From the IMG/VR virus record IMGVR_UViG_3300037420_002488, positions 997-64,996 of that record: a stretch of 64,000 nt of DNA; one strand, written 5' to 3'. Shown in pieces: positions 1 to 64,000 of this stretch. This stretch comes from a virus. Lineage: Duplodnaviria > Caudoviricetes. A model generated the notes under the pieces. That model made no database searches, had not been told where the DNA came from, and saw only the letters and a program-made list of their open reading frames with translations. The position numbers and the translations under genes are program-made. The stretch's first letter is position 1. Each line of letters starts with the position of its first letter.

Positions 1-14
1 AGCACGCACCCATC

Positions 15-2249
15 GTGGAGCTGGCCGAAATGGCGCCCGCCAATGCGCCAGGCGATGAGGCACTCGGCCAGACCTCGCCAGACCAGTTGTTGACCAAGGC
101 CCGGGCCTTCGCCGAGCCTTTGCTGGCCGCGCAGCGCTTCGATACGGGCGAAGACGCGCTGGCCCATGCCGACGGCGTGAGCCTCATCCTGCAGGGCATC
201 GGCGCGCCGCCGTCCTTGCGCGCAGCCTCCTATCTTGTCTATGCCAGCGAGTACCTGACCCAGCCCGAAGACGTGGTGAGCCGCGCCTTCGGCCCCGATG
301 CCGCGAACATCGTGGCCCACACGCGCAAGCTGGTGCAAGTGCAGCGCAACGCGCGCGATGCCATGGGCGACGAGGCCGACGGCCCGCTGCCCGCAGAGCA
401 GATCGAGCGCATCCGCAAGATGCTGCTGGCCTTCTCGCGCGACCTGCGCGTGGTGTTGCTGCGCCTGGCCTCGCGCCTGCAGACGTTGCGCCACTATGCG
501 CAGAGCAAGCTGCCGTGCCCGAAGGCATTGGCCCGCGAGTCCATGCAAGTGTTCGCGCCGCTGGCCAACCGGCTGGGCATCTGGCAGATCAAGTGGGAGC
601 TGGAAGACTTGTCCTTCCGTTTCCTGATGCCCGATGCCTACCGGGACATCGCCAAGTCGCTGCACGAGAAGCGCCTCGAGCGCGAACAACACATCGAGCA
701 GGTGCGCCTGCAGTTGATGCGCGCCTTGCAGGAGGCCGGCATCAAGGCGCAGGTGCAAGGCCGCCCCAAGCATCTCTACAGCATCTGGAAGAAGATGCAG
801 GGCAAGAGTCTGTCCATCGACAAGGTGTTCGACCTGCGTGCCTTGCGCGTGATCGTCGACGACGTGCCCGCCTGCTACGCTGCGCTCAGCCGCGTCCACG
901 AAGTGTGGCAGGCCGTGCCCGACGAGTTCTCCGATTACATCGCGCGCCCCAAGCCCAACGGCTACCAGTCGCTGCATACGATCGTGCGCGACGAGCAAGG
1001 TCGCTCCATCGAGATCCAGATCCGCACACAGGCCATGCATGAGCACGCCGAAAGCGGCGTGGCGGCGCACTGGGCCTACAAGGAGGCCGGCACCAAAGGT
1101 TATGCGGGCGTGGCCGCCGCAGGCGACTTCGAGAGCCGTGTCGCCGAAGCCCGCAAGACCGTGCTGCGCCAGTTGCTGGCCTGGGAACGCGACTTGGCGG
1201 CCGCCGACGGCGAGCAGACGGGCGCTTCAAAAAGCGGCTTGTTCGACGACCGCATCTATGTGTTCACACCGGGCGGTGAAATCATCGACCTGCCAGCCGG
1301 CTCCACGCCGATCGACTTCGCGTACACGCTGCATACCAGCCTGGGTCATCGCTGCCGCGGCGCCAAGGTCGACGGCGCGATGGTGCCTTTGAACACGGCC
1401 CTGCAGAGCGGGCAGACCGTCGAGATCATCTCGATCAAGGATGGCGGCCCCTCGTTGGACTGGCTCAATGCCGACCTGGGCTATGTGCGCAGCCACCGGG
1501 CTCGCGCCAAGGTCCGCGCCTGGTTCAATGCCCTGGCGCAACAGGCCACCATCGCGCGAGGCCGCGAAGCCGTCGAGCGCCTGCTGCAACGCGAAGGCAA
1601 GACTGCCATCAAGCTCGAAGACCTGGCCACGGCGCTCGGCTTTCGCAGCGCTGACAACCTGTTCGACGTGGTCGGCAAGGACGAGTATTCGCTGCGCAAC
1701 ATCGAGCAGCATCTGCGTCCGGCCGAACCCGAGCCCGATCCGGACGAGTTCCTCGCGCACCGTCTGGCGCGAGGCGACGCCGCGGCCGGCACAGGCGACG
1801 GGCGCGGCGTGCTGGTCGTCGGCATGGATTCCTTGCTCACGCAACTGGCGCGCTGCTGCAAGCCCGCGCCGCCCGACGCCATCGGCGGCTACGTGACGCG
1901 CGGCAAGGGCGTGGCCGTGCACCGCCTCGATTGCAGCAACTTCCGCCAGATGACGGGCCGCCATGGCGAGCGCATCATCCCCGTCGCATGGGGCCGCCAG
2001 GCCACGGCCGATTCGGCTCATTACGCTGTGGACGTGCTTGTCGAGGGACATGACCGCACCGGCTTGCTGCGCGATGTGTGCGACGTGCTGGCGCAAGGCA
2101 AGACGCATGTACTGTCCATGCACAGCCAGACCGTGCGGGACCGCGTCACGATCACGCTCACTGTCCAGACCGCGGACACTGCCAAGCTCGGTGCGGTGTT
2201 GTCACGCGTGTCGCAAATCAACGGCGTTTTGCGTGCACGTCGCAAATGA
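15..2249 (+). CDS. relA: (p)ppGpp synthetase RelA (host)
   Basis: Synthetase motifs RPKHLYSIWKKM, DLRALRVIV, YQSLHT, EIQIRT, AESGVAAHWAYKE; TGS (IYVFTP..TPIDFAY), C-terminal CC/ACT region; HD hydrolase motif degenerate, as in RelA rather than SpoT. GTG start. Confidence 0.96.
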   Translation: MELAEMAPANAPGDEALGQTSPDQLLTKARAFAEPLLAAQRFDTGEDALAHADGVSLILQGIGAPPSLRAASYLVYASEYLTQPEDVVSRAFGPDAANIVAHTRKLVQVQRNARDAMGDEADGPLPAEQIERIRKMLLAFSRDLRVVLLRLASRLQTLRHYAQSKLPCPKALARESMQVFAPLANRLGIWQIKWELEDLSFRFLMPDAYRDIAKSLHEKRLEREQHIEQVRLQLMRALQEAGIKAQVQGRPKHLYSIWKKMQGKSLSIDKVFDLRALRVIVDDVPACYAALSRVHEVWQAVPDEFSDYIARPKPNGYQSLHTIVRDEQGRSIEIQIRTQAMHEHAESGVAAHWAYKEAGTKGYAGVAAAGDFESRVAEARKTVLRQLLAWERDLAAADGEQTGASKSGLFDDRIYVFTPGGEIIDLPAGSTPIDFAYTLHTSLGHRCRGAKVDGAMVPLNTALQSGQTVEIISIKDGGPSLDWLNADLGYVRSHRARAKVRAWFNALAQQATIARGREAVERLLQREGKTAIKLEDLATALGFRSADNLFDVVGKDEYSLRNIEQHLRPAEPEPDPDEFLAHRLARGDAAAGTGDGRGVLVVGMDSLLTQLARCCKPAPPDAIGGYVTRGKGVAVHRLDCSNFRQMTGRHGERIIPVAWGRQATADSAHYAVDVLVEGHDRTGLLRDVCDVLAQGKTHVLSMHSQTVRDRVTITLTVQTADTAKLGAVLSRVSQINGVLRARRK

Positions 2250-2269
2250 ACAGGAAAAGTTCGAAATCA

Positions 2270-2278
2270 TGCTATAGT
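2270..2278 (+). promoter_or_regulatory. Extended -10 promoter for the tRNA
   Basis: TGC-TATAGT ending 11 nt before the tRNA 5' end. Confidence 0.6.
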
Positions 2279-2289
2279 CATGGTCTTCC

Positions 2290-2366
2290 AGGCGCGTAGC
2301 TCAGTTGGTTAGAGCACCACCTTGACATGGTGGGGGTCGTTGGTTCGAATCCAATCGCGCCTACCA
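2290..2366 (+). tRNA. trnV: tRNA-Val (GAC)
   Basis: Cloverleaf by hand: acceptor AGGCGCG/CGCGCCT, D arm GCTC/GAGC, anticodon arm CCACC-TTGACAT-GGTGG, T arm GTTGG-TTCGAAT-CCAAT, encoded CCA. Confidence 0.98.
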
Positions 2367-2379
2367 CATTCGGTAGGTT

Positions 2380-2430
2380 AAAAAAGCCGGTAAGTCGTTG
2401 ATCCAAAACGCCTTACCGGCTTTTTGCTTT
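2380..2430. terminator. Bidirectional intrinsic terminator between tRNA and int
   Basis: AAAAAAGCCGGTAAG...CTTACCGGCTTTTT stem with A and T tracts on either side. Confidence 0.8.
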
Positions 2431-3639
2431 TCAGCCGGTCGAAGACTGGGGAACGGCCGGGGAAATATCCGCTGGTGGTAGTTGGGCCTGGGCCGATTCC
2501 ATCATCCTGCGCTGGTGGCCTTGATCATTCTCGGGAATGAACTTCGCATAGACCTCCAGCAGCACCTTCAAACTGTGCCCGGCCTGGCCGGCGATATAGG
2601 CGGGCAGCACGCCGCCTGTCAGCGCGGTGGCGCAGTAAGTGTGCCGGGTGCAGTAGGCGCGGCGCTCACGAATGCCCAGAGCCCTCAGGGTGGGCTTCCA
2701 GTAGTGGTCCCGCTGGCTGCGCTCGTCGTGCCACCTGCGGCCCACCACGGGGTTCTCGAAGATATCGACGGGCTCGCCTTCTTCGGTGCGCTTCATGAAG
2801 GTGTAGGCCTTCATCACCTGCAGAGCTGCCATGGCCTGCGGCACCAAGTCAACCAGGCGCTCGGTGTAGGTCTTGGTGTCGTCCCACTCGGAGCCGCGGA
2901 ACGTGCGCACGCGCTGGACCATGCACTGGCGCGTATTGAAGTCGATGTCTCCCCACTGCAAGGCGATGGCTTCTTCCGGCCGCATGCCGGTGTAGAACAT
3001 CCAAACGAAATATGCCCAGACGCGCGGGTCATATTGCTTGCGCATTCGCTCCAATACCTTGTCGCGCTCGGCCAAGGTAAGCGGATCTGGCTTCGGCTTT
3101 GTTGCCTTCAAATTCTTGAGGCCGTCCGTGGGCTTCTTGCCTTCCTCGTATTCGAGTTCAAACATGCCGCGCAAGGCGATGAGGTAATTGTTGTGAGTCT
3201 TGGCGGACGGCCAGGCGTATTTGCCAATCTTCGACTTCAGCACCTTGCCCGTGACTGTCGAAACTAAAGTGTCCTCGCCCAGCAAATGGCACCAGAAATT
3301 CACAGCACTTTGATACTGGGAAATGGTGGACGCTTTCTTTTGTCCCTTTGATTCAATCCAAGACTTACCCAATTCCTTCAGGGTCGGGTTTTTCTTGACG
3401 GCGTTGATGGCTGCCGCACGCTTGGAATCAGGGAAGTATTCGTTGTATTCGAAGATTCCGTGGCGGATCTTCGATCGAATCTCGGTTGCGACCCGCCGGG
3501 CATATTTGACGTTAGCCGGGGTGGGCGGCACAGGCTTGCCGTCGAGCTTCAGTGTCTCTTTGCAAGGCTCGCCTTGAAATCGAAAATGAATGCGAATCGA
3601 GTTATCACGAATCTCTACGCCGTCTCGCTCTGCACCCAT
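2431..3639 (-). CDS. int: Tyrosine integrase with N-terminal arm-binding domain
   Basis: TGMRPEE (R), YCTRHTY, AGQAGHS (H), VYAKF (Y); ends at the terminator beside the tRNA. Confidence 0.95.
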   Translation of the reverse strand: MGAERDGVEIRDNSIRIHFRFQGEPCKETLKLDGKPVPPTPANVKYARRVATEIRSKIRHGIFEYNEYFPDSKRAAAINAVKKNPTLKELGKSWIESKGQKKASTISQYQSAVNFWCHLLGEDTLVSTVTGKVLKSKIGKYAWPSAKTHNNYLIALRGMFELEYEEGKKPTDGLKNLKATKPKPDPLTLAERDKVLERMRKQYDPRVWAYFVWMFYTGMRPEEAIALQWGDIDFNTRQCMVQRVRTFRGSEWDDTKTYTERLVDLVPQAMAALQVMKAYTFMKRTEEGEPVDIFENPVVGRRWHDERSQRDHYWKPTLRALGIRERRAYCTRHTYCATALTGGVLPAYIAGQAGHSLKVLLEVYAKFIPENDQGHQRRMMESAQAQLPPADISPAVPQSSTG

Positions 3640-3815
3640 TCTTCATAGCCTTTCATGTCAACATAAACTTCGCGGCCCTTGCGCTTGTATTCGCGGCCTT
3701 CGACCCAAACCCCCGTTTTGATCTTTCCTTCGATGGCATCCACTGTGAGGCCAGTGATCGCGGCGGCCAAGGGGATGCGAACAAAGCGGGAGGACGAAAC
3801 TACAAACGTGGACAC
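3615..3815 (-). CDS. Excisionase-like protein
   Basis: 66 aa, winged-helix pattern (AAAITGLTVDAIEGKIKTGVW..VYVDM), overlaps the int start. Confidence 0.8.
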   Translation of the reverse strand: MSTFVVSSSRFVRIPLAAAITGLTVDAIEGKIKTGVWVEGREYKRKGREVYVDMKGYEEWVQSETA

Positions 3816-3883
3816 GTCACGCCCTCCAAATCGAAGTGGCCTTGAAGTAGGTCATACTGGTATTCCTATCAATGGAGGAAAGA

Positions 3884-4090
3884 ATGTCGAACGAAAGCGA
3901 ACTCACGCCGGGTCAGATCACCAAGTTGGAACGGGCAGTGGCTCTGACCGATTGGCAGTGGCAGCAGGCCAAGGCGCTTGTTCAAGCCAAGGGGGTGCCG
4001 GAGACTCCTAGCAACCTCTTGGCAATGACTCAGATCATTGCCACGAACTACCTGGCCGAATACCAGCGCTTGGCAGCGAACAAGGCTTGA
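3884..4090 (+). CDS. Small protein, opposite to the early operon
   Basis: GGAGG ending 5 nt before ATG 3884; 68 aa, helical-looking. Confidence 0.65.
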   Translation: MSNESELTPGQITKLERAVALTDWQWQQAKALVQAKGVPETPSNLLAMTQIIATNYLAEYQRLAANKA

Positions 4091-4104
4091 GGTCTGAGTC
4101 GGCA

Positions 4105-4515
4105 TCACACGCTCCCCGTTGGGCCTGAGAGTGCGAACGATCGGCGCTTGCGCGTGAACACCTCGGGCTTGCGCACCTTCCTCGCGCGCCGGTCATGGAA
4201 CAGCGATGCCTCGATCAGGATTGCCCAGGCGCCGCGAGAGTTCAGCACCACGGGCCCGACCTGGTCGTAGAACTTGCAATCTTTGCCCTGAAGTTTGAAG
4301 TAGGGCTCGGGCGACAGAATCGCTTGCACTGCGGCCACGGGCACCGCGATGTAGCTTACGCCGTCGTTCAGTTCGATGGCCTCGTCCAGCGTGTACTGGC
4401 CGCAGCGCTCGCCCACCACCGGGGTGTAGCCTCGATGGGCAACGCCCCAGAAGGTAATGTGCTCGTGGTCCCTGTGAGTGTGCTTCAAGCTGGCGATGTA
4501 GTAGATGTCAGCCAT
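4105..4515 (-). CDS. Hypothetical phage protein
   Basis: AAGGAGG RBS before ATG 4515; overlaps the upstream ORF. Confidence 0.7.
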   Translation of the reverse strand: MADIYYIASLKHTHRDHEHITFWGVAHRGYTPVVGERCGQYTLDEAIELNDGVSYIAVPVAAVQAILSPEPYFKLQGKDCKFYDQVGPVVLNSRGAWAILIEASLFHDRRARKVRKPEVFTRKRRSFALSGPTGSV

Positions 4516-4744
4516 TGCCACCTCCTTCACTGCCTGTCGGCAAGGCCGCGTCATCGAGGTAGCGCAGTTCCCACGTCGGATGGAAGCGTCCGGGTGCTTT
4601 GGCGTCGTCCAGTTTGATCAGCAGGTGCGCATTTGCCACGCCAGTGATCGTCCCCAGTTGTGGCTTGCCAGAGCCTGTGTACTCAATGCGCCCGCCGAAC
4701 TTGGCAGGCACGCCGTATTGCTGCTGGATTTGCTCGAAGCTCAT
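4508..4744 (-). CDS. Hypothetical phage protein (SH3-like beta pattern)
   Basis: ATGA overlap with the upstream ORF; MSFEQIQQQYGVPAKFGGRIEY. Confidence 0.65.
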   Translation of the reverse strand: MSFEQIQQQYGVPAKFGGRIEYTGSGKPQLGTITGVANAHLLIKLDDAKAPGRFHPTWELRYLDDAALPTGSEGGGNG

Positions 4745-5427
4745 GCCTGACCTTTCAAGGCTGCATCGACGGGGTCCGGTGGGAGCGGCGCCCAATGGGT
4801 AATGCGCGGCTGGTTGTGCCGGTTGAATCTTCCCCAATCACCCATGAACCAATGGGCTCGGTGCTTGGTTGCGAACAGCAAAATCTCCTCACCCTTGGGA
4901 GCCGTCGCAATCGGCCGCCCGACCGTCTCCGCGGCCTGCAGGCGGTTGAACATGTCTTCGGCCGTCTGGTAGGCGTCGCGGGCCTCTTGCTCCCAGGTGA
5001 CGGGCCAGAGCGGCCCGCAGCCGTTGGGGCAAGGCTCGGTCTTGCTGTCGCCAGCAGTGACGGTGCCGCTGCCCATGTTCAGGGTGTTGCGGATGAGCTT
5101 GAACTTGCAGCGAGCGCAGTGCATGACGCCAGGCGCCAGGATCTTGGCGGCTTCGAGCTTGGCTGTCAGCTCTACGACCTTGTCGCCGTAGGCGCTGGCG
5201 TACTGCTGGGCCTCGCGTGTGGCCTTGTGCATGAACTCGCAGCGCTCGTTCGCCTGCCCAAGCTGAGCGGCCAGAGATGCTGCCTGTGCTTGGCCTGTGC
5301 GAAGTAGGGTGGCGGCATTTCGAAGCGTGCTGCGATGCACCGGCACCATCTCGTTTTGGTGTTGCTCGGCGTCCAGGGCCCAGGCGTCGAAGTCGGTCGC
5401 CATCTTTTCAGTGTTGGTTGTCGTCAT
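4741..5427 (-). CDS. Phage protein with C-terminal DUF551-like motif
   Basis: RPIATAPKGEEILL...ITHWAPLPPDP; coupled on both sides. Confidence 0.7.
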   Translation of the reverse strand: MTTTNTEKMATDFDAWALDAEQHQNEMVPVHRSTLRNAATLLRTGQAQAASLAAQLGQANERCEFMHKATREAQQYASAYGDKVVELTAKLEAAKILAPGVMHCARCKFKLIRNTLNMGSGTVTAGDSKTEPCPNGCGPLWPVTWEQEARDAYQTAEDMFNRLQAAETVGRPIATAPKGEEILLFATKHRAHWFMGDWGRFNRHNQPRITHWAPLPPDPVDAALKGQA

Positions 5428-6125
5428 GCTTCTTGTCGCTCCATGTGTTCACGGCAACGGGATTGGTCAACGTGGTAGGGCCAGTGGTTGTCGACGCGCA
5501 CGGCGGGCTGGCTGCACTTGGCGCACAATTCGATGAGGCGGTTTTGGCGGCGGGCGTCTTCCAGCAGCATCAGGTCGAGGGCGTCCATAGCAGCATTGGC
5601 GGCGTAGCACTCATCGGGCAGCACGACGCGAAAGCCCGAGCGCACGCGCGGCGCGCCGTAGTAGTCGCCGCGGGCCAGCGCCGCGACGGCGTCGGTCAGG
5701 ATGGACAGCGCCAGCGCGTCATCGGGCCGATCGAATGAGCCCACGAACGCGGCGATGCGCGGGCCCTTGTCCTCGGTCCAGTGCTCGAAGTGGTCGTTCA
5801 TCCGCACCACCGTGCCGGGCTGCAGCTCGACCGACAGCAAGTCGTCGTGCGCAAGATCGGGCCAGAGGTGGACCCAAGACGTGCCCTCGTTCAGGCACGC
5901 CAGGTAGACGAAGCCGGTCTTGTCAACGTGGCTGTCCACGTTAGGCATCCAGCCGTAGAGCTCGCAAGCCCTCGTGTTCTCGGTGCCTACGACCTGGCGC
6001 TGGACATCGTCGTTCTTCTCCAGCAGCATGGCGTTGGCCATGGCCTCACGGGCGAACCTGTGGTCGAGCACTGATGATGGGATGGCCAATTGACCAATCA
6101 CCTGCAGGTATTGGGGCGCGGTCAT
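5424..6125 (-). CDS. Putative 2OG-Fe(II) dioxygenase with Cys/His-rich C-terminus
   Basis: H66-V-D, distal H115, R123 with beta-strand spacing typical of the DSBH fold; CAKC...CREH tail. Confidence 0.55.
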   Translation of the reverse strand: MTAPQYLQVIGQLAIPSSVLDHRFAREAMANAMLLEKNDDVQRQVVGTENTRACELYGWMPNVDSHVDKTGFVYLACLNEGTSWVHLWPDLAHDDLLSVELQPGTVVRMNDHFEHWTEDKGPRIAAFVGSFDRPDDALALSILTDAVAALARGDYYGAPRVRSGFRVVLPDECYAANAAMDALDLMLLEDARRQNRLIELCAKCSQPAVRVDNHWPYHVDQSRCREHMERQEA

Positions 6126-6379
6126 TTGTGGTCGCTCCCGCAGCCAGGGCCGCCATTGCAATCGAAGCCTTGTCCGCAGACGGCAGGCATGGCCTGAATG
6201 CTCGATACGCAGCGCACACAAAGGTGGCGTTCGACCTCGCGGGCCGGCTTGACCAACCAGCCGGATGGCTTCGGCCAGTCTTGCCAGTAGATGCCGACAG
6301 CGCGCCGTCCGCTGGACATGTGCTCAAGCGAAAGCACATCGCGGCAAAGGTCGCAGCGGTAGGTGCGGTCAACCGCCAT
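6122..6379 (-). CDS. Small Cys-rich (CxxC) phage protein
   Basis: CDLC and CVRC pairs; coupled to the downstream ORF. Confidence 0.65.
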   Translation of the reverse strand: MAVDRTYRCDLCRDVLSLEHMSSGRRAVGIYWQDWPKPSGWLVKPAREVERHLCVRCVSSIQAMPAVCGQGFDCNGGPGCGSDHK

Positions 6380-6953
6380 CGACCACCTCCGCCGTTGTGA
6401 TGTGGGCCGCCAGGTTCAGCGCGAACTTGCCAGGAGACCACGACAGGACGATCCCGTGCACGGCCTTGTTGAAGGCGTCCATTGCTTGAAGCACTGCATT
6501 TGGCGGTTCATCGACATCCTCGGCGAGTTCGTCGCTGCAATATTCGTGATCAAGTGGGCGGACGTAGTTGGGCGTGCAGATCACCAGTTGAAGGGCGTCA
6601 GCGTTTTGGCCTTCTTCCAGGTAGTCGAGGGCGTCGGCCGGATCATTGAAATACTGATCCCTGGTCTGCGAATAGATCATGGCCTTGCCATCCCAGTCAG
6701 CGCGAGGCATCGCCAGGAAACGCTCGTGGTCCTTCACCGAACAGCAAGGGTCACAGAGCGTCCAGCTCTTGCTGGCGATGCCGTTGCATCGCTGGCAGTA
6801 GCTGCGGGTGCTTCCTGCGTATCGAGCGATGTGCTCGCTGTCCGGCTTGTCGCCATAGAAGAAGCCATCTCGACTTACCCAGCCTTTGATGTCGGTACGG
6901 TAGGAGGCAGCCTCGGGGCTGTCAGGCATGATGATCGGTTCAGAGGTCTTCAT
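6369..6953 (-). CDS. Hypothetical phage protein
   Basis: ATGA coupling at 6950-6953; KGWVSRDG, CQRC/CDPC. Confidence 0.75.
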   Translation of the reverse strand: MKTSEPIIMPDSPEAASYRTDIKGWVSRDGFFYGDKPDSEHIARYAGSTRSYCQRCNGIASKSWTLCDPCCSVKDHERFLAMPRADWDGKAMIYSQTRDQYFNDPADALDYLEEGQNADALQLVICTPNYVRPLDHEYCSDELAEDVDEPPNAVLQAMDAFNKAVHGIVLSWSPGKFALNLAAHITTAEVVDGG

Positions 6954-8566
6954 GCGGCGCCGCCCTCCTGAGTCTTCGGGGCTCCGCGCTGCGCCCACCA
7001 ATCGCGTGATGGGCACTCGGCGTTGTCGGCTTCCATGGCGACCATGAGAGCGATCAAGGCCGCACGGGTTCTGGGCGACTTGCCGCCACCGTTGACGCCG
7101 TTGCAAAACTCAACGCTGGCGCCGCCATCGGTATCCCAAAGGCTGACGTACACGTCGTTGTCGCTGTCCAGGCCCACCCGTATATGCCCGGTGGGGCTCA
7201 TGTCGCCGAGGCGGCCAACATCACGCGCCTTGGGCCAAGCGATGGTCACCTCGTTAAGCGGCATGTGCTTGCCGTCCACCAGGACGCCAGTGCCGTACAG
7301 AGTGGCATCCCTCAGGGCCTTCTCTTGCTCTTTGGTCGGCTCGATGTGGGCGTGCGATAGGGCCTGGGGCGAGGTGTACACGTCGCCGCGCCCAGTGTCA
7401 TCGGTGATTGGCGTGTCGGCGCAGAGCAGAATGGAACCAGCGGGCAAAGCATAGATGCCGCCCTCGATCAGCCAGTCCAATGTGGGTTCGTCCGAACCGT
7501 CATCGTGGTCAATGCGCCCGACTTCCGCCACAGCTTCGACATGGATTGCCTTCGCCAAGGACGTGGCGGGTTTGCCGTCAAGCACTGCTTGCAGAGCCGG
7601 GGCCCACTTCGGGTCAACGCTCCACTGGTCGCCTGCTGCTGATTTGACGGTCACGTTGTCGGGATGCTGCGTTGCTGGTCTGGCTTCCAGTGCGGCGATC
7701 GCCGCCAGATTGGTTGCCTCCAGGTCGCTGCCCGGGTAGCCGTCGTGGTCGTCGTGATCCTGGTGGTGCTGGTGGTTCTCGCGCAGCGCCGCAAGGGCTT
7801 GGTCTGCCACTGACTGGGCAGGCACGACCGCAGCATGATCGGCGCTACCACACACGGTGCACGCACCATCTTCGTCCACTGACCACGATGGATGTACGCA
7901 CGAGCGCACCTGATCAAGGGACAGCACTGCCAAGCCATCAGGAAGGCCGTAGCCAGTCTGAACGTGTGTGACCACGCGGCGGCACACACGGCCGGTGTAC
8001 TCCAGCGGCATGCCTTCGCGCATGGCTTGGCCGGCGTGCCGGGTCTCGCGCAGCACCAAGCCGTCGCCGACCTGGAAGTCGCGGTCGTTGGCGCGGATCT
8101 CGTTCGTCTTGCGCCCGTCCATGACCGCGGCGAACACGTCCGGGTCGCTCTTGAGGTCGTGCCAGCGGGTGGGCTCGGGTTTGCGGGCCGCCTGGGCCCG
8201 ACTGGCTATGATCTGGACGAAGTAGCGATCCAGCCATTGCGCGAGCCTGTCCATCATGATCTTGGGGCCGTAGGCCACTTCCTCGGGCCCATCACCGTGG
8301 TGGGTGATGGTCAGCGGCACCCAGCCCACGGGCATGCGGGCCGACTGAAAGCGCGCGTCTTCAAGGGCAATCTTGCGGGTGCCAATGAGGAAGTGCACCG
8401 CTTCGGCCATGCGGGTTTCGCCCTTGTCCATCAAGCTGGTGTAGATCCACTCGAATGCCGCGCCTTCTTCGGGCGCGCCAATGAGTACAGGCTGCGGCGA
8501 GGCGGCAGAGAAACTGCCGTCAGGACGGCCAACATAGTAGGTTGGCACCATTGGTGTGGTGTTCAT
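6950..8566 (-). CDS. Mosaic phage protein with internal ASCH/DUF3850-like domain
   Basis: HDLKSDPDVFAAVMDGRKTNEIRANDRDFQVGDGLVLRE; 538 aa. Confidence 0.75.
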   Translation of the reverse strand: MNTTPMVPTYYVGRPDGSFSAASPQPVLIGAPEEGAAFEWIYTSLMDKGETRMAEAVHFLIGTRKIALEDARFQSARMPVGWVPLTITHHGDGPEEVAYGPKIMMDRLAQWLDRYFVQIIASRAQAARKPEPTRWHDLKSDPDVFAAVMDGRKTNEIRANDRDFQVGDGLVLRETRHAGQAMREGMPLEYTGRVCRRVVTHVQTGYGLPDGLAVLSLDQVRSCVHPSWSVDEDGACTVCGSADHAAVVPAQSVADQALAALRENHQHHQDHDDHDGYPGSDLEATNLAAIAALEARPATQHPDNVTVKSAAGDQWSVDPKWAPALQAVLDGKPATSLAKAIHVEAVAEVGRIDHDDGSDEPTLDWLIEGGIYALPAGSILLCADTPITDDTGRGDVYTSPQALSHAHIEPTKEQEKALRDATLYGTGVLVDGKHMPLNEVTIAWPKARDVGRLGDMSPTGHIRVGLDSDNDVYVSLWDTDGGASVEFCNGVNGGGKSPRTRAALIALMVAMEADNAECPSRDWWAQRGAPKTQEGGAA

Positions 8567-9453
8567 TGGGGCACCGCCTCTTCAGCAATGGCATGCGTCT
8601 CTTCGCTGCCGCGCCAGTCACGGGCCTGGCCTGCCTGCGTCAACTGCTCGGCGGACAGGCGCTGTGCGCGGCCCATGCCCAGCACGCGGCGTGCTGGCTG
8701 GCCGATCTCCGAATTGAAGCCCTGGTGGTGGTACAGGATCCAGAGCAAGACGGTCGTCATCTCGCCCAGTTGCCACACCTGCTGCCAGTAGGTGGCTTCC
8801 ATGCGGTCGATCAGTGACAGCGTCGAGTCGTCGCCATCGACATCGAGAAGTGCTGCCAGCTTGTCGTTTTCCCAATGGGTGCCATAGTCGCCCGTGTCGG
8901 CAATGGCGTGGCTCCCCATGAAGTTGTCGGGGAAAGACTCGGCATCCTCGCCCAGCAAGATGGCCAGGGCCTCGGCCCGCCCGGCGCGGCGCGCGCTGCT
9001 GGTCGACTTGCGAGCAAAGTCCAGTGCGATGCGCAGGTCCAGAGGCTTGGCCGTGGCCGGCACAGCCGCTTCGGGATCGACTTGGATGTCGCGGACCCAG
9101 GTTGCATCGGCAATGGCCTCGCGCAAGGCATCCATCAGGGGCTGCTCTTCGCGCGTCATGCCGATGTGGTCAAGCTGTGCCAGCAGCGCGCTCCCGGCCT
9201 CGGCCATCACGTAGTTGTGGCGCTTGGCCACTGCCAGTTTCTTCTTCAGATGCTCGGCCGTCACTTCGGCGGGGCGCTTGGGCAAGTCGATGTCGTGCGG
9301 CGCGGCGAACTCTTCGCCGGCCAGCGCGCGGCGGGCACGCTCTTCAATCCAGCGGATGCGGCGGGTGCGGGTGTGGCTGGCGCGCGCGGTCTTGACGATG
9401 TGGTCGAGAGCGTTGCGCAGGCGGTCGATTTCGGATTCAGTGCCTGTTGTCAT
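8563..9453 (-). CDS. Hypothetical phage protein
   Basis: 296 aa, coupled to neighbours, strong GC3 bias. Confidence 0.75.
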   Translation of the reverse strand: MTTGTESEIDRLRNALDHIVKTARASHTRTRRIRWIEERARRALAGEEFAAPHDIDLPKRPAEVTAEHLKKKLAVAKRHNYVMAEAGSALLAQLDHIGMTREEQPLMDALREAIADATWVRDIQVDPEAAVPATAKPLDLRIALDFARKSTSSARRAGRAEALAILLGEDAESFPDNFMGSHAIADTGDYGTHWENDKLAALLDVDGDDSTLSLIDRMEATYWQQVWQLGEMTTVLLWILYHHQGFNSEIGQPARRVLGMGRAQRLSAEQLTQAGQARDWRGSEETHAIAEEAVPQ

Positions 9454-9614
9454 TGTGGTGGTTCCTGTGCTTCGGGCAGGGCATCTGCGACCAGGTGAGG
9501 CGGCAGGCCCAGGCGTTCGGCCACGGCGGTGGCCAGCTCGTCGCGCGTCAGGTTGGGCTGCTCGGCCAACACTGCGACGGCGGTCAGGTTGATCTTGTTG
9601 CGCTCGATGATCAC
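9450..9614 (-). CDS. 54-aa protein missing from the ORF track
   Basis: GTG overlaps the rdgC stop (GTGA); its stop overlaps the next ATG; MIIERNKINLTAVAVLAEQPNLTRDELATAVAERLGLPPHLVADALPEAQEPPQ. Confidence 0.65.
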   Translation of the reverse strand: MIIERNKINLTAVAVLAEQPNLTRDELATAVAERLGLPPHLVADALPEAQEPPQ

Positions 9615-10516
9615 GCGGCGTCCTTGTGCAGCGCCTGCTCGCCGCCCAGAGCCTCGAAGAGGTCGGGCAGCAGTTGGCGCAGCTCGCCCGTGGCGATGGC
9701 GGCGTCAGCGTCGAAGGCGTCGGCGGACATGTCCTTGTTGCCCTCGAAGACCACTTCCAGGAAGGACAGCTTCTTGATCTGCATGGCGTCGGTCAAGACG
9801 AACGACACGCGGTCGCGCCAGGTCATGGCCAGCTTGGTGGGCACCTTGCCGCTGGTGATGTGCTCGCGCACCTGGTCGATGTCGAGCGGGTGGCGGCCGT
9901 ACTTCACCGTGGACTTCATCTCGTCGCACGACTTCAGCTCGCACTCGCGGTCAATTGAGAACTGATAGGGCGCCTCGCCCGTGCCCAGCCAGTGGGCCAT
10001 AGCCACGGCGGGCGACATCTCGGTTTGCACCAAGCTGAGCGCGAGGCCGTCGAGGCACTTGATCAACAGCGTGACGACCTCTTCGGCGCGGGCCTGGCTG
10101 GCGCTGTCAACGACCAGCAGGCGGGCCGTCGGGTCGATCCAGATCAGCGCGGCCGAGCGCTTCGTGAACGCCACGGGCAGCAGCTCCAGCAGGGCCTGCT
10201 CCTTGAGCTCCTTCATGACCTTCTTGCCCGGCTTGCGGCCGGTGGTCTGTTCCATCTGCTTGGCGATCTCGTCTGTGCGGCGGCGCAACACGTCGCCCGG
10301 CACCATACGTTGCTCGCTCATAAGCTTGGTAATGATCTGGCCGTCGACCGATTCAGCGATGGCGCCGTGATCTTCGCGCGGCGGCACGAAGCCAGAGGAC
10401 TTCTGCTGGGTGGGGCCGCAGGCCACGAACAGGCATGCGCGCAAGGCCTGCATGATCGCGGCCAAGTCGCCAGCCCAGCCCGGCGCAATGCGGTAGACGT
10501 TGAGTGTCTTAAGCAT
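9611..10516 (-). CDS. rdgC: Recombination-associated protein RdgC
   Basis: CGPTQQKSSGFVPP, KKVMKELKEQALLELLPVAFTK, VTKL-type KLAMTWRDRVSFVLTD, FDADAAIATGEL. Confidence 0.93.
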   Translation of the reverse strand: MLKTLNVYRIAPGWAGDLAAIMQALRACLFVACGPTQQKSSGFVPPREDHGAIAESVDGQIITKLMSEQRMVPGDVLRRRTDEIAKQMEQTTGRKPGKKVMKELKEQALLELLPVAFTKRSAALIWIDPTARLLVVDSASQARAEEVVTLLIKCLDGLALSLVQTEMSPAVAMAHWLGTGEAPYQFSIDRECELKSCDEMKSTVKYGRHPLDIDQVREHITSGKVPTKLAMTWRDRVSFVLTDAMQIKKLSFLEVVFEGNKDMSADAFDADAAIATGELRQLLPDLFEALGGEQALHKDAA

Positions 10517-10856
10517 GCTCGGGGATCTCCAGCTTATTGGCGTTGAGGAATTCGGCGCACCGGTCGATGTCCCAGTCCTTCAGCGTCTTGACGATGTCCG
10601 TGAGAAAGCACAGCACGACGACCTTGGGTCGCAGCTTGTTGATCTCTCGGCGGCACCGCTGGTCCAGCTTGACCCAGGCCCTGCTCTTGATCACGCCCCA
10701 GTCTTGAAACTCGGGCGGTAGAGTGCGGATGGATTCGCGCAGGAAGGTGCGGTACAGCTCGCGCAGCGCGTTGTCGATGCCCTTGGACACCGCGCGCATC
10801 AGCTTCTTGGATGGGGGGCGAACCGCTTTTCCCTTGACCGGCTTGGTGGTAGCCAT
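10509..10856 (-). CDS. Basic hypothetical protein
   Basis: 115 aa, overlaps the rdgC start. Confidence 0.7.
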   Translation of the reverse strand: MATTKPVKGKAVRPPSKKLMRAVSKGIDNALRELYRTFLRESIRTLPPEFQDWGVIKSRAWVKLDQRCRREINKLRPKVVVLCFLTDIVKTLKDWDIDRCAEFLNANKLEIPEHA

Positions 10857-10879
10857 GCGTGACTTTCAGCGTTGAGGGA

Positions 10880-11179
10880 TTAGGCGGTCTGCTCGGTCTG
10901 GGCGCTGTCGGCCAGGTACTTGTGCGACGTGCGGCTGGCGATGTGCTCGCCGAAGTGGCGACCCAGGGACTCAGCGCTCATGAAGCGATCGTGATCGTCC
11001 TGGCTGAAGTCGGGGTAGTGGTAGACGTGCAGCGCCGTGTCGTTGAAGCGGACCACCAATTCCTGACGTTGCGGGCAGTAGCCCAGTTGCGTGAACTTGC
11101 TCGATACGCACGGCTGCATGGCGATCTGCGGGCGCGGCAGGTGGGTGTGGTCGATTGCGGGTGTGAATTTGCGTGCCAT
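10880..11179 (-). CDS. KTSC-domain protein
   Basis: VSSKFTQLGYCPQRQELVVRF...YHYPDF...FMSAESLGRHFGEHI matches the KTSC pattern. Confidence 0.8.
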   Translation of the reverse strand: MARKFTPAIDHTHLPRPQIAMQPCVSSKFTQLGYCPQRQELVVRFNDTALHVYHYPDFSQDDHDRFMSAESLGRHFGEHIASRTSHKYLADSAQTEQTA

Positions 11180-11210
11180 GGTGGCTCCTTGAAGTGGTGG
11201 GAAGGTGGGG

Positions 11211-12536
11211 TCAGGCCACAGCGGCCAGCGACTGACCGACGAACGCGGCGCGGCGCGTCTGCAGGTCCAGGATCAGGGCGTCGAAGATGGCGGGCACGTC
11301 GCTGACGGGCCAGAAGATGCCGGTCTTCTTGGGCACAGTGACGGGCGTCATACCGAGAGCGATGAGAGAGGCCGACGTGTAGCTGTTGCCCAGCACCTTG
11401 CACAGCTCGCCGTTCGTCATGACCTCGCCGGAGTTGGCGGTGGCGCTGGTCGAAGCGGCGACAGGGGCAGGTGCTGCCTGCACGACGGCGGGCGCAGCGG
11501 CAGGTGTGCTGTCCTGGGCGATCTCGGCGCGCGCGGCATTGTTGGCCGCCACCAGGGAGGTGACGGGGGCGGTGGCCACTGGCGTGGCAGGTACTTCCAC
11601 AGGGGCGGGCGCTGGCGCCTGGGCGGCCTGCAGCTTCTCCATCTGGTCGGCCATGGCCGCCATCTGGTTGAGCTGCACCACAGTGTTGTTGCGGGCCGTG
11701 ACCAGCTCGGACGGCGCCTCGGTGTCGGCCAGCGCGATCTCGGTCAGTTTGTCGGCCTCGGTGTGGATGTGGGCGGCTGGCTTACCGAAGCACGACGAAA
11801 CCAGCGTGGTTAGGTCGGCGATCTTGCGCAGCGCCTCGGCGCGCGCGTCGTTTTCTTTGCGGATGCGCTCGTCCTCGGCGGCCTTGTCTTCGGCGGCCTT
11901 GGTGGTGTCGGCCAGGGCCTGCAGGTCGAGCAGCGCTGTGGCCTTGGCCATGTTGGCGCGCTCGGCGAACTCGGCCCAAGCGGACTCATCAATCACATAG
12001 GCGCGCAGTTGCTCGATGCCCTGCCGGATCTCGGCTGACGTCTTACCCTTGGCGCGCTCGGCGGTGGTGCGCAGCTTGTCGAGCTGAGCCTGCAGGGCAT
12101 CGACGCGGGCCTGCTCTTTGGCCTTCTCTTCGGCCAGGCGCGTTTCCTCGGCCGTGATCTTGGCGTGGTGCGGGTCTTCGATCGCCTTCAGGGCTTCAAT
12201 GATGCGCTCGCCTTCGACTTCCAATGCCTTGGTGATCTCGGCCAGGTTGCCCTTCTGTTCCTTCACGATGTGCGGCACGCGGTAGCGCGCCTGGCGGATG
12301 GCATGGCGACGTTCCTTGGCCAGGGCCAGGCCCTTCGACGTTGTGATGTCATAGTCCGTCGAGCCGTGCTGTTCACGCAGGGCGACGATGCCACGGTCGA
12401 TCGCGGAGAGCGGCGCCAGCGCGCCAGTGCGCACGGTGGCAAGTGCCACCTCTTGGGCTTTGGCATCGACCGGCTGCGCATCGATGACCTCACCCACGGC
12501 GTTGCCCTCAATGGGCAAGAGTTCAAGGGTTTCCAT
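11211..12536 (-). CDS. Long coiled-coil protein in the recombination module
   Basis: 441 aa, heptad-rich centre, Ala/Pro linker, small C-terminal domain. Confidence 0.8.
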   Translation of the reverse strand: METLELLPIEGNAVGEVIDAQPVDAKAQEVALATVRTGALAPLSAIDRGIVALREQHGSTDYDITTSKGLALAKERRHAIRQARYRVPHIVKEQKGNLAEITKALEVEGERIIEALKAIEDPHHAKITAEETRLAEEKAKEQARVDALQAQLDKLRTTAERAKGKTSAEIRQGIEQLRAYVIDESAWAEFAERANMAKATALLDLQALADTTKAAEDKAAEDERIRKENDARAEALRKIADLTTLVSSCFGKPAAHIHTEADKLTEIALADTEAPSELVTARNNTVVQLNQMAAMADQMEKLQAAQAPAPAPVEVPATPVATAPVTSLVAANNAARAEIAQDSTPAAAPAVVQAAPAPVAASTSATANSGEVMTNGELCKVLGNSYTSASLIALGMTPVTVPKKTGIFWPVSDVPAIFDALILDLQTRRAAFVGQSLAAVA

Positions 12537-12557
12537 CAGTGGTTCTCCAACTGGGTA

Positions 12558-13451
12558 TCAAAAGAATTCGGGCACCAAGGCGCTGACTTGGGCTGACGAA
12601 GTGGGAAGGGCTTTGGGGCTGGCTGGCACAGCGAGGCGCGGAGCTGCCGGTGCTGGTGGCATGGCATGGGGTGCAAGGTCTACCCATGGGGCCTGGGGCG
12701 TACCCGGGCCGCCGTGCGTACGGTCGAATTCGTTGATGACGGCCATGTAGTATCGGCGTGCAGCGAGCACCTTGTCTTCGATCAACGACTCCAGCGCGCG
12801 ATCACGCCTAACAGTCCAGGTTGTCCAGCGGTGATGCTCCGGGATGTGGTCCACGAAGTGCAGGTGCTGTGGCTCGAAGCCAATCAGATCCTCGGGCGTG
12901 CTGACCAGCACATAGTCAACACTCCAGGTCTCCGCGTCCCAAAGGCCAGCGCTCATGTAGCCTCGCATCTGCCACTCGTAGCCCGAGTCGAAGCAGTCGG
13001 CCAGTACGATGGGCATGGTGGCCATCGAATAGGGAGCTTTGATATCGCGACCGTGGCGAATGGACTCGTCCCAGATGTCGCATTCGCCGGAAATCAGACC
13101 ATTGGTGCGGCGTTCGGAGTTCTTCACCAGAGGTCGACCTGTGAGGCGGGCCAGCAGGGCGATGCACTCGTCTTCGACAGCGCGGCCCTTCAAGATCGGG
13201 CGCGTCTCGATTTCCGCCGGCTCAAAGCCATAGATGGCTTCGCGTGCGAGTTCGCGGACATGCGTCTTGCCGCCGGCGGACAGGCTCTTGCGTTTGACCT
13301 CAGCCAGGATCGACTTTTCCTCGTCGCTGCGCTTGGTTCGGCGGATGATGTCACCTACCTCGGGCGTGAGGTAGATGGGATCGATGTCGGCGTTTTCAGG
13401 CGTGGCCATCAGCCTGCCGATGCTGCTGCAACGGACGATCAGTTCGCTCAT
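12558..13451 (-). CDS. Lambda-exonuclease/YqaJ-like exonuclease
   Basis: CSSIGRLM, KGRAVEDE, GECD, RDIK, YEWQMRGYM; adjacent to ERF. Confidence 0.82.
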   Translation of the reverse strand: MSELIVRCSSIGRLMATPENADIDPIYLTPEVGDIIRRTKRSDEEKSILAEVKRKSLSAGGKTHVRELAREAIYGFEPAEIETRPILKGRAVEDECIALLARLTGRPLVKNSERRTNGLISGECDIWDESIRHGRDIKAPYSMATMPIVLADCFDSGYEWQMRGYMSAGLWDAETWSVDYVLVSTPEDLIGFEPQHLHFVDHIPEHHRWTTWTVRRDRALESLIEDKVLAARRYYMAVINEFDRTHGGPGTPQAPWVDLAPHAMPPAPAAPRLAVPASPKALPTSSAQVSALVPEFF

Positions 13452-14347
13452 GACGCACCGCCTTCGTCAACAGCCCGGGCAGCCTTGCGCATGACGCCAA
13501 AGTCGGACGTCAAGGCGGTTCGTTGTTTGGCGTCCAGTGTTGACCACCACTTGGTCAGCTCGGCCATGCCTATCTTTGCAGCAGCACTGCCGGCGTCACG
13601 CAACTGATCCAGCGGACCAGTTTCAGCATCTTGTGAAGGGTCGCCGCGTTCTTCGCGATACCCGCGAGCGCCTCGTCCATCGTTGTCCATGCCCTGTTGA
13701 GCTGTGGACGTGATCGCCAGCAGAGTGTGGCGCTCCCAGAAGGTGACCGTCGACTGAATCTCCTGGCTCGGGTTCTTGCTGCCGCTGTCGTCAGGCAAGC
13801 CACCCATCGTGATCGAGCGCGAGTGTCCAAGTCGATGGGTAAGCGTGCACTTCACGTCTATCCAGTCGACCAGTTTGCCGTTGCGCTTGATGACAGGCTC
13901 ATGATGCACGCCGAACCCACACTCGCCAAGGGCGGGCTTCAGGATGGCGCATACTTGGTCGTATTCAGACTGCCAGTAGTTGGGGCCCGGGCCGCCGCCT
14001 TTGGCGCGTTGCTGAACATGCTTGCTCTTTGGAACAACAAGGCCCTTGCTGGTGAACTTCGCAAAGTCATCGTGGAATGCCAGCTCGGCCAGGCGCAGCC
14101 GATCACGCTCTTGCGAATCTCGATAGCGCTCATCCATGACCATCAAACGCTCAAGGCGCTCGATGTCTTTGTCGCCGCTCTCCATTGCAATGCGCAGGAG
14201 ATCGGCTGGGGTGATGGAAGCCTTCGGCAATGCCTGAGTTTGAACATCTCGCTGTTGCACTACAAGCGGCTGGGCTTCGCGGGGTTCTAGGGCCATCTCA
14301 AGCGCTGTGTTCGGAGAGGCTTGCTCAATTGTTGTTGTGGCGCTCAT
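13448..14347 (-). CDS. ERF-family ssDNA annealing protein
   Basis: YDQVCAILKPALGECGFGV, CTLTH, DDSGSKNPSQEIQSTVTFWERHTL, DNDG; start MSATTT at 14347. Confidence 0.85.
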   Translation of the reverse strand: MSATTTIEQASPNTALEMALEPREAQPLVVQQRDVQTQALPKASITPADLLRIAMESGDKDIERLERLMVMDERYRDSQERDRLRLAELAFHDDFAKFTSKGLVVPKSKHVQQRAKGGGPGPNYWQSEYDQVCAILKPALGECGFGVHHEPVIKRNGKLVDWIDVKCTLTHRLGHSRSITMGGLPDDSGSKNPSQEIQSTVTFWERHTLLAITSTAQQGMDNDGRGARGYREERGDPSQDAETGPLDQLRDAGSAAAKIGMAELTKWWSTLDAKQRTALTSDFGVMRKAARAVDEGGAS

Positions 14348-14631
14348 GTGCGTGCCATCAGGTTGAAGGCCTCGCCGACTTGCGAAAGCAGGTGAACCCA
14401 GTCGATGGGAATAAGGCTCAACAGGTCCGTCCACTGGCCGGTGGCCTGCAGCAGGTCGATGCCGAAGTAGACGATCGCGCACAAGCAGCCGACGATGGCC
14501 GCGCCCGTGATCACGTTGAACCAGTCAACGAGCTCAACAAAGGACGGGAACACGGGGTAGAACGCGAAGACGTTGCGGAACACCTCGTTCACGGCGAAGC
14601 GAGCACGGCTGATGAAAAGGGAACGGCTCAT
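14344..14631 (-). CDS. Small membrane protein
   Basis: Hydrophobic segment VITGAAIVGCLCAIVYFGI; ATGA couplings. Confidence 0.6.
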   Translation of the reverse strand: MSRSLFISRARFAVNEVFRNVFAFYPVFPSFVELVDWFNVITGAAIVGCLCAIVYFGIDLLQATGQWTDLLSLIPIDWVHLLSQVGEAFNLMART

Positions 14632-14801
14632 GCGGGCACCTCCGAAACAACAGAGTTGCGGTGCACATGGGCACACTGGCCGCTGTCCAGCAGGCGCACG
14701 CGGATGCGGCCCAGGGCAGGGTACTCGGCGAGCACTTCGGCCGGCCGGTAGTGCCAGCCGCCAGTGGCGTTGGCGAAGCGAACGTGGATGGCGGCCTTCA
14801 T
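14628..14801 (-). CDS. 57-aa hypothetical protein
   Basis: ATGA coupling on both sides. Confidence 0.6.
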   Translation of the reverse strand: MKAAIHVRFANATGGWHYRPAEVLAEYPALGRIRVRLLDSGQCAHVHRNSVVSEVPA

Positions 14802-15169
14802 GCGGGCACCTGCTCGGTCTCGTGCTCGTACACCAAGCCGCAATCGCGCAGGCACTGGATCAAGGCCAGGTCGGCTTCGGTCGGATAGATGACCGAAGCA
14901 CAAGTCTGGTGGCCGCGCGATTGCGTCAAGAAAATGGTCGCGGCGCCCTTGCTGACGAAGTAGGCCTGGCGGAAGCGAAAGCTTGCATTGGCCGCGTTGT
15001 TCACGCGCAGGCCCAGGGCCTTGGCAGCTTCGATCCAGTCGGGCGCCTCGCGCTCACAGCGGATCCTGAAGCGCACGCTGGTCACGCGGCCCGGCTGGTG
15101 CACGGGGGCGGTCAGCGGGCGAGGCCGTTCCACTGGCGCGACGGCGGCGGATGTGGCCGCGACTCTCAC
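14798..15169 (-). CDS. Hypothetical phage protein
   Basis: GTGA coupling; 123 aa. Confidence 0.6.
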   Translation of the reverse strand: MRVAATSAAVAPVERPRPLTAPVHQPGRVTSVRFRIRCEREAPDWIEAAKALGLRVNNAANASFRFRQAYFVSKGAATIFLTQSRGHQTCASVIYPTEADLALIQCLRDCGLVYEHETEQVPA

Positions 15170-15396
15170 GCTGCCACCTCGTCGTTTGTGGATTGCACGC
15201 CGTTGAAGAAGCGAACCGAGCGGATCGCGTCGTTGGCGTTGCTGATGGCCGGGGCAGTGGGGCTGAATTCCGCCACGCCGCTTTCAACGAGCTGCAGATA
15301 CGCGTTCAGCTTGGTGATAGCCGCGCGCAGTTCTTTGAATGGCTTGCTGTCTTTGAAGTCGTCCTTGGCGGACGTTCCCTTGTTCTGTTCAGGCAT
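15166..15396 (-). CDS. First gene of the PL operon, 76 aa
   Basis: GGAG RBS; immediately downstream of predicted PL. Confidence 0.7.
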   Translation of the reverse strand: MPEQNKGTSAKDDFKDSKPFKELRAAITKLNAYLQLVESGVAEFSPTAPAISNANDAIRSVRFFNGVQSTNDEVAA

Positions 15397-15441
15397 GTAG
15401 CACTCCGCGTTGAGCGCACCACTATTGGTGCTGCGGAGTGA

Positions 15442-15484
15442 ACTTTAGTGGACACTTAAGTATGTGTCAAGCATTCACTTAAGT
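15442..15484 (-). promoter_or_regulatory. PL promoter with OL operators
   Basis: On the minus strand TTGACA (15470-15465), 17 bp, TAAAGT (15447-15442); ACTTAAGT at 15454 and 15477, ACTTTAGT at 15442. Confidence 0.8.
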
Positions 15485-15579
15485 TGGTTGAAATATTTTT
15501 CGCAGGCTCATTTGCATGTGTGCTGATTGCAACTATATGTAATGGGACAATGAAAGGATCACGAAAGGGAGTTGATGTA

Positions 15580-15885
15580 GTGAAGTCGAAATTTGCCGTT
15601 CTGATGTTGGTTGCCGTGCTCGCAGGATGCTCATCAGTTGGTGAGGTTCAGAGGACCAGCTTGGATACCTACGCCGTCGAATGCACTAAGGGCGGGCAGT
15701 TCTGGACCTTTGGTCCGTCGTGGATGGACGTGAAGGCCATGTGTCTCTCCCGCGCGAACGAGATTTGCTTGGGGCAAAGCAAAGTCATGATCGTCAATGG
15801 ATGGGAGACCCACGGGGCAAGAGGGTGGACGCCACTGACGGCCGAGCTGTCGTTCAAATGCATCTCGGAGCCGAAGCAGCAATGA
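15580..15885 (+). CDS. Lipoprotein, possible superinfection exclusion
   Basis: GTG start; signal peptide MKSKFAVLMLVAVLAG-C lipobox; several Cys; lies in the immunity region. Confidence 0.7.
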   Translation: MKSKFAVLMLVAVLAGCSSVGEVQRTSLDTYAVECTKGGQFWTFGPSWMDVKAMCLSRANEICLGQSKVMIVNGWETHGARGWTPLTAELSFKCISEPKQQ

Positions 15886-15915
15886 CGGTGGTAGGGCAGG
15901 GCTATGCCCCGCCGG

Positions 15916-16659
15916 TCACCTGTAGACCTTCGTCACCCGCGTAACCTTGGCCAGCACTTCGAGGCCATGTGCCTGAGAGTGCAGGGTGCCATAGGCTGCA
16001 TTCAGCGGCACGGCCTCGAATGTCTTCGAGGTAATGGCCCTGAACTCGCGCAGCAGCAAATCGCCTCCGCCCTCGCGCACCAGCACCTTGTCGCCAGCTT
16101 TGTAGATGTAGCCCTGCACACGCTGGACCATCACCTGGTCACCTGCGGTGAACTCCCCGCTCATCGAGTCGTCTGGAACCTCCACCCATATGCCCGCTTC
16201 GAGCGGCGCCAATCCTTCTTTGAGGATCGATTGCATCAACTGCTCCCAATTGAACGCAACTACTTCAGACGGTTGCGGATTGACCGGGATCATTGACCGT
16301 TTCTGTGCGGTTTGCACGGAAATGGGGCTTAAACCTGCGTTTTCGTTGGATGGAAAAGACGGCCTTTTTTGGAGATCGGAAGAGCCGGATTTGTGCACAG
16401 ACAGTCGATCATCCACGTCATCGAGGTCGTTGGTAAGGTAGCCAGATTGCATACCTTGCGCCTCGAATTCCCGCTCATACCTTAAGGCGGCAACATGCCC
16501 CATGCCGGTCCTGCGGCTGACCGATAGGTGAGCCTCCCGCGCCTTGAACTCTTTCGAGCCTTGTTCATATCCGGCTGACACCAGACATCGAACTGCTCCC
16601 CCGTGGGCTTCTACCCAGGAGTCGAGCAAGCGTCCACGAGTGGTCTTGTGTGGGTCCAT
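15916..16659 (-). CDS. CI-like repressor with S24-like C-terminal domain
   Basis: Divergent from cro; VEVPDDSM..F..GD.V.V and PLNAAY align with the lambda CI C-domain. Start may instead be 16674. Confidence 0.82.
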   Translation of the reverse strand: MDPHKTTRGRLLDSWVEAHGGAVRCLVSAGYEQGSKEFKAREAHLSVSRRTGMGHVAALRYEREFEAQGMQSGYLTNDLDDVDDRLSVHKSGSSDLQKRPSFPSNENAGLSPISVQTAQKRSMIPVNPQPSEVVAFNWEQLMQSILKEGLAPLEAGIWVEVPDDSMSGEFTAGDQVMVQRVQGYIYKAGDKVLVREGGGDLLLREFRAITSKTFEAVPLNAAYGTLHSQAHGLEVLAKVTRVTKVYR

Positions 16660-16721
16660 GCTTAAGTGTTTCATCCCAACTCAAGTAAACACTTGCGCCA
16701 AACTTAAGTGAATGATAAAGT
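16660..16721 (+). promoter_or_regulatory. PR promoter with OR operators
   Basis: TTGCGC (16693), 17 bp, TG-A-TAAAGT (16716-16721); GCTTAAGT 16660, ACTCAAGT 16679, ACTTAAGT 16702. Confidence 0.75.
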
Positions 16722-16727
16722 TGGCGA

Positions 16728-16943
16728 ATGGACTTGAATTCGTGGCTTGACAAAGAGACTGGACGCGCGGCGGCAATGGCTGCGCACTTTGATGTGTCAG
16801 AAGCAGCAGTGCATTACTGGCGATCAAAGGGTGTTCCCGTTCGTCGCATGAAATCGGTTCGTGATTACACGGACGGTGCGGTCTCGTTGGACGAGATGGT
16901 CCCCGAGTCAGGGGCAGCGGACATAGAAAGGCAGGCCGCGTGA
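16728..16943 (+). CDS. Cro-like HTH protein
   Basis: 71 aa, AAAMAAHFDVSEAAVHYWR helix-turn-helix, divergent from cI. Confidence 0.85.
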   Translation: MDLNSWLDKETGRAAAMAAHFDVSEAAVHYWRSKGVPVRRMKSVRDYTDGAVSLDEMVPESGAADIERQAA

Positions 16944-16981
16944 TGGCCGCCGCGCTGTCTTTCGCTGCCGCCGGACCTATG

Positions 16982-17347
16982 TCATGGGGCCTTGTTCGCC
17001 AATCGCGCGTTGACGTCATCCAATTGTCCTTGCAGCTTCGTGCGCTCGGCCTGAAGGCTGCGCACAAGTCCATCGCTGATTTGCTTGCTCTGACGAAATG
17101 CGTCCCAGCAGGTTTTCTGAATGATCTGGTCGTTCGGGAACTCGATGGCATCCGCCTGGCAGTCCGCTCGCTCACGGTGAACGTTGGCAGCCTGTTCGCG
17201 GATGCTGCTTTCAACGACCGCGATGCGGGTCTCAAGAGACTTGCGTTCCCGGTAGGGGGCATCAGCCAGCCAAACGCAACGCGCGACGCCTGCCACCAGC
17301 ACGGCCGCCGTGATGGCCGCCACCTTGAAGATTTTTTGTTTGTTCAT
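16982..17347 (-). CDS. Membrane-anchored coiled-coil moron protein
   Basis: AAGGAG 11 nt upstream; N-terminal TM (IFKVAAITAAVLVAGVA), two periplasm-like Cys, coiled coils. Confidence 0.65.
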   Translation of the reverse strand: MNKQKIFKVAAITAAVLVAGVARCVWLADAPYRERKSLETRIAVVESSIREQAANVHRERADCQADAIEFPNDQIIQKTCWDAFRQSKQISDGLVRSLQAERTKLQGQLDDVNARLANKAP

Positions 17348-17604
17348 GGAGCAATTGTCTCCTTCAATCCAACCCGCGTAAGCGGTTGCAGCACGGCTGA
17401 CTGCCGGTTCAAGGAGGTGGCGCGTGTTGCCTCTGAGAGTGCCCTGAACATGCGGTGTGCTGCGGAAAACACTTCGCCGCATGTTCACCTTTCGAACCAG
17501 CCCGGACTGGGAACGCGCGAATCCGGTGCAGAGGTGTGGGGTGGACACGAGCCCCATGACGGCAGGCGCTTCGGCGCCTGCCCCTCGAAGTCTTTCAGCG
17601 CCCA

Positions 17605-17760
17605 TCAATCGAGCCCCGACGCCTTTTCTTTGAGGTCGTCGGCGAGTTCTCTCATCTCCACCGCTGCGGCGGCCAGCGCCTTCAACCACATCCCCCGCAC
17701 CCAGGCTGCCGCCAGCAGGTGCGCGTCGAAAGGTTCTTCGTCCATGCCTTTGTCGTCCAT
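17605..17760 (-). CDS. 51-aa acidic protein
   Basis: GC3-biased codons; antisense to the PR operon. Confidence 0.4.
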   Translation of the reverse strand: MDDKGMDEEPFDAHLLAAAWVRGMWLKALAAAAVEMRELADDLKEKASGLD

Positions 17761-17809
17761 TGATGATCTCGCTTTCATTGGCTCTGCCCACATCGGTCAT
17801 GACCGAGAT

Positions 17810-18082
17810 ATGCCGCCTGCCTTCAGCTTGCTCGATCGAGCGCTGGGTAAGTGCACGGCCGATCTCGATCTGCGCATCCCCGCCGATCTCAAGGACGCCG
17901 TCGCAGCCGCTGCGCGTGCCCGCGGCTTTAAGGGTGGTGCCGCCGAGTTCGTCAAGTACACCATGGCAAAAGAGGTGTGGGGTGAAGAGCATGTCGCCAG
18001 TTTGATCGCCAAGGAATTGGGCGTCTACGGGATCAGTGCCCCGACGATTGTGGGGACAACTGCCCGGACAACCACTCAGTAA
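17810..18082 (+). CDS. CII-position ribbon-helix-helix-like regulator
   Basis: LGKCTADLDLRIPADLKDAVAAAARARG; start uncertain (17744 or 17810). Confidence 0.55.
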   Translation: MPPAFSLLDRALGKCTADLDLRIPADLKDAVAAAARARGFKGGAAEFVKYTMAKEVWGEEHVASLIAKELGVYGISAPTIVGTTARTTTQ

Positions 18083-18096
18083 GGAGCGAGCAGGCG

Positions 18097-18483
18097 GTGG
18101 CGCGCGGCTTTGATGAGTTGAACGAGATCCCGCCAGCGTGCGTGATCCAGCTCGGTCAAAGGCCGCCTGAGTGCTTCGAGCCTACCCAGTGGATTGAGTG
18201 GCTGAAAGATGCGTGGCGATCGGTCTATGACGACCCCGCCAAGAAGCGCCAGATGCAGCGCATGCGGCCTCCAAACCACTGCGAAGACTGCACCGCTAGC
18301 CACCAGTCCCAGATGCTCGCCGCAGGCAAGTGCAACCCCGCAGTGATGCGCCTCACGCCACTTGGCGCCGTGGCCATCGAACGAATGCAAATGATGCCGC
18401 CGGCACCGCCCTCGGTCGTGGTGCCGGTAGTGATCCAGAAACGCGAAGCCCCCGAACAGTTGGAGCTATTCGAGGGCTTCTGA
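18097..18483 (+). CDS. Cys-containing hypothetical phage protein
   Basis: AAGGAG RBS; PECF, HCEDC, GKC. Confidence 0.7.
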   Translation: MARGFDELNEIPPACVIQLGQRPPECFEPTQWIEWLKDAWRSVYDDPAKKRQMQRMRPPNHCEDCTASHQSQMLAAGKCNPAVMRLTPLGAVAIERMQMMPPAPPSVVVPVVIQKREAPEQLELFEGF

Positions 18484-18508
18484 CCACAACGACGATCTAG
18501 GAATCGAT

Positions 18509-19063
18509 ATGGTTTCAAAGAAGTGTAGCAGGCGCAAACCCTACAACCCCGACAAGTACGGCAAGGCGCGCACGCAGGCCGAGCGCGAGGCGCTGCTGGC
18601 GGATCGCCTGGCAGAGCGCTTCAGGATCATCGGCGACACGAACGCGCCCATCGACCCTGATGCGGTCAACACCATCGAGTTGCAGATGCGCAGTGCTGTC
18701 GATGCAATGACCTCTGGCGCCAGCAAGGTCGAGCACGCCGCCGTGCTGGCCGGCGAGATCAGCAAGGCCATGCTCATATGTCAGGCCGATTTCGCAGGTG
18801 CGAGGGAGTACCTTGCAATGGTGCTCAAGGCACGCGACGCACTCGAATCGGCCGGCAATCGCGCGATGGTCAAGCGCAAGTGGGGCCTGTCGGGGCCCGA
18901 GCTTTGCGCGCTGCGCGACTTCATAGATCTGCGCGCCGCGCTGCTGAGCCACGAGGACTACACCAAGGGTCTTGAGCGCTCAGTCGACAAAGCCGTGCGC
19001 GCTGAGATCGAAGCTGGCAATGTGCTGCGCTTCGCTGTTGACCCGGAAGGCGTAGCAGCATGA
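18509..19063 (+). CDS. Hypothetical phage protein
   Basis: 184 aa, helical, coupled to the downstream MTase. Confidence 0.75.
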   Translation: MVSKKCSRRKPYNPDKYGKARTQAEREALLADRLAERFRIIGDTNAPIDPDAVNTIELQMRSAVDAMTSGASKVEHAAVLAGEISKAMLICQADFAGAREYLAMVLKARDALESAGNRAMVKRKWGLSGPELCALRDFIDLRAALLSHEDYTKGLERSVDKAVRAEIEAGNVLRFAVDPEGVAA

Positions 19064-19563
19064 AACAACCCGTGGTACTTGATCCATGCTGCGGCAGCCG
19101 CATGATGTGGTTTGACAAGGCCGATCAGCGCGTGCTGTTCGGTGACCAGCGTAGCGAAGTTGTCGCGGTCACTGATCGTTCACATGGCAATCCGTCGGGG
19201 CAGCGCACTTTGCGCATTGAGCCCGACGCATTGATGGACTTTCGAGCCCTGCCGTTCAGTGACGCCTCCTTCAAGCTGGTGGCCTTCGACCCGCCGCACC
19301 TTGTGCGCGCTGGCCGGCGCAGTTGGCTGGCAGCCAAGTACGGGAAGCTGTCCGAGAACTGGCGCGATGACCTGCGCGCAGGCTTTTCCGAGTGCTTCAG
19401 GGTGTTGGAACCGCACGGTGTGCTCGTCTTTAAGTGGAATGAGACCCAGGTGAAGGTAGGCGAGGTGCTGGCCTTAGCGCCCATTGCGCCGCTGTTCGGG
19501 CACTTGAGCGGTCGTAAGGGCCTAACGCACTGGCTGGTGTTCATGAAGGTGGAGGCCGTATGA
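19060..19563 (+). CDS. Small SAM-dependent (probably amino-DNA) methyltransferase
   Basis: VLDPCCGS (motif I), FDPPH (DPPY-like motif IV), ECFRVLEPHG. Confidence 0.85.
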   Translation: MKQPVVLDPCCGSRMMWFDKADQRVLFGDQRSEVVAVTDRSHGNPSGQRTLRIEPDALMDFRALPFSDASFKLVAFDPPHLVRAGRRSWLAAKYGKLSENWRDDLRAGFSECFRVLEPHGVLVFKWNETQVKVGEVLALAPIAPLFGHLSGRKGLTHWLVFMKVEAV

Positions 19564-19889
19564 AGCGCGTCTACATCGCCGGTCCGATGACGGGCCATGC
19601 AAACCTGAACTTCCCCGCGTTCCATGCCGCCGCCTCGGCGCTGCGCGGTCAGGGCTTCGAGGTGATCAACCCAGCCGAGATCAACGGCGGGGAGGATGAA
19701 ATCGTGGCCTGCGCCTTGATGACGCCGCAGCAGCTCAAGGACCACTGGCGTGACTGCATGCGCAATGACATCACCATGCTCATGACATGCGACGGCGTGC
19801 ACATGCTGCCCGGCTGGGAGATGTCCAAGGGCGCCACCTTGGAGCATCACATCGCCTCTGCGCTTGGCTTGGAGGTCACTTTCGCGTGA
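19560..19889 (+). CDS. DUF4406-like (nucleoside deoxyribosyltransferase-like) protein
   Basis: VYIAGPMTG...NFPAF, VINPAE, LPGWEMSKGATLEH. Confidence 0.85.
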   Translation: MKRVYIAGPMTGHANLNFPAFHAAASALRGQGFEVINPAEINGGEDEIVACALMTPQQLKDHWRDCMRNDITMLMTCDGVHMLPGWEMSKGATLEHHIASALGLEVTFA

Positions 19890-21028
19890 CCGCCTATTAC
19901 AACGAGATCGACCCCTATGCAGCACAGTGGCTCCGCAATCTCATTGACGCCGGGCACATCGCCCCAGGCGTGGTCGATGAACGATCCATCGAGGACGTCT
20001 TGCCCTCGGACCTCAGAGGCTTCACACAGTGCCACTTCTTCGCTGGCATTGGCGTCTGGTCCCATGCCCTTCGCCGGGCCGGATGGCCAGACAACCGACC
20101 TGTTTGGACCGGTTCCTGTCCTTGCCAACCTTTCAGCACGGCAGGCGCGGGATCTGGATTTGCTGACGAGCGGCACCTGTGGCCAGCATTCCACCACCTC
20201 ATCCGCCACCGTCGCCCTCCAGCGGTCTTTGGAGAGCAAGTTGCGAGCAAGGACGCAGATCCTTGGATCGACCTTGTTCAAGCTGACATGGAAGGCATGG
20301 AATACGCCTTCGGGGCCGTTGCGTTTCCGTCTGCGGGCGTCGGTGCGCCGCACATCCGTGACCGCATTTTCTGGGTGGCCCACAGTGACGGCCGCGCTGG
20401 CGGACAAGGGCGTGCGCACGGTGGAAGGCGGCATAAGAGAGGCCATGCGCAGCCATGGGCCGGATCTGGCAGCAGTGGCGTGCATGACGCATTGGCCGAC
20501 CACGACAACATCGGACGCCTTGCGGTTCCCCGCCTTCGACAACGAAGCGGCGAACATGACGTTGAACCATGCGGCGGTGTTGGCATCGTGGGGAACGCCA
20601 ACAGCTCAGGAGGCGGGCGGGACGCCCGAGGCCTTTGTGGCTCGCAAGAGGAAGCATGCTTGCGGCAATGCGCTGACGGCGCTCAATCTGCAGGTGCAAC
20701 TTTCTTCCTGGGCAACGCCTGCGACAAGGAACTGGCACAGCGCCTCAGCGTCGCCGGAGTTCCTGGCGAGCCGCTTGGAGCAGTCGCGGGGCAAGCCCTT
20801 GAGCGAACAGGCCTTCACGATGCTGCCGGGTCCAGCCCGATTGGCGGTTTCTGGCGAGATGCTGACTGGCTCCTTTGCCGAGATGGGAAGTGGCGGCCAG
20901 TTGAACCCGGCACATTCCCGCTGGCTGATGGGGCTGCCGCCCGAGTGGGACGCCTGCGCGCCTACGGCAATGCGATCAACGCCGAAGCGGCGATCGCCTT
21001 CATTGAAGCATCCGGGCTGATCGCATGA
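19886..21028 (+). CDS. C5-cytosine DNA methyltransferase, alpha chain
   Basis: GGAGG plus GTG; HFFAGIG (I), SCPCQPFS (IV), GEQV (VI), APHIRDRIF (VIII), RLRAYGNAI (X); no motif IX seen. Confidence 0.88.
19917..21020 (+). CDS. Overlapping +1-frame MTase beta chain with motif IX-like end
   Basis: 367-codon open frame inside alpha; GC3 bias moves to this frame at ~20370-20950; [17 protein letters not shown]. True start unknown. Confidence 0.75.
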
Positions 21029-21567
21029 CCAAGTGGAATGAACACCTGATCGCCCGCGCAATCTCGCTCCAGACCCTCGCGCGCAAATGCGTGGTGCTGG
21101 TCGACAACTGCAACTGGACCGGCTACGAGTGCGACGTGCTGGGCGTGACCACTGATCTGCGCATCATTGATGTGGAGGTGAAGATCAGCCAGGCCGACCT
21201 GAAGGCCGACGCCAAGAAGGACAAGTGGTGGCATCGGCGCGGCTGGTCCGACATTGCCGGGCCCGAGCGGTTGCGGCCGTGGCCACACAAGGTGTGGAAG
21301 CACTACTACGCCATGCCTGCCGACATCTGGCAGGACTCCCTTTTCGAGTTCCTGCCATCACCGGCCAGCGGCATCCTGCTGCTGCGCGAACAGCGCAACA
21401 GCGCCACACCATTGGTTGTGCACTGCGAGCGACGGGCTACGCCGAACAAGGATGCCGATCGCTTGACGCCCGAGCAGGTGATGGACATCGCCCGCCTGGC
21501 GAACCTGCGCATGTGGGAGTCGTACAAGGCATTGCACGATCAGGCCATTGCCCGGGAGGTCGCCTGA
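21025..21567 (+). CDS. PD-(D/E)xK nuclease-fold protein (MmcB-like)
   Basis: YECDVL...IDVEVKISQADLKADAKKDKW, HYYAMP. Confidence 0.7.
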   Translation: MTKWNEHLIARAISLQTLARKCVVLVDNCNWTGYECDVLGVTTDLRIIDVEVKISQADLKADAKKDKWWHRRGWSDIAGPERLRPWPHKVWKHYYAMPADIWQDSLFEFLPSPASGILLLREQRNSATPLVVHCERRATPNKDADRLTPEQVMDIARLANLRMWESYKALHDQAIAREVA

Positions 21568-22490
21568 TGGCTGGTGGCATTGACTGGTTCCGCTGGCATC
21601 ACGGCAGCGTCACCGATCCCAAGTTCGCGCTGATTGCCGATAAGGCCAAGGCGCGATTGGGTGACGTCTTGACGGTATGGGCCTTCATCTTGGAAAGCGC
21701 CAGCGCCAACCAGGTGCGCGGTCGAGTAGGTGCCATCGACGTGGAAGCGCTCGATTTCTTGCTCAAAGCTGAGCCCGGCACCGTACAACGCATTTTCGTT
21801 GCAATGCACGAACGCAACGTTTTGTGCAACGAAGACGGCGTTGCATGCGTTGCACGTTGGCACTTCAGACAACCCAGAAGGGAGCGTGAGCCTATCCCCG
21901 ATGCAACGGACCCATCGTTGCCAAAGTCATCCACTCAGCGCTCCCGTGAGAGGCGAGAACGGCTCAAGCAAGAGGGTGCAGGCAACGCCACGCAACGCGA
22001 TGCAACGCCAGGCAACGCCAGCAACGAGCAGGCAACACCTAGAGAAGAAGAGAGTAGAGAAGAGAAGAAGAGAGAGGAAATACAGGAGCAGCCCGCTCGC
22101 GCTCCGCGCAAGCCAGCGGCTGACGCCGCCCCGACACTGACCCTGGCATGCTTGGTCAGCGAGGGGGTCGCGCAAGACCATGCCGCAGCTTGGCTCAGGG
22201 TCCGCAAGGAAAAGCGCGCACCGCTGACGCAAGTCGCATGGGATGACCAAAAGGCCCAGGCGATGAAAGCGGGTATCACGCTGGACCAGGCGGTGCACAT
22301 CTGCGCAATCAAGGGCTGGCAGGCCTTCAACGCCGGCTGGAAGTGGCAAGGCATCATCGATACCGGCCATGCAACGCCACGCAACGCCAACGGCGGCAAT
22401 GAGGAATCGCCGGAGCAGAAGGCCGCACGCCGTGAGGAAGGCCGCCGCCTGGCCTTCGGTGGCAAGCCTGCGGAGGTGGTCGATGCTTGA
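21567..22490 (+). CDS. Replication initiator (O-like)
   Basis: N-terminal WFRWHHGSVTDPKF helical domain, internal iteron-like repeats, position upstream of a loader-like gene. Confidence 0.8.
   Translation: MAGGIDWFRWHHGSVTDPKFALIADKAKARLGDVLTVWAFILESASANQVRGRVGAIDVEALDFLLKAEPGTVQRIFVAMHERNVLCNEDGVACVARWHFRQPRREREPIPDATDPSLPKSSTQRSRERRERLKQEGAGNATQRDATPGNASNEQATPREEESREEKKREEIQEQPARAPRKPAADAAPTLTLACLVSEGVAQDHAAAWLRVRKEKRAPLTQVAWDDQKAQAMKAGITLDQAVHICAIKGWQAFNAGWKWQGIIDTGHATPRNANGGNEESPEQKAARREEGRRLAFGGKPAEVVDA
21797..22077. repeat. Putative origin: GCAACG iterons plus purine tract
   Basis: GCAAC(G) repeated at ~10-bp period 21982-22036, inverted copies at 21797-21857, all-purine-rich run 22041-22077. 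Confidence 0.7.
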
Positions 22491-23364
22491 GGCCGACTAC
22501 GACGAGTTCGCCGACCTTCTGGACGGCGTCTGTTCGCTGTTGAGCCGCGGCAAGTACACGCCCAATGCGACCAACACTGCGCTGTTCTTCCGATCCCTCG
22601 CCCGCCATCCCATGGACGCTGTGCGCGCTGGCTTTGAGGCCCATGTGGCCGACACCCAGCGAGGGCAGTTCGTGCCCAACCCCGCCGACATCCTGGCGCA
22701 GATCGAGGGCAAGGCCGCGATCGACGGCCGCCCCGATTCGGAGGAAGCCTGGGCATTGTCGATCCGCGCGGCCGACGAGTCCGAAACCATCGTCTGGACG
22801 GCCGAGATGGCGCAGGCCTGGCAGGTCTGCCAGCCGGTCATGGCCACAGGTGACAAGGTGGGCGCCCGCATGGCGTTCAAGCAAGCCTACGACCGCCACG
22901 TCGATGATGCCCGCCGGCTGCGCATCCCCGCCACTTGGTCAACGTCGCTGGGCCACGACGCGAAGAAGCGCCACGCCGCCCTGGTGAAGGCCGAGACGAT
23001 GGGCCTGCTGCCTGCGGGCGAGGCTATGCGCTTGGCGGCGCCAGAGCTGGTGGCAGACAACGCGCTGACCTTGCTGCTGGAGACGAGTGTGAAGCGAAGC
23101 AAAGATGCAATCACTGATCCCGCTGAGATCAAGGCCAGGGCCGCCGCGCTCAAGGCAATGCTGGTCAAGCCTGATCACGATCCGGCGCCGGCCGCCAAGC
23201 GCAATGCCGACATTGCCAATGAAAAGGCGCGCATCCAGGCGCTGGTCGAGGCCCATCCGGCCTATACCGCGCCACCGATCGAGCCCAACGCCCTGGATGA
23301 GCTGTCGGACTTGGGCGAGGCCGTCAATGCGGACGGAGGCCTGTCAGGCGAGGTGTCCCCATGA
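22483..23364 (+). CDS. Helicase loader/inhibitor-like replication protein
   Basis: Follows the initiator; FVPNPADIL, RPDSEEAW, GARMAFKQAY. Confidence 0.65.
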   Translation: MLEADYDEFADLLDGVCSLLSRGKYTPNATNTALFFRSLARHPMDAVRAGFEAHVADTQRGQFVPNPADILAQIEGKAAIDGRPDSEEAWALSIRAADESETIVWTAEMAQAWQVCQPVMATGDKVGARMAFKQAYDRHVDDARRLRIPATWSTSLGHDAKKRHAALVKAETMGLLPAGEAMRLAAPELVADNALTLLLETSVKRSKDAITDPAEIKARAAALKAMLVKPDHDPAPAAKRNADIANEKARIQALVEAHPAYTAPPIEPNALDELSDLGEAVNADGGLSGEVSP

Positions 23365-23618
23365 GACGCAGCGCCAGCCTCACCTGCACGCGCTGCGACA
23401 AGACCGGCCACAACTGGACGATGTGCCCCATCCCCACGGCGCCGCACGTGGTGGAGCCCTATGACGGGCATGAAGGCATGGTGCGCTGCGCCGACTGCCG
23501 ACGCGCAAGCGTGCCCGACTACTACGGCCACGGCGGTTGCCCGCTCTATGTGCCGAGCATGCGAATGGTGCTTGTGCATTGCAGCAGATTCAAGGAGAGA
23601 ACATGCCAACCATCGTGA
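23361..23618 (+). CDS. Zinc-knuckle small protein
   Basis: CTRCDKTGHNWTMC (CCHC), CADC. Confidence 0.65.
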   Translation: MRRSASLTCTRCDKTGHNWTMCPIPTAPHVVEPYDGHEGMVRCADCRRASVPDYYGHGGCPLYVPSMRMVLVHCSRFKERTCQPS

Positions 23619-24073
23619 TCACCCGCGGTGACGACGGCAAGGTCGATGGGTTGTCCTGGGCAGACCAGCGCGCCTACCGCCGCTTCAAACGCCGCCTCGA
23701 CGGCATGGTGCCCGGCGACACACTCGAATTCAGTTGGAAGGCAGCCAGATCGGCAGGGTTTCACCGTCGCCACTTCCTCATGCTGCGCTGGGTCTTCGAC
23801 AACCAGGAGACGTTCGTCGGCGAGTACGAGCTGCGCAAGTGGGGCGAGATCGGCGCCGGGCACTGCGCGTGGATACCTGGTGCCGACGGCGAGCCCCAGG
23901 CGATCCCCAAGAGCATCGACTACATGAGCCTGGATGACGACGAGTTCAGGGAGCTTCACCTTGCCGTGAAGGACTTCATGCGCTCGCCGCGCGGCCTGGC
24001 CACGTTGTGGCCGCATGCCGATCCGATCCAGGCCTGGCACGCCATCGACCAAATCATGGAAGGCATCGGATGA
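23603..24073 (+). CDS. DUF1367/NinB-like protein
   Basis: ARSAGFHRRHF, IGAGH, IPKSIDYMSLDDDEF; AGGAG RBS. Confidence 0.7.
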   Translation: MPTIVITRGDDGKVDGLSWADQRAYRRFKRRLDGMVPGDTLEFSWKAARSAGFHRRHFLMLRWVFDNQETFVGEYELRKWGEIGAGHCAWIPGADGEPQAIPKSIDYMSLDDDEFRELHLAVKDFMRSPRGLATLWPHADPIQAWHAIDQIMEGIG

Positions 24074-24273
24074 AGTGCGTTCGTTGCGGCAAGCCACTGA
24101 CAAAGGCCACTGTCACCGTCTCCACAAGGACAGGCCCGGCCGCATGGGGCTCGGTGTGCGCCCAGAAGGATGGCTTCACGGTGCCGCGCGCCACCACGCG
24201 GGCGTGCAAGGTCGTGTCCGCCAAGCCGAAGCCCGAGCCCGACACCTCCCAGATGGAGCTGGAATTCGCATGA
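24070..24273 (+). CDS. 67-aa CxxC protein
   Basis: MKCVRCGKPL; ATGA couplings. Confidence 0.6.
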   Translation: MKCVRCGKPLTKATVTVSTRTGPAAWGSVCAQKDGFTVPRATTRACKVVSAKPKPEPDTSQMELEFA

Positions 24274-25094
24274 CCGCATTGCAACTCGCCACGCTGGCCG
24301 TTGCCCGCAAGACCAGGCAACGCAAGGACGAAGAGAGCCAGCACCAGCAAGCGCTGGTGATGTGGGCCAGCATGGCGCGCTTCCCTGTGCCCGTGCACGG
24401 CGTGCTGCCAAGCGAGACCATCGGGGATTACCTCTTCGCCATCCCCAACGGCGGCGCGCGAAGCAAGGCCGTGGCAGGCAGGATGAAGGCCGAAGGGCTC
24501 AAGGCCGGCGTGCTGGACCTGAAGTTCGAACTGCCGATCGGCCGCTGCCCGGGCCTGTGGATCGAGATGAAGGCGGGCAAGAACACCTTGACGCCTGAAC
24601 AACGCACCTGGCGTGAGCGCATGGCCCGCCTGGGCTTCAAGGTCGTGGTCTGCTGGGATTGGGAGGTCGCCCGCGACCACATCCTGGAATACCTCGGCGC
24701 AGCGCCGACCAGGTCGAGCACGCTGGCCGCACTGGACGAGATCGAGGCGGGCGAGGTGGCCGTGCCCAAGCGCAAGCCCATCCGCTCGCCCAAGTACCTA
24801 GCCATGGTGGCCAAGCTGGCGTGCTGCAACTGCAGCATCGTGGGCTACAGCCAGGCCGCGCATCCCAACACCGGCAAGGGCATGGCAACGAAGGCCGACG
24901 ACAACCTTGCCTTTCCCCTGTGTGCACCACGACCAGGTGAGCCGGGATGCCATGCCCGCTTTGACCAGGGCGCCATGTACACCAAGGCTCAGCGCCGCGA
25001 ACTCGAGACCCGATGGGGCCGCATCACCTCGGCCGCCATCAAACGCACTGGCAAATGGCCGATGGGCCTTGCCTACCCAACCTTCAAGGAGTGA
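24270..25094 (+). CDS. VRR-NUC nuclease fused to a Ref/DUF968-like Zn domain
   Basis: AIPNGG, GLKAGVLDL, WIEMKAG..TPEQ..W, then CCNC...AAH..K..D..FPLC...CH..FD. Confidence 0.78.
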   Translation: MTALQLATLAVARKTRQRKDEESQHQQALVMWASMARFPVPVHGVLPSETIGDYLFAIPNGGARSKAVAGRMKAEGLKAGVLDLKFELPIGRCPGLWIEMKAGKNTLTPEQRTWRERMARLGFKVVVCWDWEVARDHILEYLGAAPTRSSTLAALDEIEAGEVAVPKRKPIRSPKYLAMVAKLACCNCSIVGYSQAAHPNTGKGMATKADDNLAFPLCAPRPGEPGCHARFDQGAMYTKAQRRELETRWGRITSAAIKRTGKWPMGLAYPTFKE

Positions 25095-25095
25095 C

Positions 25096-25521
25096 ATGAC
25101 CACCATCGCATGGGACGGCACCACGCTGGCCGCCGACAAGCAGTCGAGTTGGGGCGGCACGCCAGTGCCCACGACCAAAGTTTTCAAGCTCCAAGCTCCT
25201 GACGGCTCGTACATCCTGTACGGCGGCGCAGGCCACTCGATGCAGCTCGGCGCCTTTCACCGCTGGTTAAGGGGGGAGACGACAGACAAGCCGACGCTGC
25301 TGGACGTGGCTTTTCTCATGATCGACAGCCAGAGGCGGGTGTGGATGACGGACCAGACGCTCAACTGGGCCACTCTCAACAAGGCCCGCTGGGCACTTGG
25401 CAGCGGCGCGGACTACGCCTTGGGCGCCATGGAGGCTGGTGCCACTGCCAGCGAAGCCATCGAGATCGCCTCGCGGCTGGATGCGAGTACCGGCCTGGGT
25501 GTCGATTGCGTGTGGTTCTGA
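25096..25521 (+). CDS. HslV/proteasome-beta-like Ntn hydrolase
   Basis: M-TTIAWDGTTLAADKQ N-terminus and ALGSGADYALGAM motif. Confidence 0.75.
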   Translation: MTTIAWDGTTLAADKQSSWGGTPVPTTKVFKLQAPDGSYILYGGAGHSMQLGAFHRWLRGETTDKPTLLDVAFLMIDSQRRVWMTDQTLNWATLNKARWALGSGADYALGAMEAGATASEAIEIASRLDASTGLGVDCVWF

Positions 25522-25522
25522 T

Positions 25523-25690
25523 ATGGACCACTACATCTTCGGCGTCGACCTAGCGACCGAGCCGGATCGCACCGGCTACTGGTGCGTGGTCTGCGGCTGC
25601 CTCCTACCCAACGAAGACGGTGTGATCGTGCACCGCGACGTGCCACACCCTGAAACCATGACATTTGATGATGAGGACAACCCCCAATGA
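25523..25690 (+). CDS. 55-aa CxxC protein
   Basis: CVVCG; coupled downstream. Confidence 0.5.
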   Translation: MDHYIFGVDLATEPDRTGYWCVVCGCLLPNEDGVIVHRDVPHPETMTFDDEDNPQ

Positions 25691-25920
25691 GTGCACGACT
25701 CGATGCTGCAAAGAGCAGCGCCATGGGCTTATATGACCTCCTTTTGGGCCTTCATCCGCCCGGGCACATCCCGACTGCCCCGGATTCTTTGACCCTGCAG
25801 GTCGCCGCGTTGCGCGAGGAAATCCAGGCATTGCGCCGCGACCTCGCGCCCCAGTCTTCCACCATCCTGACCGGCCGTGAAGCCATGGCCGAATTCCAAC
25901 GCCTGAAAGGCACCCCATGA
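25687..25920 (+). CDS. Hypothetical protein
   Basis: ATGA couplings. Confidence 0.6.
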   Translation: MSARLDAAKSSAMGLYDLLLGLHPPGHIPTAPDSLTLQVAALREEIQALRRDLAPQSSTILTGREAMAEFQRLKGTP

Positions 25921-26357
25921 CCACACTCACGATCTACATTGGCACCAAGATCATCCAGGCCATGCCCCAGCAGCACGCTGACGGCCGCGACGGCTACCAA
26001 GTCGTCTATGAGGACGGCTACACCAGTTGGAGCCCGGCCGATGTCTTCGAGCGGGCCTACCGCAAGACCGACGCCATGACCTTCGGCGATGCCCTGATCA
26101 TGCTGAAGGCGGGCCAGCGCGTGGCCCGTGCGGGCTGGAACGGTAAGGGTATGTGGCTTGCCCTGAGCTGCGGCGAGACCAAGGACGTGCCCGCCGATCG
26201 CTTCTGGTCCGAGCACAACCGCGCCCACGCCGAGGCCTGCGGTGGCACGGCCAAGGTGCTGCCCTCGATCACCATGAAGACGGCCGACGGCGAGATCCTC
26301 ATGGGCTGGCTTGCAAGCCAAACCGACATGCTCGCCGAAGACTGGCGGGTGGCCTGA
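25917..26357 (+). CDS. DUF2829-domain protein
   Basis: YEDGYTSWSP..VFERAY; MTFGDAL..LKAGQRVARAGWNGKGMW; GWLASQTDMLAEDW. Confidence 0.85.
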   Translation: MTTLTIYIGTKIIQAMPQQHADGRDGYQVVYEDGYTSWSPADVFERAYRKTDAMTFGDALIMLKAGQRVARAGWNGKGMWLALSCGETKDVPADRFWSEHNRAHAEACGGTAKVLPSITMKTADGEILMGWLASQTDMLAEDWRVA

Positions 26358-26605
26358 TGACGGCGGCCCTCGATAGCCTGGGCCGTGCTGTCGGCCTGTC
26401 GACGGAGGCCATGCTCGAGATCGCGGCCCAGGTGAAGGGCAACAGCGAAAGGCTCAATGCCTGCGCGCGCCACGACTTCGAGCCCGTGCCCGGCAAGCTG
26501 AAGTTTGGCAACCCATCTCGGTACCGATGCAAGCATTGCCAAGGGGAGGTCGACAACCATGCGTGGTACTGGCACGAAAAGGGGCGGGCTACCGCAGCGT
26601 CATAG
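26357..26605 (+). CDS. 82-aa Cys/His protein
   Basis: CARHDF, CKHC; TGATG coupling. Confidence 0.65.
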   Translation: MTAALDSLGRAVGLSTEAMLEIAAQVKGNSERLNACARHDFEPVPGKLKFGNPSRYRCKHCQGEVDNHAWYWHEKGRATAAS

Positions 26606-27337
26606 GTTGCCTAGAGAATGAAAGCCAGTCAACAGATATTCGGTAGGCGTGGGCGCGCCGAAATCTGCCGCCTCGGCAAGAACCGGCAATGCAATTTCAA
26701 GGTGGCTATTTATCCAACCCATACGGTCATCCCAATACTTCAGTAGGTGATCTCGATGCCGAATGTCAGTCTCGTTGTGCCACACGCTGTCATGCGACGT
26801 GTCTCGCGCCAAGGCCTTTGCGACCTTGGATGCAGCATGCAATCGGCCTGCTGTGTTGCTGGGTAAGGGCATCAGAGCCATTAATGCTTCGTCGGCGATC
26901 CCAAACGCGGGGTGCGAAGCAATACTCCTAATTTGGTCGCGCGCCGTGTTTTGTGCGCTTTGCAGATACGCAAGGTATTCCCGTTGATCGGCTAAGTCGA
27001 ATCGGTACTCCATCCGCAAGGGCACGTCGTTCAGGTAGTGCCGAAGATATTCATTGCATTCGGTGAGATCGGCAACCAATCCGGCGGCCATCAGGTGTGC
27101 GCGTTGCAGTTGGAGGGCTTCCCCGTCAGCCCGCTGCTTGCCAGCGATCTGGAGGGCGATATAGGCGGCGTAGAAGGTGGCCAGGCCTGACAAGGCGCTC
27201 ACGATGATGGCCAGGGCCTCTTTGAATGGCAGGTCGATGTCGCTGATCAGGATCGCCGTGCATGTGGCGCCCAACGCCCCCACGCACGCGGCTGACCCGT
27301 AAAACACCCACTTCTCCCAAGCCTTCATACCGTCCAT
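26600..27337 (-). CDS. Two-TM membrane protein with soluble C-domain (moron)
   Basis: GAGGAG RBS; two N-terminal hydrophobic helices; lower GC in the C-terminal half. Confidence 0.7.
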   Translation of the reverse strand: MDGMKAWEKWVFYGSAACVGALGATCTAILISDIDLPFKEALAIIVSALSGLATFYAAYIALQIAGKQRADGEALQLQRAHLMAAGLVADLTECNEYLRHYLNDVPLRMEYRFDLADQREYLAYLQSAQNTARDQIRSIASHPAFGIADEALMALMPLPSNTAGRLHAASKVAKALARDTSHDSVWHNETDIRHRDHLLKYWDDRMGWINSHLEIALPVLAEAADFGAPTPTEYLLTGFHSLGNL

Positions 27338-27376
27338 GCCCGCTCCTCTTCTTTGAAATTCGATTGTCCCACCCCC

Positions 27377-27409
27377 TTGCGTCTCTTTTGAATAGTATGT
27401 ATTATTCAA
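27377..27409 (+). promoter_or_regulatory. Strong sigma70 promoter with overlapping inverted-repeat operator
   Basis: TTGCGT, 17 bp, TATTAT; TTGAATA-N8-TATTCAA (27388-27409) covers the spacer and -10. Confidence 0.75.
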
Positions 27410-27451
27410 TCATTCGGGCAGCACAAGGCCCCCACCCAACTGGAGAGCGCA

Positions 27452-27751
27452 ATGCAAACTGAGATCAAAGCCATGGCCGAACAGTTCGGCGTCGAAGCCA
27501 GCGCACTGACGTGCCTGGTCATCTTCCTGCAGGACAACTTGAGCAAGCCCGGCGCGGCTGAAGCCTTCGCCCAGGCAACGCCTGCCGAGCAGGACGAGAT
27601 CATCAAGAAGGGCGTGAAGGCCTGGCGCGACCACAGCGTGCGCATCTTCACCGACCTGATCGCCAACACCACCGAGTGGGCCCAGGAAGCCCGCAAGCAG
27701 ATCGCTGACGACGTGTGGCACCACGCCCGTATGCAAGGAGCCCAGGCATGA
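27452..27751 (+). CDS. Small protein 1 of the accessory cassette
   Basis: GGAG RBS; 99 aa; no motif recognised. Confidence 0.75.
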   Translation: MQTEIKAMAEQFGVEASALTCLVIFLQDNLSKPGAAEAFAQATPAEQDEIIKKGVKAWRDHSVRIFTDLIANTTEWAQEARKQIADDVWHHARMQGAQA

Positions 27752-28098
27752 ACATCACACAGGCAAAGATTGAGGGAGTGAAGGCCTTCAGGGCAGGCCA
27801 AGGGCGTGCGCCTGCGCTCAACGGCGCCTTTATGAACGCAATGCACAATGACACCGTGGAGGGCATCAATGCGATGCTGGACGCCTACCTGCACGGCTTC
27901 GACATCGCCAGCCTTGCCAAGGACGCCCCACTGCCCAACATGCCCAGCGTGCTGGAGCTGGCCCGCATCGAACGTGCGGCCATGCTGGATGCCCTGAATG
28001 CCGCCCTCGACCAGGTGGACGCTGAGCGCGCCGAAGGCATCGAGGAACCTGAATGGGCCGCCCTGGCGCGTGACGCCGTGGCCCTGACCGCCGAGTGA
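27748..28098 (+). CDS. Small acidic protein 2 of the cassette
   Basis: AGGAG RBS, ATGA overlap; 116 aa. Confidence 0.75.
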   Translation: MNITQAKIEGVKAFRAGQGRAPALNGAFMNAMHNDTVEGINAMLDAYLHGFDIASLAKDAPLPNMPSVLELARIERAAMLDALNAALDQVDAERAEGIEEPEWAALARDAVALTAE

Positions 28099-28343
28099 TC
28101 GGCATGGCAACCTACTTTGAGGCCGCCCGCGCGGCCGAATTGCTTTTCGGCGTGATGATCACCCACTGCAGTAACCGCCGCAGCGGTGATGGCCCGTTCT
28201 CGGTCTGGGCGTTTGTTCGCGGTACGAACCACGGCAAGGCAGCCGATGCCCTGGTGATCGCCAGCGATTGCCCGGCGATAATCGAATCTGATCCCACGAT
28301 CGACGGTTCGATCGTTCGATACACCCGCAACCCCGGCAATTGA
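28095..28343 (+). CDS. Small protein 3 of the cassette
   Basis: GTGA overlap; 82 aa (or ATG at 28104). Confidence 0.6.
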   Translation: MIGMATYFEAARAAELLFGVMITHCSNRRSGDGPFSVWAFVRGTNHGKAADALVIASDCPAIIESDPTIDGSIVRYTRNPGN

Positions 28344-28346
28344 TCC

Positions 28347-28625
28347 ATGACGCCAGCGAAGAAGACAAGCACCAGAGGCGGCGCCCGCAAGGGCACCGGC
28401 CCCAAGCCAGCCGATGGCGCCACCGATCTTTCGAAGGTCACGATCACGATTGACCCGATCAGCGATTCGATCGCCAAAGACATCGGTGAAGGCGATCGAT
28501 CCCTGGGAATTCGTAGGGCACTGGCGATCGCCAAAGAGGTTCGCAGTTCACAGGTGCGCACACCAGTTCGCAAAAGTGCGCAGGTGCGAACTCGCGCACC
28601 GCGTAGACCCAATGGCGACACTTAA
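28347..28625 (+). CDS. Ribbon-helix-helix-like DNA-binding protein
   Basis: Basic arm RGGARKGTGPKP, strand KVTITID, helices SDSIAKDIG and DRSLGIRRAL. Confidence 0.7.
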   Translation: MTPAKKTSTRGGARKGTGPKPADGATDLSKVTITIDPISDSIAKDIGEGDRSLGIRRALAIAKEVRSSQVRTPVRKSAQVRTRAPRRPNGDT

Positions 28626-28719
28626 ATCAGTATTTGTTTTCAACGCTTGCCTAATGATCAGGGGTTGGTGAAACGTTGAAGCAGATGGCATTGAATTAGG
28701 CACTACAAGGAGGTATTCT

Positions 28720-30387
28720 GTGTTTCCCATATCAGATATAGAGCTTCAATTCGGAGCAACCAAAGACGAGAAGTTGCGCATTCCAAACCCTGGCGTTACT
28801 CTTTTTGTTGGGCCGAATAATTCTGGCAAGAGTCTCGTGTTGCGTGAAATATGGAATGTACTTCGAAATGGCCACGGCGGTGGTCCAGGTCAAATACTGG
28901 CTAGCATGAAATGTGCAATCTCGAGTGCAGAGCGCGAAGATAGTATTATAAGAAGAATACTCGCAGATGCAAAGATTGCCGAAGATTTGAAAGAGGACGA
29001 AAAATTTACTATTCGGGGTACACATCCGCAAATTTTGCTTTCGAAGGCCGAGCTTCGTAAATTCGTAAGGAACCCATTTTCTCTTGGCGAGCGCACACCC
29101 ATGGTTGTGCCTTCGGTAATGCTTGATGGCGCAACGCGACTGCAACTAGTCGGGCAGCAGAGCCTTCCATCACTTTCCTCGCCATCCACTACATTTGGAC
29201 GCCTTGCTACAAATGATGTGGCGCGAAGCCGTTTGCGTGCGGTCCTATTCGAAGCATTTCAAAAGTACATTGTGGTCGACGCGGTTCAATCACCTGGCAT
29301 GGCGTTTCTGAAGTTCGCTCCGACTGTCCCGCCTCCTTCACTTGAAAGAAGCTTTTCAGACGAGGCTTTGGCCTTCTTTCAAAAATGTGTGGGTATAGAA
29401 TTATTCAGCGATGGCGTGCGCGCTTTCACGGGAATTCTGGCCGAATTATTTGCCGGTGATCCTTCAGTTTTAGTGATTGATGAGCCTGAAGCGTTCTTGC
29501 ATCCATCACTCGCGTACCTGCTTGGACGGGAAATCGCTAGGCCAGCGCAATCGGGCTTTCAAAAGAATGTCTTCATTGCAACGCATAGTCCGAGTTTTGT
29601 AATGGGGTGCGTTCAGTCGTCGGCTTCAGTGAACGTAGTTCGGCTCACCTATGCAAACGGACAACCAACTGCGAGAGTGTTGAAAGCATCTGACCTGTCA
29701 TCGCTAATGCGGAACCCTTTACTGCGTTCCGTTGGTGCTATTGAGGCACTTTTCCATGATTTTGTTGTCGTCACGGAGGCGGATGCCGATCGCGCTTTCT
29801 ACGATGAAATCAACCATCGGCTGTTGCTCACCAACGATGAAAGAGGTATTCAGAACTGTCTCTTTCTACGTGCGCAGAACAAGCAAACCGTGGCGGATAT
29901 TGTTAAGCCTTTGCGTGCGCTTGGCATTCCGGCGGCAGGAATAGTTGATGTTGATATATATGAAGAGGGTGGGAAAGTTTGGTCTACCTTCGTTGACGCC
30001 GCAGGTATGGACGCTACAACAGCGGCGGGTAGTGCAATAGTTCGATCTAAGGTGAAAGATCACTTCGTGGCGTCGGGGGCGGTCAAGCCAAAACAGCGTG
30101 GGGGCGTCAACGTTCTAAGCGGTGCCCCTAAAAAGGCTGCAGACGGTTTATTTGACCAGCTTGATGACTATGGGATGTTCACAGTTCGGGGGGGCGAGGT
30201 AGAGCACTGGCTACCCGGCACAGTAAAGAGTTCGGCACATGGCCCAGATTGGCTCATAGAGGCGTTCAAGTCCATGGGTGAGGATCCATCTGATCCAGGT
30301 TACTTAAAGCCTACAGATGGTGACGTGTGGGACTTCATTGCAAAGATTGGTCGGTGGCTACGCAATACATCGCGAAAGGGAATGTGA
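28720..30387 (+). CDS. ABC-ATPase plus TOPRIM protein (OLD-like), candidate defence nuclease
   Basis: GPNNSGKS, FSDGVR, LVIDEPE, IATHSP; TOPRIM VVVTEAD...GIVDVD; AAGGAGG plus GTG; visibly lower GC than the phage core. Confidence 0.85.
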   Translation: MFPISDIELQFGATKDEKLRIPNPGVTLFVGPNNSGKSLVLREIWNVLRNGHGGGPGQILASMKCAISSAEREDSIIRRILADAKIAEDLKEDEKFTIRGTHPQILLSKAELRKFVRNPFSLGERTPMVVPSVMLDGATRLQLVGQQSLPSLSSPSTTFGRLATNDVARSRLRAVLFEAFQKYIVVDAVQSPGMAFLKFAPTVPPPSLERSFSDEALAFFQKCVGIELFSDGVRAFTGILAELFAGDPSVLVIDEPEAFLHPSLAYLLGREIARPAQSGFQKNVFIATHSPSFVMGCVQSSASVNVVRLTYANGQPTARVLKASDLSSLMRNPLLRSVGAIEALFHDFVVVTEADADRAFYDEINHRLLLTNDERGIQNCLFLRAQNKQTVADIVKPLRALGIPAAGIVDVDIYEEGGKVWSTFVDAAGMDATTAAGSAIVRSKVKDHFVASGAVKPKQRGGVNVLSGAPKKAADGLFDQLDDYGMFTVRGGEVEHWLPGTVKSSAHGPDWLIEAFKSMGEDPSDPGYLKPTDGDVWDFIAKIGRWLRNTSRKGM

Positions 30388-30441
30388 TAGCGCATTGCTT
30401 GCAATCGGGTGAGCACTAGTTCGATTCACTCAAAAAGACAC

Positions 30442-30465
30442 AAGCCCACTTCGGTGGGCTTTTTT
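30442..30465 (+). terminator. Intrinsic terminator
   Basis: AAGCCCAC-TTCG-GTGGGCTT-TTTT. Confidence 0.9.
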
Positions 30466-30470
30466 GCGCC

Positions 30471-30501
30471 TGCACTTCTATTCGGTTCGATCAAAAAGAA
30501 T
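30471..30501 (+). promoter_or_regulatory. Putative late promoter 1 (lysis/terminase)
   Basis: TGCACTTCTATT-N13-AAGAAT. Confidence 0.65.
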
Positions 30502-30588
30502 CGGCACCAGTCCTTCGATCAACACCGGGGGCTGGCGTCCCTGCTGGCCTTCGAGCTTCCTACGGGATGCCTTATGAGGTCAGATTCA

Positions 30589-31023
30589 ATGAGCGAACCA
30601 GCATCCAGCCTTGGCGGATATGCATTGGCCAAATGGCTGTGGCCCATTGCCAAGGTGTTTGGCGTCCCGGCTGCCGGTCTGGCTGGTGCCCTGATCGTCG
30701 CGGCTTTCGATCCGCACGAGGCCGAACCTGATCCCCTGAAGCGCCGCAAGCTGCTGCGCGTCCAGTACGTGACGGGCCTGGTTGTCGCCTTCTTCTTCAC
30801 GCCGGGCACCGTGGCATGGCTCGATCACATCCTTCCATGGGTTGACCTGGTGACCGTCGAAGACTGGTTGCAGGTCGCATTGCCCGTGGGCTTCCTCTAC
30901 GGCGCTCTTGCCATCGGCTTTATCGGGGCGCTGGTCAAGCTGCGCCAGATCATCGCCGATCGCGGCGCCAACGCCATCGCCGATCGCATCGGCCTGGGCG
31001 AAGACTCTGGAGAGTCCAAATGA
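30589..31023 (+). CDS. Putative holin
   Basis: Three hydrophobic segments; directly upstream of the endolysin with ATGA overlap. Confidence 0.7.
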   Translation: MSEPASSLGGYALAKWLWPIAKVFGVPAAGLAGALIVAAFDPHEAEPDPLKRRKLLRVQYVTGLVVAFFFTPGTVAWLDHILPWVDLVTVEDWLQVALPVGFLYGALAIGFIGALVKLRQIIADRGANAIADRIGLGEDSGESK

Positions 31024-31505
31024 CCGCGCCTTGGATCGACACCGCCCGCAGCTACCTGGGCACCAAGGAATACCCGGGCGCCAAATCGAATCCCATCATC
31101 CTGGGCTTCTGGAAGCTGGCCCGCCTGTCGGGCATCAAGGATGACGCCGTGCCGTGGTGCTCGGGCTTTGCCTGCGCGATGTTTGAGGCCAACGGCATCG
31201 CGTCGCCTCACAGCGACTCGGCCCGGTCTTGGCTGGCCTGGGGCATCCCGCTGGACGCGCCCGTGCTCGGCTGCGTGGTTGTCTTCCAGCGCCCCGGCGG
31301 CTATCACGTCGGGTTCGTGGTTGGCCAGGACAAGGCAGGGCGCCTGATGGTGCTGGGCGGCAACCAAGGTGATGCCGTGAGCATCGCCGCGTTCTCGCGT
31401 GACCGCGTCGTGGGCTACCGCTACCCGATCAGCGGCATTGCCACGCGCTCCACCGATCCGCTGCCCGTGCTCGCTGGCATCGCGGCCAGCACGTCGGAGG
31501 CCTGA
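31020..31505 (+). CDS. Endolysin, TIGR02594 NlpC/P60-like
   Basis: PWCSGF (Cys), SARSW, HVGFV (His), LGGNQGDAV. Confidence 0.88.
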   Translation: MTAPWIDTARSYLGTKEYPGAKSNPIILGFWKLARLSGIKDDAVPWCSGFACAMFEANGIASPHSDSARSWLAWGIPLDAPVLGCVVVFQRPGGYHVGFVVGQDKAGRLMVLGGNQGDAVSIAAFSRDRVVGYRYPISGIATRSTDPLPVLAGIAASTSEA

Positions 31506-31506
31506 C

Positions 31507-32046
31507 ATGCAGTTGCCGATCATCCCACCATGGGCAAAGGCCCTTGTCGCTTTGGCAGTCGTCGGCTGGCTGGAATACCAGCTTGTCGATTTCGTGCAGG
31601 AGAAAGAGCGCGCGGCCTGCGCTCTCCAGTCGACGCGCACCGAGCTGGCCCAGGCCAGCACCGACCTGCACGCCAGTGAAGGCCTGCGCGCCAAGGCCGG
31701 CAATACCTTCAACCTGCGCAGCGAGGCAGCAGATGACCACATCGACCGTATCCGCACCATGGAAACGCAGCTTGCCGCTGCTCGTGATGCTTCTGAGCGC
31801 TTGCGCCGCCAGCTCGCCGCCACCGTCAGCCAAGCCCAGCAGCAGTGTGGCGCCGCAGGCGATCCCGCCGCTGAGCAAGGCCGCCAAGCAGTCGAAGCCC
31901 TCGCAGCCGTATTTGGAGCGTGCGAAGCAGAACAGCGAGACCTGGCGGCAGCGGCTGCAGACCACTACAGCACCGGCCTCCGCTGTGAAGCCGAGTACGC
32001 CGCCCTGACGCCGCCGGTCACACCAGCTTCGGGGGCTGATCAGTGA
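31507..32046 (+). CDS. i-spanin (Rz-like)
   Basis: N-terminal TM plus coiled coil, following the endolysin. Confidence 0.8.
   Translation: MQLPIIPPWAKALVALAVVGWLEYQLVDFVQEKERAACALQSTRTELAQASTDLHASEGLRAKAGNTFNLRSEAADDHIDRIRTMETQLAAARDASERLRRQLAATVSQAQQQCGAAGDPAAEQGRQAVEALAAVFGACEAEQRDLAAAAADHYSTGLRCEAEYAALTPPVTPASGADQ
31733..32008 (+). CDS. o-spanin (Rz1-like) embedded in the +1 frame
   Basis: LVMLLSA-C lipobox followed by a Pro/Ser-rich mature part. Confidence 0.8.
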   Translation: MTTSTVSAPWKRSLPLLVMLLSACAASSPPPSAKPSSSVAPQAIPPLSKAAKQSKPSQPYLERAKQNSETWRQRLQTTTAPASAVKPSTPP

Positions 32047-32717
32047 CGGAAGGAAAAAAGGTCACCGACTGGGAGGCCCTGCGGCGCGACTACAAGGCGA
32101 ACTTGCTGTCCAACCGCGAGTTGGGCACGAAGTACGGCGTGTCCGAGGCCGCCATTCGCAAGAAGGCCAAGACCGGTGAGGCCAAGGGCGAAGACTGGGC
32201 CCGCGACCTGGGCGCCAGGATCCAGCAGAAGGCCGAAGAGATCGTGCGCAAGCGCGTGGCCTTGGCCGTCGACCCCGAAGAGAAGAGGGCGACCGATCGC
32301 CAGATCATCGAAGTGAACGCCAATGCGATCGTGACGATCCGCATGGCGCACCGCAAGGACATCGCAACGGCCAAGGGCCTGGTGATGGAGCTGCTGGACG
32401 AGGTGATCCACCAGACCAAGCACCGCGATCTGTACGAGGCCCTGGGCGATCTGCTGCGCAAGCCGGACGAAAACGGCATGGACAAGCTCAACGATCTGTA
32501 CTTCAAGATCATTGACCGCGACGGCCGCGTGAAGTCGGCCAAGCTGCTGGCCGATTCGCTCAAGACCCTGATCGGCCTGGAGCGCGAGGCCTGGAACATC
32601 GGCGCCGACGATGGCGGCGAGGGTGCAGGCGCAGGCAAGGTGCTGACCGATGCCGAACGCGCCAGCCGCGTGGCCGCGATCCTGTCGAGGGCCAGAAGCC
32701 AGTCCGATGCTGCCTGA
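32043..32717 (+). CDS. terS: Terminase small subunit
   Basis: N-terminal HTH (SNRELGTKYGVSEAAIRKKA..W.RD); overlaps terL. Confidence 0.8.
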   Translation: MTEGKKVTDWEALRRDYKANLLSNRELGTKYGVSEAAIRKKAKTGEAKGEDWARDLGARIQQKAEEIVRKRVALAVDPEEKRATDRQIIEVNANAIVTIRMAHRKDIATAKGLVMELLDEVIHQTKHRDLYEALGDLLRKPDENGMDKLNDLYFKIIDRDGRVKSAKLLADSLKTLIGLEREAWNIGADDGGEGAGAGKVLTDAERASRVAAILSRARSQSDAA

Positions 32718-34251
32718 CATCGACCCGAAAGAGTTGGTCCGGCTGCTGCCGTTCATGACCGCCGAGGAAAAGGCGGAACTCGACAAGCTGCTGACCGACG
32801 GCATGCCGCTGTGGATGCCGCAGGTGGGCCCGCAGCACGCTGCCTACTACTCCGAGGCCGACATCGTCTTCTACGGCGGCTCGGCCGGCGGCGGCAAGAC
32901 AGACCTGCTGCTGGGGCTGTGCCTGACCGCCCAGCAGCACAGCATCATCTTCCGCCGCGAAGCCGTCCAGTTGATCGGCATCGAAGAGCGCATGTCCAAG
33001 ATCCTGGGCACGCGCAAGGGCTACAACAGCCAGGACGGCGTGTGGCGCCTGCCTGGTGATCGAGTGATGGAGCTGGGCTCGGTCAAGCTGCCAGACGACT
33101 GGATGAAGTACCAAGGCCGCCCGCACGACCTCAAGGCCTTTGATGAGATCACCCACTTCCTGGAATCGCAGTTCCGCACGCTGATCGGCTGGATGCGGAC
33201 GGACAACCCCAACGTGCGTCAACGCGTGGTGTGCGCAGGCAACCCGCCTACCGATGCCGATGGCGAATGGGTCGTGCGCTTCTGGGCGCCGTGGCTCGAC
33301 CCACGCCACCCGAACCCGGCCAAGTCGGGCGAGCTGCGGTGGTTCGTCACCGACGAGAACGGCAAGGACAAGGAAGTGCCCAATGGTGATCGGGTGCTGG
33401 TGGGCAAGGACTGGGTCAAGCCCAAGAGCCGTACGTTCATCAAGTCATCCGTCGATGACAACCTGTATTTGTCGCTCACCGACTACAAAGCCACGTTGCA
33501 GGCGCTGCCCGAGCCGCTGCGCTCGCAGATGCTGCGCGGCGACTTCCTGGCCGGCCGTACCGATCCCGTCTGGCAGTTGATCCCCACAGAGTGGGTGAAA
33601 ACCTCCATGGCTCGCTGGTCGGAGAAGACGGCCAAAGGGCAGATGACGTGCGTGGGCTTCGACGTGGCGCGCGGCGGCATCGACAACTCGACGGCCGCAC
33701 GCCGTCACGATCGCTGGTTCGACAAGATGGTCACGGCGCCCGGCATCGTCACAAACGATGGACCGAAGGCCGCGGCGTTCATCACGCCGCTCTTGCGCAA
33801 CGGTGCGCCAATCGCCATCGACGGCATCGGCGTGGGCACGGCCGCGCTGGACTTCATCAAGGGCCTGAACCTGCGTGTGCACGCCGTGATCGGCTCGGAG
33901 AAGTCAAAGGCGATGGACAAGACCGGCAACCTGCGGTTCAAGAACGTGCGGGCCGAGATGTATTGGCGCCTGCGCGAAGCGCTCGACCCCACGGGCGACA
34001 ACCCGATCATCCTGCCTGACGACTCCGAGTTGCTGGGCGATCTGTGCGCCGTTCGCTACAAGGTCGTGACCATGGGCGAGGACGCGGCCATCCAGATCCG
34101 CGACAAGGACGAGATCCGCGAAGTGCTGGGCCGTTCGCCAGACAAGGGTGATGCCGTGGCCATGACATTTGCCGAGGGCGTGCCGTCTGCGTTGAACAGC
34201 GGATCTGCTGCTGCTTTCCGTGAAAAGCGAGGCTTGCCGGCCCGCGATTGA
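32707..34251 (+). CDS. terL: Terminase large subunit
   Basis: YGGSAGGGKT, AFDEITHF, GNPP, GFDVARGGID, SPDKGDA. Confidence 0.95.
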   Translation: MLPDIDPKELVRLLPFMTAEEKAELDKLLTDGMPLWMPQVGPQHAAYYSEADIVFYGGSAGGGKTDLLLGLCLTAQQHSIIFRREAVQLIGIEERMSKILGTRKGYNSQDGVWRLPGDRVMELGSVKLPDDWMKYQGRPHDLKAFDEITHFLESQFRTLIGWMRTDNPNVRQRVVCAGNPPTDADGEWVVRFWAPWLDPRHPNPAKSGELRWFVTDENGKDKEVPNGDRVLVGKDWVKPKSRTFIKSSVDDNLYLSLTDYKATLQALPEPLRSQMLRGDFLAGRTDPVWQLIPTEWVKTSMARWSEKTAKGQMTCVGFDVARGGIDNSTAARRHDRWFDKMVTAPGIVTNDGPKAAAFITPLLRNGAPIAIDGIGVGTAALDFIKGLNLRVHAVIGSEKSKAMDKTGNLRFKNVRAEMYWRLREALDPTGDNPIILPDDSELLGDLCAVRYKVVTMGEDAAIQIRDKDEIREVLGRSPDKGDAVAMTFAEGVPSALNSGSAAAFREKRGLPARD

Positions 34252-34255
34252 TGCG

Positions 34256-34286
34256 TGCACTTCTATTCAAGAGGTCACCGCAATAT
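34256..34286 (+). promoter_or_regulatory. Putative late promoter 2 (portal/head)
   Basis: TGCACTTCTATT-N13-CAATAT. Confidence 0.65.
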
Positions 34287-34293
34287 CGACTGC

Positions 34294-36348
34294 ATGATTG
34301 ATCAGGCACGTCCTCTCGCACCTCCAGGCTTGGCGCAACCCAAGCCTGACCGCGACCATGCGGTCAACGGCTACCCGATCCAGGCTCTTGAGGACTTGGT
34401 GCAAGACTGCATCGCGCAGCCCGACTGGCGCCCGCGCGCCGATCTGTGCTGCGCCTACTACGACGACAAGCAGTTGTCCCCTGAGCAGCGGCACCGCGCC
34501 CGCGTAGAGGGCCTGGAGCCGCGCAACATCAACCTGATCAGGCCGGTGATCAACGGCGTACTGGGTCAAGAGGCCAAGTCACGCACAGACGTGAAGGTCG
34601 TGGCCGACGACGACATGTTCGCCGACGTGTCGTCGGTGATGTCGCTGAAGATGAAAGAGGCCACGCGCGAGACATACGCCGATCTGGCCATCTCGAACGG
34701 CTACGGCTCGCAAGTGAAAGCGGGTCTTGGATGGGTCGAGGTGTCCCGTGTCGCGGACCCTCTCGAGTACCCGTATCGCGTCACGGACGTGCACCGCAAC
34801 GAGATTTGGTACGACTGGCGCGCCAAGGACGTGGCACTGCGTGACGCCCGCTGGCTGGTGCGCCAGCGCTGGACGGATCTCGATGAGGCCATTGCGTCTC
34901 TGCCAAAGTTCAAGGATGTGCTGACCTACGCCGTCCGGGGCTGGGAACCGCTGATGCTGGCCGACGCCGAAGTGTCGAGCAGCCTTGTCAGCAGCTACCG
35001 CAATGAGCGTTCGTTCAGGGTCAGCCGCGACGAGTGGCTGGACACCTCGCGCAAGCGCATCAAGCTGTACGAAGTCTGGTACCGCGTGCCCGTCGAGGTC
35101 GTGGTCTTGCGCCTGTCGCCCACGCGTCGCGTGCCGTACAACAAGAAGAACCCGCTTCACATCGCGGCCGTGTCCCGCAATCTAGTGAAGGTAGAGAAGG
35201 GCATCAGCCGCCAGGTGCGCATGGCCCTGTTCGCTGGACCGCATCGCCTGTTGGATGTCGGCACACAGATGCGCCACTTCCCCTATGTGCCGTTCTTCGC
35301 CTTCCGCGACGACGAGGACCGCCGGCCATACGGCCTCATTGACGGCATGATCGCGCCGCAAGACGAGTTCAACGAGCGGCGCCTGCGCATCCAGTGGATG
35401 CTCAAGGCTCGCCAGATCACGGTGGACTCCGACGCGCTGGATACCGACTACAACACGATCGATGACCTTGCCGACACCGCCATGCGGCCGGACATGGTCA
35501 CGGTGCTCAACCCAGGCCGACGCAATGCGACCGGGTTCAAGGTTGGCAATGACCTGAGCATGCAGAAGGAGCAGTTCGAGGTCATGAACGACGCCAAGCA
35601 GAGCATTCAAGACTCTGCAGGCGTCTATTCCACCCAACTTGGCAATGCGCCCACGGGCGTGACTTCGGGTCTGGCCATCAACTCGCTGATCGAGGCCGGC
35701 CAGGCCAGCATGGGCGAGCTCAACGACAACTACACGTTGGCGCGCCGCCTGGTGCACGAACGCATCCTGGACCTGATTGTCGAGGACCACGCGGACGAAG
35801 AGATGCGTGTGGTGATCGGCTCAGGCTCGTCCAAGCGCACCATCGTTCTGAACACGACCGATCCTGAGACCGGCATGCCGATGAACACGGTGAAGGATGC
35901 ACCGGTCAAGGTGGGGCTGTCCGAGGTGCCGAGCACGCCGGCCTTCAAGATGCAGCAACAGCAGCAGATTGCCAACATCATCGGCGCCCTTGCTGCAAAC
36001 CCGGCTGCCGTGCAGGTGCTCACGCCGAGCTTCATCGAAGCCACCGATCTGGAAGACCGCCACGAAGTGGCATCGACGCTTCGCAAGATGTCGGGCCTGC
36101 CGCAGCCAGGCGACCAGCAGGCGCAGCAGCAGATCGAGCAGCAGCAACAGGCTGCCCAGCAGCAAGCAGCCCAGGCAGACGCCGCCGAGAAGAACGCTGC
36201 GGCCGAGCACGACATGAGCATCGCGCGTCTCAACAACGCGAAGGCCGACGAGATCGGCCAGCGCATCCAAGCCGGGCAGGCCCAGCAGCAACAGGCCGTG
36301 CTCGATGAACAACTGATTCACCAGTCCTTGGCGGATGCCATGGGCTGA
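34294..36348 (+). CDS. Portal protein (P22-like)
   Basis: After terL; NLIRPVINGVLGQE, GLGWVEV, QDEFNERR, TSGLAI; Gln-rich C-terminal barrel. Confidence 0.9.
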   Translation: MIDQARPLAPPGLAQPKPDRDHAVNGYPIQALEDLVQDCIAQPDWRPRADLCCAYYDDKQLSPEQRHRARVEGLEPRNINLIRPVINGVLGQEAKSRTDVKVVADDDMFADVSSVMSLKMKEATRETYADLAISNGYGSQVKAGLGWVEVSRVADPLEYPYRVTDVHRNEIWYDWRAKDVALRDARWLVRQRWTDLDEAIASLPKFKDVLTYAVRGWEPLMLADAEVSSSLVSSYRNERSFRVSRDEWLDTSRKRIKLYEVWYRVPVEVVVLRLSPTRRVPYNKKNPLHIAAVSRNLVKVEKGISRQVRMALFAGPHRLLDVGTQMRHFPYVPFFAFRDDEDRRPYGLIDGMIAPQDEFNERRLRIQWMLKARQITVDSDALDTDYNTIDDLADTAMRPDMVTVLNPGRRNATGFKVGNDLSMQKEQFEVMNDAKQSIQDSAGVYSTQLGNAPTGVTSGLAINSLIEAGQASMGELNDNYTLARRLVHERILDLIVEDHADEEMRVVIGSGSSKRTIVLNTTDPETGMPMNTVKDAPVKVGLSEVPSTPAFKMQQQQQIANIIGALAANPAAVQVLTPSFIEATDLEDRHEVASTLRKMSGLPQPGDQQAQQQIEQQQQAAQQQAAQADAAEKNAAAEHDMSIARLNNAKADEIGQRIQAGQAQQQQAVLDEQLIHQSLADAMG

Positions 36349-36471
36349 CCCTCGCTGCCCGGCCGTCGCACCGGGCAGTGCAGTACCGACGCGATGTCTG
36401 TCCCGGCCTTCGCCCGAAGCCGGTGACGTAGCAGGGCATTCGGACTCATCCGAGAACTGAGATCGAGGAAA

Positions 36472-37527
36472 GTGATGACTTTGGAATTTGACCCATTCGA
36501 CCCTGATGCCATCGACCGCGCCCAACGCAGGGCAGACGGCGAGCTTGAAGAAGACACCACCGCTAACAATGGTGGTGAAGGCGACGGCGAGGGTAGCGGC
36601 GCTTCGGCCAACGCAGGCACTGGCGCCGCTGACGCAGGTGCTGGGGCCGGTGGCGCCGCTGCTGGCAATGGGGCTGATGGCGCTGGCCAGGGCCAAGCTG
36701 ATGCACCTGCAGAAGGTGCCAGCACAGGTAAGCCGGCGGGCGTGTCCAGCAAGGACGGCAAGCATGTGCTGCCCTATTCCGCTTTGGCCAAGGCGCGCAA
36801 CGAGGCTTCGGCCCACCGTTCGCGTGCCGAGGCAGCGGAACGTGAGGCTGCTGCAGCTCGCGCCGAGTTGGAGGCCGTGAGGTCTGGCAAAGCCCCTGAC
36901 AAGGCAGAAGGCGACGATTTGGCGAACCTCACCGAAGAGGAAATCGCAGAGATCGAAGCCGACTATCCGCAGTTGGCCAAGCTGGCCCGCGTTGCCAAGC
37001 TCGCAGTCGATCGTGTTGGCAAGACCGACACCCAAGCTGCAACAAAGCCCGCTGCTCAGAACGATGAGCCCAGCGAACCGTCCGGCGACCCTGTGCAGGA
37101 TGCCATCGACATGGTGCCCGATCTGCTGGCCTGGCAGACCGACCCTGCTCATGCCGACAAATTCGCATTGGCCGTCCAACACGACAACGCCTTGAAGGCA
37201 TCACCCAAGTGGGCCAATCGCCCGATGGAAGAGCGCTTCGCCGAAGCCGCACGACGTGTGCGCGAAGAGTTCGACATCGCGGAAGAGCAGTCCACATCCT
37301 CGAAAGACAAGACCGATGACAAGGCCAACGAAGCCGTTCACGGCAAGAAGGCTCAAGACGTCATCGACAAAGCCACAGAGCGCAAGCCCAACACGTTGAG
37401 CGACCTCAACGGCGGCGCGCGCCCGGCCTCCGCTTCAGTTGCCAACATGACCCCGGTAAGCATGCTCAACAAGTTCATGAGCATGACCCCGGAGGAAATG
37501 ATGGAGCAGTTGGACCGTGGGGCCTGA
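36472..37527 (+). CDS. Scaffolding protein
   Basis: Acidic, Gly/Ala-rich and coiled-coil; between portal and capsid. Confidence 0.8.
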   Translation: MMTLEFDPFDPDAIDRAQRRADGELEEDTTANNGGEGDGEGSGASANAGTGAADAGAGAGGAAAGNGADGAGQGQADAPAEGASTGKPAGVSSKDGKHVLPYSALAKARNEASAHRSRAEAAEREAAAARAELEAVRSGKAPDKAEGDDLANLTEEEIAEIEADYPQLAKLARVAKLAVDRVGKTDTQAATKPAAQNDEPSEPSGDPVQDAIDMVPDLLAWQTDPAHADKFALAVQHDNALKASPKWANRPMEERFAEAARRVREEFDIAEEQSTSSKDKTDDKANEAVHGKKAQDVIDKATERKPNTLSDLNGGARPASASVANMTPVSMLNKFMSMTPEEMMEQLDRGA

Positions 37528-37557
37528 CCAATCCATTTGATTTGAAGGAATCCCATC

Positions 37558-38853
37558 ATGTCTCAAACCAGTGTGCAATCGGGCTCCAGCCTGTCGCTCA
37601 CCCAGTTTTCGGTGGCGCTGACCGCCCAATACATTGCCGCGCCCGGTGATCTCAACATGCTCACGGGCCCGGCTCCCCAGCAGAAGGACGCTGAAGCAAC
37701 GCTCAAGCAACAGACCAGCCCCAAGATGCCCTTCGTTCGCGTGACGGACCTGGGCGATTTGAAGGGTGACAAGGTCACGATCGACGCCTTCGACGTTGTC
37801 GGCGGCATGCCCATCATGGGCGATCGCAACGCCGAAGGCCAGGGCAAGAAGATGTCGTCTTCGTCCATGGACCTGAAGATCGACCTGGGCACGTTCAACG
37901 TCGATGCTGGCGGCAAGATGTCGCGTCAGCGGACCCGCCACGATCTGCGCAAGCTGGCGCTGTCCGCGTCGGCGGCTTACTGGCCACGCTTCGTATATCA
38001 GCGCACGCTGACGCACCTGGCCGGCGCTCGTGGCTCGCAGACGGGCCAACGCTGGGACCTGGCTCTGGCGACGCATCCTGACTTCGATGAAGCCATGATC
38101 AACCCGGTGCAGGCCCCGACCTACAACCGCCACCTCGTGATCGATGGTGGTTCCGTGGTTCGCGGCGGCGCGCAGATCGCCAACATCGACACAACCGACG
38201 TGTGGAAGCTGTCGGTGCTCGATGACATCGCCAATATGCTGGACGCCCAGGAAACCAAGCTCCAGCCGATCAAGGTCGACGGCGACAAGATGGCCGATTC
38301 GAGCCAGATCCGCGCTGTGCTGTGGCTGCCCCCGGACAGCTACAACAGCCTGATCACCGACCTGACGGCCAGCAACAACCTGCGCAACTTCCAGGCCCTG
38401 GCACTCGAGCGCGCCAAGCTCGCTGGCAATCACCCCATCTTCATGGGCGAGGTCGGCATCTGGCGCGGCATCCTGGTGCGCAAGATCGAATACTCGATCC
38501 TGTTCAAGCCAGGCGATGACGTGAAGTATGTGGCCGTGGCCGATCGCCTGAAGAAGGCGGCGAACGAATCGACCCTGCAAGTGCCAGCCCTGGGTGCTGG
38601 CTGGAAGGTCGAGCGCGGCATCCTGCTCGGCGCCCAGGCTCTGGCCCGTGGCGAAGGTGCTTCCAATTCCAGCGTGCAGGCCAACATCATCGAGAACGCC
38701 TACAACGCCGGTCGCAGCTTCGAGTACCTGTCCGAGTTCATGGGCGGCGAAGCCAAGATGCGCTTCCTGTTCAAGAACGAGAACGGCGATCCCGAGCCCA
38801 CTGACAACGGCGTCTACGTGATCGACGGCGTTGCCAAGCTGCGCGCTGCCTGA
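37558..38853 (+). CDS. Major capsid protein (N4-gp56/DUF4043-like)
   Basis: DLGDLKGDKVTID, MSRQRTRHDLR, FMGEVGIWRGILV; AAGGA RBS. Confidence 0.88.
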   Translation: MSQTSVQSGSSLSLTQFSVALTAQYIAAPGDLNMLTGPAPQQKDAEATLKQQTSPKMPFVRVTDLGDLKGDKVTIDAFDVVGGMPIMGDRNAEGQGKKMSSSSMDLKIDLGTFNVDAGGKMSRQRTRHDLRKLALSASAAYWPRFVYQRTLTHLAGARGSQTGQRWDLALATHPDFDEAMINPVQAPTYNRHLVIDGGSVVRGGAQIANIDTTDVWKLSVLDDIANMLDAQETKLQPIKVDGDKMADSSQIRAVLWLPPDSYNSLITDLTASNNLRNFQALALERAKLAGNHPIFMGEVGIWRGILVRKIEYSILFKPGDDVKYVAVADRLKKAANESTLQVPALGAGWKVERGILLGAQALARGEGASNSSVQANIIENAYNAGRSFEYLSEFMGGEAKMRFLFKNENGDPEPTDNGVYVIDGVAKLRAA

Positions 38854-38862
38854 TGCGGCATA

Positions 38863-38880
38863 GCCCGGCTTCGGCCGGGC
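38863..38880 (+). terminator. UUCG hairpin after capsid (attenuator or mRNA stabiliser)
   Basis: GCCCGGC-TTCG-GCCGGGC with no U tract. Confidence 0.55.
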
Positions 38881-38920
38881 CTGCCCATCGCATCGAACCC
38901 CATTTTCTGGAGATCCCATC

Positions 38921-39379
38921 ATGACCGCATATACCAACGTGCGCGCCAGCAGCCCTGCCTACATGCAGGCCTTCGGCAACGCCTTCCGTGGCAACGACCT
39001 GACGTCCGTCACTGCCGCTCTAGGTGTCGGCGACACCATCGACCTGATCAAGCTGCCCGGCGGCCTGGAGCTGGACGAGCTGCAGTTCGACCACGACGAC
39101 ATGGACACGGGCGCGACCCTGGTCATCAAGATCGGCTACCGCCCCGCGGCTGCCGACGGCGTCCTGCAAGCCAATGACAGCGCCTTCGGTGCTGGCTTCA
39201 CCTTCCTGCAGGCCGCGAGCGCAGCGCTGAACGGACGCGAGCGCCTGGCCGTGCCCGCGATGAAGTTCAACGAGGACGTGATCGTCTTCGCCACCGTCAC
39301 GACGGCCGCCGTGGGCCAGTCGGCCGGCGCCAAGTCGATCCGCACATTCGCGTCCGGCATCGCGCGCGGCACCAAGTAA
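38921..39379 (+). CDS. Capsid decoration/cement-like protein
   Basis: 152 aa, beta-rich, follows capsid; GGAG RBS. Confidence 0.65.
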   Translation: MTAYTNVRASSPAYMQAFGNAFRGNDLTSVTAALGVGDTIDLIKLPGGLELDELQFDHDDMDTGATLVIKIGYRPAAADGVLQANDSAFGAGFTFLQAASAALNGRERLAVPAMKFNEDVIVFATVTTAAVGQSAGAKSIRTFASGIARGTK

Positions 39380-39431
39380 GCGCGTCGGGCTGGACTTCGG
39401 GCTGGCCCGTCGCCACCTTTCAGGAGAAAGC

Positions 39432-40046
39432 ATGCCTCTCATCATGTATATCGGTCGCAAGGACCGAAAAGAAGACAACGTCGCTGGTACCGGCCTGGCC
39501 TGGATCGGCCACGGCGACACCCACCTAGTGGACAAACGTGCCGCCACGTTGCTGCTCAAGCACGCTGACGTGTGGAAGGAAGTGCCAGGCACGACGGCGG
39601 ACAGTGGTGCTGCGGGTCTCTCGCAGGTTGCTCAAGCCGTGCAAGCCAGTCGACCCAGCACGCCCGCGCCTGTCCTGAGCGCTGCACCTCCACCGCCTCC
39701 ACCGCTGACCCAGACGCCCAATGAAGTGCTGGGCACGGGTGCCAACACGGGCCCGACCACGAGTCCAATCATGGAAGCCGCAGCGCAGGCCATCCAGCAG
39801 CAGGCAGCCAATGCCCAGCAAGCAACCCAGATCCCGCCTGAAGGCGGCATCGTCGGCGGCGCAGGTGGCGATGATGGCACCGATGCCGGCAAGGTGGTCG
39901 AGCCCAAGCCCTACGAGGCCATGGAGATCGAAGAGCTGCGCGCCATCGCCAAGGAAAAGGGCGTGACCGTGGGCAACTCAGGCAAGACGCGCGTCATCGA
40001 GCTGATCCGCGTCGCCGATGCTGCCAAAGCCGCAGCCACGGAGTAA
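39432..40046 (+). CDS. Hypothetical structural-module protein
   Basis: AGGAG RBS; low-complexity middle; C-terminal ELRAIAKEKGV small helical motif. Confidence 0.7.
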   Translation: MPLIMYIGRKDRKEDNVAGTGLAWIGHGDTHLVDKRAATLLLKHADVWKEVPGTTADSGAAGLSQVAQAVQASRPSTPAPVLSAAPPPPPPLTQTPNEVLGTGANTGPTTSPIMEAAAQAIQQQAANAQQATQIPPEGGIVGGAGGDDGTDAGKVVEPKPYEAMEIEELRAIAKEKGVTVGNSGKTRVIELIRVADAAKAAATE

Positions 40047-40052
40047 GAGGGC

Positions 40053-40844
40053 ATGCGTTCGATCCTGGTCAAGGATGTGCTCTGGCGGGTCAGTTCGATC
40101 CTGCAGGACAGCGACCCCCAGTTCACACGCTGGCCGGAGATCGAGCTGGTGCAGTGGCTCAACGATGCCCAGCGTGCGCTCTTCAAGTTCCTGCCGCAGG
40201 TGGGCTCCCGTCTGGATTCGTTCAGGCTGGAGCCCGGCTGCAAGCAGGACATCACGCTGATTGCTGCCAACCGTATCAAGCTGCCCAGCGGCGCGAGCCC
40301 AACCGGACCAGTTGGCGGGCAGCAACTGCTCAGCCTCAACTGCAATCTGGGCGCCGATGGCATGACGCCCGGCCGCGCCATCACGATCATGGACCGGCAG
40401 CGCATGGATGCCAGCGCGCCCATGTGGCGCACGCAGGTCGGCTCTGTGGTGCGTCAGTATGCGTATGACCCTCTGGTCCCGCGCACGTTCTTCGTTTCGC
40501 CTGGTGTGCCTGCCATCGGGCAGGTGTGGGTTGAGATGGCATGGACGGCCGATCCCGACCCGATCCCAGATGGCGGCGCCAAGGGTCAAGAGAAGTACGC
40601 CTTCAATGGCAACAGCACGACCGTCATCGGCGTGCACGACGACAACATTGACGAGCTGGTGAACTACATGGCCGCCCGCTCGTTCTTCAAGGACAGCAAG
40701 GACACCACCGTGATGGCGCGCGCGTCCATGCATGGCCAGATGTTCCTGGCCTCCCTAAACGCCCGAGTGCAGCAGGCCACGGGCACCAATCCCAATATCA
40801 AGGTGCTGCCGTTCATGCCTGAGCCGGTGGCCGCCGCATCATGA
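40053..40844 (+). CDS. Head-tail adaptor-like protein
   Basis: RWPEIELVQWLNDAQR motif; position. Confidence 0.7.
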   Translation: MRSILVKDVLWRVSSILQDSDPQFTRWPEIELVQWLNDAQRALFKFLPQVGSRLDSFRLEPGCKQDITLIAANRIKLPSGASPTGPVGGQQLLSLNCNLGADGMTPGRAITIMDRQRMDASAPMWRTQVGSVVRQYAYDPLVPRTFFVSPGVPAIGQVWVEMAWTADPDPIPDGGAKGQEKYAFNGNSTTVIGVHDDNIDELVNYMAARSFFKDSKDTTVMARASMHGQMFLASLNARVQQATGTNPNIKVLPFMPEPVAAAS

Positions 40845-41443
40845 AGATTCAAGACGCCGTCGAGGCCATCGCCAGCAAGTTCCCAGGCTGCCCGGAGCCG
40901 GAACTGATCAGCGCCTACCGCTACGCCCTGATCGACTTCTGCACGCGCTCGCGCTGCATGACCGCCTGGGTGACCACCACGACGGCCGACATGGCCGTGG
41001 CCACGCTGGCCGCCGATCAGCAGGTCGTGGACATCATCGACGCCTTGCTGGACGACGAAGAGATCGACATCGTGGGCATCAACGATCGCGCTGTCACCAG
41101 GGCCACGAACGAATGTCCGGTGCTCACCTGGCAGAACCCCACGCTGCCGATCGTGATCCCCGAGCCGCCCACCTCTCTGGACATTCAGATGCTCATGGTG
41201 TTCGCGCCGGGGCCCGCCGCTGAAGACATCGAGGACGCGGTCTGGATTCGCCACAGCGAAGACATCAACCACGGTGCCATGGCGCGGCTGTTTGCCGAGG
41301 CCAACCAGCCCTACACGAATTTGAACCTGGCTACCTATCACGAAGGTCTGTTTGAGCGCGCCATCGCAAAGATCGCCGCCAAGCTGGGCGCCACCCGCAA
41401 GACCAAAGCCAACCGCCTGCGCACCAAGCCCGCAGGCCTGTGA
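40841..41443 (+). CDS. Head-tail connector-like protein
   Basis: PGCPEP...IDFC; coupled to the upstream gene. Confidence 0.65.
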   Translation: MKIQDAVEAIASKFPGCPEPELISAYRYALIDFCTRSRCMTAWVTTTTADMAVATLAADQQVVDIIDALLDDEEIDIVGINDRAVTRATNECPVLTWQNPTLPIVIPEPPTSLDIQMLMVFAPGPAAEDIEDAVWIRHSEDINHGAMARLFAEANQPYTNLNLATYHEGLFERAIAKIAAKLGATRKTKANRLRTKPAGL

Positions 41444-41453
41444 CGGAGACAAC

Positions 41454-44400
41454 ATGCCTCGCTATCCATCAACAACCATCGGCGGTGTCGGCGCGGGCGG
41501 CGGTGCCGTCTGGGGCCGCATCCAAGGCGAGCTGGCCCAGCAGCAGGACATTGCCGCCGCTCTGGCGGCCAAGGCTGACGCCGGGGCCGAGGCTACGGCG
41601 CAGTGGGGCCAGGTGACAGGCGACATCACCCAACAGGCCGACCTTGCCACTGCCATCCATGACGCCGTGGCCGATGCCACGGGCACCTCCTTTGTGCTGG
41701 TGCCCATCATCGTCACGACGGCGGAAGACACGCCGCTGACAGCCAGCGCGTTTTCGGGGGCCAACGCGGCTGCAGCAGGCTCGACTGTCCTGCTGTACAC
41801 AGTAGAAGGCAACGACGGCATCTTCCTGCCAGGAGCCACGGTGACCGCAGGCGGGATGGGTGATGTCACTCTAGAAGCGGATGGCACGATCGAATTCAAG
41901 CCGGCGGTCAACTGGCACGGCTCGTTCCCGCTGGTGTCCTACGCCGCCCGTAGCGACATTGACATCCGCTGGTGCTCGTTCGCCATCCATGTGACGTCCG
42001 TCAACGACGCGCCTGCGGTGCGCGGCGACTATGCGGTGTGTGCCGTCAACCAGTCGGCGACTATCTTCCCGCTCGTCAACGATGCAGACGCCGACGGCGA
42101 TACGGTCACCATCACGCAGATCAACGGCGCCGCGCCTGTCGTGGGTGTGCCCCAGGCCGTCGAAGGTGGCGTGTTCGTCTGGAACGCTAACAAGTCGGTG
42201 CGTATCACGCCAGACACCGGGTTTGTCGGTCAGATCGTGATCCCTTACAGCGCCACCGATGGCATCGAGGTGCGCTCGGCCAACATCACGCTGGATGTGG
42301 GCATCGCCGAAGTGCACATGTTCTCGCCGATCTCGCCGGCCGACCCGTCGCTGATCCCGTGGTTCAACACCGTGGCCAACTTCTACGGCCCGGCCTTCAG
42401 CGAGCACAACCCCACACCAATCGAAAACGGGCCCACGGCCACGCCACTGACCTATACCGAGGACTACGGCCAGTTCATCGGCGGCGACACGGCTACTGGC
42501 CGCCAAGCCTGGCTCTACGACAACTGCACCACGCTCTACCTGATCTACAAGCGCACGGGCGACCCGTTGTACTGGGACGAATGCCTGCGTCGCACCGAGC
42601 TGTATTACTCGCGGGTGACGGTCGATCCAAGCGACGGCATCGGCTATCTGGCAGTCAACAGCGGCGACAAGCTGGACGTGCGCTATGGCTATGCCGTGCC
42701 CGCCCTCTGGTATGAGCACGAGACAGGGGACCAGCGCTACCGCGAGAAGGCCATCGCCCTGGCAAAGCAGAAGCTCACCCAGCCCAAGGTCTACACACTC
42801 GACCTGAATTTCTGGACAGAGCGGCACCGCGGTTATTGCATCCGCGAGCTGCTGGCCACCTACATCTTGACAGCAGACCCGGTCTGGCTGAACCACTGCA
42901 CCGACTTCGTGGTCGATACCTTTGCCATGTGCGCGGCCAGTGGCGCGCCGCTGCACACCGAGTATCAGCACGAGGGCGGCAACGGAGTGTTGATGGCGTC
43001 CACCTGGATGGCGAACCTGCTGGTTTCACCCATGCTGCAGTGGTATCGCGTGACCGGCGATTCGCGGTTTCTGCCGTGGCTGTCACGCTATGGCGATTGG
43101 ATGCTGGACGGCGGCCTGTACGTGCCTGGCGAGGGCATCCCCGGGCGCATCCCCTGGTATTACAAGTTCGCCAGCGGTGTGGGCTTCACCGACAGTGGCG
43201 CCGAAGACGACATGTGCCACAGCTACGACATGCGCGGCTTCTTCAAAGCGGTGCGCTGGGCCAAAGCGCTGCTCGGCCAGGACACGACTGCCTGCGATCA
43301 AGCCATTGCCGACTTGACACTGAGTGCGAACTATCACTTCACCTACTTCACGCGCGCCACGTCCTATCTGGCGCGGTACCGGATTGCACCCAGCCGCAAG
43401 GGAAACTGGATGTTTGGCGACATGAGCATGGACTACACCGACGCTTTTGCGCTGACGGTGCCTCTCCCAGCTCCGATTCCAGCGCCAGTCAACACCGCCG
43501 CGCCCACCATCTCGGGCACGTTCAACCAAGGCGAGGTGGTCACCCTGAGCCCGGGCACATGGACACCCAGCTCGGGCGCCAATGCTCCAACGTTCACCTA
43601 CCAGTGGCAGCGATCTGCCGACGACGGCGCCACATGGACGAACATCTCGGGCGCCACGGCCACGACGTACACGCTCACCGGGACTGACGTCGGCAAGCGG
43701 GTGCGCGTCAAGGTGACCGGCACGAACGCACGGGCGACCGCTTCGGCGTACAGCGCCGGCACAGCGGTCAATGCCGCTGGCGCCCCCTCGCTGACGCTGG
43801 ACCTGCCGCCCACGCTTTCGGTGTCCGCTCTGTCCTCGATGACGCTGACGGTTGCGGCCACCGGCTCAGGCTTGACCTTCACCTTCCAGAAGTCGACCAA
43901 CAGCGGCGCCACCTGGGCCGACGTGCAGGCATCGGCAGCCACAAGCTATGTGGTGGCGTCGGTCCCCTCGACCGACCACGGCGCTCAGTACCGCGTGGTG
44001 GTGTCCAACACCTCGGGCAGCGTGACGTCGACGGTGCTGGCCCTGACCGTGACAGCGGCCGTGAGGCGCGTCGGTGTGACGGCCGGCGGGACCGACAACG
44101 GCAGTGGCGCGGCGGCCTACTACGCGTCGCTGAACGCTGCGCTGGCAGGGGAAGTGCAAGACCTTGTGGCGGCCGAGTTGATCCTGGCGATCGAGCTGGA
44201 TGCCTTCACCGACACGACCGCAGTCATGACTGCAGGCCTCGCCTACACGGTCAATGCCGACAACTACATTTGGATCAAGCCACGATCCGGGCAGGGCCAC
44301 GGCGGCGTGCTGAATGCGGGCTACAAGCTGGTCACGGCAGCGCTGTACGACCGGGCCATGTACCTGAGCATTCCGTACACCCAGATGGAAGGCTTCACGA

Positions 44401-44963
44401 TCCAGTCCACCAACACCGGGGCAGGGTCGGCCAAGTGCGTGGCCATTGCAGGGGGCACCGACAGTGTCACTGCTCACAGCATGTTCCTGATTGGCACGTC
44501 GGAGTCTGAGTATGGCTTCGAGTGCAATGGCGCGAACTTCACCGCCGATAACTGCGTGATCATCGGCACGAAGGTCGGCGTCGTGAACAACAACTACGGC
44601 GCCGGGCCCATGCGGCTGACGAACATCACGGCCGTGGGCCAGTCCTCGAAGTCCTTCCTGGGCCCGGGCGGCACAGAGACCATCGTCAAGAACTGCTATG
44701 GCAAGGCGATCACCACAGCCTTCGACCTGGTCACCAGCGGCGCGAACCAGAAGGTCAACTGCGCCAGCGCCGACAGCTCGGGCTCATCGGGCCTGACCGG
44801 CGTGCCCTACAGCACGATCACCTTCACATCGGTCACGCCGGGCTCCGAGAACCTTGCGCTGGCTGGTACGTCGGCGCTCATCGGCGCCGGCGTGAACAGC
44901 TCGGTCACCACCAACATCGCTGGTGCTACGCGCTCCAGCCCGCCCAACATCGGCGCCTACTGA
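41454..44963 (+). CDS. 1169-aa multidomain fibre (cadherin-like, glycosidase-like helical, Ig, beta-helix)
   Basis: Two WG..G....Q.D repeats; AEDTPL/VNDAP/NDADADGD cadherin-like units; helical Tyr/Trp-rich domain; two Ig-like units; C-terminal beta-helix ending NIGAY. Confidence 0.8.
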   Translation: MPRYPSTTIGGVGAGGGAVWGRIQGELAQQQDIAAALAAKADAGAEATAQWGQVTGDITQQADLATAIHDAVADATGTSFVLVPIIVTTAEDTPLTASAFSGANAAAAGSTVLLYTVEGNDGIFLPGATVTAGGMGDVTLEADGTIEFKPAVNWHGSFPLVSYAARSDIDIRWCSFAIHVTSVNDAPAVRGDYAVCAVNQSATIFPLVNDADADGDTVTITQINGAAPVVGVPQAVEGGVFVWNANKSVRITPDTGFVGQIVIPYSATDGIEVRSANITLDVGIAEVHMFSPISPADPSLIPWFNTVANFYGPAFSEHNPTPIENGPTATPLTYTEDYGQFIGGDTATGRQAWLYDNCTTLYLIYKRTGDPLYWDECLRRTELYYSRVTVDPSDGIGYLAVNSGDKLDVRYGYAVPALWYEHETGDQRYREKAIALAKQKLTQPKVYTLDLNFWTERHRGYCIRELLATYILTADPVWLNHCTDFVVDTFAMCAASGAPLHTEYQHEGGNGVLMASTWMANLLVSPMLQWYRVTGDSRFLPWLSRYGDWMLDGGLYVPGEGIPGRIPWYYKFASGVGFTDSGAEDDMCHSYDMRGFFKAVRWAKALLGQDTTACDQAIADLTLSANYHFTYFTRATSYLARYRIAPSRKGNWMFGDMSMDYTDAFALTVPLPAPIPAPVNTAAPTISGTFNQGEVVTLSPGTWTPSSGANAPTFTYQWQRSADDGATWTNISGATATTYTLTGTDVGKRVRVKVTGTNARATASAYSAGTAVNAAGAPSLTLDLPPTLSVSALSSMTLTVAATGSGLTFTFQKSTNSGATWADVQASAATSYVVASVPSTDHGAQYRVVVSNTSGSVTSTVLALTVTAAVRRVGVTAGGTDNGSGAAAYYASLNAALAGEVQDLVAAELILAIELDAFTDTTAVMTAGLAYTVNADNYIWIKPRSGQGHGGVLNAGYKLVTAALYDRAMYLSIPYTQMEGFTIQSTNTGAGSAKCVAIAGGTDSVTAHSMFLIGTSESEYGFECNGANFTADNCVIIGTKVGVVNNNYGAGPMRLTNITAVGQSSKSFLGPGGTETIVKNCYGKAITTAFDLVTSGANQKVNCASADSSGSSGLTGVPYSTITFTSVTPGSENLALAGTSALIGAGVNSSVTTNIAGATRSSPPNIGAY

Positions 44964-44975
44964 TCGGACTGCACC

Positions 44976-46277
44976 ATGGGACAGAAGTTTGCAAACAACG
45001 TGCTGGGCAGCTTGACCAGCAACATGAGCGCCGTAGTGCTGTCGTTCACCATCGACCCCACGAAGGCCGACGATCTGCCCGCTTTGACGCCGGGCGACTG
45101 GTTCTATGCGGTCATTCAGAAGCTGACCGGCGAGTATGAAATCGTCAAGGTGCAAAAGCGCGATGTCGGTTCAAACGCCTGCCAGAACATCGTGCGGGCG
45201 CAGCAGGGCACGACAGCCCTGAACTTCACCGCAGGGCAGGCGGTGGTCGCGCTACGCGCCACGGCAGCAGACTTTCAGGCGATGATCGACCACATCGAGG
45301 CGCATTCCAACGCACACGTTGCCAGCGCCATCGGCTTCACGCCAGACGATGAATTCGATTCGGCCAACGTGGCGGATGCGATCCATGAGGTGCTGGCCAA
45401 GGCCCGCGATGCCATTGCCGACGCGGCCGAAGACAAGGTCAAGGTCGCCGACCTCATCGCCCAGACCTTTACTTGCTTCACGACTGCCGGGGCATCTCCA
45501 GCTTACACGCTGACCCCAGAGCCTCCGATCGCGGCCTATGCTGACAACCAGCGGTTTCAGATCAAGACCCATGCGGCATCGGCGGACACCGGCAACACGC
45601 TCAATGTTTCGGGGAAAGGAGCAAAGGCGCTGAAGCGATACGACCCAGTTGGGGCGAAGGTAGACGTAACCTTCGGAGCAAACCAGCTATTGGACGTTGT
45701 CTACGACGGTGCCGACTTCGTCATTGTCAGCGGTTTGGCCTCGTATGAGCCCGCCTGCGACTATCACTTCAGCCCGCTGGCAACCAAGCCGCCGGGCACG
45801 CGCCGCCTGCTTGTGCAGGGCCAGGCCGTGGACCTGACGCTCTTCCCGAGTCTGGCGCCCCTATGGTGCGGCGTATCGAAGAACAACACGGCCGACTTCT
45901 ACTACCGCTGCTTGGACCCGAATGCACCCAGCACCACGCGGAACAGCGCGGGTACGTTCCTGAAGCTGCCGCCGCCTGGCTACTTCCTGCGTGTGATGAA
46001 CGCCGGAGCAACTGGATGGGATGCCAACCGTAGCGCCTTCAATCTGCAGGGGGCGGAGGTCGGCTCATTCGGCTACCGGATCATGTCTGACGACGGCGAC
46101 GGCTCGGTGATCACAGATGGCTACCGATCCATTACCGGCATCGATTTGGGCGGCCAGGCGATGACGGCGAACAACGATGCATCGGCGAACAACTGGTCAG
46201 GCTACCGGACAGTGACGGTCACGCCATCGGACACGCGCGGTGTGAACTGGCCAATCTACGTGTGGCTGAGCTACTGA
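44976..46277 (+). CDS. Tail fibre protein
   Basis: KFANN N-terminus, EIVKV...RAQQGT, collar-like PPPGYFLR, terminal DTRGVNWPIYVWLSY. Confidence 0.85.
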   Translation: MGQKFANNVLGSLTSNMSAVVLSFTIDPTKADDLPALTPGDWFYAVIQKLTGEYEIVKVQKRDVGSNACQNIVRAQQGTTALNFTAGQAVVALRATAADFQAMIDHIEAHSNAHVASAIGFTPDDEFDSANVADAIHEVLAKARDAIADAAEDKVKVADLIAQTFTCFTTAGASPAYTLTPEPPIAAYADNQRFQIKTHAASADTGNTLNVSGKGAKALKRYDPVGAKVDVTFGANQLLDVVYDGADFVIVSGLASYEPACDYHFSPLATKPPGTRRLLVQGQAVDLTLFPSLAPLWCGVSKNNTADFYYRCLDPNAPSTTRNSAGTFLKLPPPGYFLRVMNAGATGWDANRSAFNLQGAEVGSFGYRIMSDDGDGSVITDGYRSITGIDLGGQAMTANNDASANNWSGYRTVTVTPSDTRGVNWPIYVWLSY

Positions 46278-46278
46278 C

Positions 46279-48276
46279 ATGGTCGCCATCAACATTGCCC
46301 TGCAGCGCGGCATGGTGCCTCGGCTCACGCCGACCATGCTGGGCGCCAACTACGCTCAGATCGCGCAGAACTGCGACATCACGGCCGGCCGGCTCGACCC
46401 GCTGATGGATCACCAGACCATCGCAACCACCACGTTGGCGCACGTCACCACGCTGAGCCATTACAACGAACAGGGCGTCACAGGGCTGATGACCTGGGAC
46501 GCCGAAGTCGATGTGGCTAAGTCACCAACATCGGGCGACACCCTGGGCCGCGTGTTCTTCACGGGAGACGGCGAGCCGCGCATGACCACTCTGGTGGATG
46601 GCATCCAGGGCTTCGTTGGGCGCCTGCCGCATGCGTGGTTCGTGCTCGGCGTGGTTGCACCCAAGACAGCCCCTACGGTCACGCCCACTGGCGGCAGCGG
46701 CGCCATGGAATCGCGCGCCTATCGCTGGTGCTGGGTCACCCAGTACGACGAACAGGGGCCGCTTTCGGACGCCACAGTGGCAAACGGCCACGTCGATGCT
46801 TCCTGGGATATCGCGGGCTTGGACCCTGCGCCCAAGAACAGCGGCGCCATTGCGAACGCGGTGTCGGTAGGCGGCGTGGTCACACTCGACCTCGACAACT
46901 CATATGGGATCGTGGTCGGCGAGCGCATCAAGGTGGCGGGCACGGCAGGCATCGCAGGTCTCAACGCGACGCACACGGTCATCGAAGTGACCAGCGCCGG
47001 CCTGGTACGTATCAAGCTGGCCGGCGGCGGCGCCTATGCCGGTGGCACATGGCAGCGCGAGGCGCCGCACAACCTTGTTGGCCTGAAGCGCAGGATCTGG
47101 CGCACGACCGGCACGGATACGACCTATCGCATGGTCGATGAGATCCCGGCGGCAACCTTGACGTATTCCGACACTGTCGCCAGCACGGAACTGTTCATCG
47201 CCGCGCCTGACGTCGAGGCCTTGGCGCCGCCCAAGGATCTGCACGGCCTGGTGAACATGCCCAATGGATGCCTGGCTGGCATCTCGGGCAACCAACTGTG
47301 CTTCTCCGAGCCCTTCAAGCCGCACTCGTGGCCCACGGACTATCGCCACAACTTCGCCGCCACACTGATGAAGCTGGTGGTCTGTGGTGCCAATCTGGTT
47401 GTCTTGACTGACTCCTTCCCCTACTACGTGGTGACATCTCAGCCGGGCGTGATCGCCCCAAACAAGATGGCCACGCGCGCGCCGTGCGTCTCGCGTGCTG
47501 GCGCTTGCGACGCCGGAGGATATGCCGTCTATCCATCGCATGACGGCATCTATGCGGCGGATTCATCGGGCGTGCGTAACCTGACCGCGCAGCTCTTTCG
47601 GGCGAAAGAGTGGGCGCCGCTGAGCCCCGAAGCCTTCGTAGCTGTCGTGCACAACAACAAGTACATGGCGCGCCACCCGAACATCGCACGCGACGACTCG
47701 GTGCTGATGCTCGACCTGGCCGAGCCCGATTCCGTGGTGGACGTGCTGTCGGCGCCCGATGCCTTTCACTCGTCGGCGGTGACCGGAGACCTGCTCGCAA
47801 CCTTCGGCAGCGACATTCGAAAATGGGGCGGCTCTGCATCGCGCCGCTTTCAAATGTTGTGGTGCAGCAAGCTCTACACCTTTCCAGGTGGTGCTGAGAA
47901 TTTCGGTGCCGCCCAGGTGCGCGCGCAGTACCAGACGGTAGACGCGGCGGACGTGACGGCCAGTAACGCGGCCATCGTGGCCGAAGGCATCGAACTGCTG
48001 GGCGGCTCGATCGGCGCCGACTCCATCCTGGTGCTCGAGATCAACGGCTCAAGGCTGATCGTGCCCGCGGCCAAGGCCGACAACGCTGTCACGTTCAGCC
48101 TGATCGGCGCCGACGGCGAGATCCTGTGGAGCCGCCCCATCCGTAATGACGAACCCTTCCGACTGCCGGCCGGGTTCATGGTCGATGCAATCGCGGCCCA
48201 GGTGTCGGCCACTTTCCCGATCGACGCAATGGCCTTCGCCACGACCACAAACGAGCTTGCAAGGGTGAATATCTGA
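46279..48276 (+). CDS. Tail tubular B/nozzle-like protein
   Basis: 665 aa, beta-rich; PRL N-terminus, GNQLCFSEP..PHSWP, YPSHDG. Confidence 0.75.
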   Translation: MVAINIALQRGMVPRLTPTMLGANYAQIAQNCDITAGRLDPLMDHQTIATTTLAHVTTLSHYNEQGVTGLMTWDAEVDVAKSPTSGDTLGRVFFTGDGEPRMTTLVDGIQGFVGRLPHAWFVLGVVAPKTAPTVTPTGGSGAMESRAYRWCWVTQYDEQGPLSDATVANGHVDASWDIAGLDPAPKNSGAIANAVSVGGVVTLDLDNSYGIVVGERIKVAGTAGIAGLNATHTVIEVTSAGLVRIKLAGGGAYAGGTWQREAPHNLVGLKRRIWRTTGTDTTYRMVDEIPAATLTYSDTVASTELFIAAPDVEALAPPKDLHGLVNMPNGCLAGISGNQLCFSEPFKPHSWPTDYRHNFAATLMKLVVCGANLVVLTDSFPYYVVTSQPGVIAPNKMATRAPCVSRAGACDAGGYAVYPSHDGIYAADSSGVRNLTAQLFRAKEWAPLSPEAFVAVVHNNKYMARHPNIARDDSVLMLDLAEPDSVVDVLSAPDAFHSSAVTGDLLATFGSDIRKWGGSASRRFQMLWCSKLYTFPGGAENFGAAQVRAQYQTVDAADVTASNAAIVAEGIELLGGSIGADSILVLEINGSRLIVPAAKADNAVTFSLIGADGEILWSRPIRNDEPFRLPAGFMVDAIAAQVSATFPIDAMAFATTTNELARVNI

Positions 48277-48467
48277 TGGCCATCCCAATCGAGCAGGTGC
48301 AGGTTCCCGATCCGGCGCTGCAGCGCTTCATTGACTCGACCAAGCAAGCCTTGGACAAGATCACAGGGCAGCAGGGCGGCGGCGCGACGCTGCGCAAGCT
48401 GCCTGACGATGCGACGCTGGCCGACGTGATCGCGGTCGTGAACCAGCTCATAGACCGCGTCTCCTGA
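48276..48467 (+). CDS. 63-aa tail needle/plug-like protein
   Basis: TGATG coupling; LADVIAVVNQLI coiled coil. Confidence 0.6.
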   Translation: MAIPIEQVQVPDPALQRFIDSTKQALDKITGQQGGGATLRKLPDDATLADVIAVVNQLIDRVS

Positions 48468-48471
48468 CGCC

Positions 48472-48502
48472 TGCACTTCTATCGAAGGCCCTGGCATATG
48501 GT
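48472..48502 (+). promoter_or_regulatory. Putative late promoter 3 (modification enzymes/ejection proteins)
   Basis: TGCACTTCTATC-N13-TATGGT. Confidence 0.65.
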
Positions 48503-48526
48503 CCTGTCAACTGGACAGGAGACACA

Positions 48527-49051
48527 GTGCTCGATTTCGCCATTATCGGTCTGCCTCGCAGTGGCACCGCGTGGGCCTCTAACTGGCTCACCACCGACCG
48601 CACCATTTGCCTGCATGACCCGCTCATGTCCCACACGCTGGATGACCTGGCGGCTTGGGATAGTGGCGGCAAGCTCGTGGGCGTGGCGTGCACCGCACTG
48701 TGGATGTTCCCCGACTGGGTGGCTGCCAACGTCAAGCGTGTGGTCTGTGTTGACCGTGACTTCGAGGAAGTCAATCAGTCGTTGATCGACATCGGTTTGA
48801 CTGCCATGCCGCAATGGTCGCTGGAGCGATTTCAGTCCCTCCCGGGTGCGCGGGTGCCGATGGCTGGCCTGTTCGATCCCGCGCAAGCGGAGGACATCTG
48901 GGTCCAACTTGCGCCTGGCGTGCAGTTCGACGCGCAGCGCCATGGCCTGCTGACGGGCCTGTCCATCAATCCGTACTTTGCTGGCCTGGAGCCAGATCCC
49001 CGCGCCGTCAAGGACTGGGTACGCCGTATTCAGGAGGCGGCGCAGCAATGA
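48527..49051 (+). CDS. Minimal sulfotransferase-family protein
   Basis: 5'-PSB loop IIGLPRSGTAW, CLHDP, 3'-PB-like R-x7-S (DRDFEEVNQS); AGGAG plus GTG. Confidence 0.72.
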   Translation: MLDFAIIGLPRSGTAWASNWLTTDRTICLHDPLMSHTLDDLAAWDSGGKLVGVACTALWMFPDWVAANVKRVVCVDRDFEEVNQSLIDIGLTAMPQWSLERFQSLPGARVPMAGLFDPAQAEDIWVQLAPGVQFDAQRHGLLTGLSINPYFAGLEPDPRAVKDWVRRIQEAAQQ

Positions 49052-49623
49052 AGAACCTTCACCTCATCTCTCGCGGTGCCAACGTGGCGCAGCTTGTGGC
49101 CGAGCTGCACCGTCAGCCGTGGCTGTGGAACCAAGTCACTCTGCGCACGGCGCCCGAGCATTCGCCGCACCACCAGCTTGACGACATCTGGGTGCGCTAC
49201 AACCCGATCGAGAACTACACCGAAGAGGGCGGCCTGGCCGAGTTCAACAAGGAACATGATGCCGAGTGGTATCCGTCCTACTACGCGCTGCCTTCGGTAC
49301 GGCCGCTGGTGTTCGACCTCATGCGACTGGTGGAGGGCGAGCGAATCGGCTTCGTGCTGATCACGCGCATTCCACCTGGCGGCACCTGCTTGCCGCACGT
49401 CGATCGTGGATGGCATGCCGAGTATTACGACAAGTACGCCATCCAGCTCGAATCGGCGCCTGGCCAGACCTTCAACTTCGAGGGCGAGTCCTTGGACGCG
49501 CAGCCGGGCGATGTGTACTGGTTCAACAATCTCGAGAAGCACTGGGTGCTGAACCCCACCGAGCATGACCGCATGACGCTGATCGTGTGTCTGCGCACGA
49601 ATCGCTACGGCAAGGAGGGCTGA
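49048..49623 (+). CDS. Aspartyl/asparaginyl beta-hydroxylase-like 2OG-Fe(II) dioxygenase
   Basis: ITRIPPGG..LPHVD, YWFNNLEKHWVLN, DRMTLIV; ATGA-coupled to the sulfotransferase. Confidence 0.85.
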   Translation: MKNLHLISRGANVAQLVAELHRQPWLWNQVTLRTAPEHSPHHQLDDIWVRYNPIENYTEEGGLAEFNKEHDAEWYPSYYALPSVRPLVFDLMRLVEGERIGFVLITRIPPGGTCLPHVDRGWHAEYYDKYAIQLESAPGQTFNFEGESLDAQPGDVYWFNNLEKHWVLNPTEHDRMTLIVCLRTNRYGKEG

Positions 49624-49625
49624 TC

Positions 49626-50498
49626 ATGCCTGCAGGTTGGGCTGTAGCGGCCGGTGCGATTGGGGGCTACGCACTGAGCACGATGGGCGGTAGCCCAGAC
49701 GACTATTCCGGTGACGTTAGCAAGCAGATCACCAACATGTCGGGGCTTGGCGACAAGCTTAAGGGATTGGGCGATGACAGCAAGTCGGCGCTGGATCAGT
49801 TGGTGGCGCAGTACACCCCGATGTTCCAGCAGCAAATCAATGCGAGCGCGGCCAACCAGGCCAACTATGGCGATCGCAGCGATTCGGAGTGGAATGCCTA
49901 TGTGCGCAGCTTCCGCCCGGCCGCCGAGAAGTTCGCTGCCAACGCGATGAGCTATGACACGCCAGAACGCCGAGAGCAGGTCGCAGGCGACGCCATGGCC
50001 AACACGCGCACAGCCTTCGACCAAGCAGGCCGCCAACTCGACGCAGGGCTGTCATCGGCAATGGTCGATCCCAATTCCGGGGCGGCCATCGCCCAGCGAC
50101 GGCAACTCGCCGCTCAGGGTGCTGCCGCCGTCGCGGCCTCGGGCAATGCCGCGCGTCGGGAGGTGGAAGACACCGGCATGCAGTATCTGAATCAGTCGGC
50201 AGGGCTGGGGCAGGCCGTCGCTGGCAACAGCATGGCGCTGGGTGACCGCTCCGTGCAGGCTGGCAATTCGGCGATCCAGCAAGCCGGGCAGTTGCAGGCC
50301 TTCACCACCGCTCCACAGACCACGGCGGCCGGCCTGTACTCGGCCGCCGGCCAGACCTACGGCAACGCCGGCAACCTGACGTTGGGTCTGCAAAGCGCTG
50401 CCACCGATGCATGGCAGGCCAAGGACTCGAGCACCAAGGACTGGGTTATCGGCGGTGCGTCGCTTGGCGCATCGGCGTACTCGGGCGGCAAGAAGTAA
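49626..50498 (+). CDS. DNA ejection/pilot protein
   Basis: Hydrophobic Gly/Ala N-terminus; A/Q/G-rich amphipathic body; position. Confidence 0.7.
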   Translation: MPAGWAVAAGAIGGYALSTMGGSPDDYSGDVSKQITNMSGLGDKLKGLGDDSKSALDQLVAQYTPMFQQQINASAANQANYGDRSDSEWNAYVRSFRPAAEKFAANAMSYDTPERREQVAGDAMANTRTAFDQAGRQLDAGLSSAMVDPNSGAAIAQRRQLAAQGAAAVAASGNAARREVEDTGMQYLNQSAGLGQAVAGNSMALGDRSVQAGNSAIQQAGQLQAFTTAPQTTAAGLYSAAGQTYGNAGNLTLGLQSAATDAWQAKDSSTKDWVIGGASLGASAYSGGKK

Positions 50499-50507
50499 GG
50501 AGGCCTT

Positions 50508-51689
50508 ATGGGTCAGATCATGGATGGTGCGTATCGCATCGGTGAAATTCTTCGGCAGGGCCGCCTTGATGAGCAGAACGCGGCCTATCGGGCGTCTCAA
50601 GAAGCCAAGCTCGATGAGCAGGCTCGGGCTGCGAAGGCAAAGCAAGATGAGTTAGATCGCGTCGCTGCCCTGGGTAAGCAGGCCGACGCCGCTGGCGCGA
50701 ATGTCCTCAATGGCTATCGCGCTCAGAGCATCCTCGACGGCGGCAACGAGAACGACTACAAGCCCACGATAGGCCACTTGTCGGAGGCTTACGGCGCGCG
50801 TGGCGCGGCATACCTGAATGCTGGGGATATGAAGGGCTACCTCCAGAACCATGCCGAGGGCGCTGCGCTGCGCGCGCAGATGCGCAGCACCTCGGTGCAG
50901 GAGGCCATGTCAACGGGCGATCCCATGAGCGTCATGAAGGCGCTCAATGCCAGCGTGGACAACGGCATCCACCTGCAGGACATCAAGCCCATCAGCATGC
51001 CGTCGCAAGATCCCGAGAGCACGCCAGGGCAGGCCTACAAGGCAACCTACAAATTGCCCGATGGCAGCACGCGCGACGAGATGCTGACGGCCAATGACAT
51101 CCAGAAGCGTGCGGCCTATGTGCTCGCCAATCCCGACAAGATCGGTGAGCAGGAGCTGAAGTACGACTACCTGCGCCAGCAGACGGAAGCCAAGCTCAAG
51201 GAGCAAGACAACAAGGGCGCCAACGACCGCGCATCAACGAAGGTCGAGCAGCAGGAGCGGCGCATCACCGACGGCCTGGAGAACGCGGGCCGCATCAAGC
51301 TGGCGGGCGTCAAGGGCGCCGAGGACCGCAAGACCGACGCCGCAAAGGAAGGCTTGACGCGCACCAGGCCGGTCACGCTTTCGCCAGGCCAGGAAATTCA
51401 GGTGCCCGAGGCGCAGCCCGATGGCCGCTTGAAGTACACGCCCGTGGCCCGCAACAAGACAACCAAGACGGCGCCGGGCCTGAGCAGCAAAGACCTCAAT
51501 ACCGTGGTCATCAACAACTTCGGCGTACTCGATCCGGGCACTGGCAAGCAGGTCGGCAGTGAGACCACGGCCAAGCTCAGCGCAGCCGCTGAACAACTCA
51601 TGGCAGCCAATCCGGGCTTGGGTGCCAACGAAGCCATTGTCGCGGCAGCCGATGACATGGGCCTGTCGATCAAAGCAAAGAGCAAGTAA
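50508..51689 (+). CDS. Internal virion (ejection) protein
   Basis: AAGGAGG RBS; helical; precedes the giant protein. Confidence 0.7.
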   Translation: MGQIMDGAYRIGEILRQGRLDEQNAAYRASQEAKLDEQARAAKAKQDELDRVAALGKQADAAGANVLNGYRAQSILDGGNENDYKPTIGHLSEAYGARGAAYLNAGDMKGYLQNHAEGAALRAQMRSTSVQEAMSTGDPMSVMKALNASVDNGIHLQDIKPISMPSQDPESTPGQAYKATYKLPDGSTRDEMLTANDIQKRAAYVLANPDKIGEQELKYDYLRQQTEAKLKEQDNKGANDRASTKVEQQERRITDGLENAGRIKLAGVKGAEDRKTDAAKEGLTRTRPVTLSPGQEIQVPEAQPDGRLKYTPVARNKTTKTAPGLSSKDLNTVVINNFGVLDPGTGKQVGSETTAKLSAAAEQLMAANPGLGANEAIVAAADDMGLSIKAKSK

Positions 51690-51691
51690 AC

Positions 51692-54600
51692 ATGCCATCT
51701 GGACTGTCCGACGCATCCCCGCGCTATGTCCCCCTCGATGAACAAGACGCCTCGCAGGCGGTAGTGCAGCCGCCGAAGCGCGAAGAGTTAGTCCGGCCCA
51801 AGGGCTACATGGACTTTGTGGCCCGCAACAAGGCCGCGGCCCCAGCCCCTGCGCCACCCAGCCTGACCGAGAAGTTTGTGGGCGGGGCCAAGGATTTGGC
51901 CTCAACCGTTGGCGATGGCCTGTCCAGTGCGGCGGGCTGGGCGAAATCCCAACTTCAGCCCGAGCACATGGACCTGAGCAATGCTGCGGCGCAAACCTAT
52001 CCGCCGATGGGCAACAACGCCGATGTGGGACAGGGTCCGCAAGGCTTCGAGCGGGTGGGCATGGCGCCGTTGAACGCTGCCAAGCCCGAGAACGGCGCGC
52101 CTGCACCAGTCGACGCCGGCCGTTTCAAGGCCATCAAGGCTGAGCTTGGCGCCATGCCGCGTGCTGAGCGCCTGAAGGTTGGCGAAGACCTCAAGGGGTG
52201 GCAGGCCGAAGCCGTCAAGGTGGCGAATGCGCAGCTCGATCAGGAGCAACAGGGCATGGAGTCCCTGGGCATGAACGCCGTGTCACCCACGCTTGAGGGG
52301 CGGGCCGCGCACTACACCTCGCAGGGCGCCGACGGGCCCACGGCGATGGCGCTGGCCAAGCGCGACATGGGCATGGGCGCGGCAGGCGATGTGCTTCGTA
52401 GTGCCGAGCCCCCAACGGCGAAGGGCAACGAGGCCGGCAACCTTGCCACGGACACAGCCGTGTCGCTGGCCAAGGGTGTGAACTCGGTCGGCACCACAAC
52501 TCTGCGCCTGGCCGACATCCTGACGCCGGGCAACAGCGGCGACGAAGACACCATGAAGGCCGCCACGCTGGGCAAGGCCCTTGACTTCTTCCAGGACCGC
52601 GACCGCGAGCTGGACGGCCTGCTGAGCACCAAGGCAAAGGAAGCCCAGCAGGCCGTGAGCCAGGCCAACGGCTTTTTCTCCGCTGCGGGCAAGGCTTTGT
52701 CCACGCGCTCGGGCTTCCTCATGGCGGCCGAGTCTCTGCCGTCCTCGATCGCCGCCGGGGGCTTTGCCATCAAGGCATCTGAGCGGATCATGGCAACCAA
52801 GCTGGCCCAGGCCGGTGTGCAGCGCATCTCGCAGAATGCAGCATCCAACGTGCTGGCGCGTGGTGGCAGCGCGGAGGCAGCCAAGATCGCCGCCGAGCGG
52901 GCAACGGCCATCGCACACACAGCCACTGCCAGCGCGATGATGGCGGCAGCCGACTTTGCCATGGATGGCACGCAGGCCTATGACGACGTCATGAGCGAGG
53001 TATCGCACATGCGCGAATCGTCGTTCGACAACAGCCCGATGTACAAGGAACTGCGCGCGTCTGGCTTGGATCACGCCACGGCCGCGCGCACTGTGGCGAA
53101 GGAAGCTGCGGCCCGTGCCTTCCTGTATGGCGGCGCCATGTCGGCACTCGTCTCGCCGCTGGGCGCGGGCGTCGAGATGCGCGCTGCTGGCAAGGCACTG
53201 GGCATGGCCAACGTGAAGGCCGCAGGCAGCGGGTCCACGGCCCGCACCTTCCTTGCCTCCCTGGTGAACCCCGAGAGCCTGCCGGCTGTGGTGGCCATCG
53301 AGTCGCTGCAGGAAGGTCTGCAGAGCGGAGGACCCCAGGCCGGCCAGAACCTGGCTGTTCGCCAGACTGCAGACAGCACGAAGAGCCTGTCCGATGGCGT
53401 TGCAGCGGCGGCCGGTGCTGGCGCCGCAACCGGCGGCATCATGGGCGGCGGCATGCACATGGTGGCTGGCGGTGATCACGCCGCGCCCGCAGCCGTCCCT
53501 GATGCTGGCCGTGTCCCCGGCCAGCGCGCCGAACCCGTGCTTGCGCCTGCCAAGCACGATGATGGTCCCATCAGCGCTGACGAGGTGCTGGGCGCGGTGC
53601 AGCCTAAGCCCGCCACACCAGTGGATGCCGCTGCCCACGAAGCCGCGACAAGCCCGACCAACGACCGCCCCGAGCCCACGCAGGCCCAGAAGGAAGCGGG
53701 CAACTACAAGCTGGGCCACACGCGCATCGCCGGACTGGACATCAAGATCGAGAACCCTGAGGGCTCGACGCGCAAGGGCGTGGGCGAAGACGGCAAGCCA
53801 TGGGAAACCACGATGCAGGCCCACTACGGCTACATTGCGGGCACCGAGGCGAAGGACGGCGACAAGCTGGACGTGTTCGTCAAACCCGGCACGCCCGAGG
53901 ACTGGCACGGCGCGGCCTATGTCGTTGACCAGGTCGATCCCAAGACCGGCCAACTCGATGAGCACAAGGTGATCTTCGGTGCAGCCGATCAGGCCGAGGC
54001 CGAGCAGATCTACCGCAGCAACTACAGCAGCGACTGGCAGGGCATGGGCGCCATCACGCGGCTACCCATGCCTGCGTTCAAGGCCTGGGCCAAGAGTGGC
54101 CGCCTCGATGAGCCGCTGGGGGACATCTCTGCGCGGACGCAGCAGTCCGTCAAAGCCACACCTGAGCAAGCGGCAACGACCCAGCCCGAGGCCCCGGCCG
54201 TTGAAGTTGCTGCACCTGACGTGGGTGCTAGCAGCGATGCCACGCCCGCAGCAGGCGCACGCGCTGCCGATCCCGCCAGGCCGAAGGCCAGGCCGCCGCA
54301 GCTCGACCCCGAGCACGACACCATGTTGCAGGCATTAGCCAAGCTGGGCGGCATTCGCCGAGATACCGTGGCCAGCGAATTCGGCCTCAAGCCGGAAGAG
54401 CTGCAGCACGCCGTCAGCACGGGCAAGCTCAAGGGCTACCCCTTCCGTAAGACCGGCGGCATGGACATGGACCAGGCCCTGACCGCGATGTCGGAGGCGG
54501 GCTACTTCGATGGCGTACCCGAGGACCAGCACCGCGCCGTGTTCGAGCAGGCCATCCACGATGAACTGGGCGGCCGCCCACGCCTGACCACTCACGGCCG

Positions 54601-57600
54601 CATGCGCGAAGCCGCCCAGGCCTTCAGCGACAACCAGGAGCAGGCGCGTGCCAGCGCCGAGGCTGATGCCCAAGGTCAGGCCGAGCTGGATGCCGAGCGC
54701 GCCGCCATCATGGCGGAAGCTGGCCTCTCAGATGAGGGGCTGTCCGCCCTCACCGACGACGATATCCGGTATGCTGAAAGCGCCGGGACCACGGACGCCG
54801 AGCACGCGAAGAGCATGCGCGCTATGGGGTTCACCGAAGAGGAAATCGCTGATGAGCTCAAACAACGACAAGGCCCGCAAGGACGCGATCAAGAAGGTAA
54901 TGGCGCTGCCGCCCGAGAAGCGCAAGCGCCTGATGGAACTGGAAGCGCAGCACCGCGGGATGAACGAGCCCGAGGTGACGGCCGAGCAGCGCCAGCAGAT
55001 GCTGGACGAATCCAAGAAGGCACGAAGCGCCCCGGCGAAAAAGTAAAGCCGGGCGAACGCCTCAAGCGCGTCTCCGACTATTTCACGCCCGGCAACATCG
55101 TCAAGGGCTACGGCGGGCACAGCCGCGTCATCTCGTTCGACTGGGTGAAGGGAAGCCCGGGCCGGTTCAATGTCAAGGTTCAATCCGTCGTCAAGGATGG
55201 CGAAGGCTGGAAGGTCGATCCCACAGACGCCCGTGAGCGCGTGCATTCCACCCAGCCGACTGACCGCGAACTGAAGGCCGGGCCCGTCGGGCAGTGGAGC
55301 GAGCCAGCCCTGACCAGCCATACCGAGTCTGACCTGCAGGCCAAGGCCGAGCGCGAGGCCGATGGCGTGAAGGCGGAAGCCAAAGCCAAGGCGACCGATG
55401 CCGCCAAGGTGCGCCAGGCCGACGAGGCCAAGGACAACAAGGCCCGCGCCGACGCCACCGTCGAAGACTTCGAGCTGGGCAAGTCGGCTGACGAACAGAT
55501 GTCCGGCATGGGCGACATGTTCGCGGACAAGCCCGGCAAGGCCAACACCATCTTCACCGAAGACGCCGCAGCCGCGGCCCGCGCGCTGCTGCGCAAGAAG
55601 CTGGGCACACTGAACAGCGGCATTGACCCCGAGATTCTGCAAGCCGGCATCACGCTGGCGGGCTATCACATCGAGCGCGGCGCCCGCACCTTCACGGCGT
55701 ATGCAAAGGCCATGGTCGACGACCTCGGCGAGGCCATCAAGCCCTACCTGAAGTCTTGGTATATGGGGGTCAAGTACGATCCGCGCGCGTCGGGATTCGA
55801 TGGTATGAGCAGCGCCGCCGATGTGGAGGGTGCCGATATCCACGCAATCACCGACAATGCGCCACAGGAGACGAAGGCCGATGTATCAGACACCAGCGCC
55901 GATCTGGAACCAGATCGCAAAGACACAACCAGTGCAAAGCGCGTACTGGCGCAGCCTGATGGAAATGAACCAGCAGGATCTGACCAACGCGCTGGGAAAG
56001 CTGGAAAGCGAGCTGGAAGCCAAGGGAGCCGACGCGGCGACGACGCGGGCGTACCTGCTGGTGGCGCCGCTACTGCGCGAGAACGTGGCGATCAGCCGGT
56101 TTCTGGAGGCTCAACAGTCGAGCGACCTGCGCTCGTGCCTGCCGGAAGTGACGTCGATCAACGAGGCGGTGGCTTTGGCGACCGAGGAATTCCAGTTGAA
56201 ACCGTCTCAGCAGGATCAACTCGCGCAACTGCTAAAGACGGACTGGCACAAGGCGTAGCCAACCGGGCCCAGCGCCAAGCACCCAAGGGCTTCAAGGCCG
56301 CCGACCTCGACAACATCCGCGAGACACTGCCCCTGCTGCAGGGTAAGCAGCAGGAGGATGTGCACCGCGCCGAGGTGCGCTTTGCCGAGCCCGACGGCTA
56401 TGGCATTCTGTTCACAAACGGGACCGGCACGGGCAAGACCTACACAGGCATGGGCGTGGTCAAGCGCCTGGCCATGCAGGGCAAAGACGACGTGCTGATG
56501 GTGGCGCCGTCGGACAAGATCATCGAGGACTGGATCACCACCGGCAAGCGCTTCGGGCTGGACATCACCAAGCTGGCAAGCACCAGCGATTCCGGCAAGG
56601 GCCTGGTCATCACGACCTATGCCAACTTCGGCGACAACAAGACGCTGGCTGATCGCTCGTGGGATGGCGTTGTGCTTGATGAGGCGCACTACCTCATGCA
56701 GGCCGAAGACGGCAAGCCCACGCAGGCCCTGAACGCGCTGCGCGCGATCACCATGCACCCGGACGGCGCTCACACACTGCACGCCATGCGCAACCGCGCC
56801 GATCTGGCGCAGCACGATCAATTGCTCAGCGACATGCGCGCGGCCTCGAAGGTGATCGACAGCGGCGCCAGCAAGGACGAGAAGGCCACGGCCCAAGCTG
56901 CGCTGGACGAGCTCAAGCCGAAGTACGAGGCACTGCACGCCAAGCTGGAAGAGGCGCGCAAGGCCATCAAGGTAGAGGTGGGCAATGCGCAAGGCGCCGA
57001 TCGCACCCGCGTCACCTTCCTGAGCGCTACGCCATGGGCCTACGTGCCGACGGTGGACTGGGCAAACGGCTACCTGTTCGACTACAGCGAAGGCCAGCCT
57101 GCCGACGAGACCAGCCGGGGCTACAACGACGGCAGCAACCGTGAGCGCTTCTTCATGCAGCACTTCGGCTACCGGATGCGCTACAACAAGCTCACCCGGC
57201 CGGACGCCAAGGTGAACGTCGGCCTGATGGAGCGCCAGTTCAATGCCTGGCTGCGCAAGTCTGGCGCGCTGTCCGCCCGCACGCTGGATGTGGCTGCCGA
57301 CTATGACCGCCGCTTCGTGCTGGTCGAGTCCGCCATCGGTGCCCGCATCGATCAGGCGCTGAACTGGATCAGTGAACGCGCCCGCGGCAACCGGGAAGAG
57401 AACATCCCGGCCGACGAGGGAGCCCGCGCGCTGGCCAACGTCCTGGACAAGCGCTTCGACTACCTGTCGCGGCGCTATTTACTGGAAGCGATCAAGGCCG
57501 AAGAGTCGATCAAGTACGTGCGCCAGAACCTGGCCATGGGCCGCAAGGTCGTGGTGTTCCACGACTACAAGAAGGGCGGCGGCTTCAATCCGTTCGATCA

Positions 57601-60600
57601 GCCCGAACTGCCTGCAGGCGGCGATGACCTGGTGGCCGCCGAGCGCGTCGAGAAGTACAACGCCGCGTTGCGCGACTTCAAGGCCGAGTTCAAGGATCTG
57701 CTGGCGCATCCTTTCGCCACGATGGCTTCGCCGATCCAAGCCTACCAGAAGGCTTTCCCGAACGTGCTGCTGTTCAACGGCGACGTGTCGCCCAAGGACC
57801 GGCGCGCGGCCGTGGCGAAGTTCCAGACTGATGACAGCGAGCACAACCTGATCCTGGTGCAGTCGGCCGCCGGCAAGGAAGGCATCAGCCTGCACGACAC
57901 CACGGGCAAGCATCAGCGCGTGCTCTACAACCTGGGTCAGCCCACGCAACCCACCACTGCGATCCAGCAGGAGGGCCGCACCTATCGCACTGGCCAGGTG
58001 ACCAATGCCATCTTCCGCTACTTCAATACCGGCACCAACTGGGAGAAGTGGGCCTTTGCTACGACCATCGCGCAGCGCGCCAGCACGGCCGAGAACCTGG
58101 GCATGGGCGAGCAGGCGCGCGCCCTCAAGGACGCCTTCATTTCGGCATTCGAAGAGGCCGATGCCTACCCGCCTGGGCACGAGGGAGAAGGCACGGGCGG
58201 CAAGGCCCGCGACCAAGCTGCCAATGAAGCCCTGACCGAGTTCGACCGCGCAGTGTCGTTCTACTACGGCACCCAGAAGAAGAGCGCCCGCACCAAGGCC
58301 GCCGAGGGCAAGGACTACTTCGCCACGCCCGAGCCGCTGGGCCTGAAGATGGTCGAGTGGATGAACCCCCATGGTGGCGACCATGTGCTGGAGCCCAGTG
58401 CTGGGCACGGCGCCATCGCGCGCTGGCTGCCCGAGAACACCGAGCGCACGGCCGTCGAGCCGTCCACCACGCTGCGCCCGCGCCTGGCCATGGTGTTCGA
58501 CGGCAAGATCGTGGCATCGAACTTTGAAGACCTGCACATCGCCAACAAGTTCGACGGCATCGTGATGAACCCGCCATTCGGCGTGGGCGGCAAGGTGGCT
58601 ATCGAGCACCTGGACAAGGCTGCCAACCACCTGCGTGATGGCGGCCGGGTCGTGGCGCTGATCCCAACCGGGCCCGCTGCAGACAAGCGCTTCGACAAGT
58701 GGTTCCACGACGAAGAGACCCGCGCCAGCAGGCCACTGTATACCGACGAGCGCCTGGGCCCCATCCATGAGGGCGATGTCTTGACGGGCAGCAAGTCCAT
58801 CAACGGCCTGAAGATGATCGTCGGCCATGTGGACAAGCACCCTGATGGGCGACGCACGGTGCGCCCAAAAGGCGAACTGGTCAAGTCGGGCGTCTGGCTG
58901 AACTTCATCGAGTCGGTGCAGCCCGGGCCGCGATCGGAGACCTACCGACCGGCCGAAGGCCTGCACATGGTGGCCGACATCAAACTGCCGCAGGTGGCAT
59001 TTGAGCGCGCAGGCACGTCAGTGGCCTCGCACGTCGTCGTGCTGGAGAAGCTGGCCAGCGGCACCGAGCCGCCCGTGACGCGTCACATCGACCTGTCGGA
59101 CGCCAAGGACATTCAAGAGCTGTTCGAGCGCATCCGCGACTTGTCCTTGCCGCCTCGCTTGAAGCCCGAAACCCAGGAGGGCAGCGCCGATGCCGATCCC
59201 GTGGCCACGACCTTGAAGAGCGCGGTCAAGCCGTCAAAGACTCAGATTGCCGAGTTCGGCCAGGCGCTGGCCGAGAAGCACGGCATGACCATTGCCGAGC
59301 ACACGACGGGCAAGGGCAAGGTGTTGAAGGGCGTGGTGAAATCCGACATCACGCAGGCCCAGGCCAAGGCGGCCGACGCCTACACGTTCAAGAAGGACGG
59401 CGGCTGGTTCATCCGTGCCGAGCACGTTCCCGCGATGCTGGGCGAAGAGATGCCCGCGTTTTCACTTCCGCCCAGTGCCAACGGCCGTGCCGTCGGGAAG
59501 GACGGTAAGGTGCTCACGATTGGCAAGCTGAAAGCTGATCAGTTCGTCTCGCGCATCGCCAGCAACTGGAAGGGGCTGACCCGCACCAACATCGTGGTTG
59601 TCGACTCGTTCGCCGGGCTGCCGCTGGAGATCATCCACCACGGCCTGCGCAGTGGGGGCGTAAAAACGCTTCAGGAAATCCAAGGGGTTGCGCATAACGG
59701 CAAGGTCTATTTGGTGGCCAACACGATCGCCGATGAAAACGAGTTGCAGACAGCGCTCTTTCACGAGGCCTTCGGTCACCTTGGCGTCAATGCCGTGATG
59801 GGTGCCCGCACGGTCGGCACGCTGTCGTCGCTCATGGATTCTATGGGTGGTTTAAAGGCCATCGAGGTCATGGCCCGGAAAATTCGGACATCCGACACCG
59901 AAACGGTTTGGGATCGCCTGCAGCCCTACATCCGCAACCTTGGCGATCAGGTCGATTCGAAGATGGGGCGCGCCGTGATCGCCGACGAGTTCCTGGCCTT
60001 CGCCGCCCAGGTCAACGACCAGTCGGTGCTGGCCAAATTCAAGGGGTACCTCTCGGATGCGAAGGCGGGCATGGCGCGCTTCGCCCGTGCTGCTGGCCTG
60101 AAGGGGCTGGCCGCGCGCCTGGAGCGAATGACCGATGGCGACGTCGCGGCCTTCGTGCGCGACGCCCGTCGCGCCATCGTCACCGGCCAGGCCCCGCGCA
60201 GCGGCCGGTATGTGATCGCGCGCGCTGATGGCGACAGCATGCCGTCAGCGCACAGCTTGCGCGCGGCCGTAGCCACGTCGCCCGCCGACGGCGCCACCCT
60301 GAAGCCATCGAGCGGCATCCTCGACACGATCTTGCGCAAGGCTGGCGGCACTGTGGTGGCGCGCCTGACCTCGCCAGGCTACACGCGCTTGATCAGCATG
60401 ATGGACCGGGCGCTGGAGTCCTACGGCGGCAAGGCCTACGACTATGCCAAGTCGGGCCTGGTGTCCGATCGCGGCCTGAGCGAGCCGTATATTGAAGCCC
60501 GCGCGGACATGCGCACGGCCATCCGCCGCGGCGCGCGCGAGACCAAGACCATCATCGACAACCTGCAGAGCCTGGACCGCGCTCAGTCACGTATCGCCTA

Positions 60601-62965
60601 CCTGTGGATGAGCGAGAAGCCCGACACCGAGCAAGAGCGCGCCTTGCTGGCCGAGCTGCCGGAAGACAGCCGCACCGTGCTGCTGCAGCTCAAGGACCGC
60701 ATTGAGCAACTGAGCCGCGAGGCCGTCGACCTTGGCCTAATCTCTCAGGACACCTACGAGCGCAACTCGATGGCCTACCTGCACCGCAGCTACAAGCGCT
60801 ACGAGGTCAGCGACGACAAGGCCAAGGTCGTGCGTACGCGCGCCATCAAGATCCTGGGCGACCAGTTCAAGGGGCGCGGCATGCGCGACGACGTGCCCAT
60901 GAGCAGGATCCAGCAGTCAGACTGGTGGGCCCGCAAGGAAGCCCGGGGCAAGGCCGACGACAGCCTGAAGGGTGAGAAGTTCATCCGGCTGGAGCGCCGC
61001 GAGATGCCCGACACCAGCACGGCCGAGCTATTCGAAGAAGGCAAGCCCCGGCCATTGGGGCGCCTTCTCGAGGTGGCCTATTGGCCGGCCAGCGAGGCAC
61101 TGCCATCGAAGTATGCCGACTGGCGCCAGGATGGAACCTGGGAGGCGCGCTTCTTCAACAAGCCCGGCAAGGTGGGCATGTGGCGCGACTTCACGCTGGC
61201 TGAGCGCACGGCCATGGGCGAAATCCAGGAGGTGCGCTACAGCACCGCCAAGACCATGCTGCAGATGACGCGCGACGTCGAGACGGCCCGCCTGCTCGAC
61301 TGGGTGGCCCGCCGCGAATCGCGCCTGCTCGAAGACCAGATCCCCGACGGCCACACCGTGGTGCCCGCCAAGGAAAGCATGCTGCGGTCCTACCTGCCCG
61401 ACGAGTGGGTGCAGGTGCCTGATGCAGGCATCCCTGGCACAGGCGGCCTCAAGCGCTTCGGCAACCTGGCTGGCCGCTTCGTGCCGGGCCCGGTCTGGAA
61501 TGACCTTAGGCAGCTTTCGGGCATGACCGACCGCGGCGATGTGGCCAAGATGTACGACCAGGTGATGAAGGTCTGGAAAATCTCCAAGACCGCCCTGAGC
61601 CCGACCACGCACGTCAACAACGTGATGTCGAACTTCATCTTTGCCGATGCTCACGACGTGCAGGCCAGCCACATCCTGGCCGCCCTGAAGGCTTGGGCCT
61701 CGCACAAGAAGGACAAGCAGGCAGCCGATCTCATTGCCGACTACCAAGACAACGGCGGCGACGGCGGCAAGTTCAACGACGCCGAGCTGCGCGAAGATGT
61801 CATGGGCGAGATGATCGCCGAGCTGGAGCGCGAGGTGGGGAAGGGCAGCCCCACGGCGGCCGTCACCGCGGCGCAGGTGGTCGATCTGGTGCGGCACAAG
61901 GAATTCCGCCAGGCCTTCGCGGCCATTGGCCAGACCAAGACCGCAGGCGTGCTCAAGAAGCCCGCCCAGCAGCTGATCAAGCTGTACGGCCACGAGGACG
62001 AGTTGTTCCGCCTTGCCGCCTTCATCAAGGCCAAAGAGGACGGCCTGACCAGCCGGGCCGCTGGCAAGTTTGCCCACGAGTCGTTCTTGAACTACGACAT
62101 CAACGCGCCCTGGGTGCAGGCCGCCCGTCGGTCTTTCTTTCCGTTCGTGTCGTTCACCTACCGTGCTGTGCCCATGCTGCTGCGCACCTTCGCCGACAAG
62201 CCATGGAAGCTGGCCAAGTACGCCGCAGTGGCGGGCGCCCTGAACGCGCTGGCCTACGGCATGCTGGGCGGCGGTGGCGACGAGGACAAAGAGCGGGCCC
62301 TGCTGCCGGACGAGAAGGCCGGGAAAATTTGGGGCATCTTCCCCAAGCTGATGCGCATGCCCTGGAATGACAGCCACGACTCGCCTGTGTTCCTGGATGT
62401 GCGCCGCTGGATTCCGGCCGGTGACGTGGTGGACATGGGCCAGCAGCACACGGCGCTGCCGGTGCCGTCACCCCTGATGCCCGGCGGGCCGCTGGTGATC
62501 CTGGCCGAGTTGGTGATGAACCGCTCGACCTTCACGGGCAAGGACATCACCAAGGAGACAGACACCCTGGCAGAGAAGTACGGCAAGGTGGGCGACTACC
62601 TGTGGAAGGCCGCGGCACCGAACTTCCCCGGCATCCCAGGCACCTATGCAACCGACTCGATCATGGGTGCAGGCAGCGGCAAGACGGATCCATTCGGTCG
62701 GGAGCAGTCGCTTGGCCAGGCGACCCTGTCATCCGTGGGGGTCAAGCTGGGCAGCTACCCGATCGACGTTCTCACCCAGAACGCCGCCAGAGACGCCAAC
62801 GCCAAGGTGGCCGAACTGCGAAGGGCGATCAAGGCCGACGGCCGCCAACTGGGGCGGAAGGGCATCAGCCGCGAAGAGTTTGACGAGCGAACTGATCGCA
62901 ACAGGGACAAGATCAGCAAGATCAACCGAGGCCTGAGCGAGAAGCTGAAGCAGGGCGAACAGTGA
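51692..62965 (+). CDS. 3757-aa DarB-like polyvalent internal virion protein
   Basis: InPase-like (~53680-54100, GNYKLGH..ENPEGS..DGDKLDVF..DEHKV), SF2 helicase (GTGTGKT 56421, DEAH 56678, QQEGR 57965), N6-MTase (EPSAGHG, NPPF 58568), HEAFGH zincin motif (59762), LPD-like C-terminus. Confidence 0.88.
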   Translation: MPSGLSDASPRYVPLDEQDASQAVVQPPKREELVRPKGYMDFVARNKAAAPAPAPPSLTEKFVGGAKDLASTVGDGLSSAAGWAKSQLQPEHMDLSNAAAQTYPPMGNNADVGQGPQGFERVGMAPLNAAKPENGAPAPVDAGRFKAIKAELGAMPRAERLKVGEDLKGWQAEAVKVANAQLDQEQQGMESLGMNAVSPTLEGRAAHYTSQGADGPTAMALAKRDMGMGAAGDVLRSAEPPTAKGNEAGNLATDTAVSLAKGVNSVGTTTLRLADILTPGNSGDEDTMKAATLGKALDFFQDRDRELDGLLSTKAKEAQQAVSQANGFFSAAGKALSTRSGFLMAAESLPSSIAAGGFAIKASERIMATKLAQAGVQRISQNAASNVLARGGSAEAAKIAAERATAIAHTATASAMMAAADFAMDGTQAYDDVMSEVSHMRESSFDNSPMYKELRASGLDHATAARTVAKEAAARAFLYGGAMSALVSPLGAGVEMRAAGKALGMANVKAAGSGSTARTFLASLVNPESLPAVVAIESLQEGLQSGGPQAGQNLAVRQTADSTKSLSDGVAAAAGAGAATGGIMGGGMHMVAGGDHAAPAAVPDAGRVPGQRAEPVLAPAKHDDGPISADEVLGAVQPKPATPVDAAAHEAATSPTNDRPEPTQAQKEAGNYKLGHTRIAGLDIKIENPEGSTRKGVGEDGKPWETTMQAHYGYIAGTEAKDGDKLDVFVKPGTPEDWHGAAYVVDQVDPKTGQLDEHKVIFGAADQAEAEQIYRSNYSSDWQGMGAITRLPMPAFKAWAKSGRLDEPLGDISARTQQSVKATPEQAATTQPEAPAVEVAAPDVGASSDATPAAGARAADPARPKARPPQLDPEHDTMLQALAKLGGIRRDTVASEFGLKPEELQHAVSTGKLKGYPFRKTGGMDMDQALTAMSEAGYFDGVPEDQHRAVFEQAIHDELGGRPRLTTHGRMREAAQAFSDNQEQARASAEADAQGQAELDAERAAIMAEAGLSDEGLSALTDDDIRYAESAGTTDAEHAKSMRAMGFTEEEIADELKQRQGPQGRDQEGNGAAAREAQAPDGTGSAAPRDERARGDGRAAPADAGRIQEGTKRPGEKVKPGERLKRVSDYFTPGNIVKGYGGHSRVISFDWVKGSPGRFNVKVQSVVKDGEGWKVDPTDARERVHSTQPTDRELKAGPVGQWSEPALTSHTESDLQAKAEREADGVKAEAKAKATDAAKVRQADEAKDNKARADATVEDFELGKSADEQMSGMGDMFADKPGKANTIFTEDAAAAARALLRKKLGTLNSGIDPEILQAGITLAGYHIERGARTFTAYAKAMVDDLGEAIKPYLKSWYMGVKYDPRASGFDGMSSAADVEGADIHAITDNAPQETKADVSDTSADLEPDRKDTTSAKRVLAQPDGNEPAGSDQRAGKAGKRAGSQGSRRGDDAGVPAGGAATARERGDQPVSGGSTVERPALVPAGSDVDQRGGGFGDRGIPVETVSAGSTRATAKDGLAQGVANRAQRQAPKGFKAADLDNIRETLPLLQGKQQEDVHRAEVRFAEPDGYGILFTNGTGTGKTYTGMGVVKRLAMQGKDDVLMVAPSDKIIEDWITTGKRFGLDITKLASTSDSGKGLVITTYANFGDNKTLADRSWDGVVLDEAHYLMQAEDGKPTQALNALRAITMHPDGAHTLHAMRNRADLAQHDQLLSDMRAASKVIDSGASKDEKATAQAALDELKPKYEALHAKLEEARKAIKVEVGNAQGADRTRVTFLSATPWAYVPTVDWANGYLFDYSEGQPADETSRGYNDGSNRERFFMQHFGYRMRYNKLTRPDAKVNVGLMERQFNAWLRKSGALSARTLDVAADYDRRFVLVESAIGARIDQALNWISERARGNREENIPADEGARALANVLDKRFDYLSRRYLLEAIKAEESIKYVRQNLAMGRKVVVFHDYKKGGGFNPFDQPELPAGGDDLVAAERVEKYNAALRDFKAEFKDLLAHPFATMASPIQAYQKAFPNVLLFNGDVSPKDRRAAVAKFQTDDSEHNLILVQSAAGKEGISLHDTTGKHQRVLYNLGQPTQPTTAIQQEGRTYRTGQVTNAIFRYFNTGTNWEKWAFATTIAQRASTAENLGMGEQARALKDAFISAFEEADAYPPGHEGEGTGGKARDQAANEALTEFDRAVSFYYGTQKKSARTKAAEGKDYFATPEPLGLKMVEWMNPHGGDHVLEPSAGHGAIARWLPENTERTAVEPSTTLRPRLAMVFDGKIVASNFEDLHIANKFDGIVMNPPFGVGGKVAIEHLDKAANHLRDGGRVVALIPTGPAADKRFDKWFHDEETRASRPLYTDERLGPIHEGDVLTGSKSINGLKMIVGHVDKHPDGRRTVRPKGELVKSGVWLNFIESVQPGPRSETYRPAEGLHMVADIKLPQVAFERAGTSVASHVVVLEKLASGTEPPVTRHIDLSDAKDIQELFERIRDLSLPPRLKPETQEGSADADPVATTLKSAVKPSKTQIAEFGQALAEKHGMTIAEHTTGKGKVLKGVVKSDITQAQAKAADAYTFKKDGGWFIRAEHVPAMLGEEMPAFSLPPSANGRAVGKDGKVLTIGKLKADQFVSRIASNWKGLTRTNIVVVDSFAGLPLEIIHHGLRSGGVKTLQEIQGVAHNGKVYLVANTIADENELQTALFHEAFGHLGVNAVMGARTVGTLSSLMDSMGGLKAIEVMARKIRTSDTETVWDRLQPYIRNLGDQVDSKMGRAVIADEFLAFAAQVNDQSVLAKFKGYLSDAKAGMARFARAAGLKGLAARLERMTDGDVAAFVRDARRAIVTGQAPRSGRYVIARADGDSMPSAHSLRAAVATSPADGATLKPSSGILDTILRKAGGTVVARLTSPGYTRLISMMDRALESYGGKAYDYAKSGLVSDRGLSEPYIEARADMRTAIRRGARETKTIIDNLQSLDRAQSRIAYLWMSEKPDTEQERALLAELPEDSRTVLLQLKDRIEQLSREAVDLGLISQDTYERNSMAYLHRSYKRYEVSDDKAKVVRTRAIKILGDQFKGRGMRDDVPMSRIQQSDWWARKEARGKADDSLKGEKFIRLERREMPDTSTAELFEEGKPRPLGRLLEVAYWPASEALPSKYADWRQDGTWEARFFNKPGKVGMWRDFTLAERTAMGEIQEVRYSTAKTMLQMTRDVETARLLDWVARRESRLLEDQIPDGHTVVPAKESMLRSYLPDEWVQVPDAGIPGTGGLKRFGNLAGRFVPGPVWNDLRQLSGMTDRGDVAKMYDQVMKVWKISKTALSPTTHVNNVMSNFIFADAHDVQASHILAALKAWASHKKDKQAADLIADYQDNGGDGGKFNDAELREDVMGEMIAELEREVGKGSPTAAVTAAQVVDLVRHKEFRQAFAAIGQTKTAGVLKKPAQQLIKLYGHEDELFRLAAFIKAKEDGLTSRAAGKFAHESFLNYDINAPWVQAARRSFFPFVSFTYRAVPMLLRTFADKPWKLAKYAAVAGALNALAYGMLGGGGDEDKERALLPDEKAGKIWGIFPKLMRMPWNDSHDSPVFLDVRRWIPAGDVVDMGQQHTALPVPSPLMPGGPLVILAELVMNRSTFTGKDITKETDTLAEKYGKVGDYLWKAAAPNFPGIPGTYATDSIMGAGSGKTDPFGREQSLGQATLSSVGVKLGSYPIDVLTQNAARDANAKVAELRRAIKADGRQLGRKGISREEFDERTDRNRDKISKINRGLSEKLKQGEQ
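54852..55046 (+). CDS. Nested +1-frame gene, 64 aa
   Basis: GAGGA RBS, ATG, TAA; hand count 56/64 codons end in G/C versus about 24/64 in the host frame. Confidence 0.7.
   Translation: MSSNNDKARKDAIKKVMALPPEKRKRLMELEAQHRGMNEPEVTAEQRQQMLDESKKARSAPAKK
55881..56258 (+). CDS. Nested +1-frame gene, 125 aa
   Basis: AGGAG 10 nt upstream, ATG, TAG; typical CTG/GCG/GAG codons, amphipathic helices; host frame reads as disordered G/A/R/D. Confidence 0.75.
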   Translation: MYQTPAPIWNQIAKTQPVQSAYWRSLMEMNQQDLTNALGKLESELEAKGADAATTRAYLLVAPLLRENVAISRFLEAQQSSDLRSCLPEVTSINEAVALATEEFQLKPSQQDQLAQLLKTDWHKA

Positions 62966-63000
62966 TGCGGTAGGTCAAGCGCGGTGCTATCGTGGGCGCC

Positions 63001-63732
63001 ATGTGTAACCTATATAACATGACGCCGAAGAACGACTTTGAGGTGTACTGGCGGCGAGTTGCGCGGCAGCCGCTGCGCTTGGCCGACTATGGTGCGCGCA
63101 CGGTTGGGCCGTTCGGGCAGGGTGTTTTCCTGCGGCCTGGCCCCGATAGCGATGTGATCGGGCAGCTCGGTCAGTGGGCGATGATCCGCCCAGGCAGCCC
63201 GCCGCCGAAGCCGGGCGAGAAGCGCTACAACACCAACAATGCCCGGATCGAGTCGATCACCGACAAGCCAACCTATCGGCAGGCCTGGGCCGCTGGCCGC
63301 CGTTGTTTGATCCCGGCCGATTGGTATGCCGAGCCCAACTGGGAGACCGGCAAGAATATCTGGTGGCACCTCAAGCGTGCCGACGGCCTGCCGTGGATGC
63401 TGGCCGGGCTATGGGATGAATGGACGGATCGCGACACAGGCGAGGTGGTGCCAAACTTCACCATGCTCACCGTGAACTGCGATGGGCACCTGCTGCTGGC
63501 CAGGCTGCACAAGCCCGAGCGGGACAAGGCGGGCGCGGTGCTGCCTGCCGACCAGCAGGACAAGCGCTCGCTGGTACACATCGACCCGGCCGACTGGGAC
63601 CGGTGGCTGCATGGCAGCGAGGCCGATGCGCGGGAACTGCTAACCCCCCAGTCCAGCGAAAAGTTCGATCAAGCCGACGCACGTCGCACCGACGCGATCC
63701 TGGCCACGCTTGAGCCGCCCGGCCTGTTCTAA
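63001..63732 (+). CDS. SOS response-associated peptidase (SRAP/HMCES family)
   Basis: M-CNLY with N-terminal Cys, NNARIES, RRCLIPADWYAEP, FTMLT..HPLL-like, LARLHKP. Confidence 0.9.
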   Translation: MCNLYNMTPKNDFEVYWRRVARQPLRLADYGARTVGPFGQGVFLRPGPDSDVIGQLGQWAMIRPGSPPPKPGEKRYNTNNARIESITDKPTYRQAWAAGRRCLIPADWYAEPNWETGKNIWWHLKRADGLPWMLAGLWDEWTDRDTGEVVPNFTMLTVNCDGHLLLARLHKPERDKAGAVLPADQQDKRSLVHIDPADWDRWLHGSEADARELLTPQSSEKFDQADARRTDAILATLEPPGLF

Positions 63733-63739
63733 TGCCGCC

Positions 63740-63835
63740 ATGAACCCACGCACCGTTTTTTTTCGCGCTGGCCTGTTTCTCATGGCCGCATTGCTGTTGC
63801 GCTTCCTGATCGACTTCTTGACTTCGCGCACCTGA
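63740..63835 (+). CDS. 31-aa hydrophobic peptide
   Basis: MNPRTVFFRAGLFLMAALLLRFLIDFLTSRT; no clear RBS. Confidence 0.35.
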   Translation: MNPRTVFFRAGLFLMAALLLRFLIDFLTSRT

Positions 63836-63851
63836 ATGCCGTGCACCAAAG

Positions 63852-63877
63852 AAAAAGGCCCCGGTTTCCCGGGGCCT
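63852..63877 (-). terminator. Intrinsic terminator for a minus-strand transcript
   Basis: On the minus strand AGGCCCCGG-GAAA-CCGGGGCCT-TTTT. Confidence 0.8.
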
Positions 63878-63889
63878 GCTCATTTCGTA

Positions 63890-64000
63890 TTACTCAAAAT
63901 GAGGGATGGGGATACCGAAGCGCACGGACATCTTGATCACCACCAAAATGACAACGACGATGTGGAAAACATCAATCAAATCGTCCAACCAATTACTCAT
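63890..64000 (-). CDS. Hydrophobic peptide, or the 3' end of a longer ORF cut by the window edge
   Basis: MSNWLDDLIDVFHIVVVILVVIKMSVRFGIPIPHFE*, ending just before the terminator. Confidence 0.45.
   Translation of the reverse strand: MSNWLDDLIDVFHIVVVILVVIKMSVRFGIPIPHFE

What the first reader, a model, noticed from the sequence alone, without database searches (positions are those of the whole stretch)
55881..56258. Hidden gene 2 nested immediately before the helicase domain
Seen: AGGAG, then a 125-aa +1-frame ORF (MYQTPAPIWNQIAKTQPVQSAYWRSLMEMNQQDLTNALGKLESEL...) with host-typical codons and a globular helical pattern, ending about 160 nt before the helicase Walker A; the host frame here is G/A/R/D low-complexity. 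Inference: a second overprinted gene. Together with gene 1 this suggests G/R/D-rich linkers of polyvalent proteins may generally conceal small genes, for example antidotes that hold the toxic domains inactive until injection.
Basis: partly seen in the sequence, partly recalled or inferred. Interest (0 to 1): 0.8.

Follow-up and report, generated by a model that had tools for sequence, protein, structure and literature searches.

The report
Conserved hidden gene inside giant phage gene
A real, so far unannotated 125-residue protein gene lies in a second reading frame inside the 3757-residue injected "DarB-like" protein gene of this prophage, just before its helicase, and is kept there in every related phage examined; it shows that the disordered linker of a giant phage protein can be the shadow of an older small gene.

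Summary
ORF 55881-56258 (+1 frame of the 51692-62965 giant ORF) carries the genome's normal codon-position GC pattern while the host frame loses it. Homologous ORFs with the same ATG, an upstream Shine-Dalgarno-like motif, the invariant N-terminal motif WNQIA and 115-144 codons sit at the same place, in the same +1 frame, in all 21 other loci examined (GC 37-66 %; cultured phages Skulduggery, Parlo, vB_KpnP_ZX1, Ruegeria 45A6, two Vibrio phages; none annotates it). The nested frame is better conserved than the host frame in 153/153 pairs. The family has 558 clusters, no Pfam/PHROG/PDB relative, a confident all-helical model, and also occurs free-standing or fused to other domains in integrative elements, five of eight times beside helicase + N6-methylase restriction systems. 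Most likely the small gene is the older one, bridged by a read-through linker when the polyvalent protein was assembled. Its function is unknown; a partner or regulator of the helicase-methylase module is my best guess (about 35 %). The scan had not noted this family on other DNA.

The parts
55866..55870 (+). Shine-Dalgarno-like AGGAG, 10 nt upstream of the nested ATG
   Evidence: duplex with anti-SD -7.4 kcal/mol, better than 97 % of in-gene positions; 13 of 20 loci fall in the best 10 % of their own background, Fisher combined p 3.6e-10 (loci not fully independent)
55881..56258 (+). Nested gene: 125 codons + TAG, +1 frame of the giant ORF; product P0001, 8 predicted helices, invariant WNQIA at residues 9-13
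   Evidence: homologues at the same place in 21 other loci
55821..55880 (+). In-frame upstream extension (ATG at 55821) of the nested ORF; probably not translated
   Evidence: not conserved: homologues and free-standing genes start at the Met 8-10 codons before WNQIA; in 7 loci a stop lies 1-4 codons upstream of that Met
51692..62965 (+). Host gene: 3757-aa polyvalent 'DarB-like' protein (InPase 664-801, SF2 helicase 1554-2153, N6-MTase about 2211-2345)
   Evidence: relatives annotated DarB-like antirestriction / PLxRFG / LPD38 protein
55881..56258 (+). Host-frame linker (residues 1397-1522), low-complexity, kept open over the nested gene
   Evidence: host frame has 0 stops over the overlap in 20/20 analysed nested loci (GC down to 37 %), but 1-12 stops in the equivalent frame of 7/10 free-standing homologues
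56312..56440 (+). Start of the helicase module (conserved NIRETLPLL, residue about 1541) to Walker A GTGKT (1579-1583)

Best explanation
55881-56258 is a genuine protein-coding gene embedded, same strand and +1 frame, in the linker that precedes the SF2-helicase/N6-adenine-methylase module of the giant virion ('DarB-like', polyvalent) protein gene. It is translated on its own from the long late mRNA by internal initiation at AGGAG-N10-ATG (inferred from conserved ATG and SD; no internal promoter found), giving a 125-residue all-helical protein of an unnamed family (N-terminal WNQIA helix, PLLxExxAI and EAV motifs). Both frames are under selection: the nested frame for its amino-acid sequence, the host frame mainly for staying open as a flexible linker. 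Most likely history (inferred): the small gene once stood free just upstream of a helicase-methylase gene, as its relatives still do beside type I and MmeI/SNF2-type restriction systems, and was bridged in another frame when upstream modules were fused to the helicase-methylase to build the polyvalent protein. Most likely role (inferred, about 35 %): an accessory partner of the helicase-methylase machine (control of its activity, or its assembly/packaging), made from the same message as the giant protein.
For: Codon-phase switch to the nested frame exactly over 55860-56260. Homologous nested ORFs, always +1, always with host frame open, in L002-L013, L015-L023, L035: 37-66 % GC, 26-81 % identity, start Met and WNQIA conserved. 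Nested-frame alignment score exceeds host-frame score from the same nucleotides in 153/153 pairs (mean 162 vs 59); identity e.g. 81 vs 65 %, 65 vs 34 %, 64 vs 47 %. Differences by nested codon position 443/371/683, so the host's third position is the least variable. SD enrichment. 76 called proteins in the 5.8-billion set and 558 clusters in the 1.8-billion set, most 115-140 aa and matching from residue 1. Free-standing genes with strong SD and no giant ORF: L024, L026; true fusions to other domains. AF2 model pLDDT 87, pTM 0.81 from 12 sequences. Link to helicase-methylase: in A. baumannii the ORF is nested in a 1276-aa helicase-MTase gene without the rest of the giant; the helicase N-lobe and the nested protein retrieve exactly the same 8 phage records; 5 of 8 free-standing contexts have an SF2 helicase + N6-MTase restriction system within 4 kb, two directly downstream on the same strand.
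Against: No direct evidence of translation (no ribosome profiling or peptide data examined). The functional link is guilt by association from eight contexts in mobile elements, where restriction systems are common anyway; three contexts show none. Co-occurrence with the helicase clade may reflect physical overlap only. No similarity to any characterised protein or fold. In low-GC loci codon-usage likeness does not separate the two frames, so 'nested gene is older' rests on free-standing homologues and the host frame's low complexity.
Confidence: 0.75

Rival explanations
1. The product is an independent anti-defence or host-takeover protein that merely resides in the linker; it does not act on or with the giant protein.
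For: Free-standing and fused homologues occur in integrase-bearing islands without any giant protein; the domain is an N-terminal module joined to many different C-terminal regions, as expected of a module that recognises a host or defence target; neighbours are often restriction systems, a typical target of anti-restriction proteins.
Against: It never leaves its place in front of this helicase clade in phages (8/8 records) and stays with the helicase-MTase when the giant is split. No hit to ArdA, KlcA, Ocr or other known anti-defence families in Pfam, PHROGs or PADLOC.
Confidence: 0.3
2. One reading: an antidote that keeps toxic domains of the polyvalent protein inactive in the producing cell until injection.
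For: Made from the same mRNA as the giant protein; position immediately before the helicase; relatives encoded directly upstream of hsdR or hsdM operons could likewise restrain a restriction enzyme.
Against: No test of toxicity or binding; no resemblance to known antitoxins or immunity proteins; a stoichiometric antidote would be poorly served by internal initiation inside a translated ORF.
Confidence: 0.15
3. The frame is reached by programmed ribosomal frameshifting from the host frame, giving a truncated isoform (N-terminal 1396 residues plus this domain) rather than a separate protein.
For: Same strand, +1 frame; some database proteins have long N-terminal run-ons (P0082).
Against: Conserved ATG with SD; a +1-frame stop lies only 1-4 codons before that ATG in 7 loci; no conserved slippery sequence seen; free-standing genes begin at the same Met; the run-on part of P0082 reads as out-of-frame junk.
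Confidence: 0.05
4. No gene: an accidental open frame in a GC-rich, hydrophobic-poor linker, or a recent pair of compensating frameshifts in this genome.
For: In this 65 % GC gene longer alternative-frame ORFs exist; a host peptide poor in L/V/I/M automatically lacks +1 stops.
Against: Open, alignable and starting at the same ATG in loci of 37-49 % GC where other +1 stretches are 50-100 codons; protein-level conservation, free-standing homologues, confident fold; the arrangement is shared by all relatives, so it is not a recent lesion.
Confidence: 0.03

Closest known systems
Rz/Rz1 embedded spanin genes of lambda-like and Bcep22-like phages (Rz1 wholly inside Rz in the +1 frame; cited for JC1 in PMC9144972)
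   Same: Same-strand gene completely embedded in the +1 frame of a larger phage gene, with its own ribosome-binding site, both products made from one late transcript.
   Different: No sequence or functional relation; here the host is an 11-kb polyvalent virion protein gene, the overlap lies in a disordered linker, and the embedded gene has free-standing relatives, so it is probably the older partner.
Phage P1 Dar system accessory proteins (Ulx, DdrA) around darB
   Same: Small proteins encoded next to a virion helicase-methylase anti-restriction protein; in P1, ulx (146 aa) lies directly downstream of darB in one operon. From my own knowledge of Piya et al. 2017 (not read here), Ulx is needed for DarB incorporation into heads: a model for a 'partner' role.
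   Different: No detectable similarity: hhalign probability 0.1 % to Ulx and to DdrA; ulx is not overlapped; P1 DarB has the methylase-then-helicase order and was not retrieved by this helicase.
Polyvalent proteins / methylase-helicase dyad of Iyer et al. 2017 (PMC5512222)
   Same: The host gene is of this kind: InPase, SF2 helicase and N6-adenine methylase in one virion protein.
   Different: That survey does not mention alternative-frame genes (0 occurrences of 'overlapping'); the nested family is not among the described LPD domains as far as Pfam shows.
Viral overprinting as reviewed in PMC8227390
   Same: Two proteins from one stretch of DNA; one frame is low-complexity or disordered.
   Different: In the usual case the embedded frame is the de novo one; here the evidence points to the long host frame being the newcomer, through gene fusion across an existing gene.

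Membership tests
Same-strand embedded overlapping gene (Rz1-in-Rz type architecture) | ORF lies wholly inside a longer ORF of the same strand in another frame | tested here: met
   55881-56258 inside 51692-62965, +1 frame; same in 21 other loci
Same-strand embedded overlapping gene (Rz1-in-Rz type architecture) | Own start codon and ribosome-binding site | tested here: met
   ATG conserved 8-10 codons before WNQIA in all loci; SD-like motif enriched, combined p 3.6e-10
Same-strand embedded overlapping gene (Rz1-in-Rz type architecture) | Purifying selection on the embedded frame and maintenance of both frames | tested here: met
   153/153 pairs favour the nested frame; codon-position pattern 443/371/683; host frame 0 stops in 20/20 nested loci vs stops in 7/10 free-standing ones (my Fisher exact p about 6e-5)
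Same-strand embedded overlapping gene (Rz1-in-Rz type architecture) | Both products are actually made | not testable with these tools
   needs ribosome profiling or mass spectrometry of infected cells
P1 Ulx / DdrA (Dar accessory proteins) | Sequence homology to Ulx or DdrA | tested here: not met
   hhalign of A2 vs P1 Ulx and DdrA: probability 0.1 %, E about 0.5
P1 Ulx / DdrA (Dar accessory proteins) | Required for incorporation or function of the DarB-like protein | not testable with these tools
   needs a nested-null phage mutant
Polyvalent / DarB-like virion protein (host gene) | SF2 helicase fused to an EcoKI/TaqI-like N6-adenine methylase in a multi-domain phage protein | tested here: met
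   Pfam ResIII, Helicase_C, Helicase_C_4, MTS, InPase; motifs GTGKT, DEAH, EPSAGHG, NPPFG
Known anti-restriction, anti-defence or antitoxin families (ArdA, KlcA/ArdB, Ocr, Acr, antitoxins) | Profile match to a described family | tested here: inconclusive
   no hit in Pfam, PHROGs, NCBIfam, PADLOC at permissive thresholds; no structural match (best Z 4.4), which does not exclude a remote relation
Programmed frameshift product | Open path from host frame into the new frame with a conserved slippery site and no independent start | tested here: not met
   stop 1-4 codons before the conserved ATG in 7 loci; SD + ATG conserved; free-standing homologues start at the same Met

The most novel reading that the evidence does not exclude
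The WNQIA-helical family is a dedicated modulator of SF2-helicase/N6-adenine-methylase machines (type I and MmeI/SNF2-type restriction enzymes and phage DarB-like anti-restriction proteins alike), and giant polyvalent proteins grew by reading through such pre-existing accessory genes in another frame, so that a 'disordered linker' is the overprint and the hidden gene the original. This would be a new class of restriction/anti-restriction regulator and a new route of gene fusion that keeps the bridged gene alive.
Probability: 0.25. Interest if true: 0.85.

Novelty: new variant of a known kind. Interest (0 to 1): 0.75.

Why it matters
Annotation pipelines forbid genes inside genes, so this protein is missing from every GenBank record examined (Skulduggery, Parlo, vB_KpnP_ZX1, Ruegeria 45A6, two Vibrio phages, a Comamonas phage-plasmid, an A. 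baumannii prophage). It is conserved about as well as the adjoining helicase, so it is likely to matter for how these phages use their injected anti-restriction giant. It defines a sizeable uncharacterised family (558 clusters at 50 % identity) tied by position to helicase-methylase restriction systems, which makes a concrete, testable lead for a new restriction or anti-restriction modulator. It is also a clean, deeply conserved example of dual coding in a dsDNA phage in which the long frame, not the short one, seems to be the evolutionary newcomer. Cultured phages carrying it make all of this directly testable.

Tried and rejected
Complex prediction of the nested protein (A2) with the helicase-methylase region 1530-2400 (A3): no verdict (runs 0.61, 0.00, 0.00), so it is used neither for nor against binding. 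Fold searches of the AF2 model: Foldseek PDB and BFVD without any E <= 0.001, VIA-align wide best Z 4.4 (colicin pore domains), below the noise level for helical bundles. Profile against PDB sequences: nothing at E <= 1. Pfam, PHROGs, NCBIfam, PADLOC: nothing credible. ESM Atlas: no usable hit. P1 Ulx and DdrA: no similarity. Search for a stand-alone arrangement next to the giant gene: P0023 and P0015 on long contigs turned out to be nested too, the contig simply starting inside the giant gene. ORF-length statistics: not informative at 65 % GC. Codon-usage likeness as a test of which frame is older: separates the frames only in GC-rich loci (13 of 20). Internal sigma-70 promoter or RNA structure at the start: none. 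Sample of 400 genomes of the class of the Moraxellaceae MAG: only that MAG has the family, so it is rare in cellular genomes sampled. Generalisation to other linkers: 'gene 1' matched only in L002, and the 53394 ORF is junk. Literature searches found no description of a gene nested in DarB-like or polyvalent protein genes; the library lacks most subscription journals.

Full report
WHAT IS THERE. The window is an IMG/VR provirus record. ORF 51692-62965 (+) encodes a 3757-residue protein with Pfam InPase (664-801), SF2 helicase (ResIII, Helicase_C, Helicase_C_4; 1554-2153) and a small N6-methylase domain. Its motifs are GTGKT 1579, DEAH 1663, EPSAGHG 2234 and NPPFG 2293. Relatives in GenBank are annotated 'DarB-like antirestriction', 'PLxRFG' or 'LPD38 domain' protein. 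In Bcep22-like phages a more distant giant of this kind is a virion component by mass spectrometry (PMC9144972).

IS IT MORE THAN CHANCE? Length alone is not, because this 65 % GC gene has other alternative-frame open stretches of 234 and 286 codons. The codon phase is. Between about 55860 and 56260 the GC-richest position switches from the host's third position (0.82 overall, 0.35-0.47 here) to the third position of the nested frame (0.75-0.88). It switches back at the nested stop.

COMPARATIVE EVIDENCE.
- tblastn-type searches with the product, then with an alignment, found relatives in viral contigs, metagenomes and one MAG.
- They also found it in six cultured phages, a Comamonas phage-plasmid and an Acinetobacter baumannii prophage.
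- In every one of these loci, and in two long contigs reached through called proteins, the homologous ORF is in the +1 frame of a long open host frame.
- It starts at an ATG 8-10 codons before an invariant WNQIA and runs 115-144 codons.
- GC content ranges from 37 to 66 %. In the AT-rich loci it is the longest or nearly the longest +1 stretch of the host gene.
- None of the GenBank records annotates it.

SELECTION.
- Alignment scores of the nested-frame peptides exceed those of the host-frame peptides read from the same nucleotides in 153 of 153 locus pairs, with means of 162 and 59.
- Identities are, for example, 81 vs 65 %, 65 vs 34 % and 64 vs 47 %.
- Nucleotide differences by nested codon position are 443/371/683. 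The flanking host frame shows the usual 887/697/1684. Within the overlap the host's third position is therefore the least variable.
- The host frame is nevertheless kept open. It has no stop over the overlap in 20 of 20 analysed nested loci, whereas the equivalent frame of free-standing homologues has 1-12 stops in 7 of 10 (Fisher exact about 6e-5 by my calculation).
- So both frames are maintained: the nested one for its sequence, the host one chiefly for being open.
- The nested protein diverges about as fast as the helicase N-lobe (30-41 % vs 37-48 % identity to the cultured phages).

INDEPENDENT TRANSLATION.
- An SD-like purine run precedes the ATG. In 13 of 20 loci it falls within the best 10 % of that gene's own background (combined p 3.6e-10; the loci are related, so this is only indicative).
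- In seven loci a +1-frame stop lies 1-4 codons upstream of the ATG, which leaves little room for frameshift entry.
- Free-standing homologues start at the same Met behind strong SDs.
- No internal sigma-70-like promoter or unusual RNA structure was found. The gene is therefore presumably read from the late mRNA of the giant gene.

THE PROTEIN FAMILY.
- A profile of 12 nested proteins finds 76 called proteins in the 5.8-billion set. Most are on short contigs where the giant gene is cut.
- It finds 558 clusters (418 at E <= 1e-10) among 1.84 billion representatives, most 115-140 residues long and matching from residue 1.
- AlphaFold2 gives a confident eight-helix model (pLDDT 87, pTM 0.81).
- The model has no significant structural neighbour. 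There is no sequence relative in PDB, Pfam, PHROGs, NCBIfam, PADLOC or the ESM Atlas.
- The family also exists outside giant genes. It occurs as free-standing genes (P0076 in L024, P0040 in L026).
- It also occurs as the N-terminal or internal module of larger proteins with varied, unrecognised C-terminal parts: P0150, P0189, P0103, P0169, P0216, P0085, and P0204 with two copies plus DUF6794.

CONTEXT.
- The free and fused forms lie in integrase-bearing islands.
- Five of the eight with enough flanking DNA have an SF2 helicase plus N6-methylase restriction system within 4 kb.
- P0150 is directly upstream of hsdR-hsdS-hsdM. P0189 is directly upstream of hsdM-hsdS-darT-darG-hsdR.
- P0076 is 3 kb upstream of an N6-MTase and S subunit. 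P0169 and P0216 are near SNF2 + MmeI-type methylase pairs. Three contexts show none.
- In A. baumannii the host of the nested ORF is only a 1276-residue helicase-methylase, and the upstream modules are separate genes.
- In the phage collection the helicase N-lobe retrieves exactly the eight records that carry the nested gene, even at E 1e-5.
- The constant neighbour of the family is therefore a helicase-methylase, not the giant protein as a whole.

INTERPRETATION. Shown: a conserved, selected, separately startable coding frame, that is, a real gene by every sequence criterion available. Inferred: internal initiation on the late transcript. Also inferred is the history. A small gene upstream of a helicase-methylase gene was bridged in another frame when the polyvalent protein was assembled, so the linker is the overprint and the nested gene the original. 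This rests on the free-standing relatives and on the low complexity of the host frame. Codon-usage likeness supports it only in GC-rich loci. The function is the weakest part. I commit to 'accessory partner or regulator of the helicase-methylase module' at about 35 %. The single co-folding job gave no verdict and is not used as evidence. P1's Ulx, a small protein encoded next to darB, is a functional analogy only, because there is no homology.

WHAT IS NOT SUPPORTED. The claim that G/R/D-rich linkers of polyvalent proteins generally hide genes is not supported. 'Gene 1' (54852-55046) has a strong codon-phase signal here but matches only the closest relative, at 46 %. The 192-codon +1 ORF at 53394 is out-of-frame junk.

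NOVELTY. Embedded same-strand genes are known in phages (Rz1 in Rz). The family itself is undescribed. I rate it a new variant of a known kind.

Noticed in passing
By tblastn its 64-aa product matches only the closest relative L002 (46 % identity) and none of the diverged loci, so it is either a young lineage-specific gene or a recently frame-shifted stretch.
   Followed up: partly
window 53394-53972 (+1 frame): 192-codon +1 ORF over an Ala/Pro-rich host stretch; the translation is P/R/T/S-rich junk and is not conserved beyond the nearest relative, so it is not a gene.
   Followed up: yes
window 55905-55925 and the same place in all loci: The nucleotides encoding the invariant WNQIA of the nested protein read (D/N)LEPD(R/S) in the host frame. 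Free-standing homologues keep WN.IA, so the nested frame drives the conservation, but Gln is freer there (WNRIA, WNAVA), hinting at some host-frame constraint on Pro.
   Followed up: partly
window 62992-63732; L039:565-1209: An SRAP (SOS-response-associated peptidase) gene follows the giant gene in the window. An SRAP gene also lies 0.9 kb upstream of the fused homologue P0110 in an unrelated contig. This may be coincidence or a remnant of a similar prophage end.
   Followed up: no
L037:948-1610 (P0085), L026:1633-2010 (P0040), L033:1306-2532 (P0103): Three free-standing or fused homologues still have no stop in the host-equivalent frame over the domain (L037 at only 47 % GC), as if recently released from a nested state. 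P0085 and P0079 carry a C-terminal extension that looks like an excisionase-type HTH by eye (no Pfam hit).
   Followed up: partly
L034:9156-15895: Type I restriction operon with a DarT-DarG (DarT, Macro) toxin-antitoxin pair inserted between hsdS and hsdR, preceded by the family member P0189.
   Followed up: no
L032:3562-5262 (P0204): 566-aa protein from a 32 % GC organism with two tandem copies of the WNQIA domain and a C-terminal DUF6794.
   Followed up: no
L022:740-6623: A relative of the giant protein carries ART-PolyVal (ADP-ribosyltransferase) and LPD38 domains after the helicase, showing module shuffling downstream while the nested gene stays in place.
   Followed up: no
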